Part shown: piece by piece, positions 1 to 64,000 of the stretch | How positions within the stretch are numbered: position 1 is the stretch's first letter | How the letters are laid out: every line of letters begins with the position of its first letter | From: an uncultured Alphaproteobacteria bacterium | GTDB lineage: Bacteria; Pseudomonadota; Alphaproteobacteria; Rs-D84 | NCBI GenBank assembly: GCA_944389465.1 | Contig: CALXML010000002.1 | Location: 22,633-86,632 of the forward strand | Length of the DNA stretch: 64,000 nt | Direction: 5' to 3' | Notes under the pieces: model-generated | Told to the model about the DNA's origin: nothing | The model's database searches: none | What the model saw: only the letters and a program-made list of their open reading frames with translations | Made by a program: the position numbers and the translations under genes

Positions 1-232
1 ATACTTGGGCCGCATTATTAAATATTTTTTGTGCATTTGTATCTGTGGCTGATTGTTTTATTATTTCATACAGTGGCATATCTGCATATGGCGTGCCGGT
101 TATTAAATCGTTCAGATTTTTAATATAAGTGGCCAAATGTTTGCCATGATGGCAATTCAGCGTTTCAGCGGACATATATGGCATTAAATCTTTTTCTGAA
201 AATTGTAATGGAAATTGTGACATGGAATACAT
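1..232 (-). CDS. sodB: Fe-type superoxide dismutase, N-terminal part (gene continues past window start)
   Basis: Absent from ORF track because it is open at the window edge. Minus-strand translation is MYSMSQFPLQFSEKDLMPYMSAETLNCHHGKHLATYIKNLNDLITGTPYADMPLYEIIKQS..NNAAQV, which matches the SodB N-terminus (..AETIEYHYGKHHQTYV..NNAAQVWNH). AAAGGAGAG SD upstream of the ATG at 232. Confidence 0.85.
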   Translation of the reverse strand, partial: MYSMSQFPLQFSEKDLMPYMSAETLNCHHGKHLATYIKNLNDLITGTPYADMPLYEIIKQSATDTNAQKIFNNAAQV

Positions 233-329
233 AAAACTCTCCTTTTATTGGTATTATTACCAAGGATTTTGCACATCGCGCATCAAAAAAACAACAGAAA
301 AATTTTCCGGTGGCGATGTTAAAAATGGC

Positions 330-358
330 TTGCACCGGCGGCAACGTATTTTTATAAT
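330..358 (+). promoter_or_regulatory. sigma70-like promoter for the thioredoxin-fold gene
   Basis: TTGCAC (330-335), 17-nt spacer, TATAAT (353-358), about 25 nt upstream of the start at 383. Confidence 0.6.
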
Positions 359-382
359 CCAACATAAGACAAAGGAGAAATT

Positions 383-973
383 ATGAAAAAATTATCATTT
401 TTGTTTGCGTTGGTTGGATTACTGGTTTGTGGCGCGGGCCACGCGGCTGATATAACGCTGTATTATTCACCGTATTGCCCACATTGCCATCATGCGCGCG
501 ACTTTTTTGTAAATAAAATGGTATATGAATACCCAGATTTGCGTGTTGTTCAAATCAATGTTATGGACGAAGCAAACCTGCCTGCATTCCAAGAAGTATT
601 GAAAAAATGCGAATATGATGATGGTGGCGTTCCTGTTATCGTTGTTGGTGACAAATGTTTTCAGGGCTATGCCGATTTTATGAATCAGGAATTACGCGAC
701 GCGGTGGAAGTGGACTTGTCCGATGCCGATAAAAAACAGGCCGCAGAAAACAAGAAAGCACTGGAAGAAAATCCAGAAGATTTCAAAAGCAAACATTCAG
801 ACCGTCAAAATGCAATAACAGAATATAATGCTGCCACTGCTGCGGCACAGGCGGCGATGGACGAAAAAAAAAATAGCGTTGCATCACCTGTTTACTTTTA
901 TGCACTGTTAATAATATTGGTTGCGGCATTGGCCTTTGTATTGGTCAGAAAAGATAATAAAAAGAAAAAATAA
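383..973 (+). CDS. secreted thioredoxin/glutaredoxin-fold thiol-disulfide oxidoreductase with C-terminal membrane anchor
   Basis: Signal peptide MKKLSFLFALVGLLVCGAGHA, CPHC active-site motif, GGVPVIVVG glutaredoxin-like strand, hydrophobic C-terminal helix plus KKKK tail. GGAGA SD. Confidence 0.7.
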   Translation: MKKLSFLFALVGLLVCGAGHAADITLYYSPYCPHCHHARDFFVNKMVYEYPDLRVVQINVMDEANLPAFQEVLKKCEYDDGGVPVIVVGDKCFQGYADFMNQELRDAVEVDLSDADKKQAAENKKALEENPEDFKSKHSDRQNAITEYNAATAAAQAAMDEKKNSVASPVYFYALLIILVAALAFVLVRKDNKKKK

Positions 974-1010
974 TATCTTTTAAACTGTACTGTATATTTG
1001 GGATTTGCCG

Positions 1011-1889
1011 ATGTTTGATTTAACTGTTTTGGATTATATATTTGTGGGTGTCATAGTGGCATCCACAGTATGGGCCACAATTCGTGGCGGAATATATGAA
1101 ACCATTGCAACATTGTCATGGGTGGTTGCTGCATTTGCTGCACGATTTATATCGCCACTGTTGGATAAATTGCTGCAAAGTTGGTTTGATTTATCCGCAT
1201 CCACGGTTGGCACGCTGGTGGCATCATATTTTATTGTATTTTTTGTAATATTGATGTTGGTCGGTTTCTTTAACCAACGCCTGCGTGAAAAAATTCAAAA
1301 CAGTATTATGAAGGTTACAGACAGAACACTGGGGATTATATTTGGTATTATCCGTGGTATTGTAATAATGGGCGTCGTTTATTGGTGTGCATTGTGGTAT
1401 TATTCTGATGCGCCACGTTTGGCACCATGGGTTGAACAGGCCCGTACCCGCCCAATTATGCAGTTAACCGCGGTAAAACTGGACGAATGGTTTTTCCCCG
1501 GACCGACCAGTAAATTATTGGCGCGCGATATGACCGGCTCGCGAGAGGCACAGGCAATATTTGAAAACCTGATAAATCCGGCTGTATCCGAACAGTCTGA
1601 ATCCGCAACAACAACGGAATCAGACAGTGCAGAAACAGGATATAAATCTTCTGAACGTTCCGCGTTGGAAAAGCAATTATTGCAAATTGAAAATGCTGCC
1701 CGTGCCGAAGAGGAACGCGCCGCTGCAGAATCTGGGGCTGATACCACAGAATCAACAAATAATGCATCGGTGGCAACTGATTCAACTGCTGCCGCCACGG
1801 CCGCAATGGAAAATGCGGCTGATGATTTTGGCACAACTGATTCTGCCCCACAATATGGCAGTGCGGATGCGCCTGTAACATCAGATTAA
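1011..1889 (+). CDS. cvpA: CvpA (colicin V production) family membrane protein with Ala/Ser/Thr/Glu-rich tail
   Basis: N-terminus MFDLTVLDYIFVGVIVASTVWATIRGGIYE... and four TM segments are typical of CvpA. ATG at 1011 preferred over the TTG at 1005. Confidence 0.7.
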   Translation: MFDLTVLDYIFVGVIVASTVWATIRGGIYETIATLSWVVAAFAARFISPLLDKLLQSWFDLSASTVGTLVASYFIVFFVILMLVGFFNQRLREKIQNSIMKVTDRTLGIIFGIIRGIVIMGVVYWCALWYYSDAPRLAPWVEQARTRPIMQLTAVKLDEWFFPGPTSKLLARDMTGSREAQAIFENLINPAVSEQSESATTTESDSAETGYKSSERSALEKQLLQIENAARAEEERAAAESGADTTESTNNASVATDSTAAATAAMENAADDFGTTDSAPQYGSADAPVTSD

Positions 1890-1912
1890 AAAACAGCATT
1901 GTAATTGTTTGG

Positions 1913-1937
1913 CCCGCCACAAATGTGGCGGGTTTTT
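1913..1937 (+). terminator. intrinsic terminator after cvpA
   Basis: CCCGCCAC-AAAT-GTGGCGGG hairpin followed by TTTTT. It also argues against the 1905 start of the next ORF. Confidence 0.75.
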
Positions 1938-1994
1938 GTTCCTGATGATTTTTTTGCGGGTATATGCACAATATATGCATATATGGGGGACAAT

Positions 1995-2735
1995 ATGAAA
2001 AAAATAACTTTTACAATATTGGCTGTCTTATTGGCCACACCAATGGCATATGCAGCAGATAATAATGCCGCCCGTGGGGTAAATCCTGCGGACAACCTGA
2101 CCAGAATAGAATTATTGCCGCAATTACGTGCATTTGGTGATTCTTCTATTACATCATTAACATTAAAATATGACCACGCGATTCGTAAAGTGTTTGGCAT
2201 TAATGCAGAATTGCCAATATTGCGTTACAGTGGATATGGCAAATCTGATAATGGATTGGGGGATTTAACCCTGCGTGCCCGCGCCCAGCATACTTGGGGC
2301 CGGCATACATTAATCGGTGCGACCGAATTTTTGTTGCCAACCGCAACCGAAGATACACTGGGGGCGCAACAGTACACGTTTGACCCAATATTGGGGTATG
2401 TTTATTCTTTTGGTCATAATGTATTTGGTGCGTTGGTTGCAAAACAGTTTATTTCACTGCATAACACCGACCCAGATATTTCACCCGATATAAACCAAGG
2501 ACAATACAGAATGCTGTTGGGATATGCATCACAACGTGGTTGGTGGGCATTGGTTGACCCGCAAATTTGGATAAATTTTGAAACCGGTCACCAAGAAATT
2601 CTGGCCGAAGCCGAACTGGGCACAATGTTAAATCAAACAACAGGCGTATGGATTCGTGCGGGACATCGTTTGGGCGGTAATTGGCATCGTAACGATTGGA
2701 CGGTAATGATGGGCATCAGATTTATGAAGTTCTGA
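1995..2735 (+). CDS. outer-membrane beta-barrel protein (MetA-pathway/transporter-like family)
   Basis: Signal peptide MKKITFTILAVLLATPMAYA at the internal ATG 1995 with a GGGGG SD. GLGDLTLRAR motif, alternating beta pattern, C-terminal ...IRFMKF. Confidence 0.6.
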   Translation: MKKITFTILAVLLATPMAYAADNNAARGVNPADNLTRIELLPQLRAFGDSSITSLTLKYDHAIRKVFGINAELPILRYSGYGKSDNGLGDLTLRARAQHTWGRHTLIGATEFLLPTATEDTLGAQQYTFDPILGYVYSFGHNVFGALVAKQFISLHNTDPDISPDINQGQYRMLLGYASQRGWWALVDPQIWINFETGHQEILAEAELGTMLNQTTGVWIRAGHRLGGNWHRNDWTVMMGIRFMKF

Positions 2736-2814
2736 TTATTGTCTGCGGGATTCGTTCCTGATGATTTTATTTGCTAAATCAGCAAAAATAAAATCGTACC
2801 AAAGGAGAGAGAAA

Positions 2815-3360
2815 ATGTTTTTAAAATCAAAAATCGGTTTAACCGTTTTATCACTGTATGAAATTATTGCAGTAATATTATTGCACTGTCCACGTACGTG
2901 CGACGCAATGTTTGGCGGCACATTTTGTAACGACCACGTGTTCAAATATTTTGTAATGTGCTTTGCCGTGCCAATGGTGGTGTTTTTAATCGCAATGTGG
3001 ATTATGGAAATCATTGAACGCGTTCGTCGTCGCCATTCTTTGTTTTACAAGGCAAAGCACGCAGTAAAACATATGGCGTCAAATATTCGCGACCGCGTAT
3101 CAGAATCAGTATCATCCGGCGATATTGAAAAAATGATAAGTGCCGCATTGGTTTTGGGTCTGAAAAAATATTCAGACCGTAACCCCCGTGCGCGCAGGAT
3201 GTTAAACGATATTATGGATGGTGAATACGGCGATGTGGACGTTGAATATGATGAATATGAAATGGATGATGACGACACAGATTATGAATATACAGAAAGT
3301 AATCAGCGCGGCAACAAATCCAACAAGTCCCAGCAAAGAAATAACAGAAAGAAAAAATAA
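2815..3360 (+). CDS. hypothetical membrane protein with acidic then basic C-terminal tail
   Basis: AAAGGAGAG SD before ATG 2815. Two TM helices, a DDDD/E/Y-rich region, and an ending of NNRKKK. No recognisable family. Confidence 0.5.
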   Translation: MFLKSKIGLTVLSLYEIIAVILLHCPRTCDAMFGGTFCNDHVFKYFVMCFAVPMVVFLIAMWIMEIIERVRRRHSLFYKAKHAVKHMASNIRDRVSESVSSGDIEKMISAALVLGLKKYSDRNPRARRMLNDIMDGEYGDVDVEYDEYEMDDDDTDYEYTESNQRGNKSNKSQQRNNRKKK

Positions 3361-3380
3361 AAAATATACGGTTTCCGACA

Positions 3381-3412
3381 CCAAAAACCCCACCGCCCAT
3401 TGGGCGGTGCGG
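3381..3412. terminator. bidirectional intrinsic terminator
   Basis: CACCGCCCA-T-TGGGCGGTG palindrome flanked by an A run (plus strand) and a T run on the minus strand. Lies between convergent genes. Confidence 0.7.
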
Positions 3413-3416
3413 TTAT

Positions 3417-3830
3417 TTATAATGATACAGTCTGAATTACATTCATATCTTTTTGACAATACATTATAGGCAGTTTTACTTTATTATTTCTGTCATAACA
3501 TATTGTCATATCGCCGTCTTTCATTTCAACCAAGTGTACGGGCTTTGGCATTTGTGCCAGACAATAAGAATAAGATACAACCTGTTTTTCCAGAATATCA
3601 CATAAACGTTCACTCTCTTCATATTCACCGGAGACTTCAACTTGATTCCCACATTGGTCTATGGCAGTAAATGGTGCTGATTTCTGTATCACCCGTTTTG
3701 GGGTATTAACACATACTGGAACTTCTGAACCGTTAAAGTTTTCCAAAGAATAATTGTTTAGTATAACATAATTTTTTGCACAGCCACATAACAAGAAAGC
3801 GATACCGACATAGCAAATATATTTTTTCAT
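3417..3830 (-). CDS. hypothetical lipoprotein
   Basis: MKKYICYVGIAFLLCGCAKN signal peptide with lipobox-like LCGC. No family recognised. Confidence 0.55.
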   Translation of the reverse strand: MKKYICYVGIAFLLCGCAKNYVILNNYSLENFNGSEVPVCVNTPKRVIQKSAPFTAIDQCGNQVEVSGEYEESERLCDILEKQVVSYSYCLAQMPKPVHLVEMKDGDMTICYDRNNKVKLPIMYCQKDMNVIQTVSL

Positions 3831-3843
3831 AGACAGTCACCTT

Positions 3844-3868
3844 ATAAAAACACCGCCTGCGTGGCGGT
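3844..3868 (-). terminator. intrinsic terminator downstream of tRNA-Thr
   Basis: Minus strand ACCGCCACGCAGGCGGT hairpin followed by a T-rich run. Confidence 0.65.
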
Positions 3869-3877
3869 TTAAAATTC

Positions 3878-3953
3878 TGGTGCCGGATGTCGGACTTGAA
3901 CCAACGACCCTCTGATTACAAATCAGATGCTCTACCAGCTGAGCTAATCCGGC
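3878..3953 (-). tRNA. tRNA-Thr (anticodon UGU)
   Basis: GCCGGATTAGCTCAGCTGGTAGAGCATCTGATTTGTAATCAGAGGGTCGTTGGTTCAAGTCCGACATCCGGCACCA. Cloverleaf folds by hand, anticodon loop TTTGTAA, encoded CCA. Confidence 0.95.
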
Positions 3954-4050
3954 AACGTGCTTTACTATACATTGTTGCAAAGTAAATTTCAAGTCAAAAA
4001 ATTCATAATTTGCTTGCATTCTGGAAATAACTGTAAAAAATATAATCATT

Positions 4051-5295
4051 ATGATTAAGTTACCTGAATTATTGGCTCCGGCGGGGACGTTGGATGCTTT
4101 CAAAACCGCCATTTTATATGGGGCGGACGCAATTTATGCCGGATTACCCGGTTTTTCCATGCGTGCGCGCGCAAAAATCACAACTGATGAAGTGCGCGCC
4201 GGTATTGAATTGGCGCACGCCGCGGGGCGCAAAGTATATTTGGCATTTAACCTGTTCGCGCACGAACGCGATTTTACAAATATGTCGCATGTCAGCGATG
4301 TTATTAATTATTTGCGTCCTGATGCGTTAATTGTTTCAGATGCGGGCGTATTGATGTGGGTGCGTGAACATCACCCTGATATGCCGATACACATATCAAC
4401 ACAGGCAAACATTTGTTCGTCTGCGTCTGTGCGTTTTTGGCAGGCCGCCGGCGCACGTCTGTGCGTCCTTGCGCGCGAGGTTTCCCACGACGAATTTAAA
4501 ATAATTCGTGAAAAGTGTCCGGATATCGGTTTGGAAATTTTTGTTCATGGCGCGATGTGTATGTCTTATTCAGGACGTTGTTTGTTATCTAATTTTATAA
4601 CGGGACGTCCGGCCAACCGCGGTGCGTGTGCGCAATTGTGCCGGTGGAATTATGATGTAATCCTGCGTGAACACGACACTGGAATTGAAATGCCGATTGA
4701 CGAAGACGACCGTGGCGCATACATTATGAACGCGCGTGATTTATGTTTAATGCCGCGCCTGCGTGAAGTTATTGAATCGCGCCCCGATTCATTAAAAATA
4801 GAGGGCCGCAACCGCAGTGAATACTATGTTGGTGCGGTTGTGCACGCGTATCGCGGTGCGTTGGATGCGTATGCGCGCGACCCAGAAAATTTTGACCCTG
4901 CGCCATTTATGGCGGAATTAAATCGTTTGGAATCGCGCGGATACACCACGGCGTTTTTTGATGGGCCTGTTGGACCGGATGCGCATAATTATAACAGTGC
5001 GCGTTCAACTTCTGATTGGCATGTGGCAGGCGTAATAACCGCGGTGGACGACGAAAAAATTACACTGGAATTACGTAATGAAATCAGGCAAGACGCTGAA
5101 ATAACATTTATTATGCCACATATGGAACAGGGCATATCTGTTAAATTACCACAAATAATAAACGCCGCAAATGGCGCGGTGACCCCAAAAATGTCCGCGG
5201 GCCAGCATAACAGTTTAATTATACCGCGCATATGGTTGGGCAAGCAAAATTCAGATAAATTTGTTCCATATATTTTGGCATATAAACATAAGTAA
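4051..5295 (+). CDS. peptidase U32 family protein (RlhA/TrhP-type RNA hydroxylation enzyme family)
   Basis: ELLAPAGTLDAFKTAILYGADAIYAG... and EIFVHGAMCMSYSGRCLLSNF motifs are characteristic of U32. Confidence 0.85.
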   Translation: MIKLPELLAPAGTLDAFKTAILYGADAIYAGLPGFSMRARAKITTDEVRAGIELAHAAGRKVYLAFNLFAHERDFTNMSHVSDVINYLRPDALIVSDAGVLMWVREHHPDMPIHISTQANICSSASVRFWQAAGARLCVLAREVSHDEFKIIREKCPDIGLEIFVHGAMCMSYSGRCLLSNFITGRPANRGACAQLCRWNYDVILREHDTGIEMPIDEDDRGAYIMNARDLCLMPRLREVIESRPDSLKIEGRNRSEYYVGAVVHAYRGALDAYARDPENFDPAPFMAELNRLESRGYTTAFFDGPVGPDAHNYNSARSTSDWHVAGVITAVDDEKITLELRNEIRQDAEITFIMPHMEQGISVKLPQIINAANGAVTPKMSAGQHNSLIIPRIWLGKQNSDKFVPYILAYKHK

Positions 5296-5305
5296 AAATT
5301 TGTAA

Positions 5306-5334
5306 TAAAAAACGCCCATTTGGGCGTTTTTTTA
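5306..5334. terminator. bidirectional intrinsic terminator
   Basis: AAAAAACGCCCATTTGGGCGTTTTTTT between convergent U32 and glyQS. Confidence 0.8.
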
Positions 5335-6702
5335 TTTTTCGTTTTTGGTAATTATATCCATCAATTTGGCCGGTACGTCCGCCACAGCAATGCGTTCCTG
5401 TTGCATTGTATCACGGTAACGCAGGGTTACGGTGTTATCTTCCATCGTTTGATGGTCAACAGTAATGCAAACAGGTGTCCCAATTTCATCATGACGACGA
5501 TAGTTTTTACCAATATTACCAGAATTTTCCAATTCAATGCGGCCAATATTTAATTTGCGCAAATCATTTTCAATATTGTTCGCAATGTTGACCAATTCAG
5601 GAACGTTGCGCGCCAATGGAATAACAGCGGCCTTAACCGGTGACAAAGCCGGCTTTAATTTTAATACAACGCGTGATTTTCCATCAGGTAATTGTTCTTC
5701 GGTATATGCGTCCAGCATCACCGCCAACATTGCACGATTAACACCCATCGCAGTTTCAATTACAAATGGGATAAAACTGTCGCCGGTTTGTGGGTCGCTG
5801 TACGCCAATTTAACAGTACTGTCATGGTTTTCCATAACGTGCGCCTGAATATTAAATTCATTTTGTGATTTGGTGTGTGAACCCAAATCAAAATCCTGAC
5901 GGTTATGAACACCTTCTACTTCGTCAAATCCATCTGGAAATTCGTATTCAATATCACCAGCAGCCTTGGCATAATGGGCCAATTTTTCATGTGGGGTAAA
6001 GCGTAATTTTTCAGCCGGTATACCCAACGTGTTAATCCACCAATCCATACGGATTTTTTTCCACATTTCAAAATATTTTTCATCATCGGCCGGATTTACA
6101 AAGTATTGCATTTCAGCCTGTTCAAATTCGCGCATACGAAATACGAATCCACGTGGTGAAATTTCGTTACGGAAAGCCTTGCCAATTTGGGCAATCCCAA
6201 ACGGCAGTTTGTGCGGGCATGCGTCCATTACGTTTTTGAAATTAACATATGTTGTTGTTGCGGTTTCAGGACGCAGATAAGCATTTATTGCACCATCCGC
6301 CGTTGCCCCAATGGACAGCCCCATCATTAATTGATATGCCCGTGGTGGGGTTAAATCAGTACTGCCGCAATTATCGCACTTTGTTTGGTCGCGCATTTTG
6401 TCCTGACGCATACGTGCGCCACACTTTTTGCATTCAACCAGTGGGTCGGAAAAACTGGCCTCGTGCCCAGAATATTTCCACAATAAACGATTGCTAATCA
6501 ATGCGGCATCCAGACCCTCTATATCATTGCGTGAATAAACCATGGAATTCCACCATGCATTACGAATATTTTTCATCAATTCAACGCCGTATGGGCCATA
6601 ATCATATGCACCACCCAATCCGCCATAAATTTCAGAACCTGTAAAAATAAAACCGCGCCGCTTGCATAATGCGACAATATCATTAACTGTTTTTGCTGGC
6701 AT
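5332..6702 (-). CDS. glyQS: glycine--tRNA ligase (homodimeric class II GlyQS type)
   Basis: N-terminus ...LCKRRGFIFTGSEIYGGLGGAYDYGPYGVELMKNIRNAWW and full length of 456 aa are typical of GlyQS. Confidence 0.95.
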   Translation of the reverse strand: MPAKTVNDIVALCKRRGFIFTGSEIYGGLGGAYDYGPYGVELMKNIRNAWWNSMVYSRNDIEGLDAALISNRLLWKYSGHEASFSDPLVECKKCGARMRQDKMRDQTKCDNCGSTDLTPPRAYQLMMGLSIGATADGAINAYLRPETATTTYVNFKNVMDACPHKLPFGIAQIGKAFRNEISPRGFVFRMREFEQAEMQYFVNPADDEKYFEMWKKIRMDWWINTLGIPAEKLRFTPHEKLAHYAKAAGDIEYEFPDGFDEVEGVHNRQDFDLGSHTKSQNEFNIQAHVMENHDSTVKLAYSDPQTGDSFIPFVIETAMGVNRAMLAVMLDAYTEEQLPDGKSRVVLKLKPALSPVKAAVIPLARNVPELVNIANNIENDLRKLNIGRIELENSGNIGKNYRRHDEIGTPVCITVDHQTMEDNTVTLRYRDTMQQERIAVADVPAKLMDIITKNEK

Positions 6703-6769
6703 TTTTAACCCCTAAAATTAACTGTGGTAATTGTTATACAGAATTTCAATTTTTGCAACTGTTTTCCAA

Positions 6770-6792
6770 ATAAAAAGGGGGCAATGCCCCCA
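6770..6792 (-). terminator. intrinsic terminator after the ferredoxin gene
   Basis: GGGGGCAATGCCCCC hairpin with a T run on the minus strand. Confidence 0.7.
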
Positions 6793-6810
6793 GTTTTAAT
6801 AAATACCTTT

Positions 6811-6993
6811 TTATTTTGCATCGGGTGCAATTGCAGCAACCGGACATACAGATGCACATGTGCCACATGAAATGCACTTTGCTGGGTCAATTACACATTT
6901 GCCATCCGCGCCAACGGAAATCGCCATAACAGGGCACATCCCCATACATGTATGACAACCTATGCATTTTGCTGGGTCAATTTTATAAGCCAT
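6811..6993 (-). CDS. 2x[4Fe-4S] clostridial-type ferredoxin
   Basis: Two CxxCxxCxxxCP motifs (CIGCHTCMGMCP and CISCGTCASVCP) in 60 aa. Confidence 0.95.
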   Translation of the reverse strand: MAYKIDPAKCIGCHTCMGMCPVMAISVGADGKCVIDPAKCISCGTCASVCPVAAIAPDAK

Positions 6994-7021
6994 TTTTAAT
7001 ACTCCATCTTTTGGTTTATGT

Positions 7022-7768
7022 TTAATTTCTGTTCAGCAAATTTAACAGATATTGGAACATTGCGATAAAGGATATGTACAGATGCAACGCACCCAACACA
7101 GCCAATTGATTTTTTTGCGCACCGTCACCACCCAATACTGCATATGCACGTTTCAGATTTTGCATATCATATGCGGTGAACAATGCAAATACTAAAATTC
7201 CGATAAAGCATACAATTGTACCAAATGTACCACCAACAATTGCCGGCCATATAAATGAAGCCAAACCGACCAAGATTAAACCAATCATTCCCATAAACAG
7301 GAATATCCCCAGAAATGATAAATCTTTGACAGTTTTGTATCCAAACAATGCCATGCACGCAAACATCAGTGCCGATATGACAAATGCTGATAATATAGTT
7401 AACGGATTATTTGTCACGGCAACCAATAATAACGGTGTCATAACAATTCCAGTCAGGATTGCATACAAAAACAGCATCAATGCGCCGGTTGATGGTTTAA
7501 AACTGAATGCGCGCACCTGTGCCCAAATGGCCAAAGCCAAACCACCAAACAATAATATGTAATATACAGCAGACAATCCAGTTGCTGTAAATAATACCGT
7601 CCATAATGGTGTGGCCATTGTGATGTATGCCGCCAATGCGGTAACCGCAACCGCACCGAACATCAGTGCGAAAATTCGTTTTAAATATAATTCAATTCCA
7701 CCGCCAGATTTTACATGTGCTGGGCCGTCTGGGGCTTTTGTTTTTAATGCGACATTACGTATTGCCAT
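7022..7768 (-). CDS. Bax inhibitor-1/YccA family membrane protein
   Basis: Seven TM segments and a C-terminal ...LGALHLYISFIAMFQYLLNLL signature typical of the BI-1/YccA family. Confidence 0.85.
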   Translation of the reverse strand: MAIRNVALKTKAPDGPAHVKSGGGIELYLKRIFALMFGAVAVTALAAYITMATPLWTVLFTATGLSAVYYILLFGGLALAIWAQVRAFSFKPSTGALMLFLYAILTGIVMTPLLLVAVTNNPLTILSAFVISALMFACMALFGYKTVKDLSFLGIFLFMGMIGLILVGLASFIWPAIVGGTFGTIVCFIGILVFALFTAYDMQNLKRAYAVLGGDGAQKNQLAVLGALHLYISFIAMFQYLLNLLNRN

Positions 7769-7847
7769 TTTTTTTCTCCTTGTTAGTTATCACAATATAT
7801 AATACAATGTGTGCGATAATTCAAGTGAAACAACAGGGGGAATGTCT

Positions 7848-8078
7848 ATGCCGACAAAAAATGAGAAAGCGCGTCGTGCACGTACTAAATTAATTGGACA
7901 AAAGCCTGATTGTATATCCACACCAAAAAAATCAACAGTTGTGGCACAATTAAAGGCTGATTTGAAAAATGCCCAAATTAAATTGCGCGAAAAACAGGCC
8001 GAACACGATGAACACGCCGTTAAACGCCTGAATACAATCATTGATAATTTGCAACAAACAATTGCACGTCAGGCATAG
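7848..8078 (+). CDS. small basic coiled-coil protein, unknown function
   Basis: AGGGGG SD 7 nt before ATG 7848. MPTKNEKARRARTKL... with lysine-rich helical repeats. No family recognised. Confidence 0.45.
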   Translation: MPTKNEKARRARTKLIGQKPDCISTPKKSTVVAQLKADLKNAQIKLREKQAEHDEHAVKRLNTIIDNLQQTIARQA

Positions 8079-8093
8079 CAGGGGACACACGCA

Positions 8094-8927
8094 ATGGCAA
8101 TAACGATAAATCCTATTTCGCCGGTGGCGTTTTCAGTGTTTGGTTTGGATGTGCGCTGGTACGCATTGGCGTATGTTGCCGCGTTTGTAATCGGGTATTT
8201 TATGCTGCGCCATTTTGTGCGTCGCACGGACAGCCAAATAAAATTGGACAAACGTCAATTGGATGATTTGCTAACTGCAATTATATTGGGTGTCATAATC
8301 GGTGGTCGTTTGGGATATGTGCTGTTGTATAACCTGCCATTTTTTCTGGCGCATCCATTGGAAATATTTGCGGTTTGGCATGGCGGGATGAGTTTCCATG
8401 GCGGACTGATTGGTGTGATTGTGGCGGTGTTTTTATTTGCACATAATCAAATAAAGCATAAACAAATTCAGGGCACAACGTATAAAACCGCATTTAATAT
8501 ATTGGATATATTGGCGGTTATCGCACCTGTTGGCCTGTTTTTCGGCCGTATTGCTAATTTTATTAATATAGAGGTTATGGGCCGTCCCACAGATGTCCCA
8601 TGGGCGGTTGTATTTGCCGGTCATACAACAATTCCGCGTCACCCCAGCCCTTTGTACGAGGCCACAACCGAAGGCATCCTGTTATTCATAATAATGTATT
8701 GCCTGTATCGGTTTACTGGATTGCGACGTTATGCCGGTGCACTGGGCGGAATATTGGCAATGTTATATGCGGTATTCAGAATTTTTTGCGAACAATTTCG
8801 TGCGCCCGATGTGCAAATTGGTTTTTTAACCAGTTGGGGGCTGACAATGGGACAATTACTGTCTGCAATAATGTTTGTGGCCGGTGCGGTAATTTTTGCT
8901 TTTGCATTCAGAAAAAACGTGAAATAA
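8094..8927 (+). CDS. lgt: prolipoprotein diacylglyceryl transferase
   Basis: WHGGMSFHGGLIG, FGRIANFINIEVMGRPTDVPWAVVF and RHPSPLYEA motifs. Confidence 0.95.
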   Translation: MAITINPISPVAFSVFGLDVRWYALAYVAAFVIGYFMLRHFVRRTDSQIKLDKRQLDDLLTAIILGVIIGGRLGYVLLYNLPFFLAHPLEIFAVWHGGMSFHGGLIGVIVAVFLFAHNQIKHKQIQGTTYKTAFNILDILAVIAPVGLFFGRIANFINIEVMGRPTDVPWAVVFAGHTTIPRHPSPLYEATTEGILLFIIMYCLYRFTGLRRYAGALGGILAMLYAVFRIFCEQFRAPDVQIGFLTSWGLTMGQLLSAIMFVAGAVIFAFAFRKNVK

Positions 8928-8957
8928 AAAAACACCGGCAATTGCCGGCGTTTTTTT
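8926..8957. terminator. bidirectional intrinsic terminator
   Basis: AAAAAACACCGGCAATTGCCGGCGTTTTTTT between convergent lgt and rfbB. Confidence 0.8.
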
Positions 8958-9975
8958 AACGCATTTTTTGTAAATACCAATCAACGGTTTTTATAATTCC
9001 GCGGTCAAAGGTTTCCTGTGCACGCCACCCCAGTTCACTTTTCAGTTTTGATGCATCAATTGCATATCGCAAATCGTGCCCCGGTCTGTCGGCAACAAAG
9101 GTTATTAAATCAGAATGCTTGCCAAATTTGCGTGGCATTTTTTTATCCATTATCGCACAGATGGTGTTTACAATTTGCATATTTGTGCGTTCATTGTGGC
9201 CACCAATGTTATAAGTTTGTCCCGCGCGACCATGATGGAAAATTAAATCAATTGCATACGCATGGTCCATTACATACAACCAATCGCGAACATTTTCGCC
9301 GCGCCCATAAATCGGAATAGGTTGCCAATTAACGCAGTTCTGAATAATTTTCGGAATCAATTTTTCCGGATGCTGTTTTGGTCCATAATTGTTTGAGCAA
9401 TTGGATATGGTTGTGTTTAATCCAAATGTGCGATGCCACGCGCTGACCAAATGGTCGGACGCGGCCTTGGACGCAGAATAAGGACTGCTGGGGTCATATG
9501 GTGTTGTTTCACTAAACAATCCCTCTTGCCCCAGTGCGCCATAAACTTCGTCCGTTGAAATGTGGTGGAATCTGTCAGATTCATGGCCAATCTTTACACG
9601 GTGGGGTGCGTCCATCCAATTGTTGCGTGCAGCCTGCAGTAAATTTGCCGTGCCAACGATGTTTGTGTTTATAAACGCCATTGGGCCAGTGATTGAGTTG
9701 TCAACATGACTTTCCGCGGCAAAATGAATTACACCACGAATGTTACAATCATGGAATATGGAATCTATTAAATTTGCATCGCATATGTCGCCCTGAATGA
9801 ATGTGTAATTCGGCATATTTTTGCATTCAGTTAAGTTTTCTAAATTCGCCGCGTATGTCAGTTTGTCTAAATTAAAAATACGATATTCTGGATATCTTTG
9901 CGCAAAATACGGAACAAAATTAGAACCGATAAAGCCCGCGCCACCGGTAACTAAAACAGATTTATACATTGTCAC
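8956..9975 (-). CDS. rfbB: dTDP-glucose 4,6-dehydratase
   Basis: VTGGAGFIGSNFV Rossmann motif, YSASKAASDHLV catalytic YxxxK, 339 aa. Confidence 0.93.
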   Translation of the reverse strand: MTMYKSVLVTGGAGFIGSNFVPYFAQRYPEYRIFNLDKLTYAANLENLTECKNMPNYTFIQGDICDANLIDSIFHDCNIRGVIHFAAESHVDNSITGPMAFINTNIVGTANLLQAARNNWMDAPHRVKIGHESDRFHHISTDEVYGALGQEGLFSETTPYDPSSPYSASKAASDHLVSAWHRTFGLNTTISNCSNNYGPKQHPEKLIPKIIQNCVNWQPIPIYGRGENVRDWLYVMDHAYAIDLIFHHGRAGQTYNIGGHNERTNMQIVNTICAIMDKKMPRKFGKHSDLITFVADRPGHDLRYAIDASKLKSELGWRAQETFDRGIIKTVDWYLQKMR

Positions 9976-10060
9976 AGCCCTTTTGGTTGGCTCTCTCTGT
10001 GTGACATAATAACATATACTTATGCTGGTTCAAGAACAATAATTTAACTGTACAGATGAA

Positions 10061-10089
10061 TTGACAACCGTATTCTGGTACTGTATAAT
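10061..10089 (+). promoter_or_regulatory. consensus sigma70 promoter driving the tRNA-Ser leader
   Basis: TTGACA (10061-10066), exactly 17 nt, TATAAT (10084-10089). Confidence 0.8.
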
Positions 10090-10099
10090 ACACACCGTT

Positions 10100-10403
10100 C
10101 GCGACACAGGTGAACAGCCAGCGGCATCGTCAGGTGCGAACAGCGAACAAAACCGGTGGGTTGACTACGCAGTGCCGTGCGACAGCACGAAACCTGTCGG
10201 TAAAACAGTTTAGGATGGGTGGCAGAGCGGTCGATTGCGACGGTCTTGCATACGAGTCAGCAAGGCAAGTGCAACGCAGCCGAGCGCGAACGAGTGGTGA
10301 GCAGCACCGTCAGGTGCGAACAGCGAACAAAACCGTAGGTTTGAAAGACCGTCGGTGAAAAAGTTTAGGATGGGTGGCAGAGCGGTCGATTGCGACGGTC
10401 TTG
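10100..10403 (+). repeat. tandem duplication (period ~155-175 nt) of a GC-rich leader plus the 5' half of tRNA-Ser
   Basis: The block CGTCAGGTGCGAACAGCGAACAAAACCG...GTCGGT.AAA.AGTTTAGGATGGGTGGCAGAGCGGTCGATTGCGACGGTCTTG occurs twice. Copy A carries an extra ~22-nt hairpin insert. Confidence 0.85.
10213..10248 (+). pseudogene. orphan 5' half of tRNA-Ser (acceptor 5' strand, D arm and anticodon stem up to anticodon position 35)
   Basis: 36/36 nt identical to 10368-10403. Identity stops inside the anticodon loop (CTTG|). No matching 3' half follows. Confidence 0.85.
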
Positions 10404-10457
10404 AAAACCGTTGTGGGGGCAACTCCACCGGGGGTTCGAATCCCTCCCCATCCGCCA
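10368..10457 (+). tRNA. tRNA-Ser (anticodon UGA)
   Basis: GGATGGGTGGCAGAGCGGTCGATTGCGACGGTCTTGAAAACCGTTGTGGGGGCAACTCCACCGGGGGTTCGAATCCCTCCCCATCCGCCA. Long variable arm, loop CTTGAAA, encoded CCA. Confidence 0.95.
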
Positions 10458-10466
10458 GGAATAATC

Positions 10467-10488
10467 ACGCCCCGATGGGGCGTTTTTT
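10467..10488 (+). terminator. intrinsic terminator after tRNA-Ser
   Basis: ACGCCCCGATGGGGCGT hairpin followed by TTTTTT. Confidence 0.8.
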
Positions 10489-10828
10489 ATAAATGCACAA
10501 TGTCGATGTCGGGGATTTGCGATGCAATATATTCCGCGGCCAGGCGACGGTGGCATTGTGTGGCACTTTTTTCGGTGCAAAGTAAGCAGATGCAGTCAAG
10601 CGTGGCTGGGGTAAGCGACGTGGTCGGATTGCGCGCGGTCAATAATTCGCGATACAGTTTTTCATAATCAGTCCAACTGATGGTGCAGTTTTTATATCCC
10701 GTCAATATTTCTGTGGTTGGCGCAAATTCGGGGTGATATTCGTACTGCGTCCCCAGCACGCCTGCCAAACTGTCCCCACCGTAAAATGGAACGTACGCGC
10801 TGGCGCGCCACAGGCGTATATCCCACAC
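10487..10828 (-). CDS. DUF488 family protein
   Basis: ...APTTEILTGYKNCTISWTDYEKLYRELL...ICLLCTEKSATQCHRRLAAEYI matches the DUF488 pattern (LAPS..L...yk.g.is..eY ... LlC.E....CHR). GTG start. Confidence 0.7.
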   Translation of the reverse strand: MWDIRLWRASAYVPFYGGDSLAGVLGTQYEYHPEFAPTTEILTGYKNCTISWTDYEKLYRELLTARNPTTSLTPATLDCICLLCTEKSATQCHRRLAAEYIASQIPDIDIVHL

Positions 10829-10945
10829 GATACAAAAATAGTCCGTTCAAAATCAAATAGCAATGATTTTCCTGTATCTGGAACTGTCGCGCCAATCCTA
10901 TACGACAATGTGCATATTGGCTGGCTGCGACGGCACTATTTAACC

Positions 10946-10987
10946 CCGCCAGAAAACAATCACGCCCCAGCGGGGCGTTTTTTTTTA
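10946..10987 (+). repeat. second copy of the tRNA-Ser 3' end plus terminator (att-like direct repeat)
   Basis: CCGCCAGAAAACAATCACGCCCCAGCGGGGCGTTTTTTTTT compared with CCGCCAGGAATAATCACGCCCCGATGGGGCGTTTTTT at 10452-10487. Together they bracket the DUF488 gene. Confidence 0.7.
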
Positions 10988-11054
10988 TTGATTTTATTCA
11001 GATGTGTTTAATCAGTTGATTTCAGCATTTCTTTATGTAAAACTGGGAAAGAAT

Positions 11055-11271
11055 CCAATGGGAATTGGGTTCGGGGCTGTCGTAAGCTCGGATTGTGCGG
11101 TTCAACTGCACCGTAATATTTGTATTTCGGACGGTTGTTTCGTTAAAAATATTCTCCCGACTGCATGTCGGGGAGCTGTGCGCTATACAATAGGGGCAAC
11201 CCAAAGGCGACAGAATCAATCACAATCTGATTTACGAACTCCCCGACCGTCAAATTCCTTTGGCGGTTTTT
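11055..11271 (+). promoter_or_regulatory. structured leader RNA with intrinsic terminator, copy 1 of 3 (unassigned family)
   Basis: Hairpin P0 CCAAT-GGGA-ATTGG. P1 GTCGGGGAG (11167-75) pairs with CTCCCCGAC (11239-47) and encloses P2 CTGT/ACAG, P2b GGG-GCAA-CCC and P3 AATCA/TGATT. Terminator ACCGTCA..TGGCGGT plus T run. The same plan occurs at 38729-38960 and 37251-37475(-). Confidence 0.75.
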
Positions 11272-11288
11272 AATTTGCTTAAAAAAAT

Positions 11289-14059
11289 ATGGGGTTTGGC
11301 ATGTCACAGAATACTTTGTCTTGGGAATGCAGAAAATTATTAAAATCAAAATTGTTTAACCAGAAATATTATCTGCAACATTATCCTGATGTTTTGGCGG
11401 ATAATATAAATCCAGCAGAACATTATTTAACCGTCGGTTGGACCAAGGGGTATAACCCATCACAAAAATTTAATACAAATGTATATTTGATGTTAAACCC
11501 AGATGTTAAGCAGGCGGGAATGAATCCTTTGCTGCATTATGAATTATTTGGCCGTCGCGAGAGGCGCGTTATAAATGATGCGCGTATGTCATTAATACTG
11601 GATTCAGGATTTTTTGATGTTGATTATTATATCGCACATCACCCAGATTTGGCCACAGGTTCTGGGTTTAATCCGGTGCTGCATTATTTGACAACGGGAT
11701 ACCAGCATGGCGATAACCCATCTGCAAAATTTGATAATGATGCATATTTAAGTATTTATCCAGATATATTCAGGGGCGGTATGAATCCGCTGTTACATTA
11801 TTTAATGCATGGTCAGGCCGAGGGTCGTTTTGCACCCCCAGTGACGGATATTTCACTGCCGGTGGTTGAATCAGGAACAATATTATTATTATCCCATGAA
11901 TTATCTTTAACGGGTGCACCAATTGCATTATTGAATACCGCACGTGCATTACAGCGACATAAAAAGAAATGCCTGATATTATCCCCCGTGGGTGGCAAAT
12001 TGGAACAAGAGTGCAAAAAATATGGCGTGCAATGTCTGGTTTATCCAAAATTGTTGATTCATTTAAGCCGGCAAGACGCACAAACACAACGTTTCTTTAA
12101 ACAATTTGATACAGTCTTGTTAAATACAATTGTAATGGCAAAATACGCCAGATTTATAAAACCATTGGTCCGGCGGGTTGTCCTGTGGGTGCACGAGGGC
12201 GCATTTGGATACGAAAACGAAACCAGAAACAGCAATTTAAAATCCGATTTTTCATATGTGGATACAATTTATTCAGTGGGGAATTATCTAAATCTTTTAC
12301 AGATAAATATTCAGGCAAATGTTCACAAATTCTGTTATATGGCATAGATGAGATAAAAATCCCCGCCGCACAGAAACGCAGCAATAAATTAGTTTTTGGT
12401 ATTTTTGGCACATGTGATACCAGAAAGGCCCAAGATAAATTTATCCAAGCAGTCAAAAAAATACCACAGAATATACGCGATAATTGCGAATTTAATATTG
12501 TTGGAAAATTACAAGACAATAAATACTGCAAAGTTTTAAAAAAGTTGGCGATTAATACACCTGTACACTTTCTGGGGGAATTAAGTCACCCAGAAACATT
12601 GCGTGAAATGGCACGCACAGATGTGATTTGCTGTACATCACTGGATGACCCAATGCCCATTGTTTGTACCGAGGCAATGATGCTGCACAAGCCTGTAATT
12701 TGTTCTGATAAAACCGGCACGGCCGCATTTATCCAAGATGGAAAAAACAGTTTTTTATACAAAACAGATACAGATAATTTGGCAGATATTATGATACGCG
12801 TATATAAACAACGTTCAGATTTGCATCGCATTGGTAACCGATGGAATGCAGTGTATCAAAAAAATTTCACCCCAAAAATTTTTGAACAAAATATTTTATC
12901 AGTGCTGTTCCGTGAAAAATGCACGATTGTAATGAATAATATGGAATCCAAGGATGTCCCATATTATCAGATGATGTCAGAAAAGTTTCAGACTCATATA
13001 GGTAATAATACTGGAAACATTTTAATTCCAACATATGGGGCACGCAATTTGGATTATGACTTTGAGTATTTGGCACCGTTTGACGTGAAAAATGACAGTG
13101 ATTCATATATTATATTTGCCGCCAATGTGTTAAGAAATAATGTGCAATTGAACTATGAAAAATGGTTTGAATTTCTGGGGCGTTGTAAAAAGCCGATAAA
13201 CATAATGGGATTGGGGGCACAAACAACACTGGAAGAAATGAATCCACGTAAATATGCGAACGGTTTATCATCTGAAATGGTGCGTTGGATACAAATGATT
13301 GCCGACAGATGTAATGTTGTTGGTGTGCGTGGCGAATTTACAGCAGATGTTTTAAAAAGTTTAGGTATAAAAAATGTAGATGCCGTTGGATGTCCAACTT
13401 ATTTTGTAAATGGATATGCGCAACCACAAATAATAAAGAAAAATTTGTCTGAACTGCGTAATGTTGTGTTTCACACTTGTTGGGAACCATACAGTGATTG
13501 GCACGTACAATGGAACAGGGCAGTGCTGGATAATATGTTACAATTTTCAAATCCTGCATTTGTGATACAGTCTGAATTTAAATTTTTGCCTTATTTGATT
13601 GCGAATACAGACCAATTGCAATCTTTGATGGCACTGCAAAATTCAGATATCAGTGCATCTGTTGACGCAATATGCCGGCATTTCGGACTGGATGAATATG
13701 ATGTTGTTACAAATGATAAAATCAGACATTTGTTTCATATATTTTCAGATATGAACAAATGGGCCGAATTTATCAAATCATATGATGTCGCATTTGGTTT
13801 CCGTATTCATGGAAATATTATAGCCTTAAAAAATGGTGTGCCCGCAATTGACATAGCCACAGATTCACGCGTTTATGAAATGTGCGAATTATTCAAAATA
13901 CCATATGTGCGGGTAAATCAGTTTGACAGTACAGAACTGAATTTTAATAAAATTTATGAACAGGCCGATTTTTCAGAAATGAATAAACAATATCCTGTGT
14001 TGTTACAGAACTTTATAAACTTTTTGGATAAAAATAATATCAAACATTTATATAACTGA
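11289..14059 (+). pseudogene. multidomain polysaccharide biosynthesis protein (N-terminal YPDV/NPLLHY repeats, GT4 glycosyltransferase, pyruvyl-transferase-like domain), frameshifted
   Basis: ORFs 11289-12347 and 12185-14059 continue one another (..DTIYSVG | ELSKSFTDKYSGK..) if one G is added to the GGGG run at 12278-12281. The C-terminal GCPTYF and FRIHGNIIALKNGVPAI resemble PS_pyruv_trans. Confidence 0.7.
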
Positions 14060-14067
14060 TAATTTAT

Positions 14068-14092
14068 GGGTGCGGGAATGTTGTCCGCACCC
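14068..14092. terminator. hairpin terminator between convergent genes
   Basis: GGGTGCGG-GAATGTTGT-CCGCACCC. The flanking T/A runs are weak. Confidence 0.55.
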
Positions 14093-14104
14093 ATTTGATA
14101 TACT

Positions 14105-15289
14105 TTATTTTTGCCGTTGACACAGGAAATAATTTAATGTTTCAAATTTTGCACGTGCATAATTTCGTAAACAGTCTTTATCGGTTTGTAAAAAGTAATT
14201 TATAAATTCAGGGTATGACACCACATCGCGCGCATCGCCGGTATATGTCATTGTTCTGAACGTGTTTGTATTTAATTGGTCAAATTCATTAAAATACAGC
14301 CGCACAGATTGCCCAAATAACACCAGTTCATTGCCACTGTGTTGGCCATTTATAATATATTCAGGCGACAAATACCGGATTTTTGGCCCAATAATTTTAC
14401 TAAAACTGGTCTTTTGGGATTTTCTGTCCATGGCATTATAAATACGTTTGGAAAATTCATTTATATCCATACATGGTTCAACACCATATTGCTGCGCATA
14501 AATTGATATATCTTTTGGACTGCATATATCCAGTACCGGTTTTGTGCGGTCAATTTTTTGCAGTGTTTGCGCATATGAATTATAAACTTTATGTACTGCT
14601 GATATTTTATCCGATAACAATACATAATATTGGAACGTATTAAATAAATCTATATAACACCACAATTTATTGTTTTGTCCAAACAGTATCATACTGTGGT
14701 ATGGCAAAAAGGGTGTATGTAATTCCAGTTGTATATCCACTGGGTTCAACGCACAGAAGGGCACAATTGGGTAATTGAATGAAATATTTTCTATTTTGTC
14801 ACTGGCCTTGGTTACATTTAATCCGTGTTTTAATATATTCAAATCAATACCATTATCCAGTGCATAATTAAATGCGATTTTATTCATACCATTTTGAAAC
14901 GCCGCATTTTCCAAATTAAAATCATAAGATACAATCTGCAGTGGCAACTTTGTTGCGTCACACCGTAAAGTGCGGCTTAAATCAGGACATGCGACAACGC
15001 GTCCGGCCTTGATATTTGCACTGTACAGGTTGCCATGATATAAAACCTTGCCGGTGCATGGTTGCATTGATTTTGTGTTATTGGTTTTTGAAAAATTATC
15101 AATTTGCGAAATAATTGGATTAAATATTTTGGTAAACGGCGCATCAATATATTTGCTGATATAATTATTACACTGCGGACAACATATATCCGTTGACTCA
15201 TATAACCCACCAATCGCGTTTTGTATAACGTGTTCACGGCTGCGGGCTGTAATTTCATTGCCACAATAAACGCAATTTTGTCTAATCAT
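14105..15289 (-). CDS. HNH_5-type endonuclease domain protein with large uncharacterised C-terminal region
   Basis: N-terminus CVYCGNEITARSREHVIQNAIGG...CCPQCNN is a CxxC..EH..GG..CxxCN HNH zinc-finger nuclease motif. The remaining ~330 aa match no family I know. The gene is visibly more AT-rich than its neighbours. Confidence 0.7.
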   Translation of the reverse strand: MIRQNCVYCGNEITARSREHVIQNAIGGLYESTDICCPQCNNYISKYIDAPFTKIFNPIISQIDNFSKTNNTKSMQPCTGKVLYHGNLYSANIKAGRVVACPDLSRTLRCDATKLPLQIVSYDFNLENAAFQNGMNKIAFNYALDNGIDLNILKHGLNVTKASDKIENISFNYPIVPFCALNPVDIQLELHTPFLPYHSMILFGQNNKLWCYIDLFNTFQYYVLLSDKISAVHKVYNSYAQTLQKIDRTKPVLDICSPKDISIYAQQYGVEPCMDINEFSKRIYNAMDRKSQKTSFSKIIGPKIRYLSPEYIINGQHSGNELVLFGQSVRLYFNEFDQLNTNTFRTMTYTGDARDVVSYPEFINYFLQTDKDCLRNYARAKFETLNYFLCQRQK

Positions 15290-15346
15290 AATGAATAATT
15301 TTATATCACAAAATTATGTTTTGTCAAATGTGGCGGTTTTTTTATA

Positions 15347-15694
15347 TTACTTCATTTTCTGTAAGGCTTTTGCGACAATCTGTTTATCTTTGCGTTTCAA
15401 GTGCCATTTTTCCAACGCAGTTTGATACAGTTCCTGCTTTTGCTGTTCAAATTCTTCTGGCATTAAATTGTTTTTAATAGAATTACAAATTTTGTGTGCC
15501 GGAAATAAATTAGCGGCCACATCGGGACCGCCGTGACATCGTGGAATATGATGGCCAATGACATTTGTTGGTTCCCCAAAATAGGTTGTCCACAAATACT
15601 GCATATTGGCTGAATGGTTAATTCTATTTTTAATTTTATTGACAGTTTTTCTTTCATAAAAAATCTTTTTCTTAATACACTTTAAACAGTACAT
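15347..15694 (-). CDS. small HNH endonuclease
   Basis: CLKC...GHHIPRCHGGPDVAANLFPAHKICNSIKNN is a classical HNH motif (HH..GG..N..CN..K). Start is uncertain: MYCLKC at 15694 preferred, ORF open to 15808. Confidence 0.65.
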   Translation of the reverse strand: MYCLKCIKKKIFYERKTVNKIKNRINHSANMQYLWTTYFGEPTNVIGHHIPRCHGGPDVAANLFPAHKICNSIKNNLMPEEFEQQKQELYQTALEKWHLKRKDKQIVAKALQKMK

Positions 15695-15853
15695 AAACAG
15701 CAAAAATAAATCAACGCATAATAAACGTAAAAACGGAATAAAAGAAAAAAAGTGCCTTGCATAAAATTTATGATTTTGATTCAATGAATATTTGCAGTTG
15801 ATATACATATGCGCATATATTTTTATTCAAAATTCATTGGTTGCGGGGGATAG

Positions 15854-17611
15854 ATGTTAAAACTTTTGCGACATTTAACAGGACGGGATTTATTTCTGGT
15901 TTTTATTTGCTTGGTTTTAATAGTTGTTCAGGTTTGGTTAAGTCTGAAATTGCCTGATTATATGGCTGAAATAACGCGACTGGTTCAAACACCGCACAGT
16001 GCAATGCGTGATATTTTAATTGCTGGCGGAATGATGATGTTATGTACATTTGCCATATTTGGGATAACTTTTATTACAGGGTATTTTGTTGCAAAAACGT
16101 CTGCTGGATTGGCAATGCGTCTGCGCCAGCGTGTATTTGATAAAACGATGTCTTTTTCAATGGGTAATATCAGTCGTTTTTCCACGTCCAGTTTGATAAC
16201 GCGTTCCACAAACGATATCACACAAATTCAAATGTTTTTTATGATGGCATTAAAAATAGGTGTTCGTGCACCGATTATGGCCATTTGGGCCGCATTAAAA
16301 ATGTACGGACGGGGTTGGGAATGGACGGCCGTAACCGGAATATTTGTTGTTGTGTTATTGATGATGATTGGGACAATTTATACATTGGCCATTCCAAAAT
16401 TTACAATTATTCAGAAATTAACAGATAATCTGAACAGGGTGACGCGTGAAAATTTGTCTGGGATTCGTGTTGTTCATGCATATAATGCCGAAGCATATCA
16501 GGAACGTAAATTTGGCCGTGCAAATGACAAATTAACACGTACCAGTTTATTTACACATCGTTTAATGTCTGTGGCGGAACCCGGAACACAATTTTTATTA
16601 ACGGGGTTAATATTGGCAATTTATATTGTTGGGGCATATATGATAAATGGCGCACCTGATGCAGCGCGATTGAATTTATTTTCAGATATGATTGTCTTTT
16701 CATCATATGCAACACAGGTTGTGGCGTCTTTTATGATATTAACAATGATATTATTGTTTATGACACGTGCAACAGTGTCGGCGCGCCGTATAAACGAAGT
16801 CTTGGATACGCAATCTGATATTATTGACGGAAACACTGTACGTGGTACGGCAAAGAAACACGGTCAGGTGGTTTTTCAGAATGTATGCTTTCGTTATCCC
16901 GATGCATCTGGTGAAATTTTGCATAACATCAGTTTTACTGCCAATGCCGGCGAAACGGTTGCAATTATCGGTGCAACGGGCAGTGGGAAAAGTACACTGG
17001 TGAATTTAATTCCACGTTTTTACGATGTTTCTTCTGGCGCGGTGTTGGTTGATGGCATTGATGTCAGACAGTATACCCAACGTGGCCTGCGGAATAAATT
17101 GGGATATGCCCCCCAGCGTGCGGTTATGTTTCGTGGTACGGTTACATCAAATGTTGCATATGGCGATAACGGCCGTCGTCGTGCAACCCGCGAAATGGTG
17201 CGCACAGCAGTCAGGGTGGCACAGGCAAAAAACTTTGTTGAAAAAATGGATGGCGGATACGATGCAATGATATCACAGGGTGGAACAAATCTGTCGGGTG
17301 GCCAAAAACAACGTCTGTCTGTTGCGCGTGCGGTTTGTCGCGCGCCTGAAATATATATATTTGATGACACTTTTTCTGCGCTGGATTATAAAACAGACAG
17401 GGCCTTACGTACCCAATTGCGCCGTCATACCGGTGGCGCAACAACAATAATCGTTGCCCAGCGTGTCGGAACTATTATGAATGCAGATAAAATATTGGTT
17501 CTGGACAAGGGGCGCATTGTGGGACAGGGCACACATACAGAATTGATGAAAAATTGTCCTATATACATTGAAATTGCAAAATCCCAATTGGGAAATGGGG
17601 GTGACAAATAA
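15854..17611 (+). CDS. ABC transporter permease/ATP-binding protein (heterodimeric exporter, subunit 1)
   Basis: Six-TM ABC_membrane domain, Walker A GATGSGKST, signature LSGGQKQR, Walker B IYIFDD. Confidence 0.92.
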   Translation: MLKLLRHLTGRDLFLVFICLVLIVVQVWLSLKLPDYMAEITRLVQTPHSAMRDILIAGGMMMLCTFAIFGITFITGYFVAKTSAGLAMRLRQRVFDKTMSFSMGNISRFSTSSLITRSTNDITQIQMFFMMALKIGVRAPIMAIWAALKMYGRGWEWTAVTGIFVVVLLMMIGTIYTLAIPKFTIIQKLTDNLNRVTRENLSGIRVVHAYNAEAYQERKFGRANDKLTRTSLFTHRLMSVAEPGTQFLLTGLILAIYIVGAYMINGAPDAARLNLFSDMIVFSSYATQVVASFMILTMILLFMTRATVSARRINEVLDTQSDIIDGNTVRGTAKKHGQVVFQNVCFRYPDASGEILHNISFTANAGETVAIIGATGSGKSTLVNLIPRFYDVSSGAVLVDGIDVRQYTQRGLRNKLGYAPQRAVMFRGTVTSNVAYGDNGRRRATREMVRTAVRVAQAKNFVEKMDGGYDAMISQGGTNLSGGQKQRLSVARAVCRAPEIYIFDDTFSALDYKTDRALRTQLRRHTGGATTIIVAQRVGTIMNADKILVLDKGRIVGQGTHTELMKNCPIYIEIAKSQLGNGGDK

Positions 17612-19407
17612 TGGCTGGTAATGTTATGAATGGAAAAAATAATATCAGTATGGACAAACCGGCGCATTTTTGGAAAACATTGGCGCAGTTGGTTGTATAT
17701 TGTCGTCGGCACTGGGGGGCAATTATTGTTGCGATATTATTTTCTGTGGCCGGCACTGTTTTGACTGTTGTTGCCCCCGAATTGTTAAAGGATATAACAA
17801 ACCTGATTGCAAACGGTTTGAAATCCAGCATAGATATGCATGACATTACACATTTGGCTGTAATTGTTGCATTGCTGTATTTTTTCAGTTTTATATTTAA
17901 TTTAATCAAGGGCTTTATGCTGGCGGGCGTTGCGGCACGCGTATCGCGTTCATTGCGTCGTGATATTGCATCAAAAATAAATCGCCTGCCGTTGGGATAT
18001 TTTAATTCAAACAGCATTGGGGATATAATGTCCCGCGTTACAAACGACGTGGATATAGTATCCCAAGTTTTGGGACAAAGTTTTGGAACTTTTGTTGCGC
18101 AAATAGTGATGTTTTTTGGTTCAATGATAATGATGTTTTATACAAATTGGATAATGGCATTATCAGCAATAATTGCAACAGCGTTGGGATTAGTTTTGAT
18201 GACAGTAATATTGTCCCATTCGCAAAAATATTTTATCCGCCAGCAACGTGAATTGGGTAAATTAAATGGATATATAGAAGAACGCTATTCCGGCCTGACC
18301 GTGGTCAAGGCATATAATGCAGAATCAGACACCAAACGCGAATTTGCGGAAATGAACGGGGATTTGTACAACAGTGCTTGGAAAAGTCAGTTTATATCAG
18401 GATTAACCCACCCGTTAATGAATTTTGTTGGGAATTTAGGCTATGTTACGGTTTGTGTTGTTGGTGCGTTATTGGTATGGAATAATGTAATTTCATTTGG
18501 TGTAATTGTTGCATTTATCGTGTATGTTGATTTGTTTGGCGATGCCGCATCCCAGTTTTCATCATTGCTGTCAAATTTACAGTCTGCTGCCGCGGCCAGT
18601 GAACGTGTTTTTGAATTTCTGGATTTACAATCCGTACCACGTGATACAGGAAAAATAATTCCGTTGGAACGTGTTCGTAGTGATGTTGAATTTCGCCATG
18701 TGCGTTTTGGATATGAACCAAATAAAATTATAATAAAAGATTTTTCTGCTGTTGTGCATGCCGGACAAAAGGTTGCAATTGTTGGGCCAACAGGGGCGGG
18801 TAAAACAACATTGGTGAATTTATTGATGCGCTTTTATGATTTAAATGGTGGCGAAATTTTAATAGATGGCATACCCACGACACAACTGCGCCGTTCAAAT
18901 GTGCGTTCTATGTTTTGTATGGTGTTACAGGACACATGGCTGTTTCAGGGCACGATTCGTGAAAATATTGTATATGATAAATCCGGCGTTACGGATGCAA
19001 CTGTTATTGATGCGGCGCGTGCGGTTGGACTGGATGAATTTATAAAAACATTGCCTGCGGGCTATAATACTGTATTAAATGATGTAACGACATTGTCCGC
19101 TGGCCAGCGTCAGTTATTAACAATTGCGCGCACAATGGTGAAAAATGCGCCGATGCTGATATTGGACGAAGCCACCAGTTCAGTGGACACCCGCACCGAA
19201 ATTCAAATTCAGCGCGCTATGGATAAATTAATGCATGGTCGTACCAGTTTTATTATTGCGCATCGTTTGTCAACAATTCGCAATGCAGATTTAATATTGG
19301 TTATGCGTGACGGCAATATAATTGAAAGTGGTTCGCACGATGAATTAATGGCGCGTGGCGGATTTTATACTGAATTGTATAACAGCCAATTTGATAAAAC
19401 CGCGTAA
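17611..19407 (+). CDS. ABC transporter permease/ATP-binding protein (heterodimeric exporter, subunit 2)
   Basis: TAATG overlap with the upstream gene. Walker A GPTGAGKTT, signature LSAGQRQL, Walker B LILDEATS. Confidence 0.92.
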   Translation: MAGNVMNGKNNISMDKPAHFWKTLAQLVVYCRRHWGAIIVAILFSVAGTVLTVVAPELLKDITNLIANGLKSSIDMHDITHLAVIVALLYFFSFIFNLIKGFMLAGVAARVSRSLRRDIASKINRLPLGYFNSNSIGDIMSRVTNDVDIVSQVLGQSFGTFVAQIVMFFGSMIMMFYTNWIMALSAIIATALGLVLMTVILSHSQKYFIRQQRELGKLNGYIEERYSGLTVVKAYNAESDTKREFAEMNGDLYNSAWKSQFISGLTHPLMNFVGNLGYVTVCVVGALLVWNNVISFGVIVAFIVYVDLFGDAASQFSSLLSNLQSAAAASERVFEFLDLQSVPRDTGKIIPLERVRSDVEFRHVRFGYEPNKIIIKDFSAVVHAGQKVAIVGPTGAGKTTLVNLLMRFYDLNGGEILIDGIPTTQLRRSNVRSMFCMVLQDTWLFQGTIRENIVYDKSGVTDATVIDAARAVGLDEFIKTLPAGYNTVLNDVTTLSAGQRQLLTIARTMVKNAPMLILDEATSSVDTRTEIQIQRAMDKLMHGRTSFIIAHRLSTIRNADLILVMRDGNIIESGSHDELMARGGFYTELYNSQFDKTA

Positions 19408-19408
19408 T

Positions 19409-19437
19409 AAAAAACCGCCCAAATGGGCGATTTTTTA
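19409..19437. terminator. bidirectional intrinsic terminator
   Basis: AAAAAACCGCCCAAATGGGCGATTTTTT between convergent genes. Confidence 0.8.
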
Positions 19438-20475
19438 TTACATATTTGTCTTAAAGAAAGATTCCAGTTTATCAAACGGTATTTTGTCCGTGCGGTCATA
19501 CAAATCAATATGTTCCGCATCTGGCACAACATACAGTTCCTTTGGCTGGTTCGCCGCGGAATATGCATCTTCACTGTAAAAGCGTGAATGGGCGCGGTCA
19601 CCAACGATAAACAATATTGGTCGTGGTGAAATTTCATCAATATGTTGCAATAAACTGAAATTCATCATTGCCAAATTACTGGTTGTGGTAAAACCACCAC
19701 GTGCGTTGGGGTGAAAACCGCGTGGCACGGCATAGAACCGGAACCATTCACGTGATGTTTCGTCCATTTCTGGAATTTCATCAATACTGATTGGCTTTTC
19801 CGGAAAAGACGGAATGTATTCAGGATATCCATTTTCTGCATCAATCCAGCGTTGCGCAGACAGTTTTTCTTTTGTTGCCTGAATTTCTTTGGCATTCATC
19901 CCCAACCGTGCGGTGGCACTCATATCATACATACTGGCGGTGGCAACAGCGCGAATGCGTGTATCAACCGCCGCCGCAGACAGTGCAAAACCGCCCGAAC
20001 CGCAAACGCCAATTACACCAATTTTGTCACGATTTACATATGGTAATAACCCCAGATAATCAACACCGGCACTGAAATTTTCAACAAATATATCGGGTGA
20101 TGACACATGACGCGGTTCGCCACCAGAATCGCCCATAAACGATTGGTCAAAAGTCAAAACCACAAACCCACGCCCCGCCAATTCGTTGGCGTATACGCAT
20201 GGGGCCTGTTCTTTGACACCGCCGTATGGCGCACCCACAATCAGGGCAGGGTACTGTTGTGATTTATCCATATCACGTGCAGTGTACAGATTACCTGCAA
20301 TTTCCATTCCATATCTGTTTTTATAATGTACGCGTTTTACATCAATGTTTTCACTGATGGGCGCGATACAGGCGCGTGGTGTGGTTTGGCTGTGTTTGGC
20401 ACGTACACCAACGATAACGCCAATTACGATTGCCACCGCGCATAACGCAATAACAGTGATTGTAATTTTATTCAT
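19438..20475 (-). CDS. membrane-anchored alpha/beta hydrolase (dienelactone hydrolase/YcjY-like)
   Basis: N-terminal TM helix. IGVIGVCGSGGFALSAAAVD nucleophile elbow resembles the Cys-type DLH/YcjY family. Confidence 0.7.
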   Translation of the reverse strand: MNKITITVIALCAVAIVIGVIVGVRAKHSQTTPRACIAPISENIDVKRVHYKNRYGMEIAGNLYTARDMDKSQQYPALIVGAPYGGVKEQAPCVYANELAGRGFVVLTFDQSFMGDSGGEPRHVSSPDIFVENFSAGVDYLGLLPYVNRDKIGVIGVCGSGGFALSAAAVDTRIRAVATASMYDMSATARLGMNAKEIQATKEKLSAQRWIDAENGYPEYIPSFPEKPISIDEIPEMDETSREWFRFYAVPRGFHPNARGGFTTTSNLAMMNFSLLQHIDEISPRPILFIVGDRAHSRFYSEDAYSAANQPKELYVVPDAEHIDLYDRTDKIPFDKLESFFKTNM

Positions 20476-20636
20476 TGTACTTTTCTCCTTTGTTTTTTAA
20501 AGAATCTGAACACAGTATAAATCATAGAGTTAACTTTAAGTCAAGTGTTTTTTGTTTGACATTTATTTGATTTTTATATACTTTTTAATAGGTATATTTA
20601 CCTAAACGTAATATTGTATTTTGTTAAGGAGAAACA

Positions 20637-21443
20637 ATGAAAAAAGCATTAGCATTATTTATGGCAACCGCAATGTTTGCACCATCTGCGTTTGCGGCGG
20701 AAATCACCCCATATATTGGTTTGGGGCTGGTTATTGACAAGGCGAATACAACGGCCAAACGTGTGGGCTTTAATCCAACTCCACTGACTGGTTTAATGGC
20801 CCCTAATGCTGATATTGCATCAATTATGTCACAGGCGTTTGTACAAAATGGCGGTTCTGAAATGGCCTTTGATATGGCGTTTGCCGGTGAAATCACCGCC
20901 GGTATAAAATATGGCAATGTTCGTGGTGAACTAGAAGTTGCAGTTCGCAGTGCATCCGAGGATGATTATGACATTTTTGATGGCAATATTGTTGAAGCAA
21001 TTGTTGGAACACCAATTGCAAACATACCAACGGAAATAGAAAACTCAATTTCTGTACGTCATAACTCATATTTGGCAAATGTTTATTATGATTTTGAATT
21101 AGAAAATTCAAAATGGACACCATATATCGGTGCCGGTGTTGGTTTTGGTGTATACCGTCAAAAGGCAACCGTTGAAATTGATATTGACGAAGTTGCATTG
21201 GCCAATTTACAAGAGCCTATTAAGAGTATAGTTGGTGGGGTATTATCAAAAATACCCGCCGGTGAAATGGAGGTTGCCAACGATACCCTGTACGAATTTG
21301 AATGGCAGGTCGGCCTTGGGGCTGTATACAACTTTAACGAAGATTGGGCGGTTGACGTTGGTTATCGCTTTAATTCTTCTACGGTTGAGGGTGAATTTGT
21401 TTACGCCCACGAAATTAAATTGGGTGCACGCTATTCATTCTAA
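20637..21443 (+). CDS. outer-membrane beta-barrel protein (OMP_b-brl/Omp25-like)
   Basis: Signal peptide ..APSAFA, repeated TPYIGLG/TPYIGAGVGFG strands, C-terminal ..LGARYSF. AAGGAGA SD. Confidence 0.8.
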   Translation: MKKALALFMATAMFAPSAFAAEITPYIGLGLVIDKANTTAKRVGFNPTPLTGLMAPNADIASIMSQAFVQNGGSEMAFDMAFAGEITAGIKYGNVRGELEVAVRSASEDDYDIFDGNIVEAIVGTPIANIPTEIENSISVRHNSYLANVYYDFELENSKWTPYIGAGVGFGVYRQKATVEIDIDEVALANLQEPIKSIVGGVLSKIPAGEMEVANDTLYEFEWQVGLGAVYNFNEDWAVDVGYRFNSSTVEGEFVYAHEIKLGARYSF

Positions 21444-21466
21444 AAACAGCGACAAAATATATAAAA

Positions 21467-21488
21467 ATCCCGCCCCGCGGGATTTTTT
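21467..21488 (+). terminator. intrinsic terminator after the OMP gene
   Basis: ATCCCGC-CCC-GCGGGAT hairpin followed by TTTTTT. Confidence 0.75.
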
Positions 21489-21534
21489 ATTGGCGCACAA
21501 TTATATTGATATGCAATTGCATACACCAAAAAAA

Positions 21535-21561
21535 TATAAAAAAACAGGGCAAAGCCCCGTG
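21535..21561 (-). terminator. intrinsic terminator after nrdG
   Basis: Minus strand CGGGGCTTTGCCCTG hairpin followed by TTTTTTT. Confidence 0.65.
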
Positions 21562-21563
21562 TC

Positions 21564-22265
21564 TTATTCCCGCCATGTGACGGAATCAAACAATGCGTCA
21601 ATTGTTGCACGCAGATTTTTGTCTGTAAAAAACTGGGCCCGCTGTTCGGGCGTTGTGTTATGTGTGGAATCTTCAAAATGTGGAATATATTTTTGAACTG
21701 CGAACTTTTTTACACCACGATTATGTAAATCTGTTGCAATTTCCATTAAATCCAGTTTTGTCACAAAACGCGGGTCACACGTTACGCGAACTTCAAAATC
21801 TTTGCCGGTTGCCAACCAAACATCCAAACTGCGAATCATATGGTCGTGCGCAATATTTTGACCCGACAGGTCACCATACTTGTTTCGCGTGGTTTTGTAA
21901 TCCAAACCAATCCAGTCCACATAATCAGCCGCACGCGCCAGTGTTTCTGGATAAAAACCATTGGTATGCAGTCCGATTGCAAAACCCAATTCACGTACGC
22001 GTCGCATATATTCAATTAACGCATCGCCCTGCATTAATGCTTCGCCACCGGAAAAAACGACGGCCTCCAGTTTGCCGACACGGCTTTTCAGCCATTCCAA
22101 GACTTTTTCTGGGTCATATTCACCGTCGTGTAATGGTATCAGATGTGGATTGGAACAATACACACAGTGCAATGGACACCCCACCAGAAACAGCACTGCG
22201 GCCAATTTTTCTGGGTAATCAATTGTTGTGAATGAAACCAATCCACCTATCTGAATCTCTCTCAT
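21564..22265 (-). CDS. nrdG: anaerobic ribonucleoside-triphosphate reductase activating protein (radical SAM)
   Basis: CPLHCVYCSNP CxxxCxxC cluster motif, VVFSGGEA, located directly downstream of nrdD. Confidence 0.9.
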   Translation of the reverse strand: MREIQIGGLVSFTTIDYPEKLAAVLFLVGCPLHCVYCSNPHLIPLHDGEYDPEKVLEWLKSRVGKLEAVVFSGGEALMQGDALIEYMRRVRELGFAIGLHTNGFYPETLARAADYVDWIGLDYKTTRNKYGDLSGQNIAHDHMIRSLDVWLATGKDFEVRVTCDPRFVTKLDLMEIATDLHNRGVKKFAVQKYIPHFEDSTHNTTPEQRAQFFTDKNLRATIDALFDSVTWRE

Positions 22266-22267
22266 AA

Positions 22268-22456
22268 CTATGCAGCTTTCTTCATCAATTCACTGTGACG
22301 TTGGCCAGTTGTTAAACTGTTCGCCTCGGTAAAAGTTTTTCTTTCGCAAAATTCAGAATATTTTCCAATGTTAAAGTTGGAAACAGGTCTGATGAACCCC
22401 ATTGAACGTGAAAAGATTTCACATTGTGTTCTTTGCGTGTTTTCTGTTGCTGCCAT
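22268..22456 (-). CDS. stand-alone NrdD C-terminal glycyl-radical domain (62 aa)
   Basis: EIFSRSMGFIRPVSNFNIGKYSEFCERKTF matches the NrdD C-terminus (..ysR..GY.rPv..wN.GK..E...R). Own AAGGGAGG SD 8 nt upstream. In frame with nrdD, 12 codons after its TAA. Confidence 0.8.
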   Translation of the reverse strand: MAATENTQRTQCEIFSRSMGFIRPVSNFNIGKYSEFCERKTFTEANSLTTGQRHSELMKKAA

Positions 22457-22492
22457 AATTTTTTCCTCCCTTTCTGTTATTATGTTGTTGTT

Positions 22493-24541
22493 TTATTGTA
22501 AAACTGTTGAATTTTCCGTATTTTGATTTGCTGCGATTTCAGCATCACATTTCGGACAAAATTCGTGCCGCCCCGGTAAATATCCGTGTTTCGGACAGAT
22601 AGAGAATGTCGGCGTCAGTGTCATGTACGGAATTTTATAATTTTCAAAAATAGTACGTACAATCTTTTCAGCCGCCGCACCACTGGAAACAGGTTCGCCC
22701 ATATACAGGTGTAACATTGTGCCACCCGTGTATTTACGTTGTAATTCCTCTTGATGTTCCAGTGCGACGAATGGGTCGTCTGTATAATTCACCGGCAATT
22801 GGGTTGAATTTGTATAATATGGTGCGTCATGCGTACCGGCCGTAATAATATCTGGGAAATTCTTTACGTCTGTTTTGGCAAAGCGATAAGAACAACCCTC
22901 GGCTGGGGTGGCCTCCAGATTATACAGGTTTCCAGTTTGTTCCTGAAACGTGGCCAGATTTTCACGAATAAAGTCCATCAAATCCAGAACCAATTTCTTG
23001 CCCATTGGGGTTGCAATATTTTCCTTGTCATTGGTAAAGTTACGCACCATTTCATTCGCGCCATTTACACCAATTGTTGAAAAGTGATGATTCCAATTGC
23101 CCAAATAGCGACGGGTAAACGGATACAAACCACGTTCCATATTTTTGGTGATTATGCGACGCTTGATTTCCAATGCATCACGTGCCAAATCCAACAGGCG
23201 TTTCAGTTCACGGAACAAACCTTCGCGGTCGCCCTTGTGCGTGTATCCCAAACGGGACAGGTTAATTGTAACAACGCCAATAGAACCCGTTTTTTCCGCA
23301 GAACCAAACAATCCACCACCACGCTTTAACAATTCGCGTACATCCAAACGCAGACGGCAACACATTGAACGCACATCTGTTGGATTCAAATCAGAATTTA
23401 AGAAGTTCTGGAAATTAGGAATACCGTATTTTGCCGCCAAATCAAACAAAGGCTTTACATTCGGGTGTTCCCATGGGAAATCCTTGGTAATATTATATGT
23501 TGGTATTGGGAACGTGAATGGACGACCCATGGCGTCACCTTCGGTCATAACCTCTATGAACGCCTTGTTAATCATATCCATTTCTGGTTGCAGGTCACCA
23601 TATGTGAAATCAGCCTGTTTTTTACCAATAAAAGGACGCTGATTCTTTAAATCTTCTGGACAGGTCCAATCAAATGTAAAGTTAATAAATGGTGTTTGTG
23701 TTCCCCAACGACACGGCACAGCACAATTGAACACCAATGTCTGCATAGAATTTTTCACGTCTGCATATGACATATTGTCAACCCTGACATATGGGGCCAA
23801 ATACGTATCCACAGATGAAAAAGCCTGTGCCCCAGCAAATTCATTTTGCAACGTGCCCAAGAAGTTCACCATATGTGAAACCGCGGTTGCCATATGTTTT
23901 GCCGGTTCACACTGCAGATATCCGGGGACACCATTAAAGCCCTCGTACAATAATTCGCGCAATGACCACCCCGCACAATATCCGGTCAGCCACCCCAAAT
24001 CATGAATATGAATAGATGCGTTTTTGTGTGCCTCGGCAATTTCGCGCGGGTACAGATTTAACCAGTATTCCGCAGTAACGCGTTCAGACGTGCGCAAAAT
24101 TAATCCACCAATGGAATATCCAACATTGGCATTTTCCTTTATTCGCCAATTAGAACCGCCAACGTATCCCTCTATTACCTCTACGGCGTCAACATATGAA
24201 TCGCGGATTTCAGTACGCTTTTGACGATATATAATATAAGATTCCGCCGTTTTATACGCATGTGCATCCATCAGCGATTCAATTACGGCCTCTTGCACAT
24301 CTTCTACGGTTGGGTTTTTGTCAGTAAACTTTAATTCCAACTTGTTCAATGCAGATTGTGTAATGTTTGCGATTTGTTCATCTGAAATTTCATGTGTAAC
24401 GGCAACAGCCTTTTTAACAGCATCAAAAATCTTTTTTGCATCAAATGGTACAGATTCGCCGGAACGCTTTTGAACAACTTTCAGTCGTGTGTTAAGTGTC
24501 GGAATAATCTGAATTTTATTATCGTTTTCTGGCGTAGGCAT
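22493..24541 (-). CDS. nrdD: anaerobic (class III) ribonucleoside-triphosphate reductase, large part lacking the glycyl-radical tail
   Basis: N-terminal ATP-cone (VVKRSGESVPFDAKKI..), NRDD core, C-terminal Zn ribbon ..CPKHGYLPGRHEFCPKCD, then a TAA stop. Confidence 0.92.
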   Translation of the reverse strand: MPTPENDNKIQIIPTLNTRLKVVQKRSGESVPFDAKKIFDAVKKAVAVTHEISDEQIANITQSALNKLELKFTDKNPTVEDVQEAVIESLMDAHAYKTAESYIIYRQKRTEIRDSYVDAVEVIEGYVGGSNWRIKENANVGYSIGGLILRTSERVTAEYWLNLYPREIAEAHKNASIHIHDLGWLTGYCAGWSLRELLYEGFNGVPGYLQCEPAKHMATAVSHMVNFLGTLQNEFAGAQAFSSVDTYLAPYVRVDNMSYADVKNSMQTLVFNCAVPCRWGTQTPFINFTFDWTCPEDLKNQRPFIGKKQADFTYGDLQPEMDMINKAFIEVMTEGDAMGRPFTFPIPTYNITKDFPWEHPNVKPLFDLAAKYGIPNFQNFLNSDLNPTDVRSMCCRLRLDVRELLKRGGGLFGSAEKTGSIGVVTINLSRLGYTHKGDREGLFRELKRLLDLARDALEIKRRIITKNMERGLYPFTRRYLGNWNHHFSTIGVNGANEMVRNFTNDKENIATPMGKKLVLDLMDFIRENLATFQEQTGNLYNLEATPAEGCSYRFAKTDVKNFPDIITAGTHDAPYYTNSTQLPVNYTDDPFVALEHQEELQRKYTGGTMLHLYMGEPVSSGAAAEKIVRTIFENYKIPYMTLTPTFSICPKHGYLPGRHEFCPKCDAEIAANQNTENSTVLQ

Positions 24542-24563
24542 TTTTACACTCCGATATTATAAA

Positions 24564-24579
24564 ATCTCAATATATAGTG
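24564..24579. promoter_or_regulatory. NrdR box candidate (proximal, nrdD)
   Basis: TCTCAATATATAGTGG compared with consensus acaCwAtATaTwGtgt. Confidence 0.6.
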
Positions 24580-24596
24580 GTTGTTTTTCTTATTTG

Positions 24597-24612
24597 ATAA
24601 CAATATATAGTA
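24597..24612. promoter_or_regulatory. NrdR box candidate (overlaps the putative nrdD -10)
   Basis: TAACAATATATAGTAT. Its core is 33 bp from the core of the proximal box. Confidence 0.6.
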
Positions 24613-24629
24613 TATACGCTTTGTCGGCA
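24601..24629 (-). promoter_or_regulatory. putative nrdD promoter
   Basis: On the minus strand: TTGCCG, 17 nt, TATATT. The -10 lies inside an NrdR box. Confidence 0.5.
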
Positions 24630-24795
24630 ACACATAAAAAGTAAAAAAAATTTTATTTTTCGCTTTACTTTTTAAAAGTGGGGTTTTCTGCGGGATTGAC
24701 GCATATGCGATTCATTTATTTTGCATACCAAACAATATTTTGTGTCAAAAAAATCCTGTATCAGGTACAGGAAATGATTCGTTTTTTACCAAAAA

Positions 24796-24811
24796 ACACA
24801 AAATATAGATG
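24796..24811. promoter_or_regulatory. NrdR box candidate (distal pair)
   Basis: ACACAAAATATAGATG, core CAAAATATAG. Confidence 0.5.
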
Positions 24812-24827
24812 TGTTTTTACGAATCAA

Positions 24828-24843
24828 TAACTATATATTGACA
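24828..24843. promoter_or_regulatory. NrdR box candidate (distal pair)
   Basis: TAACTATATATTGACA. Core CTATATATTG lies 32 bp from the core of the previous box. Confidence 0.5.
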
Positions 24844-24990
24844 AAATATAAGAAAAATCTTATCCTTTTTTTGACAATATTTTTGCATGGCGGGTGGTGT
24901 GCCACGCATCCGATACAGTATAAAAAAATATGTGACTAATCTTGACAAAAATATAATATGTATTATATTTATAGAGAGAAAGGGGTGGTC

Positions 24991-25539
24991 ATGAACACAA
25001 AACAGGACTTATTGCTTATTCTGAATGCGATTGTAAATAAAAAAGTCATAACCCAACGCCGTAAATTACGCGATGGTATTCAGGCCGAATGTCGTTTGTC
25101 AGAACTGCAAAATCAAATATACAGTTTACAAGAATTTATTTCTAATAATCGTTATGACCGTGCCGACACGCTAGAGGCTGAAAATGAAATCGCCGATATT
25201 GAACGTGAAATATCGGAATGCAATGCCAAAATGGCGGCCGCAGAATTTGCACGTACTGAATTATCCGCCGCCGCAAAATTTTATGAAACATATTGTGCAG
25301 GTGTCAAATCTGCAAACATTGCGGCACTGCAAAAAGAATATGATATTTTGGACGCGCGCGCTGATAAATTGTCTGATTTAATGTTTGCGTGTGAAATAAA
25401 TATGGATTCGGATGTGCGCAGTCGGGATTTATGCGAACAATCGGCGCGTGATATGGCCGCATATCGCACAGAATATAATAATATAATGGCCAGAATGCGA
25501 AAAATTTCATCAGAAATACGTTCTGCACGCACCAAATAA
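24991..25539 (+). CDS. hypothetical coiled-coil protein
   Basis: AAAGGGGTGG SD before ATG 24991. Heptad-rich helical sequence. No family recognised. Confidence 0.5.
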   Translation: MNTKQDLLLILNAIVNKKVITQRRKLRDGIQAECRLSELQNQIYSLQEFISNNRYDRADTLEAENEIADIEREISECNAKMAAAEFARTELSAAAKFYETYCAGVKSANIAALQKEYDILDARADKLSDLMFACEINMDSDVRSRDLCEQSARDMAAYRTEYNNIMARMRKISSEIRSARTK

Positions 25540-25566
25540 AAATGCGCCGTAATGGCGCGTTTTTTA
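25540..25566. terminator. bidirectional intrinsic terminator
   Basis: AAAAATGCGCCGTAATGGCGCGTTTTTT. Confidence 0.8.
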
Positions 25567-26805
25567 TTTACATACCGTTATATATGGTGGAAATGATTTT
25601 GCACTGTCTATTCCTTTATCGCCACAATCCATACAGTTAAATTTGCGGTTTTGCGAATGTTCGCTGTCCAATGGAATGGAATATTCCTGCAGGCCTTCTA
25701 TGTTATTGGCATATGAATATGTTGGAAAACCAAAATAAAATCCACGTGATGAACCACTGCATTCATCAGGATTTCCGAGGTAACATGCCGGATTATTTAT
25801 TTTTGATGGGTCTGGCACACACACTGATTCGCAAGTGTCATAATTTGTTACCATTTTTTCACAATCTGTGCATGATGTGGATGGCACACGAACAGTTGTT
25901 CCAACCGCGCCGAATATCGCACCCTGTGAAATCGTTTCGCACTTTTTTACATTTTCAGTGGTTGTCGGGTCAACAACGCATTCCCATTCCAATGTTGAAT
26001 AATTTAATCGTGCGGTCATACCATCGGGGCAAACTTTTTCAGGAAACGGATTAACACATTCCCATACGCTGTCAACCAGAACAGCGGTTTGTTGTTCTGC
26101 ACACAGGGGCTTTTTAGATTCATCGGCAACGCACATCATTAAATCAGAATCCCAAATCATATCGCCCCCGCAATCAGTTTTTGTATTATATCCAATACAT
26201 TGCCACCGACCAAAACGATATGTTTTTATTGTTCCAATTGGGCAAATGACATCAGATTGCACAGTGGTTGTAAAAACTGTTTCTTCGGTTGGGATTTCGT
26301 ATTGTGTCATATATACCAATTGCCCATTTTGTAATTCCATTTCATCGGTGATGGCATCTGGCACAATGCGCGCACCTGTTGTGCCGCCAACCATAATTTT
26401 CCCATCCATAAATATGCCAAAAGTGCCGGCATCAGGAAAATATTCCTCCAGTATTTCCAGCATATTATTATATTCATCTGCATCAATTGGTGCGGTTGCG
26501 GTCAAAATATAACTGTATTCAGGCCGTTTATTTCTGACAATTTCGCAACTGGTAATACGCATATTGGCGTTCAGACATACAAATTGACTGGTAATACCGT
26601 TTTGTTCAACACAAACATCCTGAAACGTCCCGCCCCTTATTTGTGCATTATGTTGTGCAGATGCGCATTCTGCGACAGAACGCAAATCAGACCGATTTAT
26701 TGCGTATTCTGTTTCCTGTTCGGCGACACGCTGGCTGGGGCTGCTAATCATATAAAAACCGACCATGAACACCGCAACTAAAATCATCATAAAAATATTC
26801 ATCAT
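25564..26805 (-). CDS. membrane-anchored cysteine-rich extracytoplasmic protein, unknown function
   Basis: N-terminal TM helix MMNIFMMILVAVFMVGFYMISS, then ~390 aa with about 30 Cys in recurring W.C / C..C spacing. No family recognised. Confidence 0.5.
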   Translation of the reverse strand: MMNIFMMILVAVFMVGFYMISSPSQRVAEQETEYAINRSDLRSVAECASAQHNAQIRGGTFQDVCVEQNGITSQFVCLNANMRITSCEIVRNKRPEYSYILTATAPIDADEYNNMLEILEEYFPDAGTFGIFMDGKIMVGGTTGARIVPDAITDEMELQNGQLVYMTQYEIPTEETVFTTTVQSDVICPIGTIKTYRFGRWQCIGYNTKTDCGGDMIWDSDLMMCVADESKKPLCAEQQTAVLVDSVWECVNPFPEKVCPDGMTARLNYSTLEWECVVDPTTTENVKKCETISQGAIFGAVGTTVRVPSTSCTDCEKMVTNYDTCESVCVPDPSKINNPACYLGNPDECSGSSRGFYFGFPTYSYANNIEGLQEYSIPLDSEHSQNRKFNCMDCGDKGIDSAKSFPPYITVCK

Positions 26806-26882
26806 TCCCTCTTGCGCTTTATTAAAACTCTAGGTAATATAAGGATAAAAAGCAACAGGAAAAACAATCGCGTAATTATAAA

Positions 26883-27371
26883 ATGAAAAAACATCTGATA
26901 CTGTTATTATTATTGTCTGCGTGTGGTTTTCAGCCCATGTATACTGAACGTGATACGGATATATACGTATCGCCAATCAGTGGTATTAACGGCATTGAAA
27001 TGCGCAACGGATTAAATGCGAAATTTGGTGGCGTTCATGATGCTGATGCGAAATATACCTTGACGGTTAACTTAAAATCCCCAGTTACTAAATACAAGGG
27101 ATTGGAATCAACCGGTGATGCCACATGGCAGGAAGTTATTTTAACCGCAAGTTATAAATTATTTGCAGATGGCAAACAAATTGCCAAGGGCACAGAAAGT
27201 GCATCTGAATCATATACTTTTGTGCGTTATCTGGTTGCGGCAAACGCGTCATATAATAATGCTGTACAAAACACGATACAGGTTTTAACCGATAAAATCG
27301 GTACGCGTGTAATCACAGAAACATATAAATATGAACAAAATAATTCTGACAGTGACGCAGATAAAAAATAA
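26883..27371 (+). CDS. lptE: LPS-assembly lipoprotein LptE
   Basis: Lipobox LLLSACGFQPMY (the ACGF.P.Y start is typical of LptE) and conserved position immediately upstream of holA. Confidence 0.75.
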   Translation: MKKHLILLLLLSACGFQPMYTERDTDIYVSPISGINGIEMRNGLNAKFGGVHDADAKYTLTVNLKSPVTKYKGLESTGDATWQEVILTASYKLFADGKQIAKGTESASESYTFVRYLVAANASYNNAVQNTIQVLTDKIGTRVITETYKYEQNNSDSDADKK

Positions 27372-28360
27372 TGAAATGGAAAGAAACAGATTTTAACAGC
27401 GGAATTGACACTGTTCGCGCGGTTTTAATATATGGCCCTGATGCCGGTCAGGCGGATGAATTTTGTGACAGGGCAATTGAACGCCTGCAGATAGAAAAAG
27501 ATAACTTGTTTTCATTGGATTCAAACGAACTGCGCGAAAAACAGGATGCACTGTTCGCGGAAAGTTGCAGTCCATCAATGTTTGGTGGCCGCAAAATGGT
27601 TATCATATCAAATGCCGGCGACAGTGATGCGGCATTGATTACGGATTTGGTAACACATTCTGGGTTATGCGCAACGGTTATTGTGACGGCGGGCGATTTG
27701 CGTTCTGGGGGCGGGTTGCGTAATTTTTTTGAATCCGGCAATGATGTCGCGGCGTTGGCGTGCTATACCGACGATGCAAAAACTTTGGCAGCGTTAATCA
27801 GACGCGAATTATCCGCAGATGCGGGTATTCAGCAAATAACCCCCGATGCCATGGCATATATGACCGCACATTTGGGCGGCGACCGTGGAATAACACGTGG
27901 TTTTCTGGCAAAGATAGCATTATATGTTGACGATAAAAAAACAGTTGAATTGGATGACGTTGAAAAATGTTTGCCTGATACGGGGGCGGCCAATATTGAT
28001 GATTATTTATATTCATTGACCGCGGGTTATATTCCGCAAACCATGACCGCATTGGACCGGTTGTTGTATGATAATGTTGATGCAAATATGCTGGTTCGTA
28101 TGTTAAACATTCATTTCAAACGCCTGCTGGTTGCGGTGGTGGATGGTCAATTACCCCGCCTGTTTTGGAAGGTTGTGGATAAATTTAATCAGGCTGTAAA
28201 AATATGGTCTGAAAATGAAATTATATCTGTGTTACAGCGTTTAAATGAACTGGAACAACAAATAAGAACAACTGGTATGCCAGCGGAAATATTATTGCGT
28301 GATTTTTCATTAAAATTGGCAATGCGTGCCGCCAGAATGGCATTAAAACGAAGGAAATAA
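27371..28360 (+). CDS. holA: DNA polymerase III subunit delta
   Basis: TAATG overlap with lptE. ..VLIYGPDAGQADEF.. N-terminus, 329 aa, lptE-holA synteny. Confidence 0.8.
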   Translation: MKWKETDFNSGIDTVRAVLIYGPDAGQADEFCDRAIERLQIEKDNLFSLDSNELREKQDALFAESCSPSMFGGRKMVIISNAGDSDAALITDLVTHSGLCATVIVTAGDLRSGGGLRNFFESGNDVAALACYTDDAKTLAALIRRELSADAGIQQITPDAMAYMTAHLGGDRGITRGFLAKIALYVDDKKTVELDDVEKCLPDTGAANIDDYLYSLTAGYIPQTMTALDRLLYDNVDANMLVRMLNIHFKRLLVAVVDGQLPRLFWKVVDKFNQAVKIWSENEIISVLQRLNELEQQIRTTGMPAEILLRDFSLKLAMRAARMALKRRK

Positions 28361-28361
28361 A

Positions 28362-29123
28362 ATGTTAGCATCTGTTTACGCGCCCAAGGATTTCAAACGT
28401 CTGCGTGTTGTTGGTGATTTAGTTGCGCGTTGTTTTGATTATATTACCCCACACATCCGTGCCGGTATTTCCACCGGTGAAATAGACAGAATGGTTGCGG
28501 AATTTCTGCACGCCAATGGTGCACGTTCGTCTGATTTGGGGTATCAGGGGTATCCTAAAAGTATATGCACATCTGTAAATGATGTGATTGTGCATGGCAT
28601 CCCCAGTGATGATGTTATATTAAAGGACGGCGATATAGTAAATGTTGATTTAACCGCTGAATACAAGGGTTTTCATGGCGACGCATCGCGTATGTTTATG
28701 ATTGGTAATGTTGCGCCGCGTGCGCGCGAATTGGTACAAACGTGCCAAGATGCACTGAACGCTGCAATCGCGGTGTGTGGCCCAAATGTTCCACTGTCGG
28801 AAATTGGCAAAACCATAGAGGCAGTTGTTAAACCGCACGGCTTTTCAATTTCGCGTGACTTTGTTGGTCATGGCATTGGCAAGGTTATGCACGATGACCC
28901 ACAAATTTTCCATTTTTATGACAAAATGTGGGACAGGGTGAAAATGGTCCCCGGATTGGTGTTTACAATTGAACCAATGATAAATACCGGTCGGCCGGAA
29001 TGCAAAATTGATGCAGATGGTTGGACCGCACGCACGGTTGATGGCGGATTATCTGCGCAATGGGAACATACATTGGGCATTACCGAAGATGGGGTAATAA
29101 TATTTACTGAAAAAATGGTATAG
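28362..29123 (+). CDS. map: type I methionine aminopeptidase
   Basis: VHGIPSD, DIVNVDLTAEYKGFHGDASRMF, HGIGKVMHDDP, FTIEPMIN and EHT metal-ligand motifs. Confidence 0.95.
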   Translation: MLASVYAPKDFKRLRVVGDLVARCFDYITPHIRAGISTGEIDRMVAEFLHANGARSSDLGYQGYPKSICTSVNDVIVHGIPSDDVILKDGDIVNVDLTAEYKGFHGDASRMFMIGNVAPRARELVQTCQDALNAAIAVCGPNVPLSEIGKTIEAVVKPHGFSISRDFVGHGIGKVMHDDPQIFHFYDKMWDRVKMVPGLVFTIEPMINTGRPECKIDADGWTARTVDGGLSAQWEHTLGITEDGVIIFTEKMV

Positions 29124-29129
29124 GGCCAC

Positions 29130-29822
29130 GTGAAAACAGACGGCAAAGATTTAAATTTTCATAATGGGCATCGTGAACGCCTGCGCCAGAAGTTTTTGGA
29201 TGACAAACTGGCGGATTATGAATTGCTGGAATTACTGTTAAGTTTTGTAATTCCGCGTCGGGACGTGCGCCCATTGGCCCGCGGATTAATGCAGCAATTT
29301 GGCGGATTGTATTCAATATTGACCGCACCAATTGACAGATTAACTGAATACACAGGAATTGGCCGTAATACTGCAATATTTATCAAGGCCGTTCATAAAA
29401 TTATGACCGCTGGATATAAATCTGAACTGGACGGCGGAAATACAAAGGTATTTCATAACGATAAAATTCTGATAAATTATTGTACTTTATCCATGATGGG
29501 CAAGGATAAAGAGGAAATTCACGTTCTGTATCTGGATTCTGACCGGCGTTTATTGGCGGATGACCTGCACAGTGTTGGAACTGTTGATTGGGTTGCAGTT
29601 TATCCGCGTGAAATATTAAAACGTGCGCTGGGGCTGAATGCAAAATCTATTGTTTTGTTGCATAATCACCCAACACCAAACACGACATTTTCAACCGATG
29701 ATATTGAATTAACCCAACAGGTTGCCGCATTATTGGCAAACGTGGGCATAGAAGTTCTGGACCATTACGTTGTGTCCGGTGGCATAGTATATTCTGCGCG
29801 TAATATGTTTTTATTAAAATAA
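29130..29822 (+). CDS. radC: RadC/JAB-domain protein
   Basis: GHRERLRQKF N-terminus, HhH region, LLHNHPTPNTTFSTDDIELT (HNHP JAMM-like motif). GTG start. Confidence 0.88.
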   Translation: MKTDGKDLNFHNGHRERLRQKFLDDKLADYELLELLLSFVIPRRDVRPLARGLMQQFGGLYSILTAPIDRLTEYTGIGRNTAIFIKAVHKIMTAGYKSELDGGNTKVFHNDKILINYCTLSMMGKDKEEIHVLYLDSDRRLLADDLHSVGTVDWVAVYPREILKRALGLNAKSIVLLHNHPTPNTTFSTDDIELTQQVAALLANVGIEVLDHYVVSGGIVYSARNMFLLK

Positions 29823-30455
29823 ATCTGTTACATCACAAACTGTTTTTAACTGCGTTTTTTCATGTGCGCTTAATTCATTATTGTTAATGGTATACATCGT
29901 ACGATATGCCATTGTTGGCGTATCCCAAGAAGTATCCCAATCACGGGATATTTTTATAACCTTAAATTCAGGCTGAAAAACGAATTGTAATTTTTGCAGT
30001 GCGCATTCTGCGCCCTCGGTCGTGCGGAATCCGTCTGGGGTTATATCAACAAACTGGCCGTTTTGGTTCAGTTCAATTTTATATTGGTAAAAAAAGTGTG
30101 ATGTACCGTTTTCATTTCGTGTGCGTGTAATTCTGTCACGACGACCGTCATTGTTTATATCAATGTCAAAAATATCACGTTCTGCAACGCCCGCGCCAAA
30201 TTCGTCCAATTGATATTGTTGGGAAAAATCAGGATTTGTTAATCCGTCTGAAAATTCAGCAGGATTCTTAATCATTTGCTGAACAGAATTTTGTTTATCG
30301 GCCAGTTCCATATTTGGCGATTGCACACCGGCAGACCGCTGAAGTTTAGGCATTTTGCCGCCCGCCAAAATATAAATCAGCACAGCGATTATTATAAACA
30401 TAATAATCAGTAATATATTTAACAAAACATTGCCAGATTGCTGTTTTATTTGCAT
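29814..30455 (-). CDS. hypothetical membrane-anchored protein
   Basis: TM helix LLNILLIIMFIIIAVLIYILAGG and a DIDINNDGRRD Ca-binding/FG-GAP-like motif. Last gene of the ftsZ-fragment operon. Confidence 0.45.
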   Translation of the reverse strand: MQIKQQSGNVLLNILLIIMFIIIAVLIYILAGGKMPKLQRSAGVQSPNMELADKQNSVQQMIKNPAEFSDGLTNPDFSQQYQLDEFGAGVAERDIFDIDINNDGRRDRITRTRNENGTSHFFYQYKIELNQNGQFVDITPDGFRTTEGAECALQKLQFVFQPEFKVIKISRDWDTSWDTPTMAYRTMYTINNNELSAHEKTQLKTVCDVTDLF

Positions 30456-30470
30456 GATTGACCCCGTTTA

Positions 30471-31532
30471 TTAATTTTCAACTATGCGGCCCGCCTGCCA
30501 GCCCTCTATTGTGCGTATGGCAGATGTAACCCGCGCCAATTCAGATTCATTTAAATCACTCATTCTGCGGTTAATGGATAAACCTGTTAATTCCTGTAAA
30601 CGTCTGTGATATGCGGCAGTATCGTTTTCAACCGGTGGTGCATATCTGCTGATTGCGCCGGCAATGGTTAAATTATTATAACTGTCGCTGCGTAACAGTT
30701 TTCCAATTGCACGCATACCGGTTTCTTCATCTGGGAATACCGCAAATCCGCCGGCCTGACCAATTGCACCGGCATTACGTGAAAATTCAGAATATCTGAT
30801 GTTGCCCGGATTATTGTTGCGCCACGCACGTGTGCCGCCTGTTTTTCTGTATTGTGTGCCATCAGCATTGGTGTATACAACGTCTTTGGACATTTCATGC
30901 GCACGTGATGGACGGGCGCGGGTATTTCTGGTGACGCGTTCACGTTGATTGTTATCGTTATATTCACGATTAATTGTATTTTCGGTATTTACATCACGGC
31001 GAATGGTATTCTGGTTTGGTGAAACACTGACCGATTCCAAATCAGGCACATCCCCCGCCGCCATTAATGGCGCATCTGCATATGGTGTGGTGGCTGTTAC
31101 ACCCGTATCATATATACCCCAGTTTTCATATAAATTAAATTCATCATATTCAGATAATTTTGAATTACGCACGGCCAGTATTTCGTTTAATTCAGATATG
31201 GATACCCCAATTGTCCTGCATCCGCGTGCAAATAAATCATCACCCCAAATAAGGTTTACTGCTGGAATTACTGCAGACACAGTGCCCAAAATAATTATCA
31301 AATTACGCAGATTATAAAAAATATCATTTTTTGCGCCACGAATCATAGATATTGCCCAACCAAACAATAACAGTCCAGTTATGCAAATTAAAACAATCCA
31401 CGCATACCCAATAAAAGTTTCAAAACTGCGCAGAATACACGACGGGTCTTCCATATATAAAACAGCCCCATCCGTCCCCAAAATATGGAAGCCAGAATTT
31501 TGTAACAATCTAATAATTGTATCTGTATTCAT
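30471..31532 (-). CDS. membrane protein with C-terminal WRNNNPGN domain (paralog of 33251-34000)
   Basis: Three N-terminal TM helices. The C-terminal ~135 aa (..GGTRAWRNNNPGNIRYSEF..GFAVFPDEETGMRAI..YAPPVENDT..) is roughly 60% identical by eye to the C-terminus of the 249-aa protein. Confidence 0.55.
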   Translation of the reverse strand: MNTDTIIRLLQNSGFHILGTDGAVLYMEDPSCILRSFETFIGYAWIVLICITGLLLFGWAISMIRGAKNDIFYNLRNLIIILGTVSAVIPAVNLIWGDDLFARGCRTIGVSISELNEILAVRNSKLSEYDEFNLYENWGIYDTGVTATTPYADAPLMAAGDVPDLESVSVSPNQNTIRRDVNTENTINREYNDNNQRERVTRNTRARPSRAHEMSKDVVYTNADGTQYRKTGGTRAWRNNNPGNIRYSEFSRNAGAIGQAGGFAVFPDEETGMRAIGKLLRSDSYNNLTIAGAISRYAPPVENDTAAYHRRLQELTGLSINRRMSDLNESELARVTSAIRTIEGWQAGRIVEN

Positions 31533-31549
31533 CAGGGGTCATATTGCGC

Positions 31550-32659
31550 CTATTTTTTAGATGCAGCCTTGGTAAAAAATCCGGGGATTGCAAAATCATC
31601 ATCGTTTGCGGCAATTCCCGCCCAACCGAATAAATCGCCCATCAGTCCGGAATCATCGCGTTTGGCCTTTTTAAATGGTAAAATATTTTTCAGTTTACCA
31701 ATTTTGCTGTGTGATTCTGTTTTTTGTGGGGATGGAATTTTATCTTGGTTTTCTGCAAATTCTGCGGCCAATTGTTCCAGTGTCGCATCCGTGGCATCAG
31801 ATTCAGCACTTGGCATATCGTCCATATTCCATTCTGTATCAGTCGCGTCCGCGTCTGGTGTAATTGGTTCTTCGGCAATATCTTCGCGCAGGGGTGTCAT
31901 ACTTTCCAATAATTGTTCCAGTGTTTTTTCAACTGGGGCATCGGGTGCGTCATCGGTAATCATATCTGCAATGGCGTCATTATGTTCATCCATATCGCCA
32001 TTTGCATTAAATTCAGCGTCAATATCAATGTCCGCCACATTAACCTGTGTTACAACACTGGCAACGGGTTCATCAATAACAGACGCATCCACCGCTGCGT
32101 TGTTTTCCTGTGCTGTGCCATCCGCCGGTTGTTCTGTGGCGACAGCGTCAACAGAATGCTCTTTCTTTGCCAATACGGATAATATAGGAATTATTTTGTC
32201 ACTATTTTCATTGTTGTTTTCAACATCTTGTGATAATTCAGCGGCGGCGGGTGTTTCTGTGGCGACGGCGACTTTCTTGGATGTGGCCTTGGTCCGGCGT
32301 GATTTGCGTACAGGTTTTTCATCTGTAATCGCAATTTCTTCTGTTGCTGTGTTTAATGTGCCGTCTGTATCAGATATATCTTTATCCAACACCACCGGCG
32401 CGACATTTTCATTTATTGCATTATCAGATTCTGTAACCGGTTCCGCAACAGATTCAGTAACGTTTTCAATAATTGTTGAATCCTGAACCCCGATGTTTGT
32501 ATCAGCATTCCCCAATGCATCATCATTATCAACCGGCACGCCGAACATTACGGTATCTGTACCCAAACCCAATGTTGCGCGAACCTCTTCAAAAGCGGCA
32601 CGAATGTCGGCCATATTAAATACTTCATTACCTGAAATGTAAATGATTTTAGTCTTCAT
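31550..32659 (-). CDS. FtsZ C-terminal fragment-like protein (end of the globular domain, acidic linker and C-terminal peptide; no GTPase domain)
   Basis: GGGGGA SD before ATG 32659. KIIYISGNEVFNMADIRAAFEEVRATLGLGTDTVMFGVPVD resembles FtsZ ..VLVNITGG.DL.L.E..EA...I......DAN.IFG...D. About 300 aa of acidic linker. Ends with DDDFAIPGFFTK, compared with the FtsZ DIPAFLRK. Confidence 0.55.
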   Translation of the reverse strand: MKTKIIYISGNEVFNMADIRAAFEEVRATLGLGTDTVMFGVPVDNDDALGNADTNIGVQDSTIIENVTESVAEPVTESDNAINENVAPVVLDKDISDTDGTLNTATEEIAITDEKPVRKSRRTKATSKKVAVATETPAAAELSQDVENNNENSDKIIPILSVLAKKEHSVDAVATEQPADGTAQENNAAVDASVIDEPVASVVTQVNVADIDIDAEFNANGDMDEHNDAIADMITDDAPDAPVEKTLEQLLESMTPLREDIAEEPITPDADATDTEWNMDDMPSAESDATDATLEQLAAEFAENQDKIPSPQKTESHSKIGKLKNILPFKKAKRDDSGLMGDLFGWAGIAANDDDFAIPGFFTKAASKK

Positions 32660-32741
32660 TGAAACAAATCCCCCGCTAGATAAGAATACTATATCACATT
32701 TTGGTGTTGAACGCATTTAAAAAATATCTTAAACTGAAAAT

Positions 32742-32951
32742 ATGTCTGATATAAAGCAACAGATTTTTCAAGAATTATCCGCACTGGAAGAATCCGCCGC
32801 AAAATTGCGGTCTGTTTCGGTAAATGCGGGTCGTCAAACTGATTTAGAGGTTGCCATTTTAACCGAACAGGTTAAAAGTCTGCGTGAAAAAAATGCCCGC
32901 GCCACCGATATGCTGGATAAAACCATATCAATATTAAAGAAGTTAAAATGA
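32742..32951 (+). CDS. small coiled-coil protein upstream of zapA (ZauP/DUF4164-like)
   Basis: 69-aa all-helical protein overlapping the zapA start (ATGA). This position matches the alphaproteobacterial zauP-zapA pair. Confidence 0.55.
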   Translation: MSDIKQQIFQELSALEESAAKLRSVSVNAGRQTDLEVAILTEQVKSLREKNARATDMLDKTISILKKLK

Positions 32952-33223
32952 GTGTAGTTTCAATACCAATTGTAAACAAAAATTACCCCATGGGGTGCGA
33001 GGATGGACAGGAATCCCGCCTGATAGAATTGGGAAAAATGGTTGATGCCCGCGCACGCGAAATATTGGATAAAATAGGACCTTTGCCGGAATGTGCGTTA
33101 TTGGCCACATTATGCATTGTCCTTGCGGACGAGGTTCACAATCGTCCCACCCCAACGGTAACGGACGCTGATTTGCGTGAAATATTGGCACGTATTCGTG
33201 AAATCAAGAACAAGTTAAATTAA
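32948..33223 (+). CDS. zapA: cell division protein ZapA
   Basis: VSIPIVNKNYPMGCEDGQESRLIELGKMVDARAREI...ALLATLCIVLADEV follows the ZapA pattern (v.i.gr.Y.l.Cedgee..l..la..vd...). Confidence 0.75.
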   Translation: MSVVSIPIVNKNYPMGCEDGQESRLIELGKMVDARAREILDKIGPLPECALLATLCIVLADEVHNRPTPTVTDADLREILARIREIKNKLN

Positions 33224-33250
33224 AAAAACGCGCCTGTGCGCGTTTTTGTT
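33222..33250. terminator. bidirectional intrinsic terminator
   Basis: AAAAAAACGCGCCTGTGCGCGTTTTT. Confidence 0.8.
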
Positions 33251-34000
33251 TTATATTGTATGTTCAAATGATTTATACAATATACCATTTTTAACGGCCG
33301 TATATCGGTTCAGGCTGTCCTGTACAGGGACTTGCTGCGATAATACATTGGTTTGTATTTGTGTTTCTTTGCCGATACGCCACCCTTCTATGATTTTGAT
33401 TGCGGCCGCGACGCGTGATATTTGTTCATCGGTCAAATCGCGCAATTTTGTGGTTATTTGTAATCCGGTTAAACGGCGCAGGGTGGCCTTGTAATTTTCA
33501 GTATTATTTTCGTGGGGTGGGGCGTATTTGAATATTGCCTGTGATATGGTCAGATTTCTGTATCCATCTGATTTTAACAGTGCGCAAATTGCCCGCATAC
33601 CTGTTTGCTCATCAGGGAATACGGCAAAACCGCCGGCTTTGCCAATTGCACCATTTGCAGCGGTAAATTCAGAATACCGCAAACACCCCGGATTATTGTT
33701 GCGCCATGCGCGTGTTCCACCACTGCGACGGAATTGATTTCCATCTGCGCGTGTATATACAACGTCATACCTGTGGGCAACTGCATTTATGGCGATTGCT
33801 GGTAAAATCATTTCAGCCTTGGCAACATATGTGTGTGCTGTATCAGGGGTTTTGGAAATAACTGTTTCTGACACTATTTTTGAATTGCTGCTATTTGGGC
33901 CATCTTCGTTGTTTTCGTTTGTTCCAAAAGACATATTGCCCGTACCGAACAACATTGCCGCACTGGTCAGAAAGTACGGAAAAGTACGCTTTAAACTCAT
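33251..34000 (-). CDS. secreted protein with WRNNNPGN domain (paralog of 30471-31532)
   Basis: Signal-like N-terminus. C-terminal ..GGTRAWRNNNPGCLRYSEF..GFAVFPDEQTGMRAI..YAPPHENNT.. is shared with the 353-aa protein. Confidence 0.55.
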   Translation of the reverse strand: MSLKRTFPYFLTSAAMLFGTGNMSFGTNENNEDGPNSSNSKIVSETVISKTPDTAHTYVAKAEMILPAIAINAVAHRYDVVYTRADGNQFRRSGGTRAWRNNNPGCLRYSEFTAANGAIGKAGGFAVFPDEQTGMRAICALLKSDGYRNLTISQAIFKYAPPHENNTENYKATLRRLTGLQITTKLRDLTDEQISRVAAAIKIIEGWRIGKETQIQTNVLSQQVPVQDSLNRYTAVKNGILYKSFEHTI

Positions 34001-34337
34001 AATACCACCTCTTGCTTTGCAATCAAAATTGACACGCCGGTTGTACCGGATGTAATTTTATTTTCTTGTTTATGTTTTTGATTGGTTCGTCACAACAGCG
34101 TATCCATGCGACGTACATTCAGACATATTAAAAATCAATATGCCCCGACTTACCGTAATGGCAGCCCGCCCAAAACAGGGAACCAAAGTTTGTATATACA
34201 TATAATCTGAAAATTTTAAAATGCAAGTTAAAAAATAAAAAAAATTGAAAAATTTTCAGCAATGCGACAAAACATATTTTATAACGCATTTTTTTCTGTT
34301 GTTATTTTTTCACAAATGTTCTAATTTTACGATTGTT

Positions 34338-36569
34338 ATGAGCAAGGAAATTATTGAAAGAATAGATTCACAACAACTGTCAGACGCCCTGTCTGAACGG
34401 TATTTGTCATATGCGGTCAGTACCATTGTATCCCGTGCATTGCCGGATGTTCGCGATGGTCTGAAACCTGTGCATCGTCGTATTTTATATTCTATGTTAC
34501 GGCAAAAATTGTCGCCAAACGCTGCGTTTCGTAAATGTGCAACGGTTGTTGGGGATGTGCTGGGGCATTATCATCCGCATGGTGATTCATCTGTGTATGA
34601 TGCCATGGTTCGTCTGGCACAGGATTTTTCCGTGCGCTATCCATTAATAGATGGTCAGGGTAATTTTGGTAATATTGATGGTGACCCACAGGCGGCATAT
34701 CGTTACACAGAATCCAAAATGACAGATGCCGCCATGCTGATTATGGAGGGCATTGACGAAGACAGTGTTGATATGATGCCAAATTTTGACGGCACAACAA
34801 CTGAACCTGTTGTTATGCCGGGGGCATTTCCTAATTTGTTGGCAAACGGCGGTATGGGTATTGCGGTTGGTATGGCAACAAATATCCCAACCCACAACGT
34901 GGCCGAGGTTTGCGATGCCCTGACACTGGTTGTTGATAATCCTGACGCCACAACCGCGCAAATTATGAAGAAATTGGTTGGGCCTGATTTTCCAACGGGT
35001 GGCGTGCTGATTGATTCTTTTGATACAATTGTAAAAAATTATGATACGGGCCGTGGGGCGTTTCGTATTCGCGCTAAATGGGAAATTGAAAAACTGGAAC
35101 GTGGCGCGGAACAGGTTGTAATTACTGAAATTCCATATGGCATTATTAAATCTAAATTGGTTGAACAAATTGCAAATTTAATAGATGCAAAAAAATTACC
35201 ACTGGTGGATGATATTTCCGATGAATCCACAACCGATGTGCGCATTGTAATTACACCAAAATCGCGTAATGTACCGGCCGATAAAATGATGGCGCATTTG
35301 TTTGCAATGACGGATTTGGAATACAAATTCAATATGAATTTTAACGTCATTGATTCACGTGGTGTTCCACGTGTAATGGGTATTGGCGATGTTTTGCGTG
35401 AATTTATTGCCCACCAGAAAAATGTTTTAATCCGTCGTACAAATTGGCGTTTGGGTAATATCGCCCGCCGTTTGGAAATTTTGGGTGGTTTACTGATAGT
35501 ATACTTAAATCTGGACAGGGTAATTGAAATCATCCGGAACGAAGATGACCCAAAGGCCGTCTTAATCGCCGAATTTAATTTAACCGATATTCAGGTAGAG
35601 GCTATTTTAAACACCCGCCTGCGTTCATTGCGCAAATTAGAAGAAATGGAAATCCGGCGTGAAGATGCGGAATTATTGGCTGAACAGAAACAGTTAAATG
35701 AATTGTTGGCCAGTACTGATGCCCAAAATGAACAGTTAAAGGCTTGGTTTGCTGATATTAAAAAGCAATATGATAAAAAGACCACATTGGGACGTCGTCG
35801 CACACAATGGGTGCCCCAGACACAGGAAATTGTTGTCAATACGGATGAATTTATTGAAAAAGAACCATTAACAATTATTTTGTCCACGGCGGGATGGATT
35901 CGCGCGGCCAAAGGCACATTGGATTTAAATAATTTGGATTTAAAATTCAAAGAGGGCGACGAACTGCAATTTGCTTTTCATGCGCAATCAACCGATAAAA
36001 TTAATTTGTTTGCCAGTGGTGGTAAAATGTTCACTGTATCGGCGAATGATTTGCCGTCCGCGCGTGGGTTTGGTGAATCTGTACGTATGATGGTGGATAT
36101 CGGGGCCGATGAAAATATCGTTTCTGCATTTGTGTTGGATACAAATGCCAAATATTTGCTGGTTGGTCGTCATGGAACTGGATTTATCGTATCTGGTGAA
36201 AATTGTTTGGCACAAACCAGAACTGGTAAACAGGTTATGAATACAGATGACCGCAATCGTGCAATAATGTGCGTGCCGGTTACCGGTGATACGATTGCAA
36301 TGTCGGGTTCAAACGATAAATTGTTAATATTCCCAACATCTGAAATCCCAGAAATGACACGGGGCAAGGGCGTAATCCTGCAGAAATACAACGCGGAACG
36401 CACATATGTTCTGGATGTAATGTTCTTTAATTCTGCGGATGGATTTGGTTGGACAACGGGTCGTGGCACAACCAAGATGGACGATTGGACACCATGGGTT
36501 GGCCGCCGTGCATCACAGGGCCGTACCGTTCCCGTCGGATTCCCGCGCAGTGGAAAATTCGGGAAATAG
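34338..36569 (+). CDS. parC: DNA topoisomerase IV subunit A
   Basis: ..[33 protein letters not shown].. and [21 protein letters not shown]. 743 aa from the internal ATG 34338. No GyrA-box-like long C-terminal tail. Confidence 0.85.
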
Positions 36570-36586
36570 TTGATATTTTTTGAAAC

Positions 36587-36613
36587 GAAAATGGGGCATT
36601 TGCCCCATTTTTT
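36587..36613. terminator. bidirectional intrinsic terminator
   Basis: AAAATGGGGCATTTGCCCCATTTTTT. Confidence 0.8.
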
Positions 36614-36614
36614 A

Positions 36615-37222
36615 TCAGTTACTGTAATAACAATTTGCAGTATATGTATAATTGCCCGTGGAATCAGAACCTGTCCGACCAGCCGGTAAATAGCAATTGG
36701 TTATGGCCGTACTGCCCGCGGACGACGTGCCCCCATTTGGACACCCGATGTTCCGTTTGTGGTACTGCCGTAATATCCCGCCGCACAGCGATAACTGTAC
36801 GTTGTTTTGCATGTGGTGCTGTCCGAACATGAACGTGTTGCCAGTTGTTGGTATCCTGTGCCCGCGGCCGACCAAGATGTGTCACTTTTGCAATTTGAAC
36901 TGGTACAGGTTAATGCACACGTTTTGTATTGCAATGTGTTTGTTCCACTGCCGCAATTGACAGTGGTTGTTTTGGTCAGCATGGTATACCCGCTGGGGCA
37001 CAATATGCATGTTGTGACGCCAACCAATTCGCTTTCGCCACCAACACATGTTGCCGATGCTCTACCTGAACAATTTTGGGCCAAATTAATGACGCCCGCA
37101 TCATCCGCCGTGCATGCCATGGCGCGACATATAGTAGCACCAGATAAGGCATTTGCTGATATCGGTATGCCCCAGCATCCAATCGCCAAAATTGACGGGA
37201 TTAAATATGATGATTTTTTCAT
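36615..37222 (-). pseudogene. secreted Cys-rich protein with GCC2_GCC3/ephrin-receptor-like repeats, frameshifted
   Basis: Signal peptide MKKSSYLIPSILAIGCWGIPISANA. ORFs 36701-37267 and 36615-36875 join as ..CAAGYYGSTTNGTSG|CPNGGTSSAGSTAITNCYLPAG.. if one nt is added near the CCC run at 36744-36746. The 608-nt span is not a multiple of 3. Confidence 0.65.
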
Positions 37223-37250
37223 TTTTCCTGTTCCCTTTTTTGTTTTAGTT

Positions 37251-37475
37251 AAACAAAAAACCACCAAAACCTTGGTGGTCGGGAGTTGGAAAAATCATAG
37301 AAGTTAATGATCCGCTGGGTTTTGGCAAATGCCTGTTGTATAACCAGCACATCCCGACCCAATAAAAGTCAGGAAATGTACGTACATTGACGCACATATA
37401 AAATAACGACACGGACAACATTTCCGCACCGAACTTCTAGGGGATTTTCCAAGTCCCAAAACCAACAATCATTGG
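37251..37475 (-). promoter_or_regulatory. structured leader RNA with intrinsic terminator, copy 3 of 3 (most divergent)
   Basis: Minus strand: P0 CCAA-TGATTG-TTGG. P1 GTCGGGA (37350-58) pairs with TCCCGAC (37278-85). P2 GCTGG/CCAGC, conserved TTATACAACAGG, P2b GGC-ATTT-GCC, P3 ATCA/TGAT. Terminator CCACCAAGGTTTTGGTGG plus T6. Start codon 29 nt downstream. Confidence 0.75.
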
Positions 37476-37594
37476 TTTCGTTTGCCGGTATAGCCGGATA
37501 ATACAGGAAAAACAAGCCATAAAACATTTTACATTTTTTATAAAAAACTGCTTGCATTTATTCCAAGAACAATATAATATATGCTTTGCTCGTT

Positions 37595-37672
37595 GGGGTT
37601 GTAGCTCAGCTGGTTTAGAGCGTCTGCCTGTCACGCAGAAGGTCGCGGGTTCGAGCCCCGTCAATCCCGCCA
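37595..37672 (+). tRNA. tRNA-Asp (anticodon GUC)
   Basis: GGGGTTGTAGCTCAGCTGGTTTAGAGCGTCTGCCTGTCACGCAGAAGGTCGCGGGTTCGAGCCCCGTCAATCCCGCCA. Loop CTGTCAC, encoded CCA. Confidence 0.95.
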
Positions 37673-37680
37673 GAAATAAT

Positions 37681-37707
37681 CAGTCACCATATTGGTGGCT
37701 GTTTTTT
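37681..37707 (+). terminator. intrinsic terminator after tRNA-Asp
   Basis: CAGTCACCA-TAT-TGGTGGCTG hairpin followed by TTTTTT. Confidence 0.8.
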
Positions 37708-37793
37708 ATTTGCAAATTATACGGAATAATATTCTGTTGCTATATTTGGGCAAATTGCTATACTTATACCCGAACACAAATAAAGGGGAAAAT

Positions 37794-38276
37794 ATGAACA
37801 TTAAATCTTTTGCTTTGGTTGCGGGCGTGTTGGCGTTGGCTGCATGTGGCGATAACACACCAAACCCAGAATTGTTAAAGGGCGCAAACTTTGTTGCCGC
37901 GGGTACTGGCGCGGATATTACCCTGTCTTTTGATGCAAACGAAATGCGCGTAAATGGTCAGGTGGTAAATCTGTATAACGGTTCATACGAAGTAAATGGT
38001 GACAAAATTAAATTCAGCCCATTTGCGTCCACTATGATGATGGGCCCAATGGATGCGATGCAAACAGAACAGGATTATTTCCAGTTTATGACAACGGTTG
38101 AATCATACGATTTGTCTGATGGTCGTTTGACACTGAAAAACGCCGACGGCAAAGAAATCGTGTTTCAACAGGTTGAACCAACCACAGAGGTTATAGAGGA
38201 AACCACCGTCACAGAAGATGTTCCTGCCGATGCAGTTGCGATTCCTGTTGCATCCGAACCTGCAACCGCGGAATAA
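37794..38276 (+). CDS. META domain (HslJ-like) lipoprotein
   Basis: Lipobox VLALAACG at the internal ATG 37794 (AAAGGGGAA SD). ..ITLSFDANEMRVNGQVVNLYNGSYEVNGDKIKFSPFASTMMMGP..TEQDYF.. matches the META pattern. Confidence 0.75.
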   Translation: MNIKSFALVAGVLALAACGDNTPNPELLKGANFVAAGTGADITLSFDANEMRVNGQVVNLYNGSYEVNGDKIKFSPFASTMMMGPMDAMQTEQDYFQFMTTVESYDLSDGRLTLKNADGKEIVFQQVEPTTEVIEETTVTEDVPADAVAIPVASEPATAE

Positions 38277-38304
38277 TTAAATATTAATAACCGGTATAAA
38301 AGCC

Positions 38305-38333
38305 TTGACATCTGGTTAAATGCCGGTTATAAT
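38305..38333 (+). promoter_or_regulatory. consensus sigma70 promoter for tRNA-Glu
   Basis: TTGACA (38305-10), 17 nt, TATAAT (38328-33). Confidence 0.8.
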
Positions 38334-38378
38334 TTGCCAGCGTTTTGAATATATTCAAAATGTACAGATGGCAGTTTT

Positions 38379-38454
38379 GGCCCCATCGTCTAGAGGCCTA
38401 GGACACCGCCCTTTCAAGGCGAGAACACCAGTTCGAATCTGGTTGGGGCTGCCA
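38379..38454 (+). tRNA. tRNA-Glu (anticodon UUC)
   Basis: GGCCCCATCGTCTAGAGGCCTAGGACACCGCCCTTTCAAGGCGAGAACACCAGTTCGAATCTGGTTGGGGCTGCCA. Close to E. coli tRNA-Glu. G1-U72 wobble. Confidence 0.93.
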
Positions 38455-38465
38455 AGATAAAAAAA

Positions 38466-38487
38466 CGACCCTTGCGGTCGTTTTTTT
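38466..38487 (+). terminator. intrinsic terminator after tRNA-Glu
   Basis: CGACCCTTGCGGTCG hairpin followed by TTTTTTT. Confidence 0.8.
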
Positions 38488-38627
38488 ATTTTGCTGTCTG
38501 CACCCCAGATTTGAACTGGTACAGTTCGTGCGCGCAGTTGGTGAAAACCCGCGGCAGCGGGTTTGAACCTTACCGAGCCGAAAGGGGCCCGCCGCGTATG
38601 CGCGGTGGGAATTTACAATCTGGCCCC

Positions 38628-38670
38628 GCTGCCAAGATAAAAAAACTACCCTTGCGGTCGTTTTTTATTG
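38628..38670 (+). repeat. duplicate of the tRNA-Glu 3' end plus terminator
   Basis: GCTGCCAAGATAAAAAAACTACCCTTGCGGTCGTTTTTT is near-identical to 38448-38490. It is preceded by a degenerate T-arm-like GGGAATTTACAATCTGG. Confidence 0.8.
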
Positions 38671-38687
38671 GTCAAAACAAAATTTCT

Positions 38688-38717
38688 TTGATTTTAATAC
38701 ATATCTGTGTTTATAAT
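38688..38717 (+). promoter_or_regulatory. sigma70-like promoter for leader RNA copy 2
   Basis: TTGATT (38688-93), 18 nt, TATAAT (38712-17). Confidence 0.6.
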
Positions 38718-38728
38718 ATTTTTTAAAT

Positions 38729-38960
38729 CAGTGGGGACACTGGTTTGGGGCTGTCGAAAGCCTTGTATATCCGGTGCAAAACATAGCGGTTCATCGTTAT
38801 CCAGACATTCCTATGGTTTTGCGTCGTTATTTATCCCTGACTTAATACGAAGTCGGGGAGCTGTTTGTTATACAACAGGGCTTGCCCGAAAGCAACAGAA
38901 TCATTGATATACTGATTTTCGAACTCCCCGACCGCCGTGTCTTTACTGGGCGGTCTTTTT
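38729..38960 (+). promoter_or_regulatory. structured leader RNA with intrinsic terminator, copy 2 of 3
   Basis: P0 CAGTG-GGGA-CACTG. P1 GTCGGGGAG (38852-60) pairs with CTCCCCGAC (38924-32). P2 CTGT/ACAG, GTTATACAACAGG, P2b GGG-CTTG-CCC, P3 AATCA/TGATT. Terminator GACCGCC..GGCGGTC plus T5. Start codon 18 nt downstream. Confidence 0.75.
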
Positions 38961-38977
38961 GTATACAGGGGTACACC

Positions 38978-41251
38978 ATGAAATTATTCAGAAAATCAGT
39001 TAAACAAGACAGATGTGCACAATCTGCAGAAATCAATCCAGATATTCAAATAATTCAAAATTCCAAATATTTTGATAAAAAATGGTATCTTAAAACATAT
39101 CCTGATGTTGCGCGTGCCCATTGTAATCCCGCCGAACACTATTTAACATTTGGGTGGCATGAAAACAGACGCCCATCGCACAATTTTAATGGTCAAAATT
39201 ATTGGAATATATATCCAGAATCCAAAAATATGAACCCGTTATTGCACTATGAAAAAATAGGCAAGCAATCTGGTGCGCGTATTGATGGAAATTTCAAATT
39301 TACGAATTTTGAATTAATCAAAAAGACTGATAAAAATATAGTCTTTCCAAAATTTTCTGATATCAAGGTCAGTATAATTATACCTGTATACAATAATTTT
39401 TATTATACCAAGTTATGTTTGCAATCTATATTAAACAACACGCACGGTATTTCGTACGAGATTATAATTGCAGATGATAATTCAACCGATGAAACAAAAA
39501 ACATCTTGCGGCACATAAAAAACATTCGGGTTGTTCGGAACAGTGAAAATCTGCGTTTTCTGAAGAATTGTAATAATGCGGCCACATATGCCCGTGGGGA
39601 ATACCTGTGCTTTTTAAATAATGATACCCAAGTTCAACGGGATTGGCTGAAATTCTTGGTTGATGCCATAGAGAAAGATTCATCCATTGGCTTGGTTGGG
39701 TCAAAACTGATTTATCCTGATGGCACATTACAAGAGGCCGGCGGTATTATATACACTGATGCATCGGGGTGTAATTATGGTCGCAACGATGACCCAGACT
39801 GTATTTGGTATAATTATGTCAAAGAAACAGATTATATTTCTGGGGCATCTATTTTATTACGCAATAAAACGTGGAAAAAACTGGGCGGGTTTGATGAAAC
39901 TTTTGCCCCCGCGTATTACGAAGATACAGATTTAGCATTTCAAATCAGATATAAACTGGGACAGAAAGTAATGTACATTCCGCGGTCTGTGGTTGTTCAT
40001 TTTGAAGGAAAATCAAACGGCACAGATACGACCAGCGGCCAAAAAAAATATCAGGTAATAAACCGGCAAAAATTTTTCAGGAAATGGAAAAAAGAACTGT
40101 ATAAATACCATTGTCGTCCGACAAACAATAATTTTCTGGCGCGCGATAATGCCGTGTCAAAACAATCTGTTTTGGTAATTGATTGGAAAATTTTGTCTTT
40201 TACCAAAGATACAGGTTCACGTGCAACGTGGCAATATATGAAATTATTTCAAAGCCACGGTTTAAATGTAAAATTGTACCCGCACGATTGGTACATAGAA
40301 GGCGATTATTTACAGCAACATTTGGATAATGGCTTTGAAGTGATACATCAAAATTTTGCGGAATATATTAAAAATTTTGGCTCGCAGTTTGACTATGTTT
40401 ACCTGAATCGTCCGAATATTGCGCCAAAGTATATAGACTTGTTACGTAAATACACGCACGCAAAAATAATATATCAGTGTCACGATTTGCATTATCTGCG
40501 CCAATACAGAAACAGAATGTTAACCGATGAAACGACGGCGGTTGAAAAATTGCAGTCTGAAAAAGATATGGAATTTAATTTATTTTCAAAAATGGATGTA
40601 ACCTGTACATTTTCTTTTGACGAAGTGCGTGAAATTCAAAATACAGACGAAACAATAAACGCACGTCAAATACCGTTATACATATTAAATCCAGACGATA
40701 TGGCGCAATATACATACAGTGCGCGCAAACGCAAAAACATTATGTTTGTTGCCGGATTTCAACATACCCCGAACATAGACGGTGCAATTTGGTTTGTAAA
40801 AAATGTATTTCCAAAAATCAAGCAACAGTACAAAGATATAAAATTGTATTTGGTTGGCTCTAATCCGACCGATGAAATATTACAATTGGCATCAAAAGAC
40901 GTCATTGTAACAGGCTTTGTAACAGATGCTGAATTGGATAAATTTTATTCTGAAATCAGACTGGTTGTTGTGCCATTACGAACCGGTGCCGGCGTCAAAG
41001 GCAAAATAATTGAATCTGTGTTTCACAAAGTGCCCGTAATCACAACTGATATAGGCATAGAAGGCATAGATAATTCGTCCAAGCAAATAATTGTGAAAAA
41101 TTCTGCATCAGAATTTGCAAAATCTGTATGCGATTTATACACAAATTATACGGAACTGGATACAAAATCAAAAAATTCAGCACAATTTATTAAGAAATAT
41201 TTTTCTGAAAGTGCCGCAGTAAACGCACTGCGTGATTATATGAAATTATAA
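38978..41251 (+). CDS. bifunctional glycosyltransferase (N-terminal YPDV/NPLLHY repeat, GT2 domain, GT4 domain)
   Basis: Internal ATG 38978. VSIIIPVYNNFYYT..YEIIIADDNSTDET (GT2 DxD region). C-terminal ..VVPLRTGAGVKGKIIESVFHKVPVITTDIG (GT1/GT4 EX7E-type). Confidence 0.8.
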   Translation: MKLFRKSVKQDRCAQSAEINPDIQIIQNSKYFDKKWYLKTYPDVARAHCNPAEHYLTFGWHENRRPSHNFNGQNYWNIYPESKNMNPLLHYEKIGKQSGARIDGNFKFTNFELIKKTDKNIVFPKFSDIKVSIIIPVYNNFYYTKLCLQSILNNTHGISYEIIIADDNSTDETKNILRHIKNIRVVRNSENLRFLKNCNNAATYARGEYLCFLNNDTQVQRDWLKFLVDAIEKDSSIGLVGSKLIYPDGTLQEAGGIIYTDASGCNYGRNDDPDCIWYNYVKETDYISGASILLRNKTWKKLGGFDETFAPAYYEDTDLAFQIRYKLGQKVMYIPRSVVVHFEGKSNGTDTTSGQKKYQVINRQKFFRKWKKELYKYHCRPTNNNFLARDNAVSKQSVLVIDWKILSFTKDTGSRATWQYMKLFQSHGLNVKLYPHDWYIEGDYLQQHLDNGFEVIHQNFAEYIKNFGSQFDYVYLNRPNIAPKYIDLLRKYTHAKIIYQCHDLHYLRQYRNRMLTDETTAVEKLQSEKDMEFNLFSKMDVTCTFSFDEVREIQNTDETINARQIPLYILNPDDMAQYTYSARKRKNIMFVAGFQHTPNIDGAIWFVKNVFPKIKQQYKDIKLYLVGSNPTDEILQLASKDVIVTGFVTDAELDKFYSEIRLVVVPLRTGAGVKGKIIESVFHKVPVITTDIGIEGIDNSSKQIIVKNSASEFAKSVCDLYTNYTELDTKSKNSAQFIKKYFSESAAVNALRDYMKL

Positions 41252-41261
41252 GGAGTATCAA

Positions 41262-42188
41262 ATGTTTTTTACAAAAAGCAAAGAAACATACGCGCCGATT
41301 GCCATGTTTGTGTATAACAGAATTGACCACCCATTACAGGTCATAGACAGTTTATTGCAAAACACTGAATCCAAATACACAGATTTATACATATTTTCTG
41401 ATGGCCCAAGGTATCTGAACGATATAACACCCATATCGTCATTAAGAAAAAAATTACATAAAGTTCGTGGCTTTAAATCTGTTACTGTATTTGAACGCAA
41501 AACAAATTACGGTTTGGCAATAAATTTAATAGACGGCATTTCCAGAGTATTGGAAACAAATGATTCCGTCATAGTAATAGAAGACGATATCGTTGTAAAT
41601 ACTAATTTTTTGGCATTTATGAACCAATGTTTACAGAAATATAAAAATAATCATCAGATATTTACTGTTCAGGCAACAACTGGCGACCCAGATAATGTTT
41701 CAGATGTCATAACACGTGCCCAGCCTGATTGCTGGGGGTGGGCAATATGGAAAGACAGATGGGATTTGTTTGAAAGAAATGTTGCCGGCGCATTTATGGA
41801 TATAAACGCAAATGATATGGAATTACGCAGAAAATTAAATAATAACAACAGCATAAATATATCGTGGCAAATTGACGCAAATTTGCGAAATCAACGCAGT
41901 ACATGGGGAATATACCTGAATTATACGTCAATAAAGTATAATAAATTAAATATCTTTCCGCGGTATCAAATCATAAAAAACATTGGTCAGGATGGCACAG
42001 GTGTTCATGGCTGTGTTGAAAACACTGCGGATATAAATCCGCGGTGGAATACTAAAAATTTCATTCTGCCAAATAATCCCCCATTTCAAAACATTGATGG
42101 AATGCCAAATAACGATGTTTTGAAATATAACGAAAATTTGCGTGCAGAATTAAACACAGAAAAATACCTGTCACTGATAAATAAATAG
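41262..42188 (+). CDS. glycosyltransferase (GNT-I-like/GT-A fold)
   Basis: APIAMFVYNRIDHPLQVIDSL..., YIFSDGP and VIVIEDDIVV motifs. AAGGAG SD. Same operon as the GT2-GT4 gene. Confidence 0.6.
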   Translation: MFFTKSKETYAPIAMFVYNRIDHPLQVIDSLLQNTESKYTDLYIFSDGPRYLNDITPISSLRKKLHKVRGFKSVTVFERKTNYGLAINLIDGISRVLETNDSVIVIEDDIVVNTNFLAFMNQCLQKYKNNHQIFTVQATTGDPDNVSDVITRAQPDCWGWAIWKDRWDLFERNVAGAFMDINANDMELRRKLNNNNSINISWQIDANLRNQRSTWGIYLNYTSIKYNKLNIFPRYQIIKNIGQDGTGVHGCVENTADINPRWNTKNFILPNNPPFQNIDGMPNNDVLKYNENLRAELNTEKYLSLINK

Positions 42189-42280
42189 GAATTTTTTCTG
42201 CTATACAAATACGCGAATTTTGGATAAAATTCAACTATGTCTAGAATTTAGTCTAGATATATCAATCAGAGGAGAGAAAT

Positions 42281-42511
42281 ATGACGCACAGTAACATATG
42301 GCGGGCAATTGATAAAATCGCATTAAAAATGGGTATGAGTTGTTCTGGTTTGGCGCGGGCATGTGGGATGGATGCCACCGCGTTTAACAAAAGTAAACGC
42401 ATATCTAAATATGGAAAACTGCATTGGCCATCGTTCAGTACAATTTCAAAAATAGCAAATGTTGCAAACCTGTCACCCGAAGAATTTGGCAAATTTATGC
42501 GTCAAAAATAA
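42281..42511 (+). CDS. small helix-turn-helix DNA-binding protein (phage-repressor N-terminal-like)
   Basis: ..IWRAIDKIALKMGMSCSGLARACGMDATAFNKSKRIS..G..HWPSFSTISKI.. is a pattern common to alphaproteobacterial HTH proteins. GAGGAGAG SD. Confidence 0.65.
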   Translation: MTHSNIWRAIDKIALKMGMSCSGLARACGMDATAFNKSKRISKYGKLHWPSFSTISKIANVANLSPEEFGKFMRQK

Positions 42512-42513
42512 CC

Positions 42514-42539
42514 CACCGCCCAAACGGGCGGTGTTTTTT
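42514..42539 (+). terminator. intrinsic terminator
   Basis: CACCGCCCAAACGGGCGGTG followed by TTTTTT. Confidence 0.8.
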
Positions 42540-42544
42540 ATGGG

Positions 42545-42570
42545 ATAAAAAACGGGACGTATGTCCCGTT
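42545..42570 (-). terminator. intrinsic terminator after the oleate hydratase gene
   Basis: Minus strand AACGGGACATACGTCCCGTT followed by TTTTT. Confidence 0.75.
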
Positions 42571-42573
42571 GTG

Positions 42574-44346
42574 CTATATTAATTTTGCATCGTGCAGTAA
42601 TTGTTCCAAATATGTTCCACGAACGTGTTTCATTCCCTGTTTTTCCAACAGTTTTATTACCCATGGAACATCCAGTTCGCGTAATTTTTTACAGTCATTC
42701 AGATAATATACACTTTGCAACAGCATCCGTATGTCAAAGCATGAATCAAATACTTCGGGTACACCACGGTCAATATTTAACAGGGTATACACGGCCTGCA
42801 TCGCGGTGCGTACGGAATATTCTGTTGTAAACACTGTGTCGCGTTCTGTTTCTGCATAATTACCAATAAATGCCAAATTCACTGAACCGCGTGGCACAAC
42901 CAATGGCCTGTCGCCCAGTGCACGTGGCATAAAATATGTTGTTATGTATGGCATATGACACGGAACAGTACTGGCGCGATTATTTGCAATATCGTCAATT
43001 TGCGATACTGGCACACCAATATGGTACAGCCATTCTGCACACAATTCTGCACCGGTACAGTCTGCTATTTTCTTTTTCACATAATTTCCATCAGTATCAG
43101 ACAGCAACCCATATGTCCAAACGACAATTTCATTTGGCTTTTGTGCACGAAAATGTGGTTGGCGTGAAATACTGAACCCGTACAGCCAATTAGAATCTTT
43201 TATCGTAACAGGACCACTGCTGACAATTGAACCACTGTGCGGGTCTTTTTTACATATTTTCTTTATATACGGAACAACAGTGTCATCAAACAAAGTGATT
43301 GTCGCAGATATAACCCAATTGGCATCTGGGATGTTTTCACAGAATTTTTCAGGTTTGCCAAATTCGTCACACTGTGCGGCCAAATTTTTCCATAATTGCC
43401 ATGATGCACCCAGTTCGTGTTTCTTGTCTGCCGGCGTATTATTGTCACCGTATGTGGTGCTTTCAGTTATTGAACCATTTGTGACAAAAACCAAATCATC
43501 AGGTGTTAATTTAATTTCACGTTTGCGACCTGACTTGGTTAATTCCAGTTTCTTTGCGACTTTTTTATCAGGTTTGCAATTAACAACCACATTTGTCACG
43601 ATTGTATCAAAGTGAAATTTTACACCACGCGATTCCAGCCATTTTACCAGTGGGGTTATCAGTGATTCATATTGATTGTATTTGGTAAATTTTAATGCTG
43701 ACATATCCGCCAGTTTTCCAACATGGTGGATAAATCGCAAAATATAGCGACGCATTTCCATTGCGCTGGACCACCGTTCAAACGCAAACATTGTCGCCCA
43801 ATATAACCAAAAGTTAGATTCAAAAAATTCATCGCCAAAAACTTGGTCTATTTGAACATCTTGTAATTTTTCTTCTGGCGTCAGTGCCAAATCAATCAAT
43901 TCGCGGATTGCCTTTGGTGTCAGTGTTAATTTGCCATCGTCACGCATTCTGTGGCCACGCCGTTCAATTGCGCGACAATGCGAAAAACTGGGGTCTGATT
44001 TATTCAGCCAATAAAATTCATCCAAAACGGAAACATCTGAATTTTCCAACGACGGAATGGAACGGAATAAATCCCACAGGGTTTCAAAGTGCGCCTCCAT
44101 TTCGCGGCCACCACGAATGATAAAGCCCCGCTGTGGATTTTTTATGCCATCCATACTGCCGCCGGCGATGGGCAATTCTTCAAAAACATGGATTTTATTG
44201 CCACGCATTTTGCCGTCACGAATCATAAATACGGCTGCCGCCAAACCAGCCAGTCCGCCACCAATAATATATGCAGATTTCTTTGCTGCATCTGCTGGGG
44301 GCATTGGTGCGGCAAAGGCCTCGTAATTACCATTGCTGTAATACAT
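42574..44346 (-). CDS. ohyA: oleate hydratase (MCRA family, FAD-dependent)
   Basis: MYYSNGNYEAF..., AYIIGGGLAGLAAAVFMIRDG FAD motif, HFETLWDLFRSIPSLE, 590 aa. Confidence 0.9.
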   Translation of the reverse strand: MYYSNGNYEAFAAPMPPADAAKKSAYIIGGGLAGLAAAVFMIRDGKMRGNKIHVFEELPIAGGSMDGIKNPQRGFIIRGGREMEAHFETLWDLFRSIPSLENSDVSVLDEFYWLNKSDPSFSHCRAIERRGHRMRDDGKLTLTPKAIRELIDLALTPEEKLQDVQIDQVFGDEFFESNFWLYWATMFAFERWSSAMEMRRYILRFIHHVGKLADMSALKFTKYNQYESLITPLVKWLESRGVKFHFDTIVTNVVVNCKPDKKVAKKLELTKSGRKREIKLTPDDLVFVTNGSITESTTYGDNNTPADKKHELGASWQLWKNLAAQCDEFGKPEKFCENIPDANWVISATITLFDDTVVPYIKKICKKDPHSGSIVSSGPVTIKDSNWLYGFSISRQPHFRAQKPNEIVVWTYGLLSDTDGNYVKKKIADCTGAELCAEWLYHIGVPVSQIDDIANNRASTVPCHMPYITTYFMPRALGDRPLVVPRGSVNLAFIGNYAETERDTVFTTEYSVRTAMQAVYTLLNIDRGVPEVFDSCFDIRMLLQSVYYLNDCKKLRELDVPWVIKLLEKQGMKHVRGTYLEQLLHDAKLI

Positions 44347-44469
44347 AATCTCTCTCCCTTGGTATGGTTAATTGTGCATAAAAATATTACACTGCAGATG
44401 GTGCAAAAATAAACAGGACAGATTTCCATTAAATTTGACAATTTGCATTTTATGCAGTTAAATACAGAT

Positions 44470-44589
44470 ATGCGCAAAATATGTCTTGGATTTTTATTAA
44501 TATCAACACTGATTGTTACCGGATGCGGCGTAAAGTCAGATTTGGTTGTGCCAAATCCGTCATTCCCGCGTAATTACCCAGTGCATTAA
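44470..44589 (+). CDS. small lipoprotein (LptM/YifL-like, LPAM-type)
   Basis: Not in ORF track (39 aa). MRKICLGFLLISTLIVTGCGVKSDLVVPNPSFPRNYPVH has lipobox VTGCG followed by a K..L..P pattern. Confidence 0.6.
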   Translation: MRKICLGFLLISTLIVTGCGVKSDLVVPNPSFPRNYPVH

Positions 44590-44602
44590 AATAGTTGGAA
44601 TT

Positions 44603-44687
44603 TGGTGGGCGTACAGAGATTTGAACTCTGACGGGTTTCCCCACTGGAACCTAAATCCAGCGCGTCTACCAGTTTCGCCATACGCCC
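44603..44687 (-). tRNA. tRNA-Leu (anticodon UAG)
   Basis: GGGCGTATGGCGAAACTGGTAGACGCGCTGGATTTAGGTTCCAGTGGGGAAACCCGTCAGAGTTCAAATCTCTGTACGCCCACCA. Long variable arm, loop TTTAGGT, encoded CCA. Confidence 0.93.
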
Positions 44688-44848
44688 ATAAGGTGCATAA
44701 TATTTAATTCTGCGACACGGCGGCACTTCGCTGCGCTGCGCAGTCGCCATACGCCCACAATCGGAATATCATATTATGATAAAAAAGACTTGATTTCCAG
44801 TTATTTTTAACATAAAATCCACACAGTAATAAATAAAAGGTTTATAAA

Positions 44849-45028
44849 ATGGCATCCAAGAAAGGCAGTAAAGAAGTTGTAAAGCTGGAAAATAAAGAAA
44901 CTGGCTATTTTTATACAACAACTAAAAATACTCGTTCGGAAAATACAGCGGGCAAAATGAAATTCCGCAAGTATGACCCAAAACTGCGCAAGCATGTTGT
45001 TATGACAGAGGCTAAAATGCCCCATTAA
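44849..45028 (+). CDS. rpmG: 50S ribosomal protein L33
   Basis: Not in ORF track (59 aa). [59 protein letters not shown] matches L33 (..TG.FY.T.KN.R......K...RKYDP..RKHV...E.K). Confidence 0.9.
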
Positions 45029-45049
45029 TTTGCGGCGGTTATATTTTTA

Positions 45050-45079
45050 CACCGGCATCAATTGATGCCGGTGTTTTTT
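45050..45079 (+). terminator. intrinsic terminator after rpmG
   Basis: CACCGGCATCAATTGATGCCGGTG followed by TTTTTT. Confidence 0.85.
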
Positions 45080-45126
45080 ATTCTGGTTTCGCATAATTTG
45101 CGTGGCACTGTTATTTAATTTTCAAA

Positions 45127-46419
45127 CTATTTCTTTACGCCGAACGCCATATCCATTTTAACGCCATCCGCACCTTCGTCAACGGTGGCGAAACCGGTGG
45201 CCTCGGTCGGGATAAAGGTTTCTGGATTTTCACCATAATACTTTACATCCATTGTGCCGGTCAGTTCCGCGCGCTTGTCCGTGTTTTCCGCGTTAAATTG
45301 GAAATTTTGACTGTATGCGTTACCGCTGTATCCCCAAAAAGTAAAATCTGTGTTCTGTTCACCAATTTTCTTGGTTGCGTCCACGTTATACCATCCGTTA
45401 AACAGGGCGGTTATATCAATTGTGCCGGTGGTGGCGTCCATATTTAACCATGCATTGCCGTCAAAGTTTTTTGTTTCTGGAACATCACCCTTGTCCGATG
45501 TAACGCGTGCAACGGCCGAACCTGAAAAGGACAATCCATTTTCTGGCACAACCACATCTGTTTCTTTTATTTGTTTGGATTCATACCCGCCGGCAAACAG
45601 ACCGGTATCAGATTCTGTAATTTCATTATTAATATTATATGTATTTATTGTATATGTTCCAAAGTCAGAATATGTCAGACCAATATCCTTGCCATCTGAT
45701 TCGTAATCAAATTTCTGTATGGCATATGTTTCAATATCTGTACCATCATGACGAAAAAAGTTATCGTATTCCGTTGCATTCGTGCCGTCGGCGTTTGATA
45801 CAGTTATTCCATTGATTTGGCCGTCTTTGAATATAAAAGTCAATTTTTGATTGGATATTGTATCCAAAACAATTTCATTACCGGATTGGGTTGGGTCCAA
45901 AACAACGGCGTTATTTTTTATTTCACTGGCCACCTTGGCAAAATCGGACATATGCCCATCGCGCCATTCGGTAAAGCATTCCACGGAATTAACATCCGTA
46001 TCAAAACAACGGTTCAGCCGATTATCTATCATATATACAGCCATATGGAATAAATCTGTTTTATCGGCAAAATGTTCTGATATTTCATCCGTGGTCAAAC
46101 TGGAATCAGATAAATACAGTGCCGCGGTGGCAATGTCGGCCTTGGATATATCTGAACCAAAATCAGGATTTATTTCATCCCAATCATTCAGGCGATAATT
46201 CACAAAATCTGCAACCTGATTGGCGTTGCGCATATAAATGCCGGTTATATTACTGTTGTGTTCCACCGCCGCATTTTCAAAATTTCCCGTTGGATTTGTT
46301 GGGCGTGGACCAACACCCTTGTCCGGACCACCGGGGATATACCCAGAAACGCCACCACCATTGTCCACGCACCCTGTCACCAGTGCAATAATGCCCAACG
46401 TATACAGAATTCGTTTCAT
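45127..46419 (-). CDS. surface-lipoprotein candidate with TbpB/fHbp-like C-terminal beta-barrel
   Basis: Lipobox ALVTGCV. ..YSDFGTY..LFAGGY.. and a C-terminal ..KYYGENPETFIPTEATGFATV....MAFGVKK match the TbpB_B_D pattern (FYGp.a.E.aG.f....FGa.k). Confidence 0.7.
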   Translation of the reverse strand: MKRILYTLGIIALVTGCVDNGGGVSGYIPGGPDKGVGPRPTNPTGNFENAAVEHNSNITGIYMRNANQVADFVNYRLNDWDEINPDFGSDISKADIATAALYLSDSSLTTDEISEHFADKTDLFHMAVYMIDNRLNRCFDTDVNSVECFTEWRDGHMSDFAKVASEIKNNAVVLDPTQSGNEIVLDTISNQKLTFIFKDGQINGITVSNADGTNATEYDNFFRHDGTDIETYAIQKFDYESDGKDIGLTYSDFGTYTINTYNINNEITESDTGLFAGGYESKQIKETDVVVPENGLSFSGSAVARVTSDKGDVPETKNFDGNAWLNMDATTGTIDITALFNGWYNVDATKKIGEQNTDFTFWGYSGNAYSQNFQFNAENTDKRAELTGTMDVKYYGENPETFIPTEATGFATVDEGADGVKMDMAFGVKK

Positions 46420-46434
46420 ATTTACCCCCGCTGT

Positions 46435-47601
46435 TTAATTAACACCAAATGCAACATCCATATTTATTTTTTCATCATCGTATTGGATTGTACCGGTGGC
46501 CTCGGTCGGGATGCCTGCCGGCCCGTAATACCCGATATTGGCATTGGTTGTTCCCATTGTCCCAGATGGGTCAAATCCTGATTCTATTTTATCAGCAGGA
46601 TTTTTATTAAATTCAATGCTTGTGTTATTACCATCTTGGGTTACGGTGAAATTATACCAATTGGAAAATTCTGCACCAATTGTTGTCACAGGGTTACCGT
46701 CCGCGCCGCCCGTTGCATCAAACACCAATCTGGCCGTGCCATTTTTCAGATTTAATGTTTTTGTACCATTACTGACCGTGCCAACCGCGCGACCATCAAA
46801 AACCAATTTATCATCTGTAACGGCGGTTATGTCGTTAATGCGTTTATCAGTATACCCACCGGCAAAGGCAATATTTCTGCCAACTGTATCGCCAGACTTT
46901 ATATTATAAACCCCAAAATCAGAATATGATAATTTTAAATCTTGGCCACTTTCAAATGGTGCGCCCGTTTCATATGTTAATTTATCACCGTTTTGGGCGG
47001 TAAAAACATTGCCAGAATTGTTATTGCGCGTATATTCAATGTTATTGGCAACAATACTGTTAATGTTCCCCGCGGAATCAACCGTAAAAGTTAATTCTGT
47101 ATCGGCATTTGTTATAAATTTTGCATTACTGATATTCAGTGGAATTGCATTTTCGCGCAATGCACCAATGGCAGTATCCACAACAGATGAATTTTCTGTT
47201 TTCCAATTGTTTACGCACGCCGCAACATCAGATACACCGGCACAGTCCGAATATAATTCTGGGTTCAGAATATACATTGCAGGATTTAACAGACTTTCAT
47301 CAATATCATCATAAGTTGCCGTCCCATCAGCAATTTGTATTGCCAATTTGGCAAATTCCAATTCAGCACCCGCCTTTTTATCACCGGTATACCCGTTTAA
47401 TCTGTTTTTAATATATTTTCCCGCCTGTGCATCATTTGTAACAATCATATTAGTTACGGATTTATTATTTGATTTTGCAGCATCCGTATACGGTGTCGTA
47501 CTGGGGTGACCGGGGCGCACATATCCCGCAGATGGTGTACCGCCATCTGTACATGCCGTTAATATCCCCAGCAATATCATAGCGTACGGAAATCTTTTCA
47601 T
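46435..47601 (-). CDS. surface-lipoprotein candidate with TbpB/fHbp-like C-terminal beta-barrel (tandem paralog)
   Basis: Lipobox ILTACT. ..YSDFGVY..AFAGGY.. and ..GYYGPAGIPTEATGTIQY....VAFGVN. Same architecture as the downstream gene. Confidence 0.7.
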   Translation of the reverse strand: MKRFPYAMILLGILTACTDGGTPSAGYVRPGHPSTTPYTDAAKSNNKSVTNMIVTNDAQAGKYIKNRLNGYTGDKKAGAELEFAKLAIQIADGTATYDDIDESLLNPAMYILNPELYSDCAGVSDVAACVNNWKTENSSVVDTAIGALRENAIPLNISNAKFITNADTELTFTVDSAGNINSIVANNIEYTRNNNSGNVFTAQNGDKLTYETGAPFESGQDLKLSYSDFGVYNIKSGDTVGRNIAFAGGYTDKRINDITAVTDDKLVFDGRAVGTVSNGTKTLNLKNGTARLVFDATGGADGNPVTTIGAEFSNWYNFTVTQDGNNTSIEFNKNPADKIESGFDPSGTMGTTNANIGYYGPAGIPTEATGTIQYDDEKINMDVAFGVN

Positions 47602-47705
47602 ATTCCACCCCCTTTCATTAATTAGATTGTAGAAAGTTTATGAATGTTATACAAGCGGATTTTTTTAACGGGCATTTGTAATCACAGCAACGCATTTTTT
47701 GTATA

Positions 47706-47734
47706 CAAAAAAACGGGGCAGTGCCCCGTCTTTT
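47706..47734. terminator. intrinsic terminator after gap (usable in both directions)
   Basis: AAAAAAACGGGGCAGTGCCCCGTCTTTT. Confidence 0.75.
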
Positions 47735-48734
47735 ATTTAATCAGTTTACCCATTGCAACGGCTGTATCGCCCATGCGGTTTGAAAAGCCCCATTCGTTAT
47801 CGTACCATGCGGTTACGTGTACCAAACGGTCGCCCAAAACCTTGGTCTGGGATGCGTCAAAGATTGAACTGTGTGCGTCGCCCTTGAAATCAACGGAAAC
47901 CAATGTTTTGTCATTGTATCCAAATGTTTTTGATTCAGCCGCACGCATTGCGTTGTTTACTGCTTCAACAGTTGCGTCGCGTTCCAGATTTACAACCAAT
48001 TCAACAACGGATACGTCTGGGGTTGGTACGCGAATTGCCATACCATCCAATTTGCCCGCTAATTTTGGCAATACCAAACCAATTGCCTTGGCTGCGCCGG
48101 TGCTGGTTGGAATCATGGACAGACCTGCCGCACGTGCACGGCGGAAATCCTTGTGATTTTTATCCAACAATTGCTGGTCACCGGTGTATGCGTGCACAGT
48201 TGTCATCCATCCAGATATAATACCGAATGTGTCATCCAACACTTTTGCCACAGGGGCCAAGCAGTTTGTTGTGCATGACGCATTTGATACGATTAAATCA
48301 TCTGGGGTTAATGTATCTTGGTTAACACCGAAAACGATGGTTTTATCTGCGCCGGCGGACGGTGCAGAAACCAAAACGCGCCGTGCACCGCAATCCAAAT
48401 GAACACGTGCTTTTTCAGCGGCTGTAAATATACCAGTGCATTCCATAACGACATCAATATCCAAATCACGCCATGGCAATTTAGTTGGGTCTTTTTCTGC
48501 AATGCATTTAATTTTCTGGTCACCAACAATGATGTATTCGCCATCCAGTTTTACATCCATCGGCAATTTACCGTGTACAGAATCATACTGTAACAGATAA
48601 GCATTTTGTTCGGCCGGTGCCAAATCGTTTACTGCAACAAATTCAATGTCATCGCGCCCAGATACCAATGCCGCGCGCAATACCAAACGACCAATACGGC
48701 CAAAACCGTTAATTGCTACTCTTACTTTTGACAT
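47733..48734 (-). CDS. gap: type I glyceraldehyde-3-phosphate dehydrogenase
   Basis: MSKVRVAINGFGRIGR at the internal ATG 48734, SNASCTTNCLAP active site, WYDNEWGFS. Confidence 0.95.
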   Translation of the reverse strand: MSKVRVAINGFGRIGRLVLRAALVSGRDDIEFVAVNDLAPAEQNAYLLQYDSVHGKLPMDVKLDGEYIIVGDQKIKCIAEKDPTKLPWRDLDIDVVMECTGIFTAAEKARVHLDCGARRVLVSAPSAGADKTIVFGVNQDTLTPDDLIVSNASCTTNCLAPVAKVLDDTFGIISGWMTTVHAYTGDQQLLDKNHKDFRRARAAGLSMIPTSTGAAKAIGLVLPKLAGKLDGMAIRVPTPDVSVVELVVNLERDATVEAVNNAMRAAESKTFGYNDKTLVSVDFKGDAHSSIFDASQTKVLGDRLVHVTAWYDNEWGFSNRMGDTAVAMGKLIK

Positions 48735-48864
48735 TTTTATTCCTTTCGTTTTTTTTCTTAATTGGACGGTGGTATTGTAGCATCCTGTGAAAAATGTGCA
48801 ATCTGAAATTTTAAGTATTGCACTGGACTTGAATTTGTTGGGTTCTGGATGTATAATTCGCAAA

Positions 48865-49731
48865 ATGATTGAAAAACATAAATCTTATATAATAACTGGG
48901 CCAACTGCATCTGGGAAATCAAAGTACGCACATAATTTGGCGGTCCAGATGAATGGCGTTATAATTAATTGCGACAGTGTTCAAATATATCGCGGTATTG
49001 AAAACATATCGGCCAGTCCCTTTGCCGGCCGTGAATTAACCGATGACATAGATGGTGTCCCATACCGTCTGTTTTCTGTATTGCCATTAAATGTTCAAAT
49101 CAGTGTGGCGGATTATCTGGAAATGGCACGCCGTGAATATGAAAACGCGTGTTCGTTGGGATATACACCAATATTTGTTGGTGGCACGGGTTATTATATA
49201 AATGCAATAATAAACGGAATTTCACCAATGCCGGATGTATCGCCGGAAAACAGGGCGCGCGCACGTGAAATGGTTGCAACGGATATTGATGCGGCGCGGA
49301 AAATGTTACCGCCTGATTTTCGGGCAACCGACCCCCAGCGAATTGCCCGTGCGCTGGAAGTATTTTTGCAAACCGGCCGTCATTTAACCGAATGGCAAAG
49401 TTTACCACGCAGTGGCGCGATTGTGCCAACACCGTATAAAATATTAATAAACCCAGACACAGATGAATTGCGCCAACGCATAAAATCACGCATTCCCCAA
49501 ATGATTGCTGGGGGTGCATTGGACGAAGCGCGCGCCATAATCGCGGCCAATTGGGACGCGCGTCGTGCAATTGGTGCGGCACAATTGTGCGCATATGTTA
49601 ATGGGAAAATATCGCGTGACGATTGCGTAAATGATTGGATAAACAAAACAAATCAGTATGCAAAAAGGCAACGAACATGGTTTCGTACACAATTCGTTGC
49701 CGATTTGGAAATAAAAGACGCAATTAAATAA
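48865..49731 (+). CDS. miaA: tRNA dimethylallyltransferase
   Basis: ITGPTASGKS P-loop at the internal ATG 48865, DSVQIYRG, FVGGTGYY, and a QRTWFR-like C-terminus. Confidence 0.9.
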   Translation: MIEKHKSYIITGPTASGKSKYAHNLAVQMNGVIINCDSVQIYRGIENISASPFAGRELTDDIDGVPYRLFSVLPLNVQISVADYLEMARREYENACSLGYTPIFVGGTGYYINAIINGISPMPDVSPENRARAREMVATDIDAARKMLPPDFRATDPQRIARALEVFLQTGRHLTEWQSLPRSGAIVPTPYKILINPDTDELRQRIKSRIPQMIAGGALDEARAIIAANWDARRAIGAAQLCAYVNGKISRDDCVNDWINKTNQYAKRQRTWFRTQFVADLEIKDAIK

Positions 49732-49733
49732 TT

Positions 49734-50288
49734 TTATCTTTTTCTGATAACAATTTCTATTATCTGATTGCTTTGCTTGGCCTTGGCCGCATAAAAATTT
49801 TTCTGTGCGTCTTTGTTTTTCTGATTCTTTCTGTGCTGGGCAGATTTTTTATAAACATTGTTGCGACGTTTATCACGTGCTTCGCGTTCCATTTCCTGAC
49901 GTGCCAATAATTTTTGAATATATGAAGAATTGTCGTATAAAGTATGCTTTAAAATTTCTTTTGCTTTTTTACGTGTCGGAATATTGTGATTATGCATTGT
50001 GTACGCGGATAAATAATCAGCCATCAAATTAGTCAATGCATTCAGAAATTGCGGATTGGTTGAATCAGAATTACGCGAATCCAGAAATCTGATAAACATT
50101 TTAGTTTGAAATATTATGAAATTTTCAACTTCTGGGGCATATGGAATTTTGCTGCGCCACGTATTGCGAACTTCGGCCTGTGTGGCATAAGATGGACCAA
50201 ATTTTTCCAAAATCATATTTGTTATGTGAATTGTATGTGTTGAAAATACTTTCTGTGCAGCAGTTTGCTTTTTATAATTTTTATTCAT
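49734..50288 (-). CDS. hypothetical basic protein
   Basis: 184-aa ORF with a Lys/Arg-rich C-terminus. No family recognised. Confidence 0.4.
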   Translation of the reverse strand: MNKNYKKQTAAQKVFSTHTIHITNMILEKFGPSYATQAEVRNTWRSKIPYAPEVENFIIFQTKMFIRFLDSRNSDSTNPQFLNALTNLMADYLSAYTMHNHNIPTRKKAKEILKHTLYDNSSYIQKLLARQEMEREARDKRRNNVYKKSAQHRKNQKNKDAQKNFYAAKAKQSNQIIEIVIRKR

Positions 50289-50363
50289 GGCATAATCCGT
50301 TTTTTTATGATGTATATCAGTTTAGTACAAATATCTGGTTTGTCAATCATAAATATAGCATAT

Positions 50364-51095
50364 TTATTTTTGCTGTGGGGCATTTGCGATTTGCGCATAA
50401 TTTTGTTTGATATGGTTGATAATTCCGGATTTTTTCATTTTTGACGAATACGCCACAGTATTGTTAAATTCGTTATCCAGAAATCCCCAATTTGCATATT
50501 CCCAATCAATAACACCGACAACTTGTTTGGTTTTTCTGTCAATAATCATATTGTTGCACATATCATTGTGATTCCAACCATCGCCATCAACGCCATTGCG
50601 TAAATCATCAATTTCAGGGACATATGCATTATGAATGGCATAAATAAATTCAGCCAATTGTCGTCCCCATACATCGGCGTGCCGCTTTATCATTTTTACA
50701 GAACAGGTATTTAAGTTTTTGCCCGCTATGAAATCATATTTATAAAAAGTATATTTTCCGGCGCGAATAATTTCTATGTGTGGTATGCGCAGCGGCGATA
50801 TATTCGCAAAGGCATCCGTTATTCTTTTTTCACGGTTTATTTTTTGTACAGGGGTTTTTGCGTCATATATTTTTCTGATTTTAAAAACATATTTTTTATC
50901 AACAATAAATCCGATATTCCAACCACCCTTTATCATACGGGTATTGCGGAATTTTAATTCAGGAAACTTTTTTTTCAATGCCCTGTATTTGTTTTTCCAA
51001 TCAAATAATTTTTCCATACGCAAATGATTGCGAACAGACCTGATTGGAATTAATCCAGTTAAAAAATAGCAAATTTCAAAGAATAACTTCCACAT
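50364..51095 (-). CDS. phosphotransferase (APH/choline-kinase-like) family protein
   Basis: HNDMCNNMIIDRKTKQVVGVIDWEYANWG matches the catalytic loop H.D....N... and the IDW motif of APH kinases. Confidence 0.75.
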   Translation of the reverse strand: MWKLFFEICYFLTGLIPIRSVRNHLRMEKLFDWKNKYRALKKKFPELKFRNTRMIKGGWNIGFIVDKKYVFKIRKIYDAKTPVQKINREKRITDAFANISPLRIPHIEIIRAGKYTFYKYDFIAGKNLNTCSVKMIKRHADVWGRQLAEFIYAIHNAYVPEIDDLRNGVDGDGWNHNDMCNNMIIDRKTKQVVGVIDWEYANWGFLDNEFNNTVAYSSKMKKSGIINHIKQNYAQIANAPQQK

Positions 51096-51164
51096 AAACG
51101 TTGTCTTTTCTGTGTGTTTATAAATGGTATTGAAAAAAAAGAAAAAAACAAGTACTTTGTGATT

Positions 51165-53372
51165 ATGTTCAAATCAGGTGACATTGTAAAAGTTTTAATA
51201 CCGAATGTTGTTAATACCGGTTATGATTACCGGTTAACGGGCGCGGCTGATTTGGGAACATTTGTTCGTGTGTCTGTTATGAACCGTCAATATATCGGTG
51301 TTGTATATGGTATCGGCGACAGTAATTTACCACCGGAAAAAATAAAAAGCGTATTGGAAATATATCCAGAACATTTGTCTGTTGCCGATTTACAATGGAT
51401 ACAGAAAATGTCTGCATGGACATTAATGACGGTCGGTGGTGTTTTGCGGTTAATTGTAAATGTACCGGATGCCTTTTCCCCGCCACGTATGGAACAGTTG
51501 TATATATATAACACGGAATCCGATGCGCGTATGACAGATGCCCGTCAATCTGTGGCGGATGCGTTTGCGTCAAATGATAATGATGCAATGGGAGCATCGG
51601 ATATTCAAAATATCGCGCACGTCAGTGGCGCGGTGGTGCGAACCATGATACGCCGCGGTATTTTAATTCCAACAACTGCCCGCCCACGTGATACGGACTT
51701 TTCACATTTAATTTATACGGATAATGGCACGGTTCAGTTAAATGCCGAACAATTGGCCGCCGCACACGAAATAAATAACGCAATTGACAGGGGTGGTTTT
51801 TCAGCATATTTGTTGGACGGTATCACCGGCAGTGGCAAGACTCAGGTTTATTTTGATGCCGCATGGCATGCGTATAATCGTGGGGCATCTGTATTACTGA
51901 TGATGCCTGAAATCGCCTTGACGGCACAGTTTATGTCACGGTACGAGCAACGATTTGGTGCACCACCAATTGTCTGGCACAGTAATTTAACCGCGGCCCG
52001 TCGTCGTGAAATTTGGCGTGGGGTTTTGCGTGGTCAAATTCGTATGGTTGTTGGAACGCGCAGTGCACTGTTTTTACCGTGGCAGAATTTGGGGCTGGTT
52101 GTTGTGGACGAAGAACATGATACATCATATAAACAGGAAGATATGGGGAATTACCACGCGCGTGATATGGCTGTTTTGCGGGCCAAAATTTCCGGCTTTC
52201 CCATTATATTGGCCAGTGCCACCCCATCGGCTGAAACATTGCAAAATGTTGCAGATGGCAAATATACGCGCCTGAAATTAACGTCACGCTTTGGTGGGGC
52301 ATCTTTGCCAACCATAACCACAATAGATATGCGTGAAAATCGTCCTGAACAATACAAATTACCAACTGATACTGATGACACGCCGCCACATACGGGCAGT
52401 TTGTCACCAATATTATGCGACGCCATTGGCGAAACTTTAAATGCAGGCCATCAGACAATGTTGTTTATAAACAGACGTGGTTTTGCGCCAATTGTTCAGT
52501 GTAAAAAATGCGGTTGGGTGGCCCAGTGCCCTGATTGCAGTGTTGGTATGACATATCACAAACATCTGGGGAAATTATTGTGCCATATGTGCGGTCGCAC
52601 AATGAACGTACCTGAAAAATGCCCCGAATGCGGCGATGTTGTATCATATCGTGGTGCCGGATTGGAAAAGATAGCAGAAGAGGTCAACATAAAATTCCCA
52701 TCTGCGCGTACCGCATTGGTGTCCAGCGATACAATTGTTTCGCGTCAGGCACTGGAACGAATTGTGAATAAAATGGAGTGTGGCGAAACCGACATTGTTA
52801 TTGGTACGCAAATTCTGGCCAAGGGTCACCATTTCCCAAACCTGACCTTGGTTGGTGTGGTTGATGCAGATATGGGGTTATTTGGTACTGACTTTCGTGC
52901 CGCCGAACATACATTTCAGCAATTGTTTCAGGTTGCTGGTCGTGCCGGTCGTGGTGCGGTTGCTGGTCGTGTTTTACTGCAAACATATCAGCCCGACCAT
53001 CCAGTATTACAGGCCATATGTGACGGCGACAGGGATGCGTTTATGGCATCTGATATGGCGGCGCGTCGCGCGGCAAAAATGCCGCCATACGGTCAATTAA
53101 TCGCATTGGTCATAGAATCCCCACGTGAATCCACCTTGAAACAATTTTGTTCTGCGCTGTCCGCCGCCGCGCCAATTGCCACGGGGGTAAAAATAATGGG
53201 CCCAATTGCGGCACAAATTTATCAGGTTCGTAATATGTACAGAATGCGTTTTTTGGTATCAGGCGATGCCCGCGCAATGTTGCAGCCATTGGTTGCGCAC
53301 TGGGTGGCCAAGGTTCGCGCCCCTGCCAACATTCGGATAAAGATTGATGTAAACCCGCAAAACTTTATGTAA
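51165..53372 (+). CDS. priA: primosomal replication restart helicase PriA
   Basis: LLDGITGSGKTQVY Walker A, VVDEEHD, Cys-rich Zn insertion (CKKCGW..CPDC..CHMCG..CPECG), 735 aa from ATG 51165. Confidence 0.93.
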   Translation: MFKSGDIVKVLIPNVVNTGYDYRLTGAADLGTFVRVSVMNRQYIGVVYGIGDSNLPPEKIKSVLEIYPEHLSVADLQWIQKMSAWTLMTVGGVLRLIVNVPDAFSPPRMEQLYIYNTESDARMTDARQSVADAFASNDNDAMGASDIQNIAHVSGAVVRTMIRRGILIPTTARPRDTDFSHLIYTDNGTVQLNAEQLAAAHEINNAIDRGGFSAYLLDGITGSGKTQVYFDAAWHAYNRGASVLLMMPEIALTAQFMSRYEQRFGAPPIVWHSNLTAARRREIWRGVLRGQIRMVVGTRSALFLPWQNLGLVVVDEEHDTSYKQEDMGNYHARDMAVLRAKISGFPIILASATPSAETLQNVADGKYTRLKLTSRFGGASLPTITTIDMRENRPEQYKLPTDTDDTPPHTGSLSPILCDAIGETLNAGHQTMLFINRRGFAPIVQCKKCGWVAQCPDCSVGMTYHKHLGKLLCHMCGRTMNVPEKCPECGDVVSYRGAGLEKIAEEVNIKFPSARTALVSSDTIVSRQALERIVNKMECGETDIVIGTQILAKGHHFPNLTLVGVVDADMGLFGTDFRAAEHTFQQLFQVAGRAGRGAVAGRVLLQTYQPDHPVLQAICDGDRDAFMASDMAARRAAKMPPYGQLIALVIESPRESTLKQFCSALSAAAPIATGVKIMGPIAAQIYQVRNMYRMRFLVSGDARAMLQPLVAHWVAKVRAPANIRIKIDVNPQNFM

Positions 53373-53437
53373 TTGAATATGTGAACGGGTTGTATTATAA
53401 TATTGTTATAATCAACAGGCTAACCAAGGGGGGAAAT

Positions 53438-53758
53438 ATGTTGGATGTAATAGTTGCTTTTTTCATAATGTTTTGTGTTGCGTTGGTATGCGTGGCATTT
53501 TTGGCAATTCCAATTATGATTGCAAATGCGCGCGGCATTTGTGGTACTGAAAAAACAATAATTGTTGTTTTATCAATATTGGGAATCTTTTTTGGATTAA
53601 CATGGGTTGTTGCGCTGGTGCTGGCATTGGTATGGCGTGGCGATTGCATTGGTGGCGACAGTTTGGATAAATTGGAAAAATTGTCCCGCCTGTACAAGGA
53701 CAAGGTTATAACAAAATCAGAATATGAACGTATGAAATCAAAACTGTTGCGTGAATAA
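53438..53758 (+). CDS. small membrane protein, superinfection-immunity (Imm)-like TM region plus SHOCT domain
   Basis: Two TM helices followed by ..LEKLSRLYKDKVITKSEYERMKSKLL (SHOCT pattern). AAGGGGGGAA SD. Confidence 0.6.
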   Translation: MLDVIVAFFIMFCVALVCVAFLAIPIMIANARGICGTEKTIIVVLSILGIFFGLTWVVALVLALVWRGDCIGGDSLDKLEKLSRLYKDKVITKSEYERMKSKLLRE

Positions 53759-53767
53759 ATACGCAAA

Positions 53768-53795
53768 TAAAAAACGGCCATTTGGCCGTTTTTTT
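53768..53795. terminator. bidirectional intrinsic terminator
   Basis: AAAAAACGGCCATTTGGCCGTTTTTTT. Confidence 0.8.
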
Positions 53796-54006
53796 ATTTT
53801 GTTTTTTCACGGTGTGCAAATATAGTTTTTATTTTATCAGCCGCATCCATAAACACATCAACCAAACAACGCCTGTTTAATAATTCATTTTCACGCTGGG
53901 TGGCTAAATCCATTTTATATTTTTCAAATTTGCGCATTTGTTCATCAGTTTCTGGTGTCGGAATGCGAATATTTGGGTCTGTGATATTCAAAGGTTCGTT
54001 ATTCAT
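53794..54006 (-). CDS. hypothetical small protein
   Basis: 70-aa ORF immediately downstream of the VirB11-like gene. No family recognised. Confidence 0.4.
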   Translation of the reverse strand: MNNEPLNITDPNIRIPTPETDEQMRKFEKYKMDLATQRENELLNRRCLVDVFMDAADKIKTIFAHREKTK

Positions 54007-54049
54007 TCGTTTTAATTCCTGTTATTAATAATATAATTCAAATTGTTTG

Positions 54050-55045
54050 TTATACAACCTCGGTCACAGCACGCAAAGCCCCATCGCGGGACAGTTGCAC
54101 AACACGAATCTTTTTTTTCATTTCAGCAATTAAATCAGTGCGGTCATATGCGGGCTGGGTATGTAAAATGCGGTCGGCAAAGGCCGCATATGCGGCTTCG
54201 GCACTTTCGGCATGAATGGTTGTGTAAAAGTGGTCGTGCCCTGTGCCCAACATTTCCCACAGAACTGCTGCATTATCAGTTGAAATTTCGCCACCAATTA
54301 TAACATCTGGTGTCATACGAACAACCAAATCCAATAATCTGGCATAATTAAAATCATTGGTTTGTTCAGTTCGCGACAGGACAAAATGCACACGATTTGG
54401 TTGCGGTACACGAATTTCCCGTGCGTCTTCCACTGTTATAACACGACTGTTTTTATCAATCAGCGTTAACATATGATTCAGGAAAGTAGTCTTTCCCGTT
54501 GCAGTCGCACCACTGATTAAAATAGGACTGCCGTCATTTATGGCGGTCATCAACCTGTCATATGGGTCATCAGGGCGGGTTGATTCGCGTGGTTTAACCT
54601 TTAATAATTTTTCCCCGCGTTTCAGATGATAATTTTCAAACGAAGTATCCGGCGCAGATGTTCCGCGAATATTTAACGCCACCCCACCGGTAACGTCACG
54701 TTCGTCGTATTGAACATTCGGACCTGCAATTGCGGTAAATCTGTGATTCCCCGGCAACGTGGCGTAAACAACGGGTGTGCCGTGAATTGGGTCAAATGGT
54801 CGCTCATAAATATTCGCAACGGTATGAATTAAATCAATTAAATATTGCTTGGTTAAAACCTCGGCATTATAAGATACCCACGGCACGCGTGCGCCATGCA
54901 GACGCATCCAAACCTCGCCCGCGTGGTTTATGGCGATTTCTTCCACGAAAGAAGGCTTATAGAAATCTTCCAACGGTTTTAACAAAGAATCCAAAACTAC
55001 ATTTGACATCAGATTAATTTTATCACAAATCGTGACTTGAATCAA
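54050..55045 (-). CDS. VirB11/TrbB-family secretion ATPase (orphan)
   Basis: Walker A ILISGATATGKTTFLN, VITVEDAREI, GGEISTDNA and TGHDHFYTTIHA motifs. Start may be ATG 55009. Confidence 0.8.
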   Translation of the reverse strand: MIQVTICDKINLMSNVVLDSLLKPLEDFYKPSFVEEIAINHAGEVWMRLHGARVPWVSYNAEVLTKQYLIDLIHTVANIYERPFDPIHGTPVVYATLPGNHRFTAIAGPNVQYDERDVTGGVALNIRGTSAPDTSFENYHLKRGEKLLKVKPRESTRPDDPYDRLMTAINDGSPILISGATATGKTTFLNHMLTLIDKNSRVITVEDAREIRVPQPNRVHFVLSRTEQTNDFNYARLLDLVVRMTPDVIIGGEISTDNAAVLWEMLGTGHDHFYTTIHAESAEAAYAAFADRILHTQPAYDRTDLIAEMKKKIRVVQLSRDGALRAVTEVV

Positions 55046-55086
55046 AATGCTTTATTTGATAAAATTAAGAAAAAGAGAGATAAAAT

Positions 55087-55650
55087 ATGAAGAAGTCTTT
55101 ATTATTTGTACTGTGTTCTGCATTGGCATTGGGGGCATGTAATACTGGAAACGATACGCCGTATAATACGGATGATTTCGCCACCGGTGGTGCGGACGCG
55201 CCGTTATACAACGAACGCACCAGCACATTTATGCAGGCTGAAAACCAGTATTCAAATATTGATTCTTATAAACCAAAAACAGATGCCGAAAAAGAGGCCA
55301 GCAACAACCGCTGGAATACATCGCGTATGGAAACCCGTTGGCAGGAATATCGTGGTACAATGGTTCGTGTTCAAATATTGTTGGGTAATTCTGATTTGCG
55401 TGAAATGCGCCTGCGTTTGGTTCAAAATGCGGACGGAATGGATATTGATGGCGATGCGCGTACCGTTCTGGCCAAGGTTGCAGATTACGAAATGAAACGC
55501 GTCTGTGGTCGTAACGCGGACAGTATTGTTATGGTGTACGACCGTCCATCGTTTGACGTAATGCGCCCAACGCCTTACTTTGATTATCGTGTAGAGGCCG
55601 AAGGTTCAACCATGCGTGAATATGGTTTCAGATGTGTTTATAACAATTAA
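55087..55650 (+). CDS. hypothetical lipoprotein
   Basis: Lipobox ALALGACN. No family recognised. Confidence 0.5.
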   Translation: MKKSLLFVLCSALALGACNTGNDTPYNTDDFATGGADAPLYNERTSTFMQAENQYSNIDSYKPKTDAEKEASNNRWNTSRMETRWQEYRGTMVRVQILLGNSDLREMRLRLVQNADGMDIDGDARTVLAKVADYEMKRVCGRNADSIVMVYDRPSFDVMRPTPYFDYRVEAEGSTMREYGFRCVYNN

Positions 55651-55674
55651 TTAACAAAAAACAAAGGTGAAAGT

Positions 55675-56007
55675 ATGAAAAAAATTATGTCTGCGGTTGC
55701 ACTGTGTGGTGCAATGTTGTTGGGTGCGTGTGACAGCAATGCTGGCGCACAAAATGGTGATACGGTTGTAATTGATTTTGCTGGATATTTGGATGGTGTT
55801 CAATTTGAAGGTGGCACCGCTACAAATTTCCCATTGGTATTGGGCAGTGGTCAATTCGTCCCCGGATTTGAAGAACAGTTAATCGGTGCAGAAAAAGGCG
55901 AAACCCGTGATGTAAATATTACATTCCCAGAAAATTATGTACCTGAATTGGCGGGCAAGGCCGTTGTTTTCACGGTAACAGTTAATGACATTGTACCTGC
56001 AAAGTAA
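55675..56007 (+). CDS. FKBP-type peptidyl-prolyl isomerase lipoprotein (stand-alone trigger-factor-like PPIase domain)
   Basis: Lipobox [68 protein letters not shown] closely follows the trigger-factor PPIase domain pattern. Confidence 0.8.
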
Positions 56008-56027
56008 TTTGCGAAAATAAATATCAA

Positions 56028-56049
56028 ACGGGGCATCGCCCCGTTTTTT
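56028..56049 (+). terminator. intrinsic terminator
   Basis: ACGGGGCATCGCCCCGT followed by TTTTTT. Confidence 0.85.
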
Positions 56050-56137
56050 ATTGCAATAAATTAATATATTCTTATCCTGTTAATAAAATCCTAATGCAAA
56101 CCTCCGTTTGTATTGGGCACATAAAAACGGATGTAAT

Positions 56138-57343
56138 ATGGATAAAATATTTGTACCCCCAGAATTTACCAATCATTATCAAAAAATATTGGCCTCGGCA
56201 AATTTTAAGCCAGACCTGTCAATACATACAATTAAAAAAGGGCGTGTAATTGTTGATATAAAAAATGAATGCTTTGGCGTAATGGATGATACCGGTATTT
56301 TGGTGCCACAATCGGTTTCTTCACATCGCAGTCATGCAAGGCATCTGAAAAATATGCGCTGTCAATACGTTGATTGTGATGCAGTGTATTGTGGTGGCGG
56401 AATGGCCATTGCGCATTTTGGACATTTTTTAGTAGAAGGCATAAATCGTATCTGGCCCGTTTTTGATAAGAAGTATAAAAATTGTAAATTTGTATTTGCC
56501 ACAACCGGTAACCGGCCTGTTCCGAAATATATAACAGAAATGTTAACATTGGCCGGCATTCCGCACGAAAATATTATGTTTCTGAACAAACCCGTTGCAT
56601 TCAGAACAGTATATATACCTGACGAGGCCTTTGATTGGCAACGTTATACGTCGCCAACAATGGTTGAAATTTGTAACCAAATATCTGCGTCAATAAAGTT
56701 ATCTATCAAAACATATGATAAAATTTATGTGTCGCGTGCCGCAATGGGTGACAGAAAAACAGTTGGCGAAGAAGTCATTCAACATATTTTTGAAAAAAAT
56801 GGATACAAAATTATATACCCTGAACAGTTATCAATACAGGAACAAATATATTTGATTAAAAATTGTAAATATTTGGCTGGGTGTGCGGGAACAGCACTGC
56901 ATTTGGCTTTATTTATGCCACGTGGCGGAACTGTTATACAAATAAAAAGAAACAGTCAACCAGATGATAATTTATTTACGCAAAATTTGATAAACAAAAC
57001 GGTTGGATTAAACACAGTTTTAATTTGGGGCAGTACAGAAACAATCCCAACGGAACATTTTACCGCGCATCCGCAAATTATTGGACCAAACCAATATTTT
57101 GTTGATTTTTTAACAGCGATGAAATTTCATTATGATGACACAGATTTGATTGTGCCTGATGATATTTGGCAGGAATATAACAATAATGTTGCACGATATA
57201 ACAGGGAATTGGGCGGCAAACTTATACGCCGTGTAAAGAAAACTGTTATACGTGCATTCAGTTGTATTATCCCGACCAGACACGGTCGCAAAATTACGCG
57301 TGAATTTCTGGAACGGGTATTAAAATACAAAAACAAGTTATAA
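56138..57343 (+). CDS. glycosyltransferase family 61 (DUF563) protein
   Basis: ..HFGHFLVEGINRIWP.. motif typical of GT61/DUF563. AT-rich gene. Internal ATG 56138 preferred. Confidence 0.7.
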   Translation: MDKIFVPPEFTNHYQKILASANFKPDLSIHTIKKGRVIVDIKNECFGVMDDTGILVPQSVSSHRSHARHLKNMRCQYVDCDAVYCGGGMAIAHFGHFLVEGINRIWPVFDKKYKNCKFVFATTGNRPVPKYITEMLTLAGIPHENIMFLNKPVAFRTVYIPDEAFDWQRYTSPTMVEICNQISASIKLSIKTYDKIYVSRAAMGDRKTVGEEVIQHIFEKNGYKIIYPEQLSIQEQIYLIKNCKYLAGCAGTALHLALFMPRGGTVIQIKRNSQPDDNLFTQNLINKTVGLNTVLIWGSTETIPTEHFTAHPQIIGPNQYFVDFLTAMKFHYDDTDLIVPDDIWQEYNNNVARYNRELGGKLIRRVKKTVIRAFSCIIPTRHGRKITREFLERVLKYKNKL

Positions 57344-57388
57344 TAAACCATTCCCCAACAGATTAATGTCCGTTGGGAAATAGGCATA

Positions 57389-57649
57389 TTACTGTATTAC
57401 CGCGCTTTTAATCAGCGCAACGTCTTCACGGATTGTGTCAATTTTTATTTGCAATTGTCCAATTCCAGTTTCCAATATGGTTGTTCTGTTTTCCAATGCA
57501 GTTATACGTGTATCTGCACGTTGTAAATCCGCCAGCGAAGAATCCTGACGTGCAACCCAATATATAACACCCGCGATAAATGCAATTAAAAACCAACTGT
57601 TGCGCAGAAATTCAATGATTCCGGTTGGGCTGCGTGATTGCTGTTCCAT
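57389..57649 (-). CDS. small membrane-anchored coiled-coil protein (phage-associated)
   Basis: One TM helix (WFLIAFIAGVIYWV) followed by a heptad coiled coil. ATGA overlap with the upstream gene. Confidence 0.45.
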   Translation of the reverse strand: MEQQSRSPTGIIEFLRNSWFLIAFIAGVIYWVARQDSSLADLQRADTRITALENRTTILETGIGQLQIKIDTIREDVALIKSAVIQ

Positions 57650-57840
57650 TATTTCCCCCGCTGTATCATATTTTCTATTTGATGAACCAGTGCGCGTTGT
57701 GATTCCAATCCACGTAATTCGGCATCAGTTGCGTTCGGCCCCAACACTCGTTCAATTGTAATCTTGCGTAAATGCTGTAAAACAATCGCGCCGGCCGCGG
57801 TTGAAAAAGTTCGTGCATAGTTTTGTTCTAAATCATTCAT
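57649..57840 (-). CDS. Bbp19-like small phage protein
   Basis: ..TFSTAAGAIVLQHLRKITI......ELRGLESQRALVHQIENMI resembles the Bbp19 family found beside portals of BPP-1-like phages (recalled from memory). Confidence 0.5.
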   Translation of the reverse strand: MNDLEQNYARTFSTAAGAIVLQHLRKITIERVLGPNATDAELRGLESQRALVHQIENMIQRGK

Positions 57841-57852
57841 TTATATTCCTTT

Positions 57853-59076
57853 TTATATAATGTTTTCTGCGATTGCCATTTTTGTAATTGGTGCGATGTA
57901 TTTTAATTCCGCGTCACTGTGCAGCGATATTTTATCAATCACCCCACGGCGTGATAAAATTTGCAGCCCGCGTTCAACCAGTGGATGAATAAATTCGTGC
58001 AGCAACCGCCCATACGTTGCGCCCAATATGCGCATCATATCCGCGTTACGTGCCAAAATTTCAGTGGCTGTCATTTCTTTTTCGCTTAATAACCCCAATC
58101 TGTCGGCCAATAAAGCATGACGAATGCGTTCACGTAAATCTTTTAATACAATTTGCGATACGTCAAAATCTGCCCCCGATGCCAGTGGTGTCAAACCAGA
58201 CGAACCAACTGCCTTGGGTATAATTGCGCCGGGGGTCAGATTTATGTTTTGTAAATTTATTACACCATCATCATCGGCCTGCCAAATGCCGGAAACCGCA
58301 ATGGTTGCATTTTTCAAAACCAGTTCCACAACTTTGTTTGCTGTCTTTATATCGGGCAGGGCGCGTAACACTGGGCCACGGCCATATATTTCGCCACTGG
58401 CCACCGACCAGCGGAATATAATATATGGATTCGTTTCAAACGTTCCGCGGGCCACAATATTGTTTTCAATGTCGCCACCCGCATCCAACCAAGCGGTAAA
58501 TTCAGTCCCAACCAATGCCTGAACCAGTTTCAGTGGTGTTTCAGGGTTATTTTTAATTGTTTCGCGCAAATCCGCCGGCGGTGTCCATGACGGATATTTT
58601 TCCATTACCTCGTATGCTGGCATATTTGCCGTATGAAACGTTGCGTTTGGCAATATTGCAATATCGCGCATTGGTATGGCGGTAAAAGAAAATGCCGATG
58701 CTGCACCAATTGGATTTTCCGCCATAAACAGACATGCCGTACCCAAAACAATCAAATCCATATAACATTGATGAATTGTTGTGTAAAAATTAGAATCGTT
58801 CAGATTTGCCCGCAATGCAATGGTTGCGGCGGTGGCATCTGGGGATGCGGTGCTTTCAGGTATTAATGATACCCATTGTGATTCTGGTGGTGTCAACAGT
58901 GAATAAATGGACGCGGCCAAATTATCTGCTGCATCTGCGGCGGTTGCATCAAACAACATTGCCACGTCATCATCCGCCGTTGGCATTGTGTAACGTGTGG
59001 CCGCATCCCATCGGGCAATCCATAGGCTGCGCATATCAATTGCGCGTTTATACATTTGTTGCAAATTATATTTCAT
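57853..59076 (-). CDS. phage portal (head-to-tail connector) protein
   Basis: 407 aa directly downstream of the terminase. The N-terminal ..RWDAATRYTMPT....LFDATAADAADNLAASIYSLLTPPESQW pattern matches podoviral connector proteins. Confidence 0.7.
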   Translation of the reverse strand: MKYNLQQMYKRAIDMRSLWIARWDAATRYTMPTADDDVAMLFDATAADAADNLAASIYSLLTPPESQWVSLIPESTASPDATAATIALRANLNDSNFYTTIHQCYMDLIVLGTACLFMAENPIGAASAFSFTAIPMRDIAILPNATFHTANMPAYEVMEKYPSWTPPADLRETIKNNPETPLKLVQALVGTEFTAWLDAGGDIENNIVARGTFETNPYIIFRWSVASGEIYGRGPVLRALPDIKTANKVVELVLKNATIAVSGIWQADDDGVINLQNINLTPGAIIPKAVGSSGLTPLASGADFDVSQIVLKDLRERIRHALLADRLGLLSEKEMTATEILARNADMMRILGATYGRLLHEFIHPLVERGLQILSRRGVIDKISLHSDAELKYIAPITKMAIAENII

Positions 59077-59092
59077 ATTAATCTCCTGTGGG

Positions 59093-59941
59093 TTATATGT
59101 TGAAATCAGTGTTTGCTGAAAAAGTTGTTATACTGTGTCCCAATGGGCGTATGGGTGTTGGCATGGCGCATATTGCGCCTGCAACAGCATCCAATCCATC
59201 ATCGTGAATACGCGTGCCAATGGGCGACCATCCCAACATTTCTGAAATCAATGGGGTTGATTGAACACGCCGGTGCGCATACAGCCGGCCCGTTGTCAGT
59301 AATGGTTCAATGGAATTTAAGATTCTGTTTTCTTTGTTTTGTGTATTTGTAACATTGTTTATATTAACGGTTATGTTGCGGCGTTTTGCCACATCGCGCA
59401 TAATTTCAGGCAACGCATTGCCAATACCATTGGTTTCAATGCTTATTCTGTGTATATTATGATGTAACATAAAATTTAGTATGTTATCACATTGTCGCGC
59501 CAATGGATGCAGTTCTGAATCAGAAACGATTAAATACATTACATCATGGATAAACACATATTTTGATTTATCATCGCGATACAGTAAAACACATACACTG
59601 CCGTCTGATTTTTTTCGTCCAGACGATGGGTCCCAATAAACTGTGGCACCGGTTATAATGTGTTCATCAATTCGTGCGGTGCGAATATCAAAATCAGCAT
59701 CATATAAATGTAACGCATCTGGGTCCAGACGCGCCCTGTCGGGCGGGATAAATTTTAACATCATTTGCGCTGAAAAATATCGCGCACCAACAGATTGCCG
59801 TATTTCATCTATGCGGGATGAGGGAAATAATTCAGGCCACGTTGCCACGCCAGTATCTGAAATAATGGGAATTTTTAATTCACGATATCCGCGTAAAAAA
59901 GGCGTTGAAAAACTAAAATTTTTATATACCATATCTGACAT
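59093..59941 (-). CDS. terminase large subunit, C-terminal fragment (nuclease domain)
   Basis: ..WPELFPSSRIDEIRQSVGARYFSAQMM.., YWDPSSG...DGSV, ISIETNGIG and HDDGLDAVAGAI are RNaseH-like terminase nuclease motifs. AGGGGT SD 7 nt upstream of its ATG. Confidence 0.75.
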   Translation of the reverse strand: MSDMVYKNFSFSTPFLRGYRELKIPIISDTGVATWPELFPSSRIDEIRQSVGARYFSAQMMLKFIPPDRARLDPDALHLYDADFDIRTARIDEHIITGATVYWDPSSGRKKSDGSVCVLLYRDDKSKYVFIHDVMYLIVSDSELHPLARQCDNILNFMLHHNIHRISIETNGIGNALPEIMRDVAKRRNITVNINNVTNTQNKENRILNSIEPLLTTGRLYAHRRVQSTPLISEMLGWSPIGTRIHDDGLDAVAGAICAMPTPIRPLGHSITTFSANTDFNI

Positions 59942-61499
59942 GGACTTTACCCCTAAAACATTGCCAACGAATTTAGAAGCAGAACAGGCCGTTTTGGCTG
60001 CTGTCCTGATGAATAATCGTGCATTGGAACGTGTATCCGAATTTCTGCGACCGGAACATTTTTCGCATCCTGCGCATCAGGAAATTTATAAATTGGCAGA
60101 ACGTCAGTTTGCGGCCGGCATTCCGTTTGACATTATCACTGCAAAAACATATCTGGAACAACAGGGCGTATTGGAATCCGTTGGCGGCGTGGATTATTTA
60201 AGTCAATTGGCATCTGCGGGTGCAACTGTTGTAAATGTTGAACAATATGGCCGCATTGTTTATGAAAACGCAATGCGTCGGGAATTAATAAATCTGGGGC
60301 AATCCATAACAGATGCCGCATTCATAGAGGATTTAGAAAATCCCGTATCTGCCCAAATTGAAACCGCCGAACAGAAATTATTTGAAATGGCATCGGCCGG
60401 CGTTTCTGAACGCGAGGTTGCATCCATCGGCACCGCATTACAGGACGCATTGAAAGAGGCTGAAATCGCATACAAGGCAGATGGCCAATTGTCCGGTTTA
60501 ACGACTGGGTTAACTGCGCTGGATAAATCAATCAGCGGTTTGCATCATTCTGATTTAATAATTATTGCTGGTCGTCCTGCGATGGGTAAAACCACATTGG
60601 CAATGAATATTGCATTTAATGCGGCGAACGCCATTCAATACGGGCGTGCAAACGAACGCTATCATGGGGCAGTTGTGTTTTTCAGTCTTGAAATGTCTAA
60701 ATCCCAGTTGGCGGCGCGTGTATTGTCGTCACAGTCAAAAATACCTGCATCCGCCATGCGCGAAGGTTCGTTGACTGATGAAGATTTCTTGAAAATGTCG
60801 CAATATGCCGATGCGATAAGTAAAGTGCCACTGTTTATTGATGATACCCCCGGAATGTCAGTTCCGATGATGCGCACACGTGCGCGTCGTTTGGCGCGTA
60901 AATGTGGTGGAATCGCATTAATCGTGATTGATTATCTGCAGTTAATGACATCCCCCGGTGGCAAACGTAATGATAACCGTGTTCAGGAAATTTCTGAAAT
61001 CACACGTGGATTAAAAATGCTGGCCAAGGAATTGGATGTTCCTGTAATTGCATTGTCCCAGTTATCGCGCAGTGTGGAAAGTCGTGATGATAAACGTCCA
61101 CAATTGGCGGATTTGCGTGAATCTGGTTCTATTGAACAGGACGCCGACATTGTAATGTTTACATACCGCGAAGAATATTATTTGGAAAATCGCGACCCGT
61201 CCCAGCGTATTTCCGGTAATGCCAACGAAAAGATTATTGAAAGTTTTCAAAAGCGTTTGGAACGTGCCCGTGGCAAGGCCGATGTTATAATCGGTAAAAA
61301 CCGTCATGGCCGGCCAGAAACTGTGCGCTTGGCATTTTTTGGCGATTATAGTCTGTTTGATAATTTGGATGAAGTAAATGCGCGTGGTGAAAATGATTTT
61401 GGTGGTGTGCCACAGGGTGTTTCACCAACATTGGATGCGCCGGATTCTGAACCAACACCGATTGATTTAGACGCAATCCCAGACGACATCCCATTGTAA
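59940..61499 (+). CDS. dnaB: replicative DNA helicase DnaB
   Basis: MDFTPKTLPTNLEAEQAVLAAVL.., GRPAMGKTT Walker A, VIDYLQLM, SQLSR, EQDAD. The upstream in-frame extension to 59643 was rejected. Confidence 0.92.
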   Translation: MDFTPKTLPTNLEAEQAVLAAVLMNNRALERVSEFLRPEHFSHPAHQEIYKLAERQFAAGIPFDIITAKTYLEQQGVLESVGGVDYLSQLASAGATVVNVEQYGRIVYENAMRRELINLGQSITDAAFIEDLENPVSAQIETAEQKLFEMASAGVSEREVASIGTALQDALKEAEIAYKADGQLSGLTTGLTALDKSISGLHHSDLIIIAGRPAMGKTTLAMNIAFNAANAIQYGRANERYHGAVVFFSLEMSKSQLAARVLSSQSKIPASAMREGSLTDEDFLKMSQYADAISKVPLFIDDTPGMSVPMMRTRARRLARKCGGIALIVIDYLQLMTSPGGKRNDNRVQEISEITRGLKMLAKELDVPVIALSQLSRSVESRDDKRPQLADLRESGSIEQDADIVMFTYREEYYLENRDPSQRISGNANEKIIESFQKRLERARGKADVIIGKNRHGRPETVRLAFFGDYSLFDNLDEVNARGENDFGGVPQGVSPTLDAPDSEPTPIDLDAIPDDIPL

Positions 61500-61571
61500 T
61501 TTTATTTTATGCTTGCCAAAACATCAAAAATTGACTAAAATTTTTGTCAAGAAAATTCAAGGAGATTTGCG

Positions 61572-62576
61572 ATGGCCCAAGAAGAAATAATTTTCCCAAA
61601 TAATATCAGAAATATTCGTTTGGCCAACGGTATGAAAATGACCGAATTGGCGCGCCAATCAAACCTGTCTTTGTCCGCCGTGTCAAAGATTGAAAAGGGT
61701 GTTCGCCGTCTGAATCAAAAACAGTTGTTAAACATATGCAACATTTTGGGATGCAAATTATCCGACATTTTTATCAAGGAATCAGACGAAGTTGCCGGTC
61801 AATGGCAAAATGAAATCAAACGTCGCCTGAATGATAACGAAGACAGCGGATTAAAAATTTTTGGCAGTGGTCTGCGCAAAATCCGCCAGCAATCTGGCAA
61901 AACCATTGCACAGGCGGCCAAGGATGCAGGTATGACCCTGTCTGTGTATCATAAAATAGAGGTTGGCCAACGTGAAATATACGAAAATGAAATAGAGCCA
62001 TTGGCAAAATCATTTTCATACACGGTTGAAGAATTGTTTGATAAAATCGCAACATTGTATAAATCTGGCGAATTAAACAAACAAATCAGCAAGGTCAAGG
62101 AACGCGTAAAATCTGTTTTGGTCCCCGGAAATCCAATGTCTGGCATTGACCACAGCAGTTTGTTTGGCGCAAAATTATATGACAGTGCGCGTAAAAAATT
62201 GGTTCCTGTGTTTGGTGTTCCATCGGGCAAATCAATTGCGTTTAAAAAGTCTGATAAAAATATGATTGTTGCCCCCATGCCCCTAGAGGGTCACAAGGGC
62301 ATATACGCCGTAAAACCAAATCCAAAACGTTTGGGCGGTTTTATACCTGAAAATGCATATGTTTTCGCAGATTCTGATACGCCTGCATCTGTGGGTGATT
62401 TGGCGGTGTGCATTGATGCGGACTTTGCAACATTGGATTCAAATGACACCGTTAACGCACAAATTGCCAGCGTTCGTTCTGATGCCAAGGGCAGGGTATA
62501 CGGACAAATTTCATCACCAGAAGAAAAAATAATCGCCAAAACAATGCATCGTGTTGTTATGATTGTTATGGAATAA
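61572..62576 (+). CDS. XRE-family regulator with two HTH domains and an S24/LexA-like C-terminal domain
   Basis: Two HTH_3-like segments (IRNIRLANGMKMTELARQSNLS..SKIEKG and LRKIRQQSGKTIAQAAKDAGMT..HKIEVG). The beta-rich C-terminus resembles a repressor cleavage domain. AAGGAGA SD. Confidence 0.7.
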   Translation: MAQEEIIFPNNIRNIRLANGMKMTELARQSNLSLSAVSKIEKGVRRLNQKQLLNICNILGCKLSDIFIKESDEVAGQWQNEIKRRLNDNEDSGLKIFGSGLRKIRQQSGKTIAQAAKDAGMTLSVYHKIEVGQREIYENEIEPLAKSFSYTVEELFDKIATLYKSGELNKQISKVKERVKSVLVPGNPMSGIDHSSLFGAKLYDSARKKLVPVFGVPSGKSIAFKKSDKNMIVAPMPLEGHKGIYAVKPNPKRLGGFIPENAYVFADSDTPASVGDLAVCIDADFATLDSNDTVNAQIASVRSDAKGRVYGQISSPEEKIIAKTMHRVVMIVME

Positions 62577-62599
62577 TACTTTTACACACGGGGGGGGTA

Positions 62600-63274
62600 A
62601 TGAAAGCCAAAGCCAGCACAGTCGCACAAAAATTATTGAATCTGTATCGTCAGGAACACGTTATATTTGGCGGTTGGTCGGCCGTGAATCAGGTGTTTAT
62701 TGACGAAGCAGACGCAGACGTTATCCGTGCATTGCGTGAATTGCCAACTGGCAAAAATTTAATTCGGCACATAGAAAACCTGCGCAGTGGCAAAACCCCA
62801 ATGAATACAATTGAACGTGAATTATTGCCATATGGTGGGATGATGGCTGAAACCATTGCAACCGTGCCGTTAACGGCCGATGAATGGACAGAACTGGAAT
62901 CTGGCATTAATTCTTTTACCACTGACCAAGATGGCCTGAACGAAATTCAGCAATTAAATGTGGTTAAAAAATTTGGTGACCAATGGTTGGTTGCAATTCG
63001 TGCCGCATTGTCTGAACGGCCCGATTTATTGGAAAAGTGGTCAGTAATTAATAAAACATACCGTGCATATTATTTATGGAAGGTTGCCAGTGATATGTTA
63101 AATCAGCCGTTATCAGAACGCGCCCGTGCCCAGTTACAGGTTGATATGCCGGAATATGAAACATATTTGCCAATGTTTGGTGCGGCTGGGACAGAATTGT
63201 TGGAAAAATTGCGTTCTTTTATTTCCACCATGAAACCGATTGACGATACTGAAAATGACGGTTTGGATTTTTAA
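62600..63274 (+). CDS. hypothetical protein
   Basis: 224-aa ORF with a GGGGGG SD. No family recognised. Confidence 0.45.
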   Translation: MKAKASTVAQKLLNLYRQEHVIFGGWSAVNQVFIDEADADVIRALRELPTGKNLIRHIENLRSGKTPMNTIERELLPYGGMMAETIATVPLTADEWTELESGINSFTTDQDGLNEIQQLNVVKKFGDQWLVAIRAALSERPDLLEKWSVINKTYRAYYLWKVASDMLNQPLSERARAQLQVDMPEYETYLPMFGAAGTELLEKLRSFISTMKPIDDTENDGLDF

Positions 63275-63876
63275 TCCTGTTCTGTGGTTCGGTAAATAGT
63301 ATCCAGTGTATGTGGTGTACCAATATAAATCATTGCGCCGTTTGGTGACAAAATAAAATCCAGTTCCCGTAATCGTTCGCGTAACATTTCACGTTTTAAT
63401 GCAGTGTTGCTGGTGTTTGGAACTTCTACGTCGTCGCATATTATTAAATCTGAACGCAGACCTGTAATATTGCCATGAATGCCCTGACATATAACAGATG
63501 GTTCACGAATGCCAATAGGTCTGTTGACAGTTATTTTATCGTGCGCCCATTCTTTTTTTGTTTTTGGTATTAAATCGTGACATTTTGGATGATTTTCCAA
63601 AATATGCCGTATATGTGATACCATTCGTGCCGCCAGACCAGATTCAGCAGATAGGATTAAAATCCTTGTTTCAGGATGCAGACATAACACACACGCCGCA
63701 AATATGCCAACAACGGTTGATTTGCCCGAATGTCGGAATGCCATCAGCAATCCCCTGTGTGGCGGTGTTGTTATTATTGAAAACAAAAATTGCATAATTT
63801 GTTTATGGTGTGCTGGGGTGGTGTGCCCCAACACACTGTTCCATTCATCCAGAAATTCATAAAAATCGTCCAGCAT
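63271..63876 (-). CDS. terminase large subunit, N-terminal fragment (ATPase domain)
   Basis: Walker A-like FRHSGKST, Walker B DLIICDDVE, coupling motif IYIGTPHTLDTIY. Ends 6 codons later at a TAA. ATG 63876 preferred over TTG 63897. Confidence 0.75.
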   Translation of the reverse strand: MLDDFYEFLDEWNSVLGHTTPAHHKQIMQFLFSIITTPPHRGLLMAFRHSGKSTVVGIFAACVLCLHPETRILILSAESGLAARMVSHIRHILENHPKCHDLIPKTKKEWAHDKITVNRPIGIREPSVICQGIHGNITGLRSDLIICDDVEVPNTSNTALKREMLRERLRELDFILSPNGAMIYIGTPHTLDTIYRTTEQD

Positions 63877-63877
63877 T

Positions 63878-64000
63878 TTAACTGACCAAATCTTCAAATT
63901 TATCCAATAACGATTGTAATAAATTGGGCTTGGCTGCTTTTACACTGCGCAGTTTTTCCGCATTAGATTTACGCCGTTCGTTATATGGTTGTTCTGTTTC
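63878..64000 (-). CDS. C-terminal end of an upstream phage gene (possibly the small terminase), partial
   Basis: Open minus-strand frame from the window edge: ..ETEQPYNERRKSNAEKLRSVKAAKPNLLQSLLDKFEDLVS*. Its stop lies 1 nt before the TerL ATG. Confidence 0.4.
   Translation of the reverse strand, partial: ETEQPYNERRKSNAEKLRSVKAAKPNLLQSLLDKFEDLVS

Follow-up and report, generated by a model that had tools for sequence, protein, structure and literature searches.

A doubly pseudoknotted leader RNA with competing helices precedes cell-surface genes in gut Alphaproteobacteria of the order Rs-D84

The 64-kb stretch of DNA analyzed here (hereafter the window) comes from an uncultured alphaproteobacterium and contains three non-coding segments that an earlier note had described as structured copies sharing one architecture. 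The question raised by this locus is whether these segments form a true RNA family, and what such an RNA could do for the genes that follow it. Exactly three leader copies are present in the window, at positions 11050-11273(+) (copy 1), 38724-38960(+) (copy 2) and 37480-37252(-) (copy 3), each located 5' of a cell-surface gene. The copies align end to end with a mean column identity of 72% (alignment A1) and correspond to heavily folded RNAs of about 225 nt, with fold energies far below those of shuffled sequences (z = -6.2, -4.3 and -5.9). A covariance model of the core, searched with filters off, gave 99.2 bits for copy 2, 94.4 bits for copy 1 and 65.5 bits for copy 3, the next-best match in the 64 kb reaching 13.7 bits. 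An nhmmer profile built from 59 sequences retrieved the same three copies only, so that neither method detected a further or degenerate leader copy in the window. The proposal of a shared architecture was borne out by the full-length alignment, the fold z-scores and the covariance model.

The searches gave about 65 homologues, almost all of them in Candidatus Enterousia, in the order Rs-D84 or in metagenome-assembled genomes (MAGs) of uncultured gut Alphaproteobacteria, with up to four copies sampled per MAG. Enterousia and other members of Rs-D84 are uncultured gut bacteria with genomes of less than 1 Mb (PMC12306168). A loose scan of viral sequences with the Enterousia motif returned chance matches only. 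Leader and gene are kept together between species, at about 83-86% identity; for example, copy 2 and its operon are syntenic with the homologue L138 (82.6% identity).

A sigma-70-like promoter is found about 7 nt 5' of the leader, at a fixed distance, in nearly all of the 59 aligned homologues, suggesting that transcription starts at or near the 5' end of the leader. In copy 1, the promoter-like site (11016-11043, +) consists of a -35 element TTGATT (11016-11021), a 16-nt spacer and a -10 element TAAAAC (11038-11043), which ends about 7 nt before the first hairpin. The site of copy 2 (38688-38717, +) comprises TTGATT, 18 nt and TATAAT and matches the consensus at 10 of 12 positions. That of copy 3 (37487-37515, -) comprises TTGTTT (37515-37510), 17 nt and TATACC (37492-37487); the orthologue of copy 3, L125, carries TATACT at the equivalent place. 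On the other side of the leader, a same-strand open reading frame with a Shine-Dalgarno (SD) sequence follows nearly all copies for which enough downstream sequence was available (58 of 65 distinct copies, 47 of them within 30 nt). The T run is typically separated from the SD or gene by 8-25 nt, a gap too short to leave room for a second promoter. Orientation and the distances to promoter and start codon are fixed in all copies, which settles a check on orientation that the earlier note had proposed.

The downstream products are secreted Cys-rich proteins, lipoproteins, outer-membrane proteins and polysaccharide glycosyltransferases. Copy 1 precedes a GT4_5 glycosyltransferase gene (11291-12347, +; SD GGGG at 11291-11294, ATG at 11301 or in frame at 11289), whose 3' end is overlapped by a 624-aa ORF with GT1 and polysaccharide pyruvyl transferase domains (12185-14059). 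Copy 2 precedes a gene for a 757-aa GT2 + GT1 fusion glycosyltransferase (38978-41251, +), followed by a GT25/GT2-like gene (41262-42188). Downstream of copy 3 is a gene for a 173-aa secreted protein (36701-37222, -) with a signal peptide and 14 Cys, for which no Pfam match was found. The cell-surface assignment already made for these genes, glycosyltransferases and a secreted Cys-rich protein, is thus upheld.

The leader fold is compact and doubly pseudoknotted, with a three-way junction at its core. In the 59 homologues, 95.4% of 3084 helix cells are paired, and covariation scores 0.469, compared with 0.178 for shuffled alignments (none of 500 shuffles reaches 0.469); the score falls to 0.06-0.08 when the partners are slid. 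RNAalifold showed compensatory changes in 35 of 50 pairs. The covariation expected of a real structure once more homologues were collected was therefore strong. All elements listed from the three copies were recovered, namely P0, GGTTYGGGG with a second hairpin, strands A, B and C, P2, the UAUACAAYAGG segment, the P2b tetraloop and P3 (AAUCA/UGAUU), as were the GC hairpin and T run adjoining strand C, with the start codon shortly after.

The 5' domain begins with the hairpin P0 (11050-11073 in copy 1, with a GNRA loop GGGA at 11060-11063; 38724-38747 in copy 2; 37480-37458 in copy 3), where 9 of the 10 pairs have changes on both sides, namely both inner ones and 7 of the 8 that make up the main helix. 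The second hairpin, P0b, follows (GGGCU/AGCUC at 11074-11089; 38748-38763; 37457-37442) and occurs in almost every copy; at its fourth base pair, which closes the stem where this has 4 bp, C-G, A-U, U-A and G-C are all seen. After P0b comes a middle region of 34-90 nt across the family (11098-11152 in copy 1, with one or two hairpins and TCGTTA inside), which is a single hairpin in some clades. The TCGTTA motif, noted earlier in this variable region, occurs twice in the main Enterousia clades and is absent where the middle region is one hairpin. It stands for those clades and is not universal in the family, and it was dropped as a defining motif or protein site. A leader peptide was also set aside on the basis of the alignment, whose gaps and covarying pairs are of RNA type and not of coding type.

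The junction lies inside the helix formed by strands B and C (P1). It comprises the P2/P2b arm (11176-11213 in copy 1), with a near-invariant unpaired UAUACAAUA at 11184-11192 and the P2b hairpin GGG-GCAA-CCC at 11193-11202, followed by AAAG (11203-11206). In copies 2 and 3, UAUACAACA is found at 38869-38877(+) and 37342-37334(-), respectively. The P3 hairpin (AAUCA/UGAU(U), 11214-11231 in copy 1) completes the junction. All helices of the junction are backed by covariation in the 59 sequences, and some 20 of its unpaired nucleotides do not vary, even between divergent clades.

Two long-range helices to the 5' domain, which the earlier structural model had missed while listing the local helices correctly, dock this junction. 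In PKa, the loop of P0b (GUCGUA at 11079-11084 in copy 1; 5' strand at 38753-38758 in copy 2) pairs with J3/1, the linker between P3 and P1 (UUACGAA at 11232-11238; 38917-38923; 37293-37287). Every PKa pair covaries, and columns 88-90 with 309-311 show changes on both sides in 28-32 of 59 sequences. In PKb, the P3 loop (AUCACAAUC at 11219-11227; 38904-38912; 37307-37298) pairs in all copies with a 7-8 nt strand located just 3' of P0b (GAUUGUG at 11091-11097; 38765-38771; 37439-37432). All seven PKb pairs covary, with up to five standard pair types, and perfect complementarity of at least 7 nt was found in 53 of 59 copies, compared with 3% in the null. The P3 loop had been read as a variable loop of 9-10 nt; it is not free, being complementary in every copy to the strand that follows the second hairpin.

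Strand B has two possible partners. In copy 1, strand A (UCCCGACU, 11155-11162) precedes strand B (GUCGGGGAG, 11167-11175), and strand C (CUCCCCGAC, 11239-11247) closes the junction as the 3' strand of P1; the three strands are located at 38835-38842, 38852-38860 and 38924-38932 in copy 2, and at 37374-37367, 37359-37351 and 37286-37278 in copy 3. In the 59 sequences, the A:B helix is 94.2% paired with four covarying pairs, including pair 219-229, which lies outside B:C (UA 26, UG 11, CG 10, AU 4). The B:C helix is 97.9% paired, and its pairs 236-316, 237-315 and 238-314 covary, the last two being specific to B:C (at 238-314, GC 49 and UA 9). In the homologue L049:3034-3276, strands A, B and C are changed jointly (CCCUGCG / CGCGGGG / CCCCGCG). 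Strands A and C compete for B, and each helix has its own covarying pairs; the alternative proposed in the earlier note next to a terminator is thereby confirmed. Pairing of a 5' GGG with the CCC of strand C could be a further alternative, and the columns involved are invariant.

The competition is wired to an expression platform. The terminal GAC of strand C forms the three terminator-stem pairs nearest the U tract, and a terminator hairpin with a T-rich tail is present in 58 of the 59 homologues (GACCGUCAAA / UUUGGCGGUU with a U run after the hairpin at 11245-11273 in copy 1; 38930-38960 in copy 2; 37280-37252 in copy 3). The leader sequence GGCGGU forms the 3' terminator arm, which covaries with the 5' arm. 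Interruptions of the U tract, as in UCUAAUUUU, are common among the terminators. In the clade of L049, L152 and L128, the whole RNA is kept and the terminator is replaced by a hairpin that buries the SD and a GUG start; at its base, this hairpin likewise shares 3 nt with the 3' end of strand C. Because P1 and the terminator overlap by only 3 nt, the effect on termination may be small. Strand C (CUCCCC) was also considered as an anti-SD sequence. A run of at least four G was found in 36% of window genes versus 55% of leader genes; SDs are G-rich genome-wide, and the idea is therefore not specific.

Minimum-free-energy and RNAalifold folds favor A:B with a full terminator in all copies; the ON state described below would therefore need some input. 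We favor, with moderate confidence, the reading that the leaders are cis-acting, signal-dependent transcription attenuators of surface-gene mRNAs. Each copy would be the 5' leader of an mRNA, beginning at or near the transcription start. When A:B is formed, strand C would be free, the full terminator would fold and transcription would stop before the gene (OFF). When P1 is formed, the terminator would lack its base and RNA polymerase would read through (ON). The winning state would presumably be set by an input, whether a protein or a small ligand, that stabilizes the junction, and the regulon would consist of cell-surface functions. The polarity, with P1 as the ON state, and both the existence and the nature of a signal are what we infer from this model.

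The RNA had been presented as unassigned and belonging to no known class, and this part of the description did not hold. At the Rfam gathering threshold, no family matched in the window or in 18 homologue loci. Below this threshold, cmscan matched all three copies specifically and over the full length (1-87) to sRNA-Xcc1 (RF02221), with 38.3, 34.9 and 32.0 bits (E = 3e-5 to 4e-3), relative to a gathering cut-off of 53 bits and scores of 69-73 bits for true members. This is the result that comes nearest to refuting the claim of novelty. In the reciprocal search, the Enterousia core model (R1) matched 24 of 55 classical Xcc1 loci over the full length, with E down to 1e-6. By these matches, the Enterousia three-way junction is a diverged relative of sRNA-Xcc1.

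sRNA-Xcc1 has been described as an integron-encoded, trans-acting sRNA of Xanthomonas campestris and is widespread in prophages. The reported evidence consists of Northern blots, on which an 88-nt species was seen, end-mapping data and predicted targets (PMC2996969). Both RNAs share the three-way junction, the P2 arm with unpaired (U)AUACAA(Y)A, the P3 hairpin, the U-rich linker to P1 and a 3-bp P2b hairpin followed by (G)AA; P1 is often identical (GUCGGGAG/CUCCCGAC). The P2/P2b arm of copy 1 aligns with the AUACAA / CCCGNAAGGG part of sRNA-Xcc1, but the P2b stem is flipped in Enterousia, with GGG-N4-CCC instead of CCCGNAAGGG. Both docking helices are also common to the two groups. The upstream docking feature of classical members was derived in this analysis from 93 classical Xcc1 loci, and P3 loop and J3/1 pair there, too, with a site 5' of the junction that has the same layout (a hairpin loop, 11-14 nt start to start, a second strand and CGG). 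In contrast to sRNA-Xcc1, the Enterousia leader adds an intrinsic terminator that overlaps P1 and a strongly conserved strand A. The genes differ as well: classical Xcc1 precedes prophage antirepressors (AntA, KilA-N, Bro-N, P22_AR_N, ORF6N, Rha) or symE, whereas the Enterousia leaders precede chromosomal surface genes of Rs-D84.

Classical members carry a second set of complementary sites, a feature likewise derived in this analysis. In 67 of 94 loci, their P3 loop shows complementarity to the ribosome-binding region of the gene that follows (null, 4.9%), and their J3/1 does so in 44 of 94 (null, 6.5%). Such SD/start sites are not family-wide in Enterousia, where the P3 loop and J3/1 showed no excess complementarity to the downstream 70 nt or the translation start (means 4.54 vs 4.55 and 5.39 vs 5.23). 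Pairing of the P3 loop or its 5' partner with the downstream start was rejected in the absence of any family-wide signal. Only four leaders have a site of this kind: copy 2, its orthologue L138 (14 nt in L138) and copy 3, in which it lies within the first codons, and L064.

These relations bring in a different mode of action, that of c4/ant-type antisense RNAs. Here a terminated or processed leader, or the Xcc1-like core, would be the active molecule, its P3 loop and J3/1 would pair with mRNA sites, the PKa and PKb 5' strands would serve as self-targets of the a1/b1 type, and regulation, whether in cis or in trans, would come from pairing between RNAs and not from a signal-sensing switch. In the c4 system, segments a' and b' are complementary to upstream a1/b1 sites and to a2/b2 sites at the ribosome-binding site, and the output is translational repression followed by Rho-dependent termination. 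This mechanism was reportedly worked out for the immI operon of phages P1 and P7 by Citron and Schuster in 1990 and Biere et al. in 1992. The c4 RNA is Rfam RF01695, and the 'c4-a1b1' motif was reported by Weinberg et al. 2010 (PMC2864571). Like classical Xcc1, c4 is a small structured RNA encoded 5' of an antirepressor gene, and the Enterousia leader retains an a1/b1-like half, namely PKa and PKb; unlike c4, it has no family-wide a2/b2-type site, and its predicted output is an intrinsic terminator. The C4 model gave no match around the three copies at E up to 10, nor in classical Xcc1 loci at E up to 0.01.

We consider antisense action of the Enterousia leaders unlikely. The kinship of the core with sRNA-Xcc1 in both search directions speaks for it, as do the antirepressor genes and the two complementary sites of classical loci, the 88-nt species and the first-codon sites of copy 2, its orthologue and copy 3; classical sRNA-Xcc1 itself resembles antisense-type translation regulators more than ligand sensors. 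Against this, complementarity to the downstream region is not family-wide, and no second site in the window has both complementarities besides the copy's own 5' strand. A look-alike of the copy 3 docking strand at 3726-3760(-) is weak and consistent with chance (p ~0.05-0.15). Antisense pairing also leaves unexplained the conserved A:B / B:C alternative, the terminator overlap and the exchange of the terminator for an SD hairpin.

Attenuation by a sensed signal, the reading preferred here, has parallels among multicopy transcriptional riboswitches of surface and secretion genes. With such riboswitches, for example GEMM (c-di-GMP-I), the leader shares its 5' UTR position, a GNRA-capped helix, pseudoknotted tertiary contacts and invariant junction nucleotides. 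GEMM-like riboswitches also have competition between P1 and the expression platform, use terminator and SD-sequestering platforms within one family, and are found at numerous places in one genome, 5' of envelope genes with related functions. They differ from the Enterousia leader in its 3-nt overlap of P1 and terminator and its extra anti-P1 strand A. No Rfam riboswitch matched in the window or around the copies. As in riboswitches, a conserved structured domain supported by covariation is located in the 5' UTR, together with a mutually exclusive, interchangeable expression platform, the 3-nt overlap leaving the strength of coupling uncertain. By analogy, the Enterousia leader may sense a small molecule; the genes next to the leaders point to no particular ligand. 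The JUMPstart/ops element GGCGGTAGNNTG is absent from the leaders, as previously stated, and its sole match in the window with at most one mismatch is at 44152(-), outside the leaders.

It is improbable, in our view, that the leader is a constitutive cassette of promoter and structured 5' UTR which stabilizes the mRNA or allows a fixed, leaky read-through and responds to no signal. Promoter and leader do move as one unit, the interrupted U tracts may just be weak terminators, and no ligand or factor can be named. Such a cassette would nevertheless have to account for two exclusive helices maintained through compensatory changes, for the invariant unpaired junction across divergent clades and for two expression platforms that both connect to one and the same 3-nt segment of strand C; these features are hard to explain without switching. 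A mobile, MITE-like repeat or chance intergenic similarity, suggested by the several copies per genome noted above, is effectively refuted by the fixed orientation and spacing, the lack of terminal inverted or direct repeats, paralogue differences that are compensatory and not random drift, and the absence of degenerate or stray copies in the window.

A broader and more speculative possibility, which we put forward tentatively, is that the Enterousia leader and classical sRNA-Xcc1 form one widespread, unrecognized class of cis-regulatory RNA of about 200 nt, in which a junction docked by two pseudoknots would sense a cellular signal. Prophages would use it to gate antirepressor translation in the lysis-lysogeny decision, and Rs-D84, with genomes of less than 1 Mb, would use it as a master switch of the whole surface repertoire. 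The present results suggest that sRNA-Xcc1 is mis-described: hundreds of phage and bacterial genomes carry it under the annotation of a trans-acting 'virulence' sRNA. Both its loop and its linker have complementary sites on either flank, including the antirepressor ribosome-binding site, and its function is therefore directly testable.

For the gut bacteria studied here, the presence of three copies in 64 kb and of up to four sampled per MAG suggests that much of the Rs-D84 set of secreted proteins, lipoproteins, porins and surface-polysaccharide enzymes is under the control of a single RNA device. If true, this would be a compact form of surface switching in a host-associated organism. With its unusually clean covariation, the family is also an attractive orphan target of the riboswitch-like kind.

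The earlier note had proposed a structured RNA present in three copies, each in leader position, and this idea proved largely right. The three stretches, at 11050-11273(+) (copy 1), 38724-38960(+) (copy 2) and 37480-37252(-) (copy 3), can be aligned with one another over about 240 nt at 72% mean column identity, and folding them against dinucleotide shuffles gave z-scores of -6.2, -4.3 and -5.9, respectively. When the whole window was searched with a covariance model of the family core with filters off, the copies scored 94.4, 99.2 and 65.5 bits; the best other match reached 13.7 bits, and thus no fourth copy was found in this search. An nhmmer profile of 59 family sequences likewise matched the three copies alone. 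The RNA family in leader position is real and well supported. At gathering score, the only Rfam families in the window were five tRNAs, at 3881-3953(-), 10368-10454(+), 37595-37669(+), 38379-38451(+) and 44606-44687(-), and each copy lies about 0.1-0.7 kb from one of these genes. A 39-nt direct repeat (97% identity) was also observed at 38448-38486 and 38628-38666. Each unit is a bidirectional terminator-like hairpin (AAAAAAACGACC...GGTCGTTTTTT), the former beginning at the 3' end of the tRNA at 38379-38451 and the latter lying directly upstream of the copy 2 promoter.

Homologues came from a single exact-pattern scan (TATACAAYAGG-N6-CCNAANNCNA) of a species-representative genome collection. 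At least about 65 full homologues were present among the matches listed, nearly all of them in metagenome-assembled genomes (MAGs) named Candidatus Enterousia or "uncultured Alphaproteobacteria" and recovered from the gut of humans, ruminants, horses, mice and chickens. Enterousia is a member of the uncultured order Rs-D84, whose genomes are smaller than about 1 Mb (PMC12306168). Two of the retrieved contigs, L125 and L138, share 83-86% identity with the window (41% G+C) and have leaders and genes in the same order. Several paralogous leaders of different sub-types occur within single MAGs, with at least four in JAFTPS01 and at least three each in JAZLCH01 and JAZRSI01. A leader of the typical Enterousia type, with 85% identity to copy 2, was also found in CAVGNU010000003.1, labelled Bacteroides fragilis; this contig is probably mis-binned and derived from an alphaproteobacterium.

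Structure was evaluated on the 59-sequence alignment, to which the column numbers below refer. RNAalifold returned 50 pairs, with compensatory changes in 35. Two hand-specified structures each had about 95% of cells paired and a covariation score of 0.47-0.48, compared with 0.18 for shuffles (0/500 at the observed value) and 0.06-0.08 when partners were slid by 1-3 columns. Support extended to the 5' hairpins P0, with a GNRA-type loop, and P0b (the "second hairpin" of the earlier note), to P1, formed by strands B and C (97.9% of cells paired), to the A:B helix (94.2%), to the junction arms P2, P2b (3 bp) and P3, and to the terminator. The fourth stem pair of P0b, which closes the 4-bp forms, varies among C-G, A-U, U-A and G-C. 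The middle region is variable as claimed, spanning 34-90 nt with one or two variable hairpins, but its TCGTTA motif is not universal.

Two long-range helices were missing from the structure first proposed. PKa joins the P0b loop (UCGUA in copy 1) to the linker 3' of P3 (UACGA); across the family, CGUAA/UUACG is replaced by CACAA/UUGUG, GCUAG/UUAGC, CUCAA/UUGAG, CAAAA/UUUUG or GAUAA/UUAUC. In PKb, the 7-8 nt directly 3' of P0b pair with the P3 loop (GAUUGUG/CACAAUC in copy 1, GUAUAUC/GAUAUAC in copy 2 and UAGAAGUU/AACUUCUA in copy 3), so that the loop previously described as variable is in fact paired with the 5' domain. Every pair of both helices shows two-sided changes, as many as five standard pair types occurring at a single pair, and in 53/59 copies the P3 loop and the 5' strand are perfectly complementary over at least 7 nt, versus 3% with mismatched partners. 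The geometry would be compatible with two classical H-type pseudoknots, in which P0b stacks on PKa and P3 on PKb, the latter helix being crossed by a 2-nt loop. A site at 3726-3760(-), inside the ORF at 3417-3830(-), reads TTGGAAAA, 12 nt, AGAAGTT and resembles the docking strand of copy 3 (TTGGAAAA, 6 nt, TAGAAGTT); with an estimated chance p of ~0.05-0.15, it is probably a coincidence.

The mutually exclusive pairing of strand B (11167-11175 in copy 1) with strand A (11155-11162) or strand C (11239-11247) was borne out. Pair 219-229, specific to A:B, occurs as UA (26), UG (11), CG (10) and AU (4), while pairs 237-315 and 238-314 are specific to B:C, the latter being GC in 49 sequences and UA in nine. 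Column 236 covaries with its partners in both helices, and at one locus (L049:3034-3276) all three strands are altered together. Because each helix has its own covarying pairs, both conformations are under selection.

Nearly every copy is preceded by a sigma-70-like promoter (TTTACA or TTGAnn, about 17 nt, GATAnACT or TATAAT) whose end lies about 7 nt from P0, from which we infer that the leader forms the 5' end of the transcript. The 3' end consists of GACCGCC...GGCGGUY and a T-rich tail in 58/59 copies, and strand C ends, on its 3' side, in the same GAC that forms the terminator base. In most copies a Shine-Dalgarno sequence (SD) and a same-strand ORF follow within 8-25 nt, leaving no room for an additional promoter. 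One clade (L049, L152, L128) keeps the complete RNA but has swapped the terminator for a hairpin in which the SD and the GUG start are sequestered; the base of this hairpin likewise overlaps the final 3 nt of strand C. Platforms that can be exchanged while staying tied to the same nucleotides are expected of a cis-regulatory switch.

Among 49 downstream gene products scanned, we found glycosyltransferases (GT2, five genes; RgpF, three genes; GT1, GT8 and Stealth), outer-membrane proteins (OMP beta-barrel, Opacity and Surface_Ag_2 families), TRL-like proteins and a few cytoplasmic proteins. About 30 of the 49 had no Pfam match, most of these carrying a signal peptide or lipobox and many cysteines. 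In copy 2, ACUGAUUUUC (end of the P3 loop, 3' arm and the P3-P1 linker J3/1; 38904-38920) shows perfect complementarity to codons 5-9 of the glycosyltransferase gene that follows (38991-39007), the equivalent match in its L138 orthologue being 14 nt; in copy 3, a match of 9 nt involves codons 2-5 (37287-37308 with 37200-37221). Such complementarity to the start-codon region was not enriched across the family, and it may be a gene-specific extra control layer or chance in A/U-rich sequence.

The family had been considered unassigned, which it is not. With permissive thresholds, all three copies matched the whole sRNA-Xcc1 model (RF02221) at 38.3, 34.9 and 32.0 bits (E 3e-5 to 4e-3); neither they nor 18 further members tested reached its cut-off of 53 bits. 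Reciprocally, the Enterousia core model matched 24 of 55 loci with true Xcc1 motifs over its full length (25-44 bits, E down to 1e-6). Some true members carry GUCGGGAG/CUCCCGAC and UAUACAACA, as the Enterousia core does, whereas their P2b stem is flipped.

The 94 true Xcc1 loci examined comprised 90 on viral contigs and four in plasmid or chromosome records (69-73 bits). In 67/94 (null 4.9%), the last 45 nt before the following start codon include a stretch of 6 nt or more that is perfectly complementary to the P3 loop and usually extends into the SD; for J3/1, such a stretch is present in 44/94 (null 6.5%). A second site, about 70-100 nt upstream, is complementary to the P3 loop in 75/93 and to J3/1 in 38/93 (null 6%). 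It comprises, in this order, a hairpin with an anti-J3/1 loop, an anti-P3-loop strand and CGG, the two complementary sites starting 11-14 nt apart, a layout shared with Enterousia P0b/PKa/PKb. The genes that follow are of antirepressor types (AntA, KilA-N, Bro-N, P22_AR_N, ORF6N, Rha), with symE in Xanthomonas integrons and an ORF6N gene in APSE phages; 137 phage records contain the motif next to antB, those of Stx phages among them. The same logic governs the c4 antisense RNA of phages P1 and P7, in which a' and b' pair with upstream a1 and b1 and with a2 and b2 at the icd/ant ribosome-binding site. Given these complementary sites, the RF02221 model appears to cover no more than the core of a larger element encoded in cis.

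For the Enterousia leader, we consider a conditional attenuator the rather probable reading. A:B would form first during transcription, leaving C free and the terminator complete (OFF); formation of P1 would close the docked three-way junction and remove the three terminator pairs adjoining the U tract, allowing read-through (ON), or free the start codon in the L049/L152/L128 clade. About 20 invariant unpaired junction nucleotides, together with the GNRA cap and double pseudoknot, suggest a specific bound partner, either a metabolite or a protein. The weak points of the attenuator are that P1 and the terminator overlap by 3 nt only and that the OFF state predominates in computed folds. A c4-like antisense role is unlikely; complementarity of the P3 loop or J3/1 to the ribosome-binding site was not found family-wide in these leaders. 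A leader that acts constitutively is given a similarly small chance, and a mere repeat element is scarcely credible.

The Enterousia leader appears to be a rearranged branch of the larger element behind RF02221: it retains the upstream docking site, has lost the complementary site at the ribosome-binding site and relies on a terminator in its place. The family thereby represents an extended and new variant of sRNA-Xcc1. The classical loci in turn suggest that sRNA-Xcc1 itself is encoded in cis to the gene 3' of it and regulates that gene. A genomic island of Xylella fastidiosa Temecula1 (1,313,466-1,315,082) is reported to carry five tandem sRNA-Xcc1 homologues about 385 nt apart (PMC12189769). 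In view of the cis layout of the classical loci, each of these may serve as leader to a small gene and not be an independent sRNA.

Follow-up and report, generated by a model that had tools for sequence, protein, structure and literature searches.

What is the element that precedes, on the minus strand, the gene for a cysteine-rich and apparently secreted protein, and how might it act on that gene? It occupies 37251-37479 of the window (the whole stretch of DNA analysed, 64 kb in length), and the initial annotation had described it as copy 3 of a leader RNA that keeps its architecture but differs in sequence from the other copies.

A multi-copy family of leaders in gut Alphaproteobacteria

Two further copies are situated on the plus strand, copy 1 (11051..11278) before a GT4 / GT1-pyruvyltransferase operon and copy 2 (38725..38961) before a GT2+GT1 fusion that is followed by another glycosyltransferase. 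A covariance model with 80 homologues as input identified exactly these three copies in the 64 kb, with 127.1, 126.7 and 92.7 bits. The lowest score is that of copy 3 (match at 37382-37243 on the minus strand, E=1.5e-25), which is therefore the most divergent of the three, as had been claimed. Homologues were collected by a pattern scan of public genomes together with a covariance model, and at least 95 were found in the fetched loci. Among the matches listed, nearly all come from gut genomes of 'Candidatus Enterousia' and its alphaproteobacterial relatives, where several leader copies occur per genome; in one assembly, at least seven were counted in the fetched loci. Enterousia has been assigned to the order Rs-D84 in one paper, and its genomes are reported to be mostly under 1 Mb (PMC12306168).

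All three window copies and the at least 95 fetched copies lie upstream of a gene and share its orientation, and the distance from the 5' end of helix P1 to the start codon is 120-145 nt in nearly all of them. A protein-coding leader or leader peptide was rejected, since stop codons interrupt each sense frame in 75-78 of 82 copies. As judged from sequence, copy 3 is best explained as a member of a multi-copy family of cis-acting 5' leader RNAs of ~225 nt in genome-reduced gut Alphaproteobacteria. This ~225-base leader family is previously undescribed; literature searches retrieved neither an earlier description of the leader nor a described cis role for the Rfam family sRNA-Xcc1, which its core resembles (see below).

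Genes downstream of the leader

The gene behind copy 3 (36701..37222, minus strand; ribosome-binding site around 37226-37236) encodes a protein of 173 aa with a signal-peptide-like N-terminus, many cysteines and no Pfam match, and a homologue of this protein is found behind another leader copy (L014; 37% identity, E=2e-16). The suggestion that the element marks a broader surface or envelope regulon is borne out by the family: a signal-peptide or membrane-like N-terminus was predicted for 52 of 72 first downstream proteins (~72%) as compared to 14 of 49 other ORFs of the window, and Pfam matches among the downstream genes include glycosyltransferases, outer-membrane beta-barrels, a sulfatase-family enzyme and secreted nucleases. 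Most stand alone and are short, coding for secreted proteins with a median of 210 aa, and two of the three window copies head multi-gene glycosyltransferase operons. The downstream genes are not of the metabolic or transport types that would indicate a metabolite, which speaks against the attenuator proposed below. For the window as a whole, the summary of an NCBIfam scan consisted mostly of ABC transporters.

The three-way-junction core

The RNA is predicted to fold around a three-way junction made of P1, P2/P2b (where the UAUACAA loop is nearly invariant) and P3, which a 5' domain would clamp by means of two pseudoknots. In copy 3 (all coordinates on the minus strand), sequence and covariance model place the 5' strand of P1, strand B, at 37359-37352 (GGUCGGGA) and its 3' strand, strand C, at 37284-37277 (UCCCGACC). 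This helix is shorter than the GUCGGGGAG/CUCCCCGAC helix of copies 1 and 2, and the covariance-model alignment marks two inner P1 pairs as lost in copy 3. P2 (37314..37348; sequence and covariation) comprises the stem GCUGG/CCAGC (37348-37344 / 37318-37314), the conserved internal loop UUAUACAACA / AAAA(C), and P2b, a hairpin GGC-AUUU-GCC read from the sequence (37333-37324). The P3 hairpin GAUCAU/AUGAUU (37293..37312) was located by covariance model and covariation. Its loop AACUUCUA (37305-37298) and the strand J3/1, UUUUCCAA (37286..37293), were assigned by pairing tests as the 3' strands of pseudoknots PK2 and PK1, respectively.

Across 92 distinct sequences, 95.2% of the cells of the core are paired and 23 of the 28 pairs have changed on both sides. 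Cells with two-sided changes amount to 221, against 48 in shuffled alignments (0 of 500 shuffles as high), and controls with slid partners reach 30-49% paired. Since the UAUACAAYAGG block and some of the P3 stem were prescribed by the collecting pattern, the covariation of P3 rests on a few divergent copies. An unpaired block had been reported as identical in copies 2 and 3, and exact matches of GTTATACAACAGG in the window are indeed restricted to 37332-37344(-) and 38867-38879(+); family-wide, UAUACAAYA of this block is nearly invariant, though the collecting pattern itself fixed those bases.

The 5' domain and two long-range pseudoknots

The 5' domain of copy 3 starts with the terminal hairpin P0, GAAACCAA-UGAUUG-UUGGUUUU (37458..37479, minus strand, as all features of this domain; sequence and family covariation), with the stem AACCAA/UUGGUU (37477-37472 / 37465-37460). 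P0 pairs covary among 71 homologues, and its loop reads GGGA(W) in most family members; copy 3 is without this motif. The second hairpin, H2 (37441..37457; sequence and covariation), has the stem GGGA/UCCC (37457-37454 / 37444-37441) and a loop, UUGGAAAA (37452-37445), that pairing tests identify as the 5' strand of PK1. It is followed by the linker UAGAAGUU (37432..37439), which by covariation forms the 5' strand of PK2 and pairs with the P3 loop, and by the hairpin H3, CGGUGCGG...UCCGUGUCG (37407..37431), which is supported by family covariation (5 of 6 pairs compensatory) and was called terminator-like in copy 3 only. A further hairpin, H4 (AUGUGCGU/ACGUACAU, 37376..37397), was obtained from the minimum-free-energy fold; it is variable in the family, and homologues show a hairpin at the equivalent position, as seen without a formal count. 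In an unfitted MAFFT alignment, P0, H2 and H3 are 94.0% paired with 16 of 19 pairs compensatory, and none of 500 shuffles was as high in percentage paired, two-sided-change cells or covariation score.

All helices named in the initial annotation (P1, P2, P2b, P0 and the second 5' hairpin) could be located in the sequence of copy 3 at their coordinates. The compensatory changes from which it had argued for selection on RNA structure persist in the expanded alignment, where core, 5' hairpins and strand A (see below) exceed the shuffles (0 of 500) and the helices are backed by covariation throughout the family.

Two long-range pseudoknots join the 5' domain to the core, PK1 between the H2 loop and J3/1 and PK2 between the linker after H2 and the P3 loop. 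Together they are 96.9% paired as compared to 57.6% in shuffles, with 362 compensatory cells against 107 and a covariation score of 0.987 against 0.212. In PK2, all eight pairs show compensatory changes, with all four Watson-Crick types at most positions. Permutation tests identified the cognate partner as the best one (z = -15 for PK1 and -32 for PK2), and cross-controls were null. A single continuous 5'-3' duplex of 20 bp in place of the two pseudoknots is disfavoured because the segments between them, the 3' strands of H2 and P3, are not complementary to each other while H2 and P3 themselves covary. Minimum-free-energy folds also predict a long-range helix between the H2 5' strand (GGGG) and the P1 3' strand (CCCC), whose fourth position follows the P1 strand in some subfamilies and is broken in other copies.

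The occurrence of several copies per genome might suggest a dispersed repeat without function, such as a miniature mobile element, in which palindromes mimic RNA helices. Such a repeat would not be expected to keep a strict strand and position relative to genes, nor to accumulate compensatory substitutions in the hundreds by which pairing is maintained on one strand, G-U pairs included, or pseudoknot strands that are hypervariable and yet always complementary; because of this covariation we regard the idea as effectively refuted. Terminal inverted repeats and target duplications did not come to notice either.

Alternative pairing, terminator and promoter

Strand A of copy 3 (UUCCUGAC, 37375-37368, minus strand) was said to have retained its complementarity to the P1 5' strand, and this is the case: complementarity and covariation mark it as an alternative partner of that strand, with which it would form an anti-P1 hairpin (A:B). 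In the family, strand A and the P1 5' strand are 95.5% paired with 3 compensatory pairs and 16 two-sided-change cells as against 2.0 in shuffles, none of the 500 shuffles being as high in percentage paired, two-sided-change cells or covariation score. The compensatory changes include U-A in copy 3 for C-G in others. Since strand A covaries with the P1 5' strand, the latter has two mutually exclusive conserved partners. Mean energies are -13.2 kcal/mol for A:B and -15.7 kcal/mol for P1, and the anti-P1 hairpin of copy 3 has -11.9 kcal/mol.

At its 3' end, the leader carries a predicted intrinsic terminator, in copy 3 GACCACCAA-GGUU-UUGGUGGUU followed by UUUUGUUU (37251..37280, minus strand; called by a scanner with 9 pairs and a T-run), which is placed 10-25 nt before the ribosome-binding site of the same-strand gene. 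The scanning tool called terminators for copies 1 and 3; that of copy 2 was missed by this simple scanner owing to the terminator loops, which in many copies are unusually long (8-14 nt). In 89 distinct copies, a mean of 5.9 of the 8 nt after the terminator stem are U, and in 74 of them 3 nt of the P1 3' strand are able to extend that stem; in copy 3, the final nucleotides of the P1 3' strand, GAC(C), are common to both. The overlap of P1 and terminator is only 2-3 nt and covariation is silent on which helix owns the shared nucleotides; the mean energy of the terminator is -11.6 kcal/mol with them and -5.0 kcal/mol without.

At the other end, the family alignment shows a -10-like box 7-10 nt 5' of P0. 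A promoter-like TTGATT-18-TATAAT was called by the scanning tool for copy 2 (38688-38717, 8 nt 5' of P0), while the tool called no sigma-70-type promoter for copy 3, nor for copy 1 under strict criteria. With a promoter-like region before it, an intrinsic terminator at its end and the ribosome-binding site of a same-strand gene behind it, the leader is probably transcribed, as the initial annotation had presumed.

These features include those generally expected of riboswitches and attenuators, that is a structured 5' leader domain, mutually exclusive pairing and an intrinsic terminator before the gene, and on balance we favour as probable that the leader is a riboswitch-like transcription attenuator for an envelope/surface and glycosylation regulon. 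Each leader would have its own promoter, and its 3' end would be an intrinsic terminator from which 10-25 nt remain up to the ribosome-binding site of a surface or envelope gene. In the default state, A:B would be the first hairpin to form and would leave the P1 3' strand free, so that the full terminator could form and transcription would stop. An effector, possibly a small molecule, ion or protein, would stabilise the junction, whereupon P1 would capture the shared nucleotides and a crippled terminator would allow read-through into the gene. We infer in which direction the switch operates, that an effector exists and that regulation acts on termination. The pseudoknots could equally belong to one static fold, with A:B merely as a co-transcriptional intermediate.

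A constitutive structural element, either a 5' cap that stabilises or processes the mRNA or a translational control in which a C-rich strand pairs with the Shine-Dalgarno sequence, would account for the position of P0 at the predicted 5' end. The terminator-like hairpin would then be part of the fold, and its integration into a tertiary structure is suggested by the complementarity of the P0 loop (GGGAW) to the terminator loop (WUCCC/UUCC), with -3.04 as compared to -2.43 kcal/mol in permuted pairs (0 of 2000 permutations); this family-typical complementarity is absent from copy 3. Strand A also generically complements G-rich Shine-Dalgarno sequences (-8.4 kcal/mol). However, a U-run directly follows the hairpin in every copy, and a static fold has no need of a strand whose two conserved partners exclude each other. 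As conserved features, the translational-control pairings were rejected: when terminator loop and strand A were each tested with the Shine-Dalgarno sequence, and P3 loop or J3/1 with positions -35 to +12 relative to the start codon, cognate-specific complementarity was lacking for terminator loop, strand A and P3 loop (z = +0.6, +0.1 and -0.5), and J3/1 was marginal (z = -2.1). We therefore consider a constitutive element quite unlikely.

Comparison with known leader RNAs

In a permissive scan of 36900-37800 with Rfam 15 (E<=10), only tRNA, sRNA-Xcc1 and chance-level matches were obtained, and no riboswitch or antiterminator family; at gathering threshold, the window and 18 homologous loci yielded tRNAs only. 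Genomes can contain many riboswitches of the second-messenger class c-di-GMP-I (GEMM-I), which precede genes for surface proteins, pili and adhesins. Transcriptional riboswitches such as these share with the leader the structured 5' domain, a strand with two exclusive partners, a terminator overlapping the closing helix, and many copies per genome before envelope or surface genes. The leader differs from them in that it matches none of the Rfam 15 riboswitch families at E<=10, is much larger, is tied by two pseudoknots to a separate 5' domain and has a terminator overlap of 2-3 nt.

Another group of leaders, represented by EAR, HK022 put, RfaH/ops, UpxY and LoaP systems, acts on polysaccharide and surface operons whose terminators are read through; EAR RNA of the eps operons of Bacillales is likewise large and pseudoknotted. 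The Enterousia leader, which is also long, structured and located before glycosyltransferase and surface-polysaccharide operons (two of three copies in the window), might similarly recruit a NusG paralogue (RfaH, UpxY, LoaP) or bind RNA polymerase like put/EAR, and thus carry the polymerase past leader and distal terminators of long operons with no sensing of a small molecule. Highly conserved loop motifs (GGGA in P0, UAUACAA and a repeated CGUUAU) would suit such a role, as would the restriction to one lineage among the matches listed, which is more typical of protein-dependent leaders and counts against the attenuator. Yet sRNA-Xcc1 is the sole Rfam family matched by the element even at E<=10, none of the EAR, put, RfaH/ops, UpxY or LoaP leaders being recovered as an RNA family. 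The targets are mostly single short genes that do not need processive antitermination. Neither an ops-like element nor a gene for a candidate factor was identified, the latter without a systematic search. The covarying alternative of A:B and P1 is, moreover, a prediction of a conformational switch and not of a constitutive modification of RNA polymerase. An antitermination leader thus appears unlikely to us, and we retain the attenuator as the preferred reading.

If the leader is indeed such a switch, it would represent an orphan riboswitch-like class that is unusual in both size and topology and controls secreted, lipoprotein, outer-membrane and glycosyltransferase genes in uncultured gut symbionts, and would show how a host-facing surface can be coordinated with few protein regulators. 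With its strong covariation, the family is a model suited to structural and ligand work.

Similarity of the core to sRNA-Xcc1

First cloned from Xanthomonas campestris, sRNA-Xcc1 is known from integron cassettes, plasmids and prophages. It is an RNA of 88 nt (RF02221; PMC2996969). All three window copies align to positions 1-87 of the 87 positions of the RF02221 model, with 38.3 (copy 1), 34.9 (copy 2) and 32.0 bits (copy 3, E=0.0017 in 901 nt), which is below the gathering threshold of 53 bits and the 68.8-72.6 bits of bona fide members. Reciprocally, a model made from the Enterousia family only (R1) matched five of five bona fide Xcc1 loci at their Rfam coordinates, with 40.3, 22.8, 22.6, 22.0 and 17.8 bits (E 1e-10 to 5e-4 in 14 kb). 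The likeness extends over the three-way-junction layout of the full 87-position model and includes a P1 that often reads GUCGGG.../...CCCGAC in both, the AUACAA internal loop of P2, a small P2b, an A-rich return strand, P3 and a U-rich J3/1. A gene on the same strand directly follows both RNAs, and each has a bipartite element, 5'-[J3/1 partner]-spacer-[P3-loop partner]-3', as the pairing partner of its J3/1 and P3 loop. In the Enterousia leader, however, this partner lies upstream, within the 5' domain, and no downstream partner was found, whereas four gene-linked examples of sRNA-Xcc1 have their P3-loop partner on the downstream side, with its end at the Shine-Dalgarno sequence, and three of the four show a clear J3/1 partner. 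Furthermore, the Enterousia leader is not a junction-only RNA of ~88 nt, having in addition a 5' domain of ~120 nt (P0, H2, H3, H4 and strand A) and an intrinsic terminator; the hosts are different, and its genes encode envelope proteins where those of sRNA-Xcc1 encode BRO-N, ORF6N or SymE. A search of a phage collection with an Xcc1 sequence gave no match.

That the core matches a family typed 'Gene; sRNA' in Rfam, seen in Xanthomonas as an 88-nt transcript (PMC2996969), and that a promoter-like site and an intrinsic terminator belong to the element itself, would also fit free-standing genes for trans-acting sRNAs of ~225 nt, with the downstream genes as neighbours expressed through leaky read-through. 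We hold this to be very unlikely in view of the constant orientation and position, 10-25 nt before a ribosome-binding site at ~80 independent loci, a spacing too short to accommodate a second promoter. In addition, the hypervariable segments are all used in the intramolecular PK1 and PK2, and no variable target seed remains, while bona fide sRNA-Xcc1 itself adjoins same-strand genes and is predicted to pair with their Shine-Dalgarno regions.

For 15 years, sRNA-Xcc1 has been treated as a trans-acting sRNA linked to virulence; the comparison rather suggests that it acts in cis, as a leader in which P3 loop and J3/1 may pair with the ribosome-binding region of toxin- or antirepressor-like genes of mobile elements. 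Both families would then exemplify how, depending on the lineage, the same long-range partner can be put upstream or downstream. It is tempting to speculate, even if we consider it doubtful, that the Enterousia leader represents a new riboswitch class, large, with two pseudoknots, and related to sRNA-Xcc1 distantly and in permuted form. By sensing one envelope or host signal, it would be the master regulator of both surface proteome and glycosylation in these sub-megabase gut Alphaproteobacteria, with sRNA-Xcc1 of plasmids, integrons and prophages as the translational version of this sensor. Candidate signals would include second messengers, divalent cations and cell-wall or sugar-nucleotide precursors, and RNA would here do the job that falls to protein transcription factors elsewhere.

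P3, the two pseudoknots, the 3 nt that P1 and terminator share, the lack in copy 3 of complementary P0 and terminator loops, and the likeness of the core to sRNA-Xcc1 are additions to the initial annotation.

Copy 3 of the leader RNA

The leader to which copy 3 (37251-37479, minus strand) belongs is well supported by comparative sequence data as a new structured leader family, which we call the Enterousia leader. The initial annotation's observation was confirmed, and its interpretation is supported and extended by covariation across the family, by pseudoknots and by an overlap with the terminator. Reading 36900-37800 on the minus strand recovered every element that had been listed for this copy: hairpin P0 (37458-37479, AACCAA/UUGGUU) and the second hairpin, H2 (GGGA/UCCC), both read from the sequence, followed on the same strand by strand A (UUCCUGAC), P1 (GGUCGGGA/UCCCGACC), P2 (GCUGG/CCAGC) and P2b (GGC-AUUU-GCC). 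The unpaired block GTTATACAACAGG had been described as identical in copies 2 and 3, and an exact search of the window found it without mismatch in these two copies only. With a covariance model of the leader core (R1), the window yields three copies and no more, scoring 127.1, 126.7 and 92.7 bits. The lowest score is that of copy 3, in which two inner P1 pairs are absent from the model alignment, in keeping with its description as the divergent copy. Copies 1 (about 11051-11278, plus strand) and 2 (about 38725-38961, plus strand) are located upstream of glycosyltransferase operons.

Downstream of P1 in copy 3, a scanning tool identified a terminator-like hairpin of nine pairs with a T-run (37280-37259), which precedes a purine-rich ribosome-binding site and the ATG at 37222. 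This start codon opens an ORF for a cysteine-rich protein of 173 aa, whose N-terminus resembles a signal peptide and which matches no Pfam family. The hairpin H3 of this copy (37407-37431, minus strand), followed by UUAUUUUAUA, was also flagged as terminator-like, in copy 3 only, and may mark another, internal site of pausing or termination, or be an A+T-rich coincidence. Two tRNA genes (37595-37669 and 38379-38451, both plus strand) separate the divergently oriented copies 3 and 2, an arrangement kept in a locus of a related genome (L112, tRNAs at 2002-2076 and 2779-2851).

Distribution of the family

GTDB, with one genome per species, was scanned using a pattern in which the unpaired block and a portion of P3 were the only fixed parts; P1 and the terminator were left unspecified and served to recognize homologues afterwards. 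At least 119 loci matched; about 80 among the matches listed are full homologues, the others being chance matches in unrelated taxa. Nearly all true matches listed come from gut metagenome-assembled genomes labelled 'Candidatus Enterousia', uncultured Alphaproteobacteria or Rickettsiales. Enterousia is assigned to the order Rs-D84, whose genomes are mostly smaller than 1 Mb (PMC12306168). In the fetched loci R1 found 95 copies, including divergent ones out of reach of the scan pattern, and several assemblies carry at least 4-7 copies each. Weaker R1 matches of 34-43 bits (L014 4649-4776, L017 585-708, L040 7383-7511, L047 51-175 and L083 7604-7733) differ from the other copies in P1 and strand A (CUCCAA/UUGGAG or CCUGACC/GGUCAGG) and align only partially over the UAUACAA block; they may represent a sister subfamily in the same genomes. 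Typical copies also occur on CAZJGX010000008.1 and CAZJGX010000034.1 of a genome labelled Muribaculaceae, two contigs that are probably mis-binned.

Covariation and the two partners of P1

The changes in copy 3 had been proposed to preserve pairing, and the expanded alignment bears this out. In the model alignment 95.2% of the cells in core helices are paired and 23 of 28 pairs are changed on both sides, with 221 such cells compared to 48 in shuffles; no shuffle reached the observed value, and sliding the partners by 1-3 columns lowered pairing to 30-49%. The 5' hairpins P0, H2 and H3, in a MAFFT alignment fitted to no structure, are 94.0% paired with compensatory changes in 16 of 19 pairs. 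Set beside these figures, a junk repeat is an explanation we give hardly any credence. The leader does not behave as coding sequence either, stops breaking each sense frame in 75-78 of 82 copies.

Strand A still pairs with the P1 5' strand (strand B), as had been claimed: 95.5% of the cells are paired, with compensatory changes at three positions, including a U-A pair in copy 3 that replaces the C-G of most copies. This test is unbiased because strand A is unpaired in the model. Since strand A and the P1 3' strand both pair with the P1 5' strand, the latter has two conserved, mutually exclusive partners; next to these, a constitutive structural or translational element seems unlikely.

Long-range pseudoknots

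Two long-range contacts were absent from the initial annotation. Four full leaders were folded by minimum free energy, and in each the H2 region paired with the 3' half of the core. This pairing was resolved into two. PK1 joins six H2-loop nucleotides to J3/1, the segment between P3 and P1 (copy 3, minus strand: UUGGAAAA/UUUUCCAA), and PK2 joins eight nucleotides just 5' of H3 to P3-loop positions 3-10 (UAGAAGUU/AACUUCUA, same strand). The segments are hypervariable among copies and always complementary: 16 of 17 PK1 sequence variants are fully so, and each of 66 distinct PK2 combinations forms at least 7 bp. Cognate duplexes reach -6.0 (PK1) and -9.4 kcal/mol (PK2), compared to -1.6 and -1.7 when partners are permuted (z = -15 and -32); among all partners the cognate one ranks best (median rank 0), and cross-controls were null. 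Over the gap-free alignment of all four segments, 96.9% of cells are paired (57.6% in shuffles), with 362 compensatory cells (107 shuffled) and a covariation of 0.987 (0.212 shuffled). The 3' strands of H2 and P3, which lie between the pseudoknot segments, are mutually non-complementary, and H2 and P3 each covary; two interlocked pseudoknots clamping the 5' domain onto the junction are therefore the simplest reading. One long alternative duplex is less likely, and a switch using the H2 5' strand is still conceivable.

A weaker candidate for a third contact would join the P0 loop (GGGAW) to the terminator loop (WUCCC/UUCC), which is unusually long; the complementarity of the two loops exceeds that of permuted pairs (0 of 2000 permutations). 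Copy 3 (37458-37479 and 37251-37280, minus strand) and its L112 orthologue have neither the GGGA loop nor the UCCC/UUCC; this joint loss fits a loop-loop contact, the permutation signal being modest.

A putative attenuation switch

The P1 3' strand ends in three nucleotides, GAC, that in 74 of 89 distinct copies are also able to lengthen the terminator stem. With these shared nucleotides the terminator has a mean energy of -11.6 kcal/mol, without them -5.0; the A:B hairpin averages -13.2 and the P1 duplex -15.7 kcal/mol. A U-run follows the stem in every copy (mean of 5.9 U in 8 nt). The start codon follows the P1 5' end by 120-145 nt in nearly every copy, a distance too short to accommodate a promoter. 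Before P0, the family alignment contains a -10-like box and in copy 2 a promoter-like site stops 8 nt short of P0; a strict scanner called no promoter for copies 1 and 3. Given this layout, we regard free-standing sRNAs as improbable.

In the proposed mechanism strand A and the P1 5' strand, a few nucleotides apart in the nascent RNA, would pair first and P2, P2b and P3 would fold next, after which the 5' domain may be docked by PK2 to the P3 loop and then by PK1 to J3/1. For read-through, the P1 3' strand would oust strand A and P1 would form and capture the GAC of the terminator, which would thus drop to -5 kcal/mol and let the polymerase pass. Were the P1 3' strand to remain free, the full terminator would form and transcription would end. 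Near-balanced energies, a strand with two covarying partners and invariant unpaired nucleotides around the junction are features expected of a ligand- or factor-dependent switch. Such attenuation is mechanistically plausible, and we somewhat favor transcription attenuation by the A:B versus P1 switch, with a putative effector, as the way in which the leader acts; an antitermination leader directed by a protein or by the polymerase, weighed against the same features, appears rather doubtful.

Downstream genes

By a simple hydrophobicity rule, a signal-peptide or membrane-like N-terminus is present in 52 of the 72 distinct proteins encoded first downstream, compared to 14 of 49 other ORFs of the window, and many look like lipoproteins. 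Pfam matches are few: GT2 (four), GT4, outer-membrane beta-barrels (two), OmpA-like, a sulfatase-family enzyme, secreted nucleases (two) and TRL. The N-termini together with the glycosyltransferase and outer-membrane matches support the broader surface or envelope regulon suggested initially. A search for further cysteine-rich genes carrying the element had also been advised, and in a different genome a leader copy was found to precede a homologue of the copy 3 protein (37% identity, E = 2e-16). Domain fusions occur behind the other two window copies: the second gene of the copy 1 operon (12185-14059, plus strand) combines a GT1 glycosyltransferase domain with a polysaccharide pyruvyl-transferase domain, and the gene behind copy 2 (38978-41251) joins GT2 and GT1 domains.

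Relationship to sRNA-Xcc1

Within Rfam, the leader resembles sRNA-Xcc1 (RF02221) and no other family. The cores of the three window copies align across the full 87-position model of sRNA-Xcc1, but with 32-38 bits against a threshold of 53, which none of 18 homologous loci reached, while the bona fide members that we fetched score 69-73 bits. By the Rfam criterion the leader is therefore not a member. Reciprocally, R1 recognizes five of five bona fide members, and the Enterousia leader is most plausibly a distant relative.

Bona fide sRNA-Xcc1, in plasmid and E. coli prophage records (L121 1498-1640, L122 1482-1640, L123 and L124 about 1185-1330), lies 30-50 nt upstream of BRO-N, ORF6N or hypothetical genes on the same strand; in Xanthomonas it is found upstream of symE (bioRxiv 10.1101/2025.06.18.660453). 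Four of four gene-linked examples have a P3 loop that perfectly complements, over 7-9 nt, a segment that ends at the Shine-Dalgarno sequence, and three of them also show complementarity between J3/1 and a segment located more 5'. This bipartite topology equals that of PK1 and PK2, but the partner is downstream in sRNA-Xcc1 and in the 5' domain in the Enterousia family, where no downstream bipartite partner was found. The two families therefore resemble permutations of a single design: in sRNA-Xcc1 the junction would be coupled to the ribosome-binding site, and in the Enterousia leader to a terminator and a 5' clamp. The pairing suggests that sRNA-Xcc1 is a cis-acting leader for translational control rather than only a trans-acting sRNA. 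A literature search found no paper on the Enterousia leader or on a cis role of sRNA-Xcc1. One record, NZ_CP119140.1, filed as a plasmid, is a 2.17-Mb Neisseria gonorrhoeae sequence and evidently a chromosome; it has matches at 1485-1570 and 1696-1809, comprising an sRNA-Xcc1 without an obvious downstream partner and, 200 nt past it, a second, weak R1 match (23.5 bits).

Follow-up and report, generated by a model that had tools for sequence, protein, structure and literature searches.

A window of 64,000 nt (the whole stretch of DNA that was analyzed) contains three copies of a leader element, and copy 2 is a real folded RNA leader of ∼235 bases, strongly conserved, with its own promoter on one side and a glycosyltransferase gene on the other. 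The features of copy 2 and its surroundings, together with the positions of the other two copies, are listed below; "double changes" are counted per base pair, and all features are on the forward strand except copy 3.

11051-11273, + strand: leader copy 1, upstream of a GT4/pyruvyl-transferase gene (covariance model, 186.3 bits)
37254-37479, - strand: leader copy 3 (nhmmer E value, 1.1e-13; covariance model, 81.4 bits)
38688-38717, + strand: sigma-70-like promoter, TTGATT (38688-38693), 18-nt spacer, TATAAT (38712-38717), scan score 10/12
38725-38960, + strand: leader copy 2
38726-38745, + strand: P0, 5'-terminal hairpin with a GNRA-type loop, AAUCAGUG-GGGA-CACUGGUU; double changes in 8/8 pairs, 96.4% of cells paired
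38748-38763, + strand: Px hairpin, GGGCU/AGCCU; double changes in 4/5 pairs, loop (38754-38758) is the PKa 5' strand
38754-38758, + strand: PKa 5' strand, UCGAA, partner of J3/1 (38918-38922); double changes in 4/5 pairs
38765-38771, + strand: PKb 5' strand, GUAUAUC, partner of the P3 loop (38906-38912); double changes in 7/7 pairs
38772-38826, + strand: Pm, variable middle domain, stem CGGUGCAAAA/UUUUGCGUCG; double changes in 8/9 outer pairs
38834-38841, + strand: strand A, UCCCUGAC, alternative partner of strand B with a proposed anti-antiterminator role; A:B 96.3% paired
38852-38860, + strand: strand B, GUCGGGGAG, forming the 5' side of P1 and matching the P1 5' strand of Rfam Xcc1
38861-38898, + strand: P2 hairpin with a conserved asymmetric internal loop, UAUACAACA/GAA; aligned with the full-length Xcc1 model
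38878-38887, + strand: P2b stem-loop, GGG-CUUG-CCC; double changes in 3/3 pairs
38899-38917, + strand: P3 hairpin, AAUCA/UGAUU; loop (38906-38912) is the PKb 3' strand
38918-38922, + strand: J3/1 (UUCGA), the PKa 3' strand, with PKa covariation
38924-38932, + strand: strand C, CUCCCCGAC, forming the 3' side of P1; last 3 nt common to the terminator stem
38930-38960, + strand: terminator-like hairpin and U5, GACCGCC (38930-38936), N12, GGCGGUC (38949-38955), T5 (38956-38960)
38967-38980, + strand: Shine-Dalgarno AGGGGU and ATG, the ATG at 38978
38978-41251, + strand: GT2-GT4 fusion gene (Pfam Glycos_transf_2, 1.2e-28; Glyco_trans_1_4, 1.8e-24)

Copies 1 and 2 can be aligned end to end and differ in the P0 stem (CCAAU/AUUGG in copy 1, CAGUG/CACUG in copy 2) and in the P2b loop (GCAA and CUUG, respectively), with the GGG/CCC stem of P2b present in both. 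Copy 3 is divergent and lies upstream of a gene for a signal-peptide protein with its ATG near 37221. A covariance-model search identified 101 copies of the leader in the sequences examined, all of them from Candidatus Enterousia/Rs-D84 gut Alphaproteobacteria; an initial exact-pattern scan of viral contigs gave no match. A first genome pattern held strand B fixed and so could not test covariation of B, and a second pattern, composed of P2 and P3 only (18 true matches among 120), was used for this together with the covariance-model search. A group of 13 copies, drawn from different species and followed by different genes, shows 97 to 100% identity within the leader and no more than 60% beyond its ends; for such near-identity of paralogous copies across species, mobility or gene conversion is possible besides functional constraint. 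tRNA genes are found within 600 nt of all three window copies and of ∼13 of 60 loci. Literature searches on Enterousia, sRNA-Xcc1, and KilA-N riboswitch candidates revealed no earlier account of this leader or of an extended Xcc1 architecture.

The structure of copy 2 exceeds chance expectation. The proposed pairing is satisfied in 96.1% of cells, compared to 30 to 47% in controls with the partners displaced by a few columns, and both-side changes are seen in 55 of 64 pairs; none of 500 shuffles matches these values. Folding gave z-scores of -4.35 (copy 2) and -5.65 (copy 1), and no shuffle of 200 folded equally well. The two pseudoknots, PKa and PKb, were outside the covariance model used to build the alignment, and PKa is paired in 97.4% of cells, with all four Watson-Crick types present. 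The helices are supported by covariation, including P2b, the orientation of which flips between GC and CG (52 versus 31 sequences), and P3, which covaries to GGUUC/GAACC and CUAUA/UAUAG in divergent copies; Pm is shorter in some subfamilies. A preliminary description of this DNA had reported compensatory retention of P0 and a P2b stem that is kept as its loop changes from GCAA to CTTG, and both claims are borne out, with all of its helices found where it had placed them; the P0 core that it gave (CAGTG-GGGA-CACTG, 38729-38742) extends to the full AAUCAGUG/CACUGGUU stem. The P2 region is indeed of equal length in copies 1 and 2, although a recount gives 38 nt rather than 39. The covariance-model analysis that it called for is provided by the 101 copies, in which the helices covary. 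It did not include PKa, PKb, the Px hairpin, copy 3, the kinship with Rfam sRNA-Xcc1 described below, or the occurrence of the leader ahead of many genes other than glycosyltransferases.

A long-range pairing of a 5' GGGG with CCCC, which is present in minimum-free-energy folds, is rejected as a conserved helix, because the covariation of G26 is with C37, its partner in Px, rather than with C202 (G26:C37 becomes A:U while C202 is unchanged) and because the 5' G run is constant in the divergent subfamily when strand C changes. A reading of the P0 AGGGA loop as a CsrA site is likewise rejected: loops among the subfamilies are GGGA, GAGA, or GAAA-like, and the common feature is GNRA. No CsrA-like open reading frame (ORF) was seen in the Enterousia-lineage DNA examined.

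Strand B has two mutually exclusive partners, and both pairings are under covariation. P1, formed by B and C, is 99.9% paired with double changes in six of its nine pairs, and the A:B helix has double changes in four of its eight; divergent copies have GGUUGGAGG in place of GUCGGGGAG as strand B, with A changed to CUCCAAC and C to CCUCCAACC, and locus L147, window copy 3, and the divergent subfamily all show A and B changing jointly. Strand B covaries with both A and C, in support of the preliminary reading of A:B and B:C as alternatives. Its further claim, that the terminator GACCGCC(N12)GGCGGTC plus T5 overlaps C by 3 nt, also stands: the GAC of the terminator is shared with strand C, and the base common to P1 and the terminator covaries both with B and with the terminator 3' strand. 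The full terminator has a predicted stability of -14.6 kcal/mol, which drops to -6.8 kcal/mol without the 3 nt shared with C, a loss of 7.8 kcal/mol. A hairpin with a U-rich tail occurs in 85 distinct copies, and at least five of the next eight nucleotides are U in 74 of them. For copy 2, B:C is predicted at -17.3 kcal/mol versus -13.3 kcal/mol for A:B. The fold with A:B and the terminator has an energy of -86.4 kcal/mol, and a fold with P1, Px, and P3 forced has -79.6 kcal/mol before the contributions of PKa (-4.0) and PKb (-5.3), so that with the pseudoknots counted the two states are roughly equal in energy.

The promoter and the position of the element before genes are also supported. A sigma-70-like promoter scoring at least 8/12 is present in 81 of 86 distinct upstream regions of leader copies, and in 77 of these 81 the -10 hexamer ends 6 to 7 nt before the first model position, in agreement with the proposals that copy 2 has a near-consensus promoter and that its transcript starts just before P0. 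The start codon is on the same strand as the leader, a median of 20 nt past the element across copies, which fits the designation of copy 2 as the 5' untranslated region (UTR) of the gene at 38978 and leaves no room for a second promoter between leader and gene. The leader is not specific to glycosyltransferases and precedes many unrelated genes; an orthologue of the glycosyltransferase in L006-L008 (69% identity) has no leader, and the element is thus not tied to this family. The genes downstream of the leader are mostly surface, secreted, or glycan-synthesis genes, or genes without known relatives, and are mostly organized as single short genes. Pfam matches downstream include OMP_b-brl, YadA_anchor, Opacity, Flg_new, glycosyltransferases, and RgpF, as well as HTH_3, GIY-YIG, and PLDc_2.

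At Rfam gathering thresholds only tRNAs are found in the whole window, and no known family therefore explains the element outright. A cmscan of 38600-39050 with E values up to 10 returned only sRNA-Xcc1 (RF02221) and chance-level matches, with no EAR, c-di-GMP-I/II, ANTAR, or T-box. Xcc1 model positions 1 to 87 align in all three window copies, with scores of 38.3, 34.9, and 32.0 bits for copies 1, 2, and 3, all below the gathering score of 53, which is passed by none of 18 Enterousia loci; genuine Xcc1 loci score 79.6 and 86.1 bits. In the reciprocal direction, a covariance model built from Enterousia copies only matches seven of eight genuine Xcc1 loci (E values, 1.5e-10 to 1.3e-3), and four of these matches span the full 224-position model. 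Complementarities of the PKa and PKb types are present in all eight genuine loci, matching in order and spacing but differing in sequence, and a same-strand coding sequence starts 40 to 60 nt downstream. These pairing partners and the gene position are shared by Xcc1 loci of E. coli Stx phages, Aaphi23, and Acinetobacter and Moraxella phages, and likewise by those of Neisseria, Aeromonas, and a Desulfovibrio-group plasmid. Because the genuine loci share the upstream pairing partners, the Rfam model covers only the 3' half of a larger leader. Known as an integron sRNA of Xanthomonas and present in integron cassettes, Xcc1 also has homologues in prophages and in further Proteobacteria.

The likeness between the two families extends over the whole three-way junction, in the same order and size: a G-rich/C-rich 9-bp P1, a P2 with an AUACAA...GAA internal loop and a small capped P2b, and then P3 and J3/1. 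Upstream is Px, the loop of which pairs with J3/1 and the next strand with the P3 loop, and at the 3' end is a hairpin overlapping the end of P1, just upstream of same-strand genes. The P2b sequence is inverted, however, being GGG/CCC in Enterousia and CCC/GGG in Xcc1, and the Enterousia leaders add P0, a strand A directly beside B (6- to 10-nt loop), and a U tract after the 3' hairpin. Classical Xcc1 loci instead have an internal, terminator-like GCGG...CCGC...GCGG-U7 that lies after the 5' domain and before the core. They lack a U tract at the 3' hairpin, so that the termination read-out is specific to the Enterousia lineage, which counts against the attenuator reading given below.

The element is probably a cis-acting, riboswitch-like transcription attenuator in the 5' leader of the glycosyltransferase mRNA, a reading for which there are neither expression data nor a known partner. 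The native fold would be a compact double-pseudoknotted domain of P0, Px, the P1-P2-P3 three-way junction, PKa, and PKb, in which PKa would join the Px loop to J3/1 and PKb the post-Px strand to the P3 loop, the combined helices making what is effectively a four-helix junction. The read-out would be a four-strand attenuator composed of A, B, C, and the terminator 3' strand. In the OFF state B is predicted to pair with the neighboring A, leaving C free, such that the full 7-bp terminator could form and transcription would stop before the gene. In the ON state C would displace A and close P1, sequestering the first 3 nt of the terminator, the stability of which would fall by about half, and RNA polymerase could enter the gene. 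The choice between states would presumably be made by an unidentified factor that stabilizes the folded junction, whether a small molecule, an ion, or a protein. Conditional termination, the direction of the switch (folded = ON), and the existence of an effector are all inferred. By generic riboswitch criteria, a covarying structured sensor domain is present, as are exclusive helices linked to a terminator, with A:B, B:C, and C:terminator all covarying.

Several observations run counter to a switch. The overlap of P1 and the terminator is only 3 nt, and P1 could therefore fray and both helices form; the terminator loop is long (about 11 to 12 nt), and many copies have 3 to 4 non-U bases between the stem and the U run. 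The regulated genes are heterogeneous and without a common metabolic theme, which is unusual for small-molecule riboswitches, and the host bacterium is uncultured and known only from metagenome-assembled genomes. The near-identity of copies from different species, noted above, need not come from functional constraint alone. For c-di-GMP as the ligand there is weak evidence against, as no ORF with a GG[DE]EF motif is present in 589 kb of Enterousia-lineage DNA.

Comparison with known systems places the leader close to, but not within, established types. The pbuE adenine riboswitch is an ON switch with a terminator expression platform, and terminator riboswitches of this kind resemble the leader in having a covarying sensor domain closed by P1, a P1 3' strand overlapping the terminator 5' strand, a location in the 5' UTR directly before the gene, and several copies per genome. 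The leader differs in having no known ligand, an overlap of 3 nt only, and the extra competitor strand A, and what its genes have in common is a surface or secreted location, not a metabolic pathway. Classical four-strand attenuators (trp, pyr, and bgl) use exclusive helices 1:2, 2:3, and 3:4, of which 3:4 is the terminator and 2:3 the antiterminator. The leader has the same chain of exclusive helices, but its 2:3 helix encloses a ∼65-nt junction that is tied to the 5' domain by two pseudoknots, and there is no conserved leader peptide. Protein-binding repeats like those of TRAP, PyrR, RAT, or ANTAR systems were not found by Rfam. The P1/P7 C4 antisense RNA (RF01695), whose target is the ant leader, likewise has two short separate complementarities joining an upstream module to a downstream leader, and controls antirepressor genes in prophages; in phage P13374, C4 RNA is located ∼900 nt upstream of Xcc1. 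There is, however, no sequence or structure match, and the leader pairings are within one transcript and one fold and target a hairpin loop and a junction strand, not a ribosome-binding site. Homology to the HK022 put RNA was considered and set aside, as the put paper offered no basis for it.

Among other explanations, that of a stand-alone small RNA gene of ∼235 nt, acting in trans or sequestering a protein, with downstream expression arising from leaky read-through, retains a small but real chance. The element has its own promoter, a terminator-like 3' end, and many near-identical copies per lineage, and its relative sRNA-Xcc1 accumulates in Xanthomonas as a discrete 88-nt RNA that was published as a trans-acting sRNA (PMC2996969). 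This does not account for a gene that is always on the same strand, with a Shine-Dalgarno sequence about 10 to 25 nt past the U tract and no promoter room, nor for selection that maintains two alternative partners of B, which is sensible for a cis switch; moreover, PKa and PKb sequences vary between copies of one genome, and there is thus no common antisense seed. A small chance is also given to an output on translation or mRNA stability, in which the C-rich strands A and C would mask the Shine-Dalgarno sequence in one conformer and P0 would protect the mRNA. The CCCC of strand C can pair with a Shine-Dalgarno GGGG (-7.9 kcal/mol), the leader genes have 35 GGGG-only versus 26 GGAG-type Shine-Dalgarno sequences, and the classical Xcc1 hairpin has no U tract; but the use of GGGG is not clearly above background (47 against 52), covariation of the Shine-Dalgarno sequence with A or C could not be shown, and the U-rich tail found in 74 of 85 Enterousia copies speaks for termination over masking.

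The layout of promoter, structured RNA, terminator, and genes, including polysaccharide-type genes, is also that expected of an RNA acting in processive antitermination, like HK022 put or Bacillus EAR, the folded form of which would bind RNA polymerase and render it resistant to this terminator and to later ones in long operons, and relatives are found in lambdoid prophages beside Q and antitermination genes. We regard this as improbable, given that no EAR or other antitermination family is matched in Rfam at E values up to 10, that the downstream units are mostly single short genes, and that the conserved A:B alternative points to a regulated two-state element and not to a constitutive modifier. 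It is very improbable that the promoter-leader is primarily a mobile or recombination module, a cassette boundary at which cargo genes are shuffled and RNA structure is secondary: the 13 cross-species copies with divergent flanks, the nearby tRNA genes, and the integron cassettes carrying Xcc1 would fit, yet the extensive compensatory changes across subfamilies show that RNA pairing, and not the DNA sequence as such, is under selection, and neither terminal repeats nor an integrase was seen beside the copies. As a side aspect, such mobility would still be compatible with the switch. Scarcely credible is a trp-type attenuator in which a ribosome on a short ORF covering strand A would free strand B. 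The four-strand 1:2/2:3/3:4 layout invites this comparison, and short ORFs do end at or in strand A in some copies (MVLRRYLSLT-stop in copy 2), but by reading of the alignment the subfamilies do not share a start codon, frame, or stop, and the ORF lacks a Shine-Dalgarno sequence, with its putative start within the Pm stem.

A broader proposal can be put forward only tentatively and may well prove wrong: that Px, PKa, PKb, and the Xcc1-type junction, a double-pseudoknotted domain of ∼200 nt, make up the sensor of a riboswitch class that is new and widespread and responds to an unidentified signal. In Candidatus Enterousia this sensor would have been recruited to control a large share of the surface-protein and glycan repertoire, and in other Proteobacteria it would gate genes of the antirepressor, KilA-N, and SymE types carried by prophages, integrons, and plasmids. 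Were this so, sRNA-Xcc1 would arise by termination or processing as the 3' half of a cis-regulatory leader and would not be a classical trans-acting sRNA. The existing Rfam family can in any case be reread as a model of one half of a larger leader. Strand B, in its conserved two-partner design, makes direct experiments possible. Enterousia genomes are smaller than about 1 Mb (PMC12306168), and with three copies in 64 kb, one RNA switch may govern a sizeable part of the surface and secreted proteome; for a host-associated bacterium of reduced genome size, such an RNA-based regulon would be unusually large.

The promoter, hairpins, alternative strands and terminator that the preliminary description assigned to leader copy 2 and its surroundings (38688-38980) are all found where it placed them by direct reading of the sequence. 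The gene that follows codes for a GT2-GT4 fusion glycosyltransferase (Pfam Glycos_transf_2, 1.2e-28; Glyco_trans_1_4, 1.8e-24).

Features of leader copy 2 and of the additional copy 3
38688-38717 (+): promoter TTGATT-18-TATAAT, 10/12 in a promoter scan
Copy 2 (+): P0 hairpin CAGUG-GGGA-CACUG
38834-41 (+): strand A, UCCCUGAC
38852-60 (+): strand B, GUCGGGGAG
38924-32 (+): strand C, CUCCCCGAC
38930-38960 (+): terminator GACCGCC-N12-GGCGGUC-U5, its GAC common to strand C
38978 (+): ATG of the gene 3' of copy 2
37254-37479 (-): copy 3, a divergent leader (covariance model, 81.4 bits; sRNA-Xcc1 model, 32.0 bits)

Copy 1 (11051-11273) is alignable with copy 2 end to end, and the alignment bears out the earlier observations that the P0 stem is exchanged with pairing preserved, that a GGG/CCC stem present in both carries a P2b loop of GCAA (copy 1) or CUUG (copy 2), and that the P2 region is of the same length. 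Both copies are far better folded than shuffled sequence (z-scores of -4.35 and -5.65). Copy 3, not listed previously, precedes a gene on the minus strand that has its start near 37221 (MKKSSYLIPSILAIGCW...) and whose product is signal-peptide or lipoprotein-like.

Protein-guided look-up of GT2-GT4 orthologues shows that the leader is present with an 89%-identical orthologue (leader 93% identical) and a 72%-identical one (leader 79% identical, with P0 compensated). It is absent from a 69%-identical orthologue (loci L006-L008) that lies 160 nt past a divergent CorA-like gene, and the leader is thus gained or lost independently of the gene. An exact-pattern scan with one genome per species gives 66 loci in 55 assemblies, all except one labelled as Candidatus Enterousia or uncultured (Alpha)proteobacteria/Rickettsiales of animal and human guts. 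The exception, a typical Enterousia leader, is on a contig labelled 'Bacteroides fragilis isolate' (L013, CAVGNU010000003.1), which is probably mis-binned or mislabelled. Because this pattern had strand B fixed, a second scan, of metagenomes, was limited to P2 and P3; its 120 matches added 18 true homologues. Searching the 687 kb of examined sequence with a covariance model derived from 46 distinct leaders gives 101 copies, which include copy 3 and a more distant subfamily. Enterousia is placed in order Rs-D84 by taxonomy look-up, and its genomes are mostly <1 Mb (PMC12306168).

The proposed structure is 96.1% paired in the 101-sequence alignment, compared to 30-47% when partners are slid a few columns; double-sided changes occur at 55/64 pairs, and none of 500 column shuffles equals these pairing and change values.

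Helices of the leader and pairs with double changes
P0: 8/8
Px: 4/5
Pm, outer stem of the middle domain: 8/9
P1: 6/9
P2: 7/8
P2b: 3/3
P3: 4/5
Inner terminator: 3/4
PKa, Px loop (38754-58) with J3/1 (38918-22): 4/5, with all four Watson-Crick types
PKb, strand after Px (38765-71) with the P3 loop (38906-12): 7/7

PKa and PKb, missed in the preliminary description, are among the best-supported helices, and as neither was in the covariance model that made the alignment, their counts are not biased towards them. Combined with P1, P2 and P3 they produce, in effect, a junction of four helices that is held together by the two pseudoknots. Minimum-free-energy folds include PKa and PKb inside one extended 5'/3' duplex with a closing 5' GGGG:CCCC pairing; this pairing is unsupported, as the covariation of G26 is with its Px partner rather than with C202, and in the divergent subfamily the 5' G run does not track C.

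Strand B has two partners, A and C, and both pairings are under selection. In two loci (L086 and L100) B position 8 changes from A to U with a compensating U to A in C, and in copy 3 and locus L147 B is one G shorter, with adjustment in both A (UUCCUGAC) and C (CUCCCGAC). The distant subfamily has B as GGUUGGAGG, A as CUCCAAC(C) and C as CCUCCAACC. By formal count A:B is 96.3% paired, with double changes in 4/8 pairs. G206 of copy 2, the base common to P1 and the terminator, covaries with its partner in each. The two partners of B and this shared base therefore give a four-strand attenuator logic, with A:B formed together with C:terminator, or B:C in their place. In copy 2, B:C (-17.3 kcal/mol) and A:B (-13.3 kcal/mol) are accompanied by a terminator of -14.6 kcal/mol, or -6.8 when the shared 3 nt are left out. 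The A:B-plus-terminator fold is at -86.4 kcal/mol. Forcing P1, Px and P3 yields -79.6 kcal/mol, to which PKa (-4.0) and PKb (-5.3) have still to be added, so the two states have about the same energy, which is what a switch would be expected to show. In 85 distinct copies there is a hairpin with a U-rich tail (median -12.4 kcal/mol, or -6.5 when the shared 3 nt are left out), and in 74 of these the 8 nt that follow include at least 5 U.

Of 86 distinct copies, 81 are preceded by a sigma-70-like promoter with a score of 8/12 or more, and in 77 of these 81 the -10 hexamer ends 6-7 nt ahead of model position 1. Transcripts are thus inferred to start at P0, in line with the start proposed in the preliminary description. 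A same-strand gene begins shortly after the element, the median distance to its start codon being 20 nt. The proteins encoded downstream vary widely; 45/79 have signal-peptide-like or membrane-like N-termini, 19 of these with a lipobox, and the majority have no match in a Pfam scan. Those matched include outer-membrane beta-barrels, YadA anchor, Opacity and surface-antigen porins, Listeria-Bacteroides repeats, glycosyltransferases, RgpF, and a few HTH, GIY-YIG and PLD proteins. The shared theme is cell surface and accessory genes, with no metabolic pathway.

Given the observed fold, alternative pairings, terminator overlap, promoter and position before genes, the best-supported reading, which we consider probable though by no means secure, is a cis-acting, riboswitch-like transcription attenuator. 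The folded junction, with P1 closed, would allow read-through into the gene; that termination is conditional, that the switch works in this direction and that there is an effector are inferences. Counting against this reading are the overlap of just 3 nt between C and the terminator, the long terminator loops, the heterogeneity of the regulated genes and the absence of expression data. Cyclic di-GMP is a natural guess for the effector given the surface genes, although no GG[DE]EF-motif open reading frame is present in 589 kb of Enterousia-lineage DNA, which is weak evidence against it.

That the element is instead a stand-alone sRNA is unlikely, and control at the Shine-Dalgarno sequence or of mRNA stability is less plausible still. 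Processive antitermination of the put/EAR type, for which the Rfam search gave no family match, follows as a doubtful option; a mobile promoter-leader cassette is highly improbable as the explanation, and leader-peptide attenuation, which lacks a conserved open reading frame, is scarcely credible.

At curated thresholds Rfam identifies only tRNAs within the window, but when thresholds are relaxed each copy aligns through its 3' half with the whole (positions 1-87) of RF02221, sRNA-Xcc1, at scores short of the gathering value, 53 (34.9 bits, E 1.8e-4, for copy 2 and 38.3 bits for copy 1). The match is a three-way junction in which P1 is B:C, P3 is AAUCA/UGAUU, and P2 contains a small capped P2b as well as the conserved AUACAA...GAA internal loop. 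sRNA-Xcc1 was published as an 88-nt RNA of a Xanthomonas integron cassette (PMC2996969), and is also reported 5' of symE in the same orientation (bioRxiv 10.1101/2025.06.18.660453) and, in a later genome paper, 5' of an ORF6N gene in APSE phages. Eight genuine loci (L195-L202) were examined, from Stx phages P13374 and F004, Aaphi23, Acinetobacter phage 4316, Moraxella phage Mcat16, Neisseria gonorrhoeae, Aeromonas caviae and a Nitratidesulfovibrio plasmid; two were confirmed at 79.6 and 86.1 bits. Six of the eight records are annotated (no genes are listed for those from Neisseria and Aeromonas), and in these six the core is 40-60 nt 5' of a same-strand gene, coding for Ant, an antitermination protein, KilA-N or a hypothetical protein.

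All eight have a hairpin 60-125 nt upstream with a loop complementary to J3/1, and a segment 10-15 nt past it complementary to the P3 loop, the upstream complementary sequences being different in each. This is the Px, PKa and PKb arrangement of the Enterousia leader, and the Enterousia model finds 7/8 of these loci (E 1.5e-10 to 1.3e-3). Since the upstream hairpin and strand are complementary to parts of the core, the Rfam model represents only the 3' half of a larger leader. The classical loci differ in having a GCGG...CCGC...GCGG-U7 terminator-like element between 5' domain and core and no U tract past the 3' hairpin, whereas Enterousia leaders have an added P0, A directly next to B, and a U tract past the 3' hairpin. 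All 18 Enterousia loci scored fall short of the gathering score, and the leader is not a member by the Rfam criterion; from the shared arrangement, these differences and the scores, we regard it as a distant, restructured relative. In phage P13374 (L195, 463-650), IsrK and C4 antisense RNA genes are ∼900 nt 5' of the Xcc1 leader, so three structured RNAs are clustered in one regulatory region.

Neither this leader nor the extended Xcc1 architecture is described in the searchable literature, and the leader is placed among structured cis-regulatory leaders, as a relative of an existing Rfam family. An RNA-controlled surface-gene regulon, possibly very large, in a reduced-genome bacterium would be of interest to RNA specialists, as would the reinterpretation of sRNA-Xcc1.

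The gene after copy 1 is in two overlapping plus-strand reading frames, 11289-12347 (GT4 N-terminal part) and 12185-14059 (Glycos_transf_1 and polysaccharide pyruvyl transferase), the split being a frameshift, pseudogene or assembly error; there is no obvious homopolymer tract at the junction. Leader-controlled glycosyltransferases have a common N-terminal repeat, KYFDKKWYLxxYPDV...NPxxHYLxxGWxEGRxPS, without assignment in Pfam scans, at 38978-39200, at 11340-11800 (several copies in the copy-1 gene), and in loci L021 and L162.

All three window copies have a tRNA gene (10368-10454, 37595-37669 and 38379-38451) ∼70-600 nt 5' of the leader promoter, as do ∼13/60 related loci (those listed are L015, L029, L042, L046, L050, L053, L060, L063, L065, L069 and L041), compared with ∼3% predicted by random placement; this proximity may point to hot spots at which leader-gene units insert or recombine. 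Thirteen leaders from different species-level genomes, each with a different next gene (L009, L014, L017, L037, L044, L047, L059, L062, L063, L065-L067 and L188), share 97-100% identity over the stretch between roughly the -10 box and the terminator, and just outside it identity is ≤60%. The promoter-leader unit behaves as a discrete module, and its near-identity could come from mobility, gene conversion or extreme constraint.
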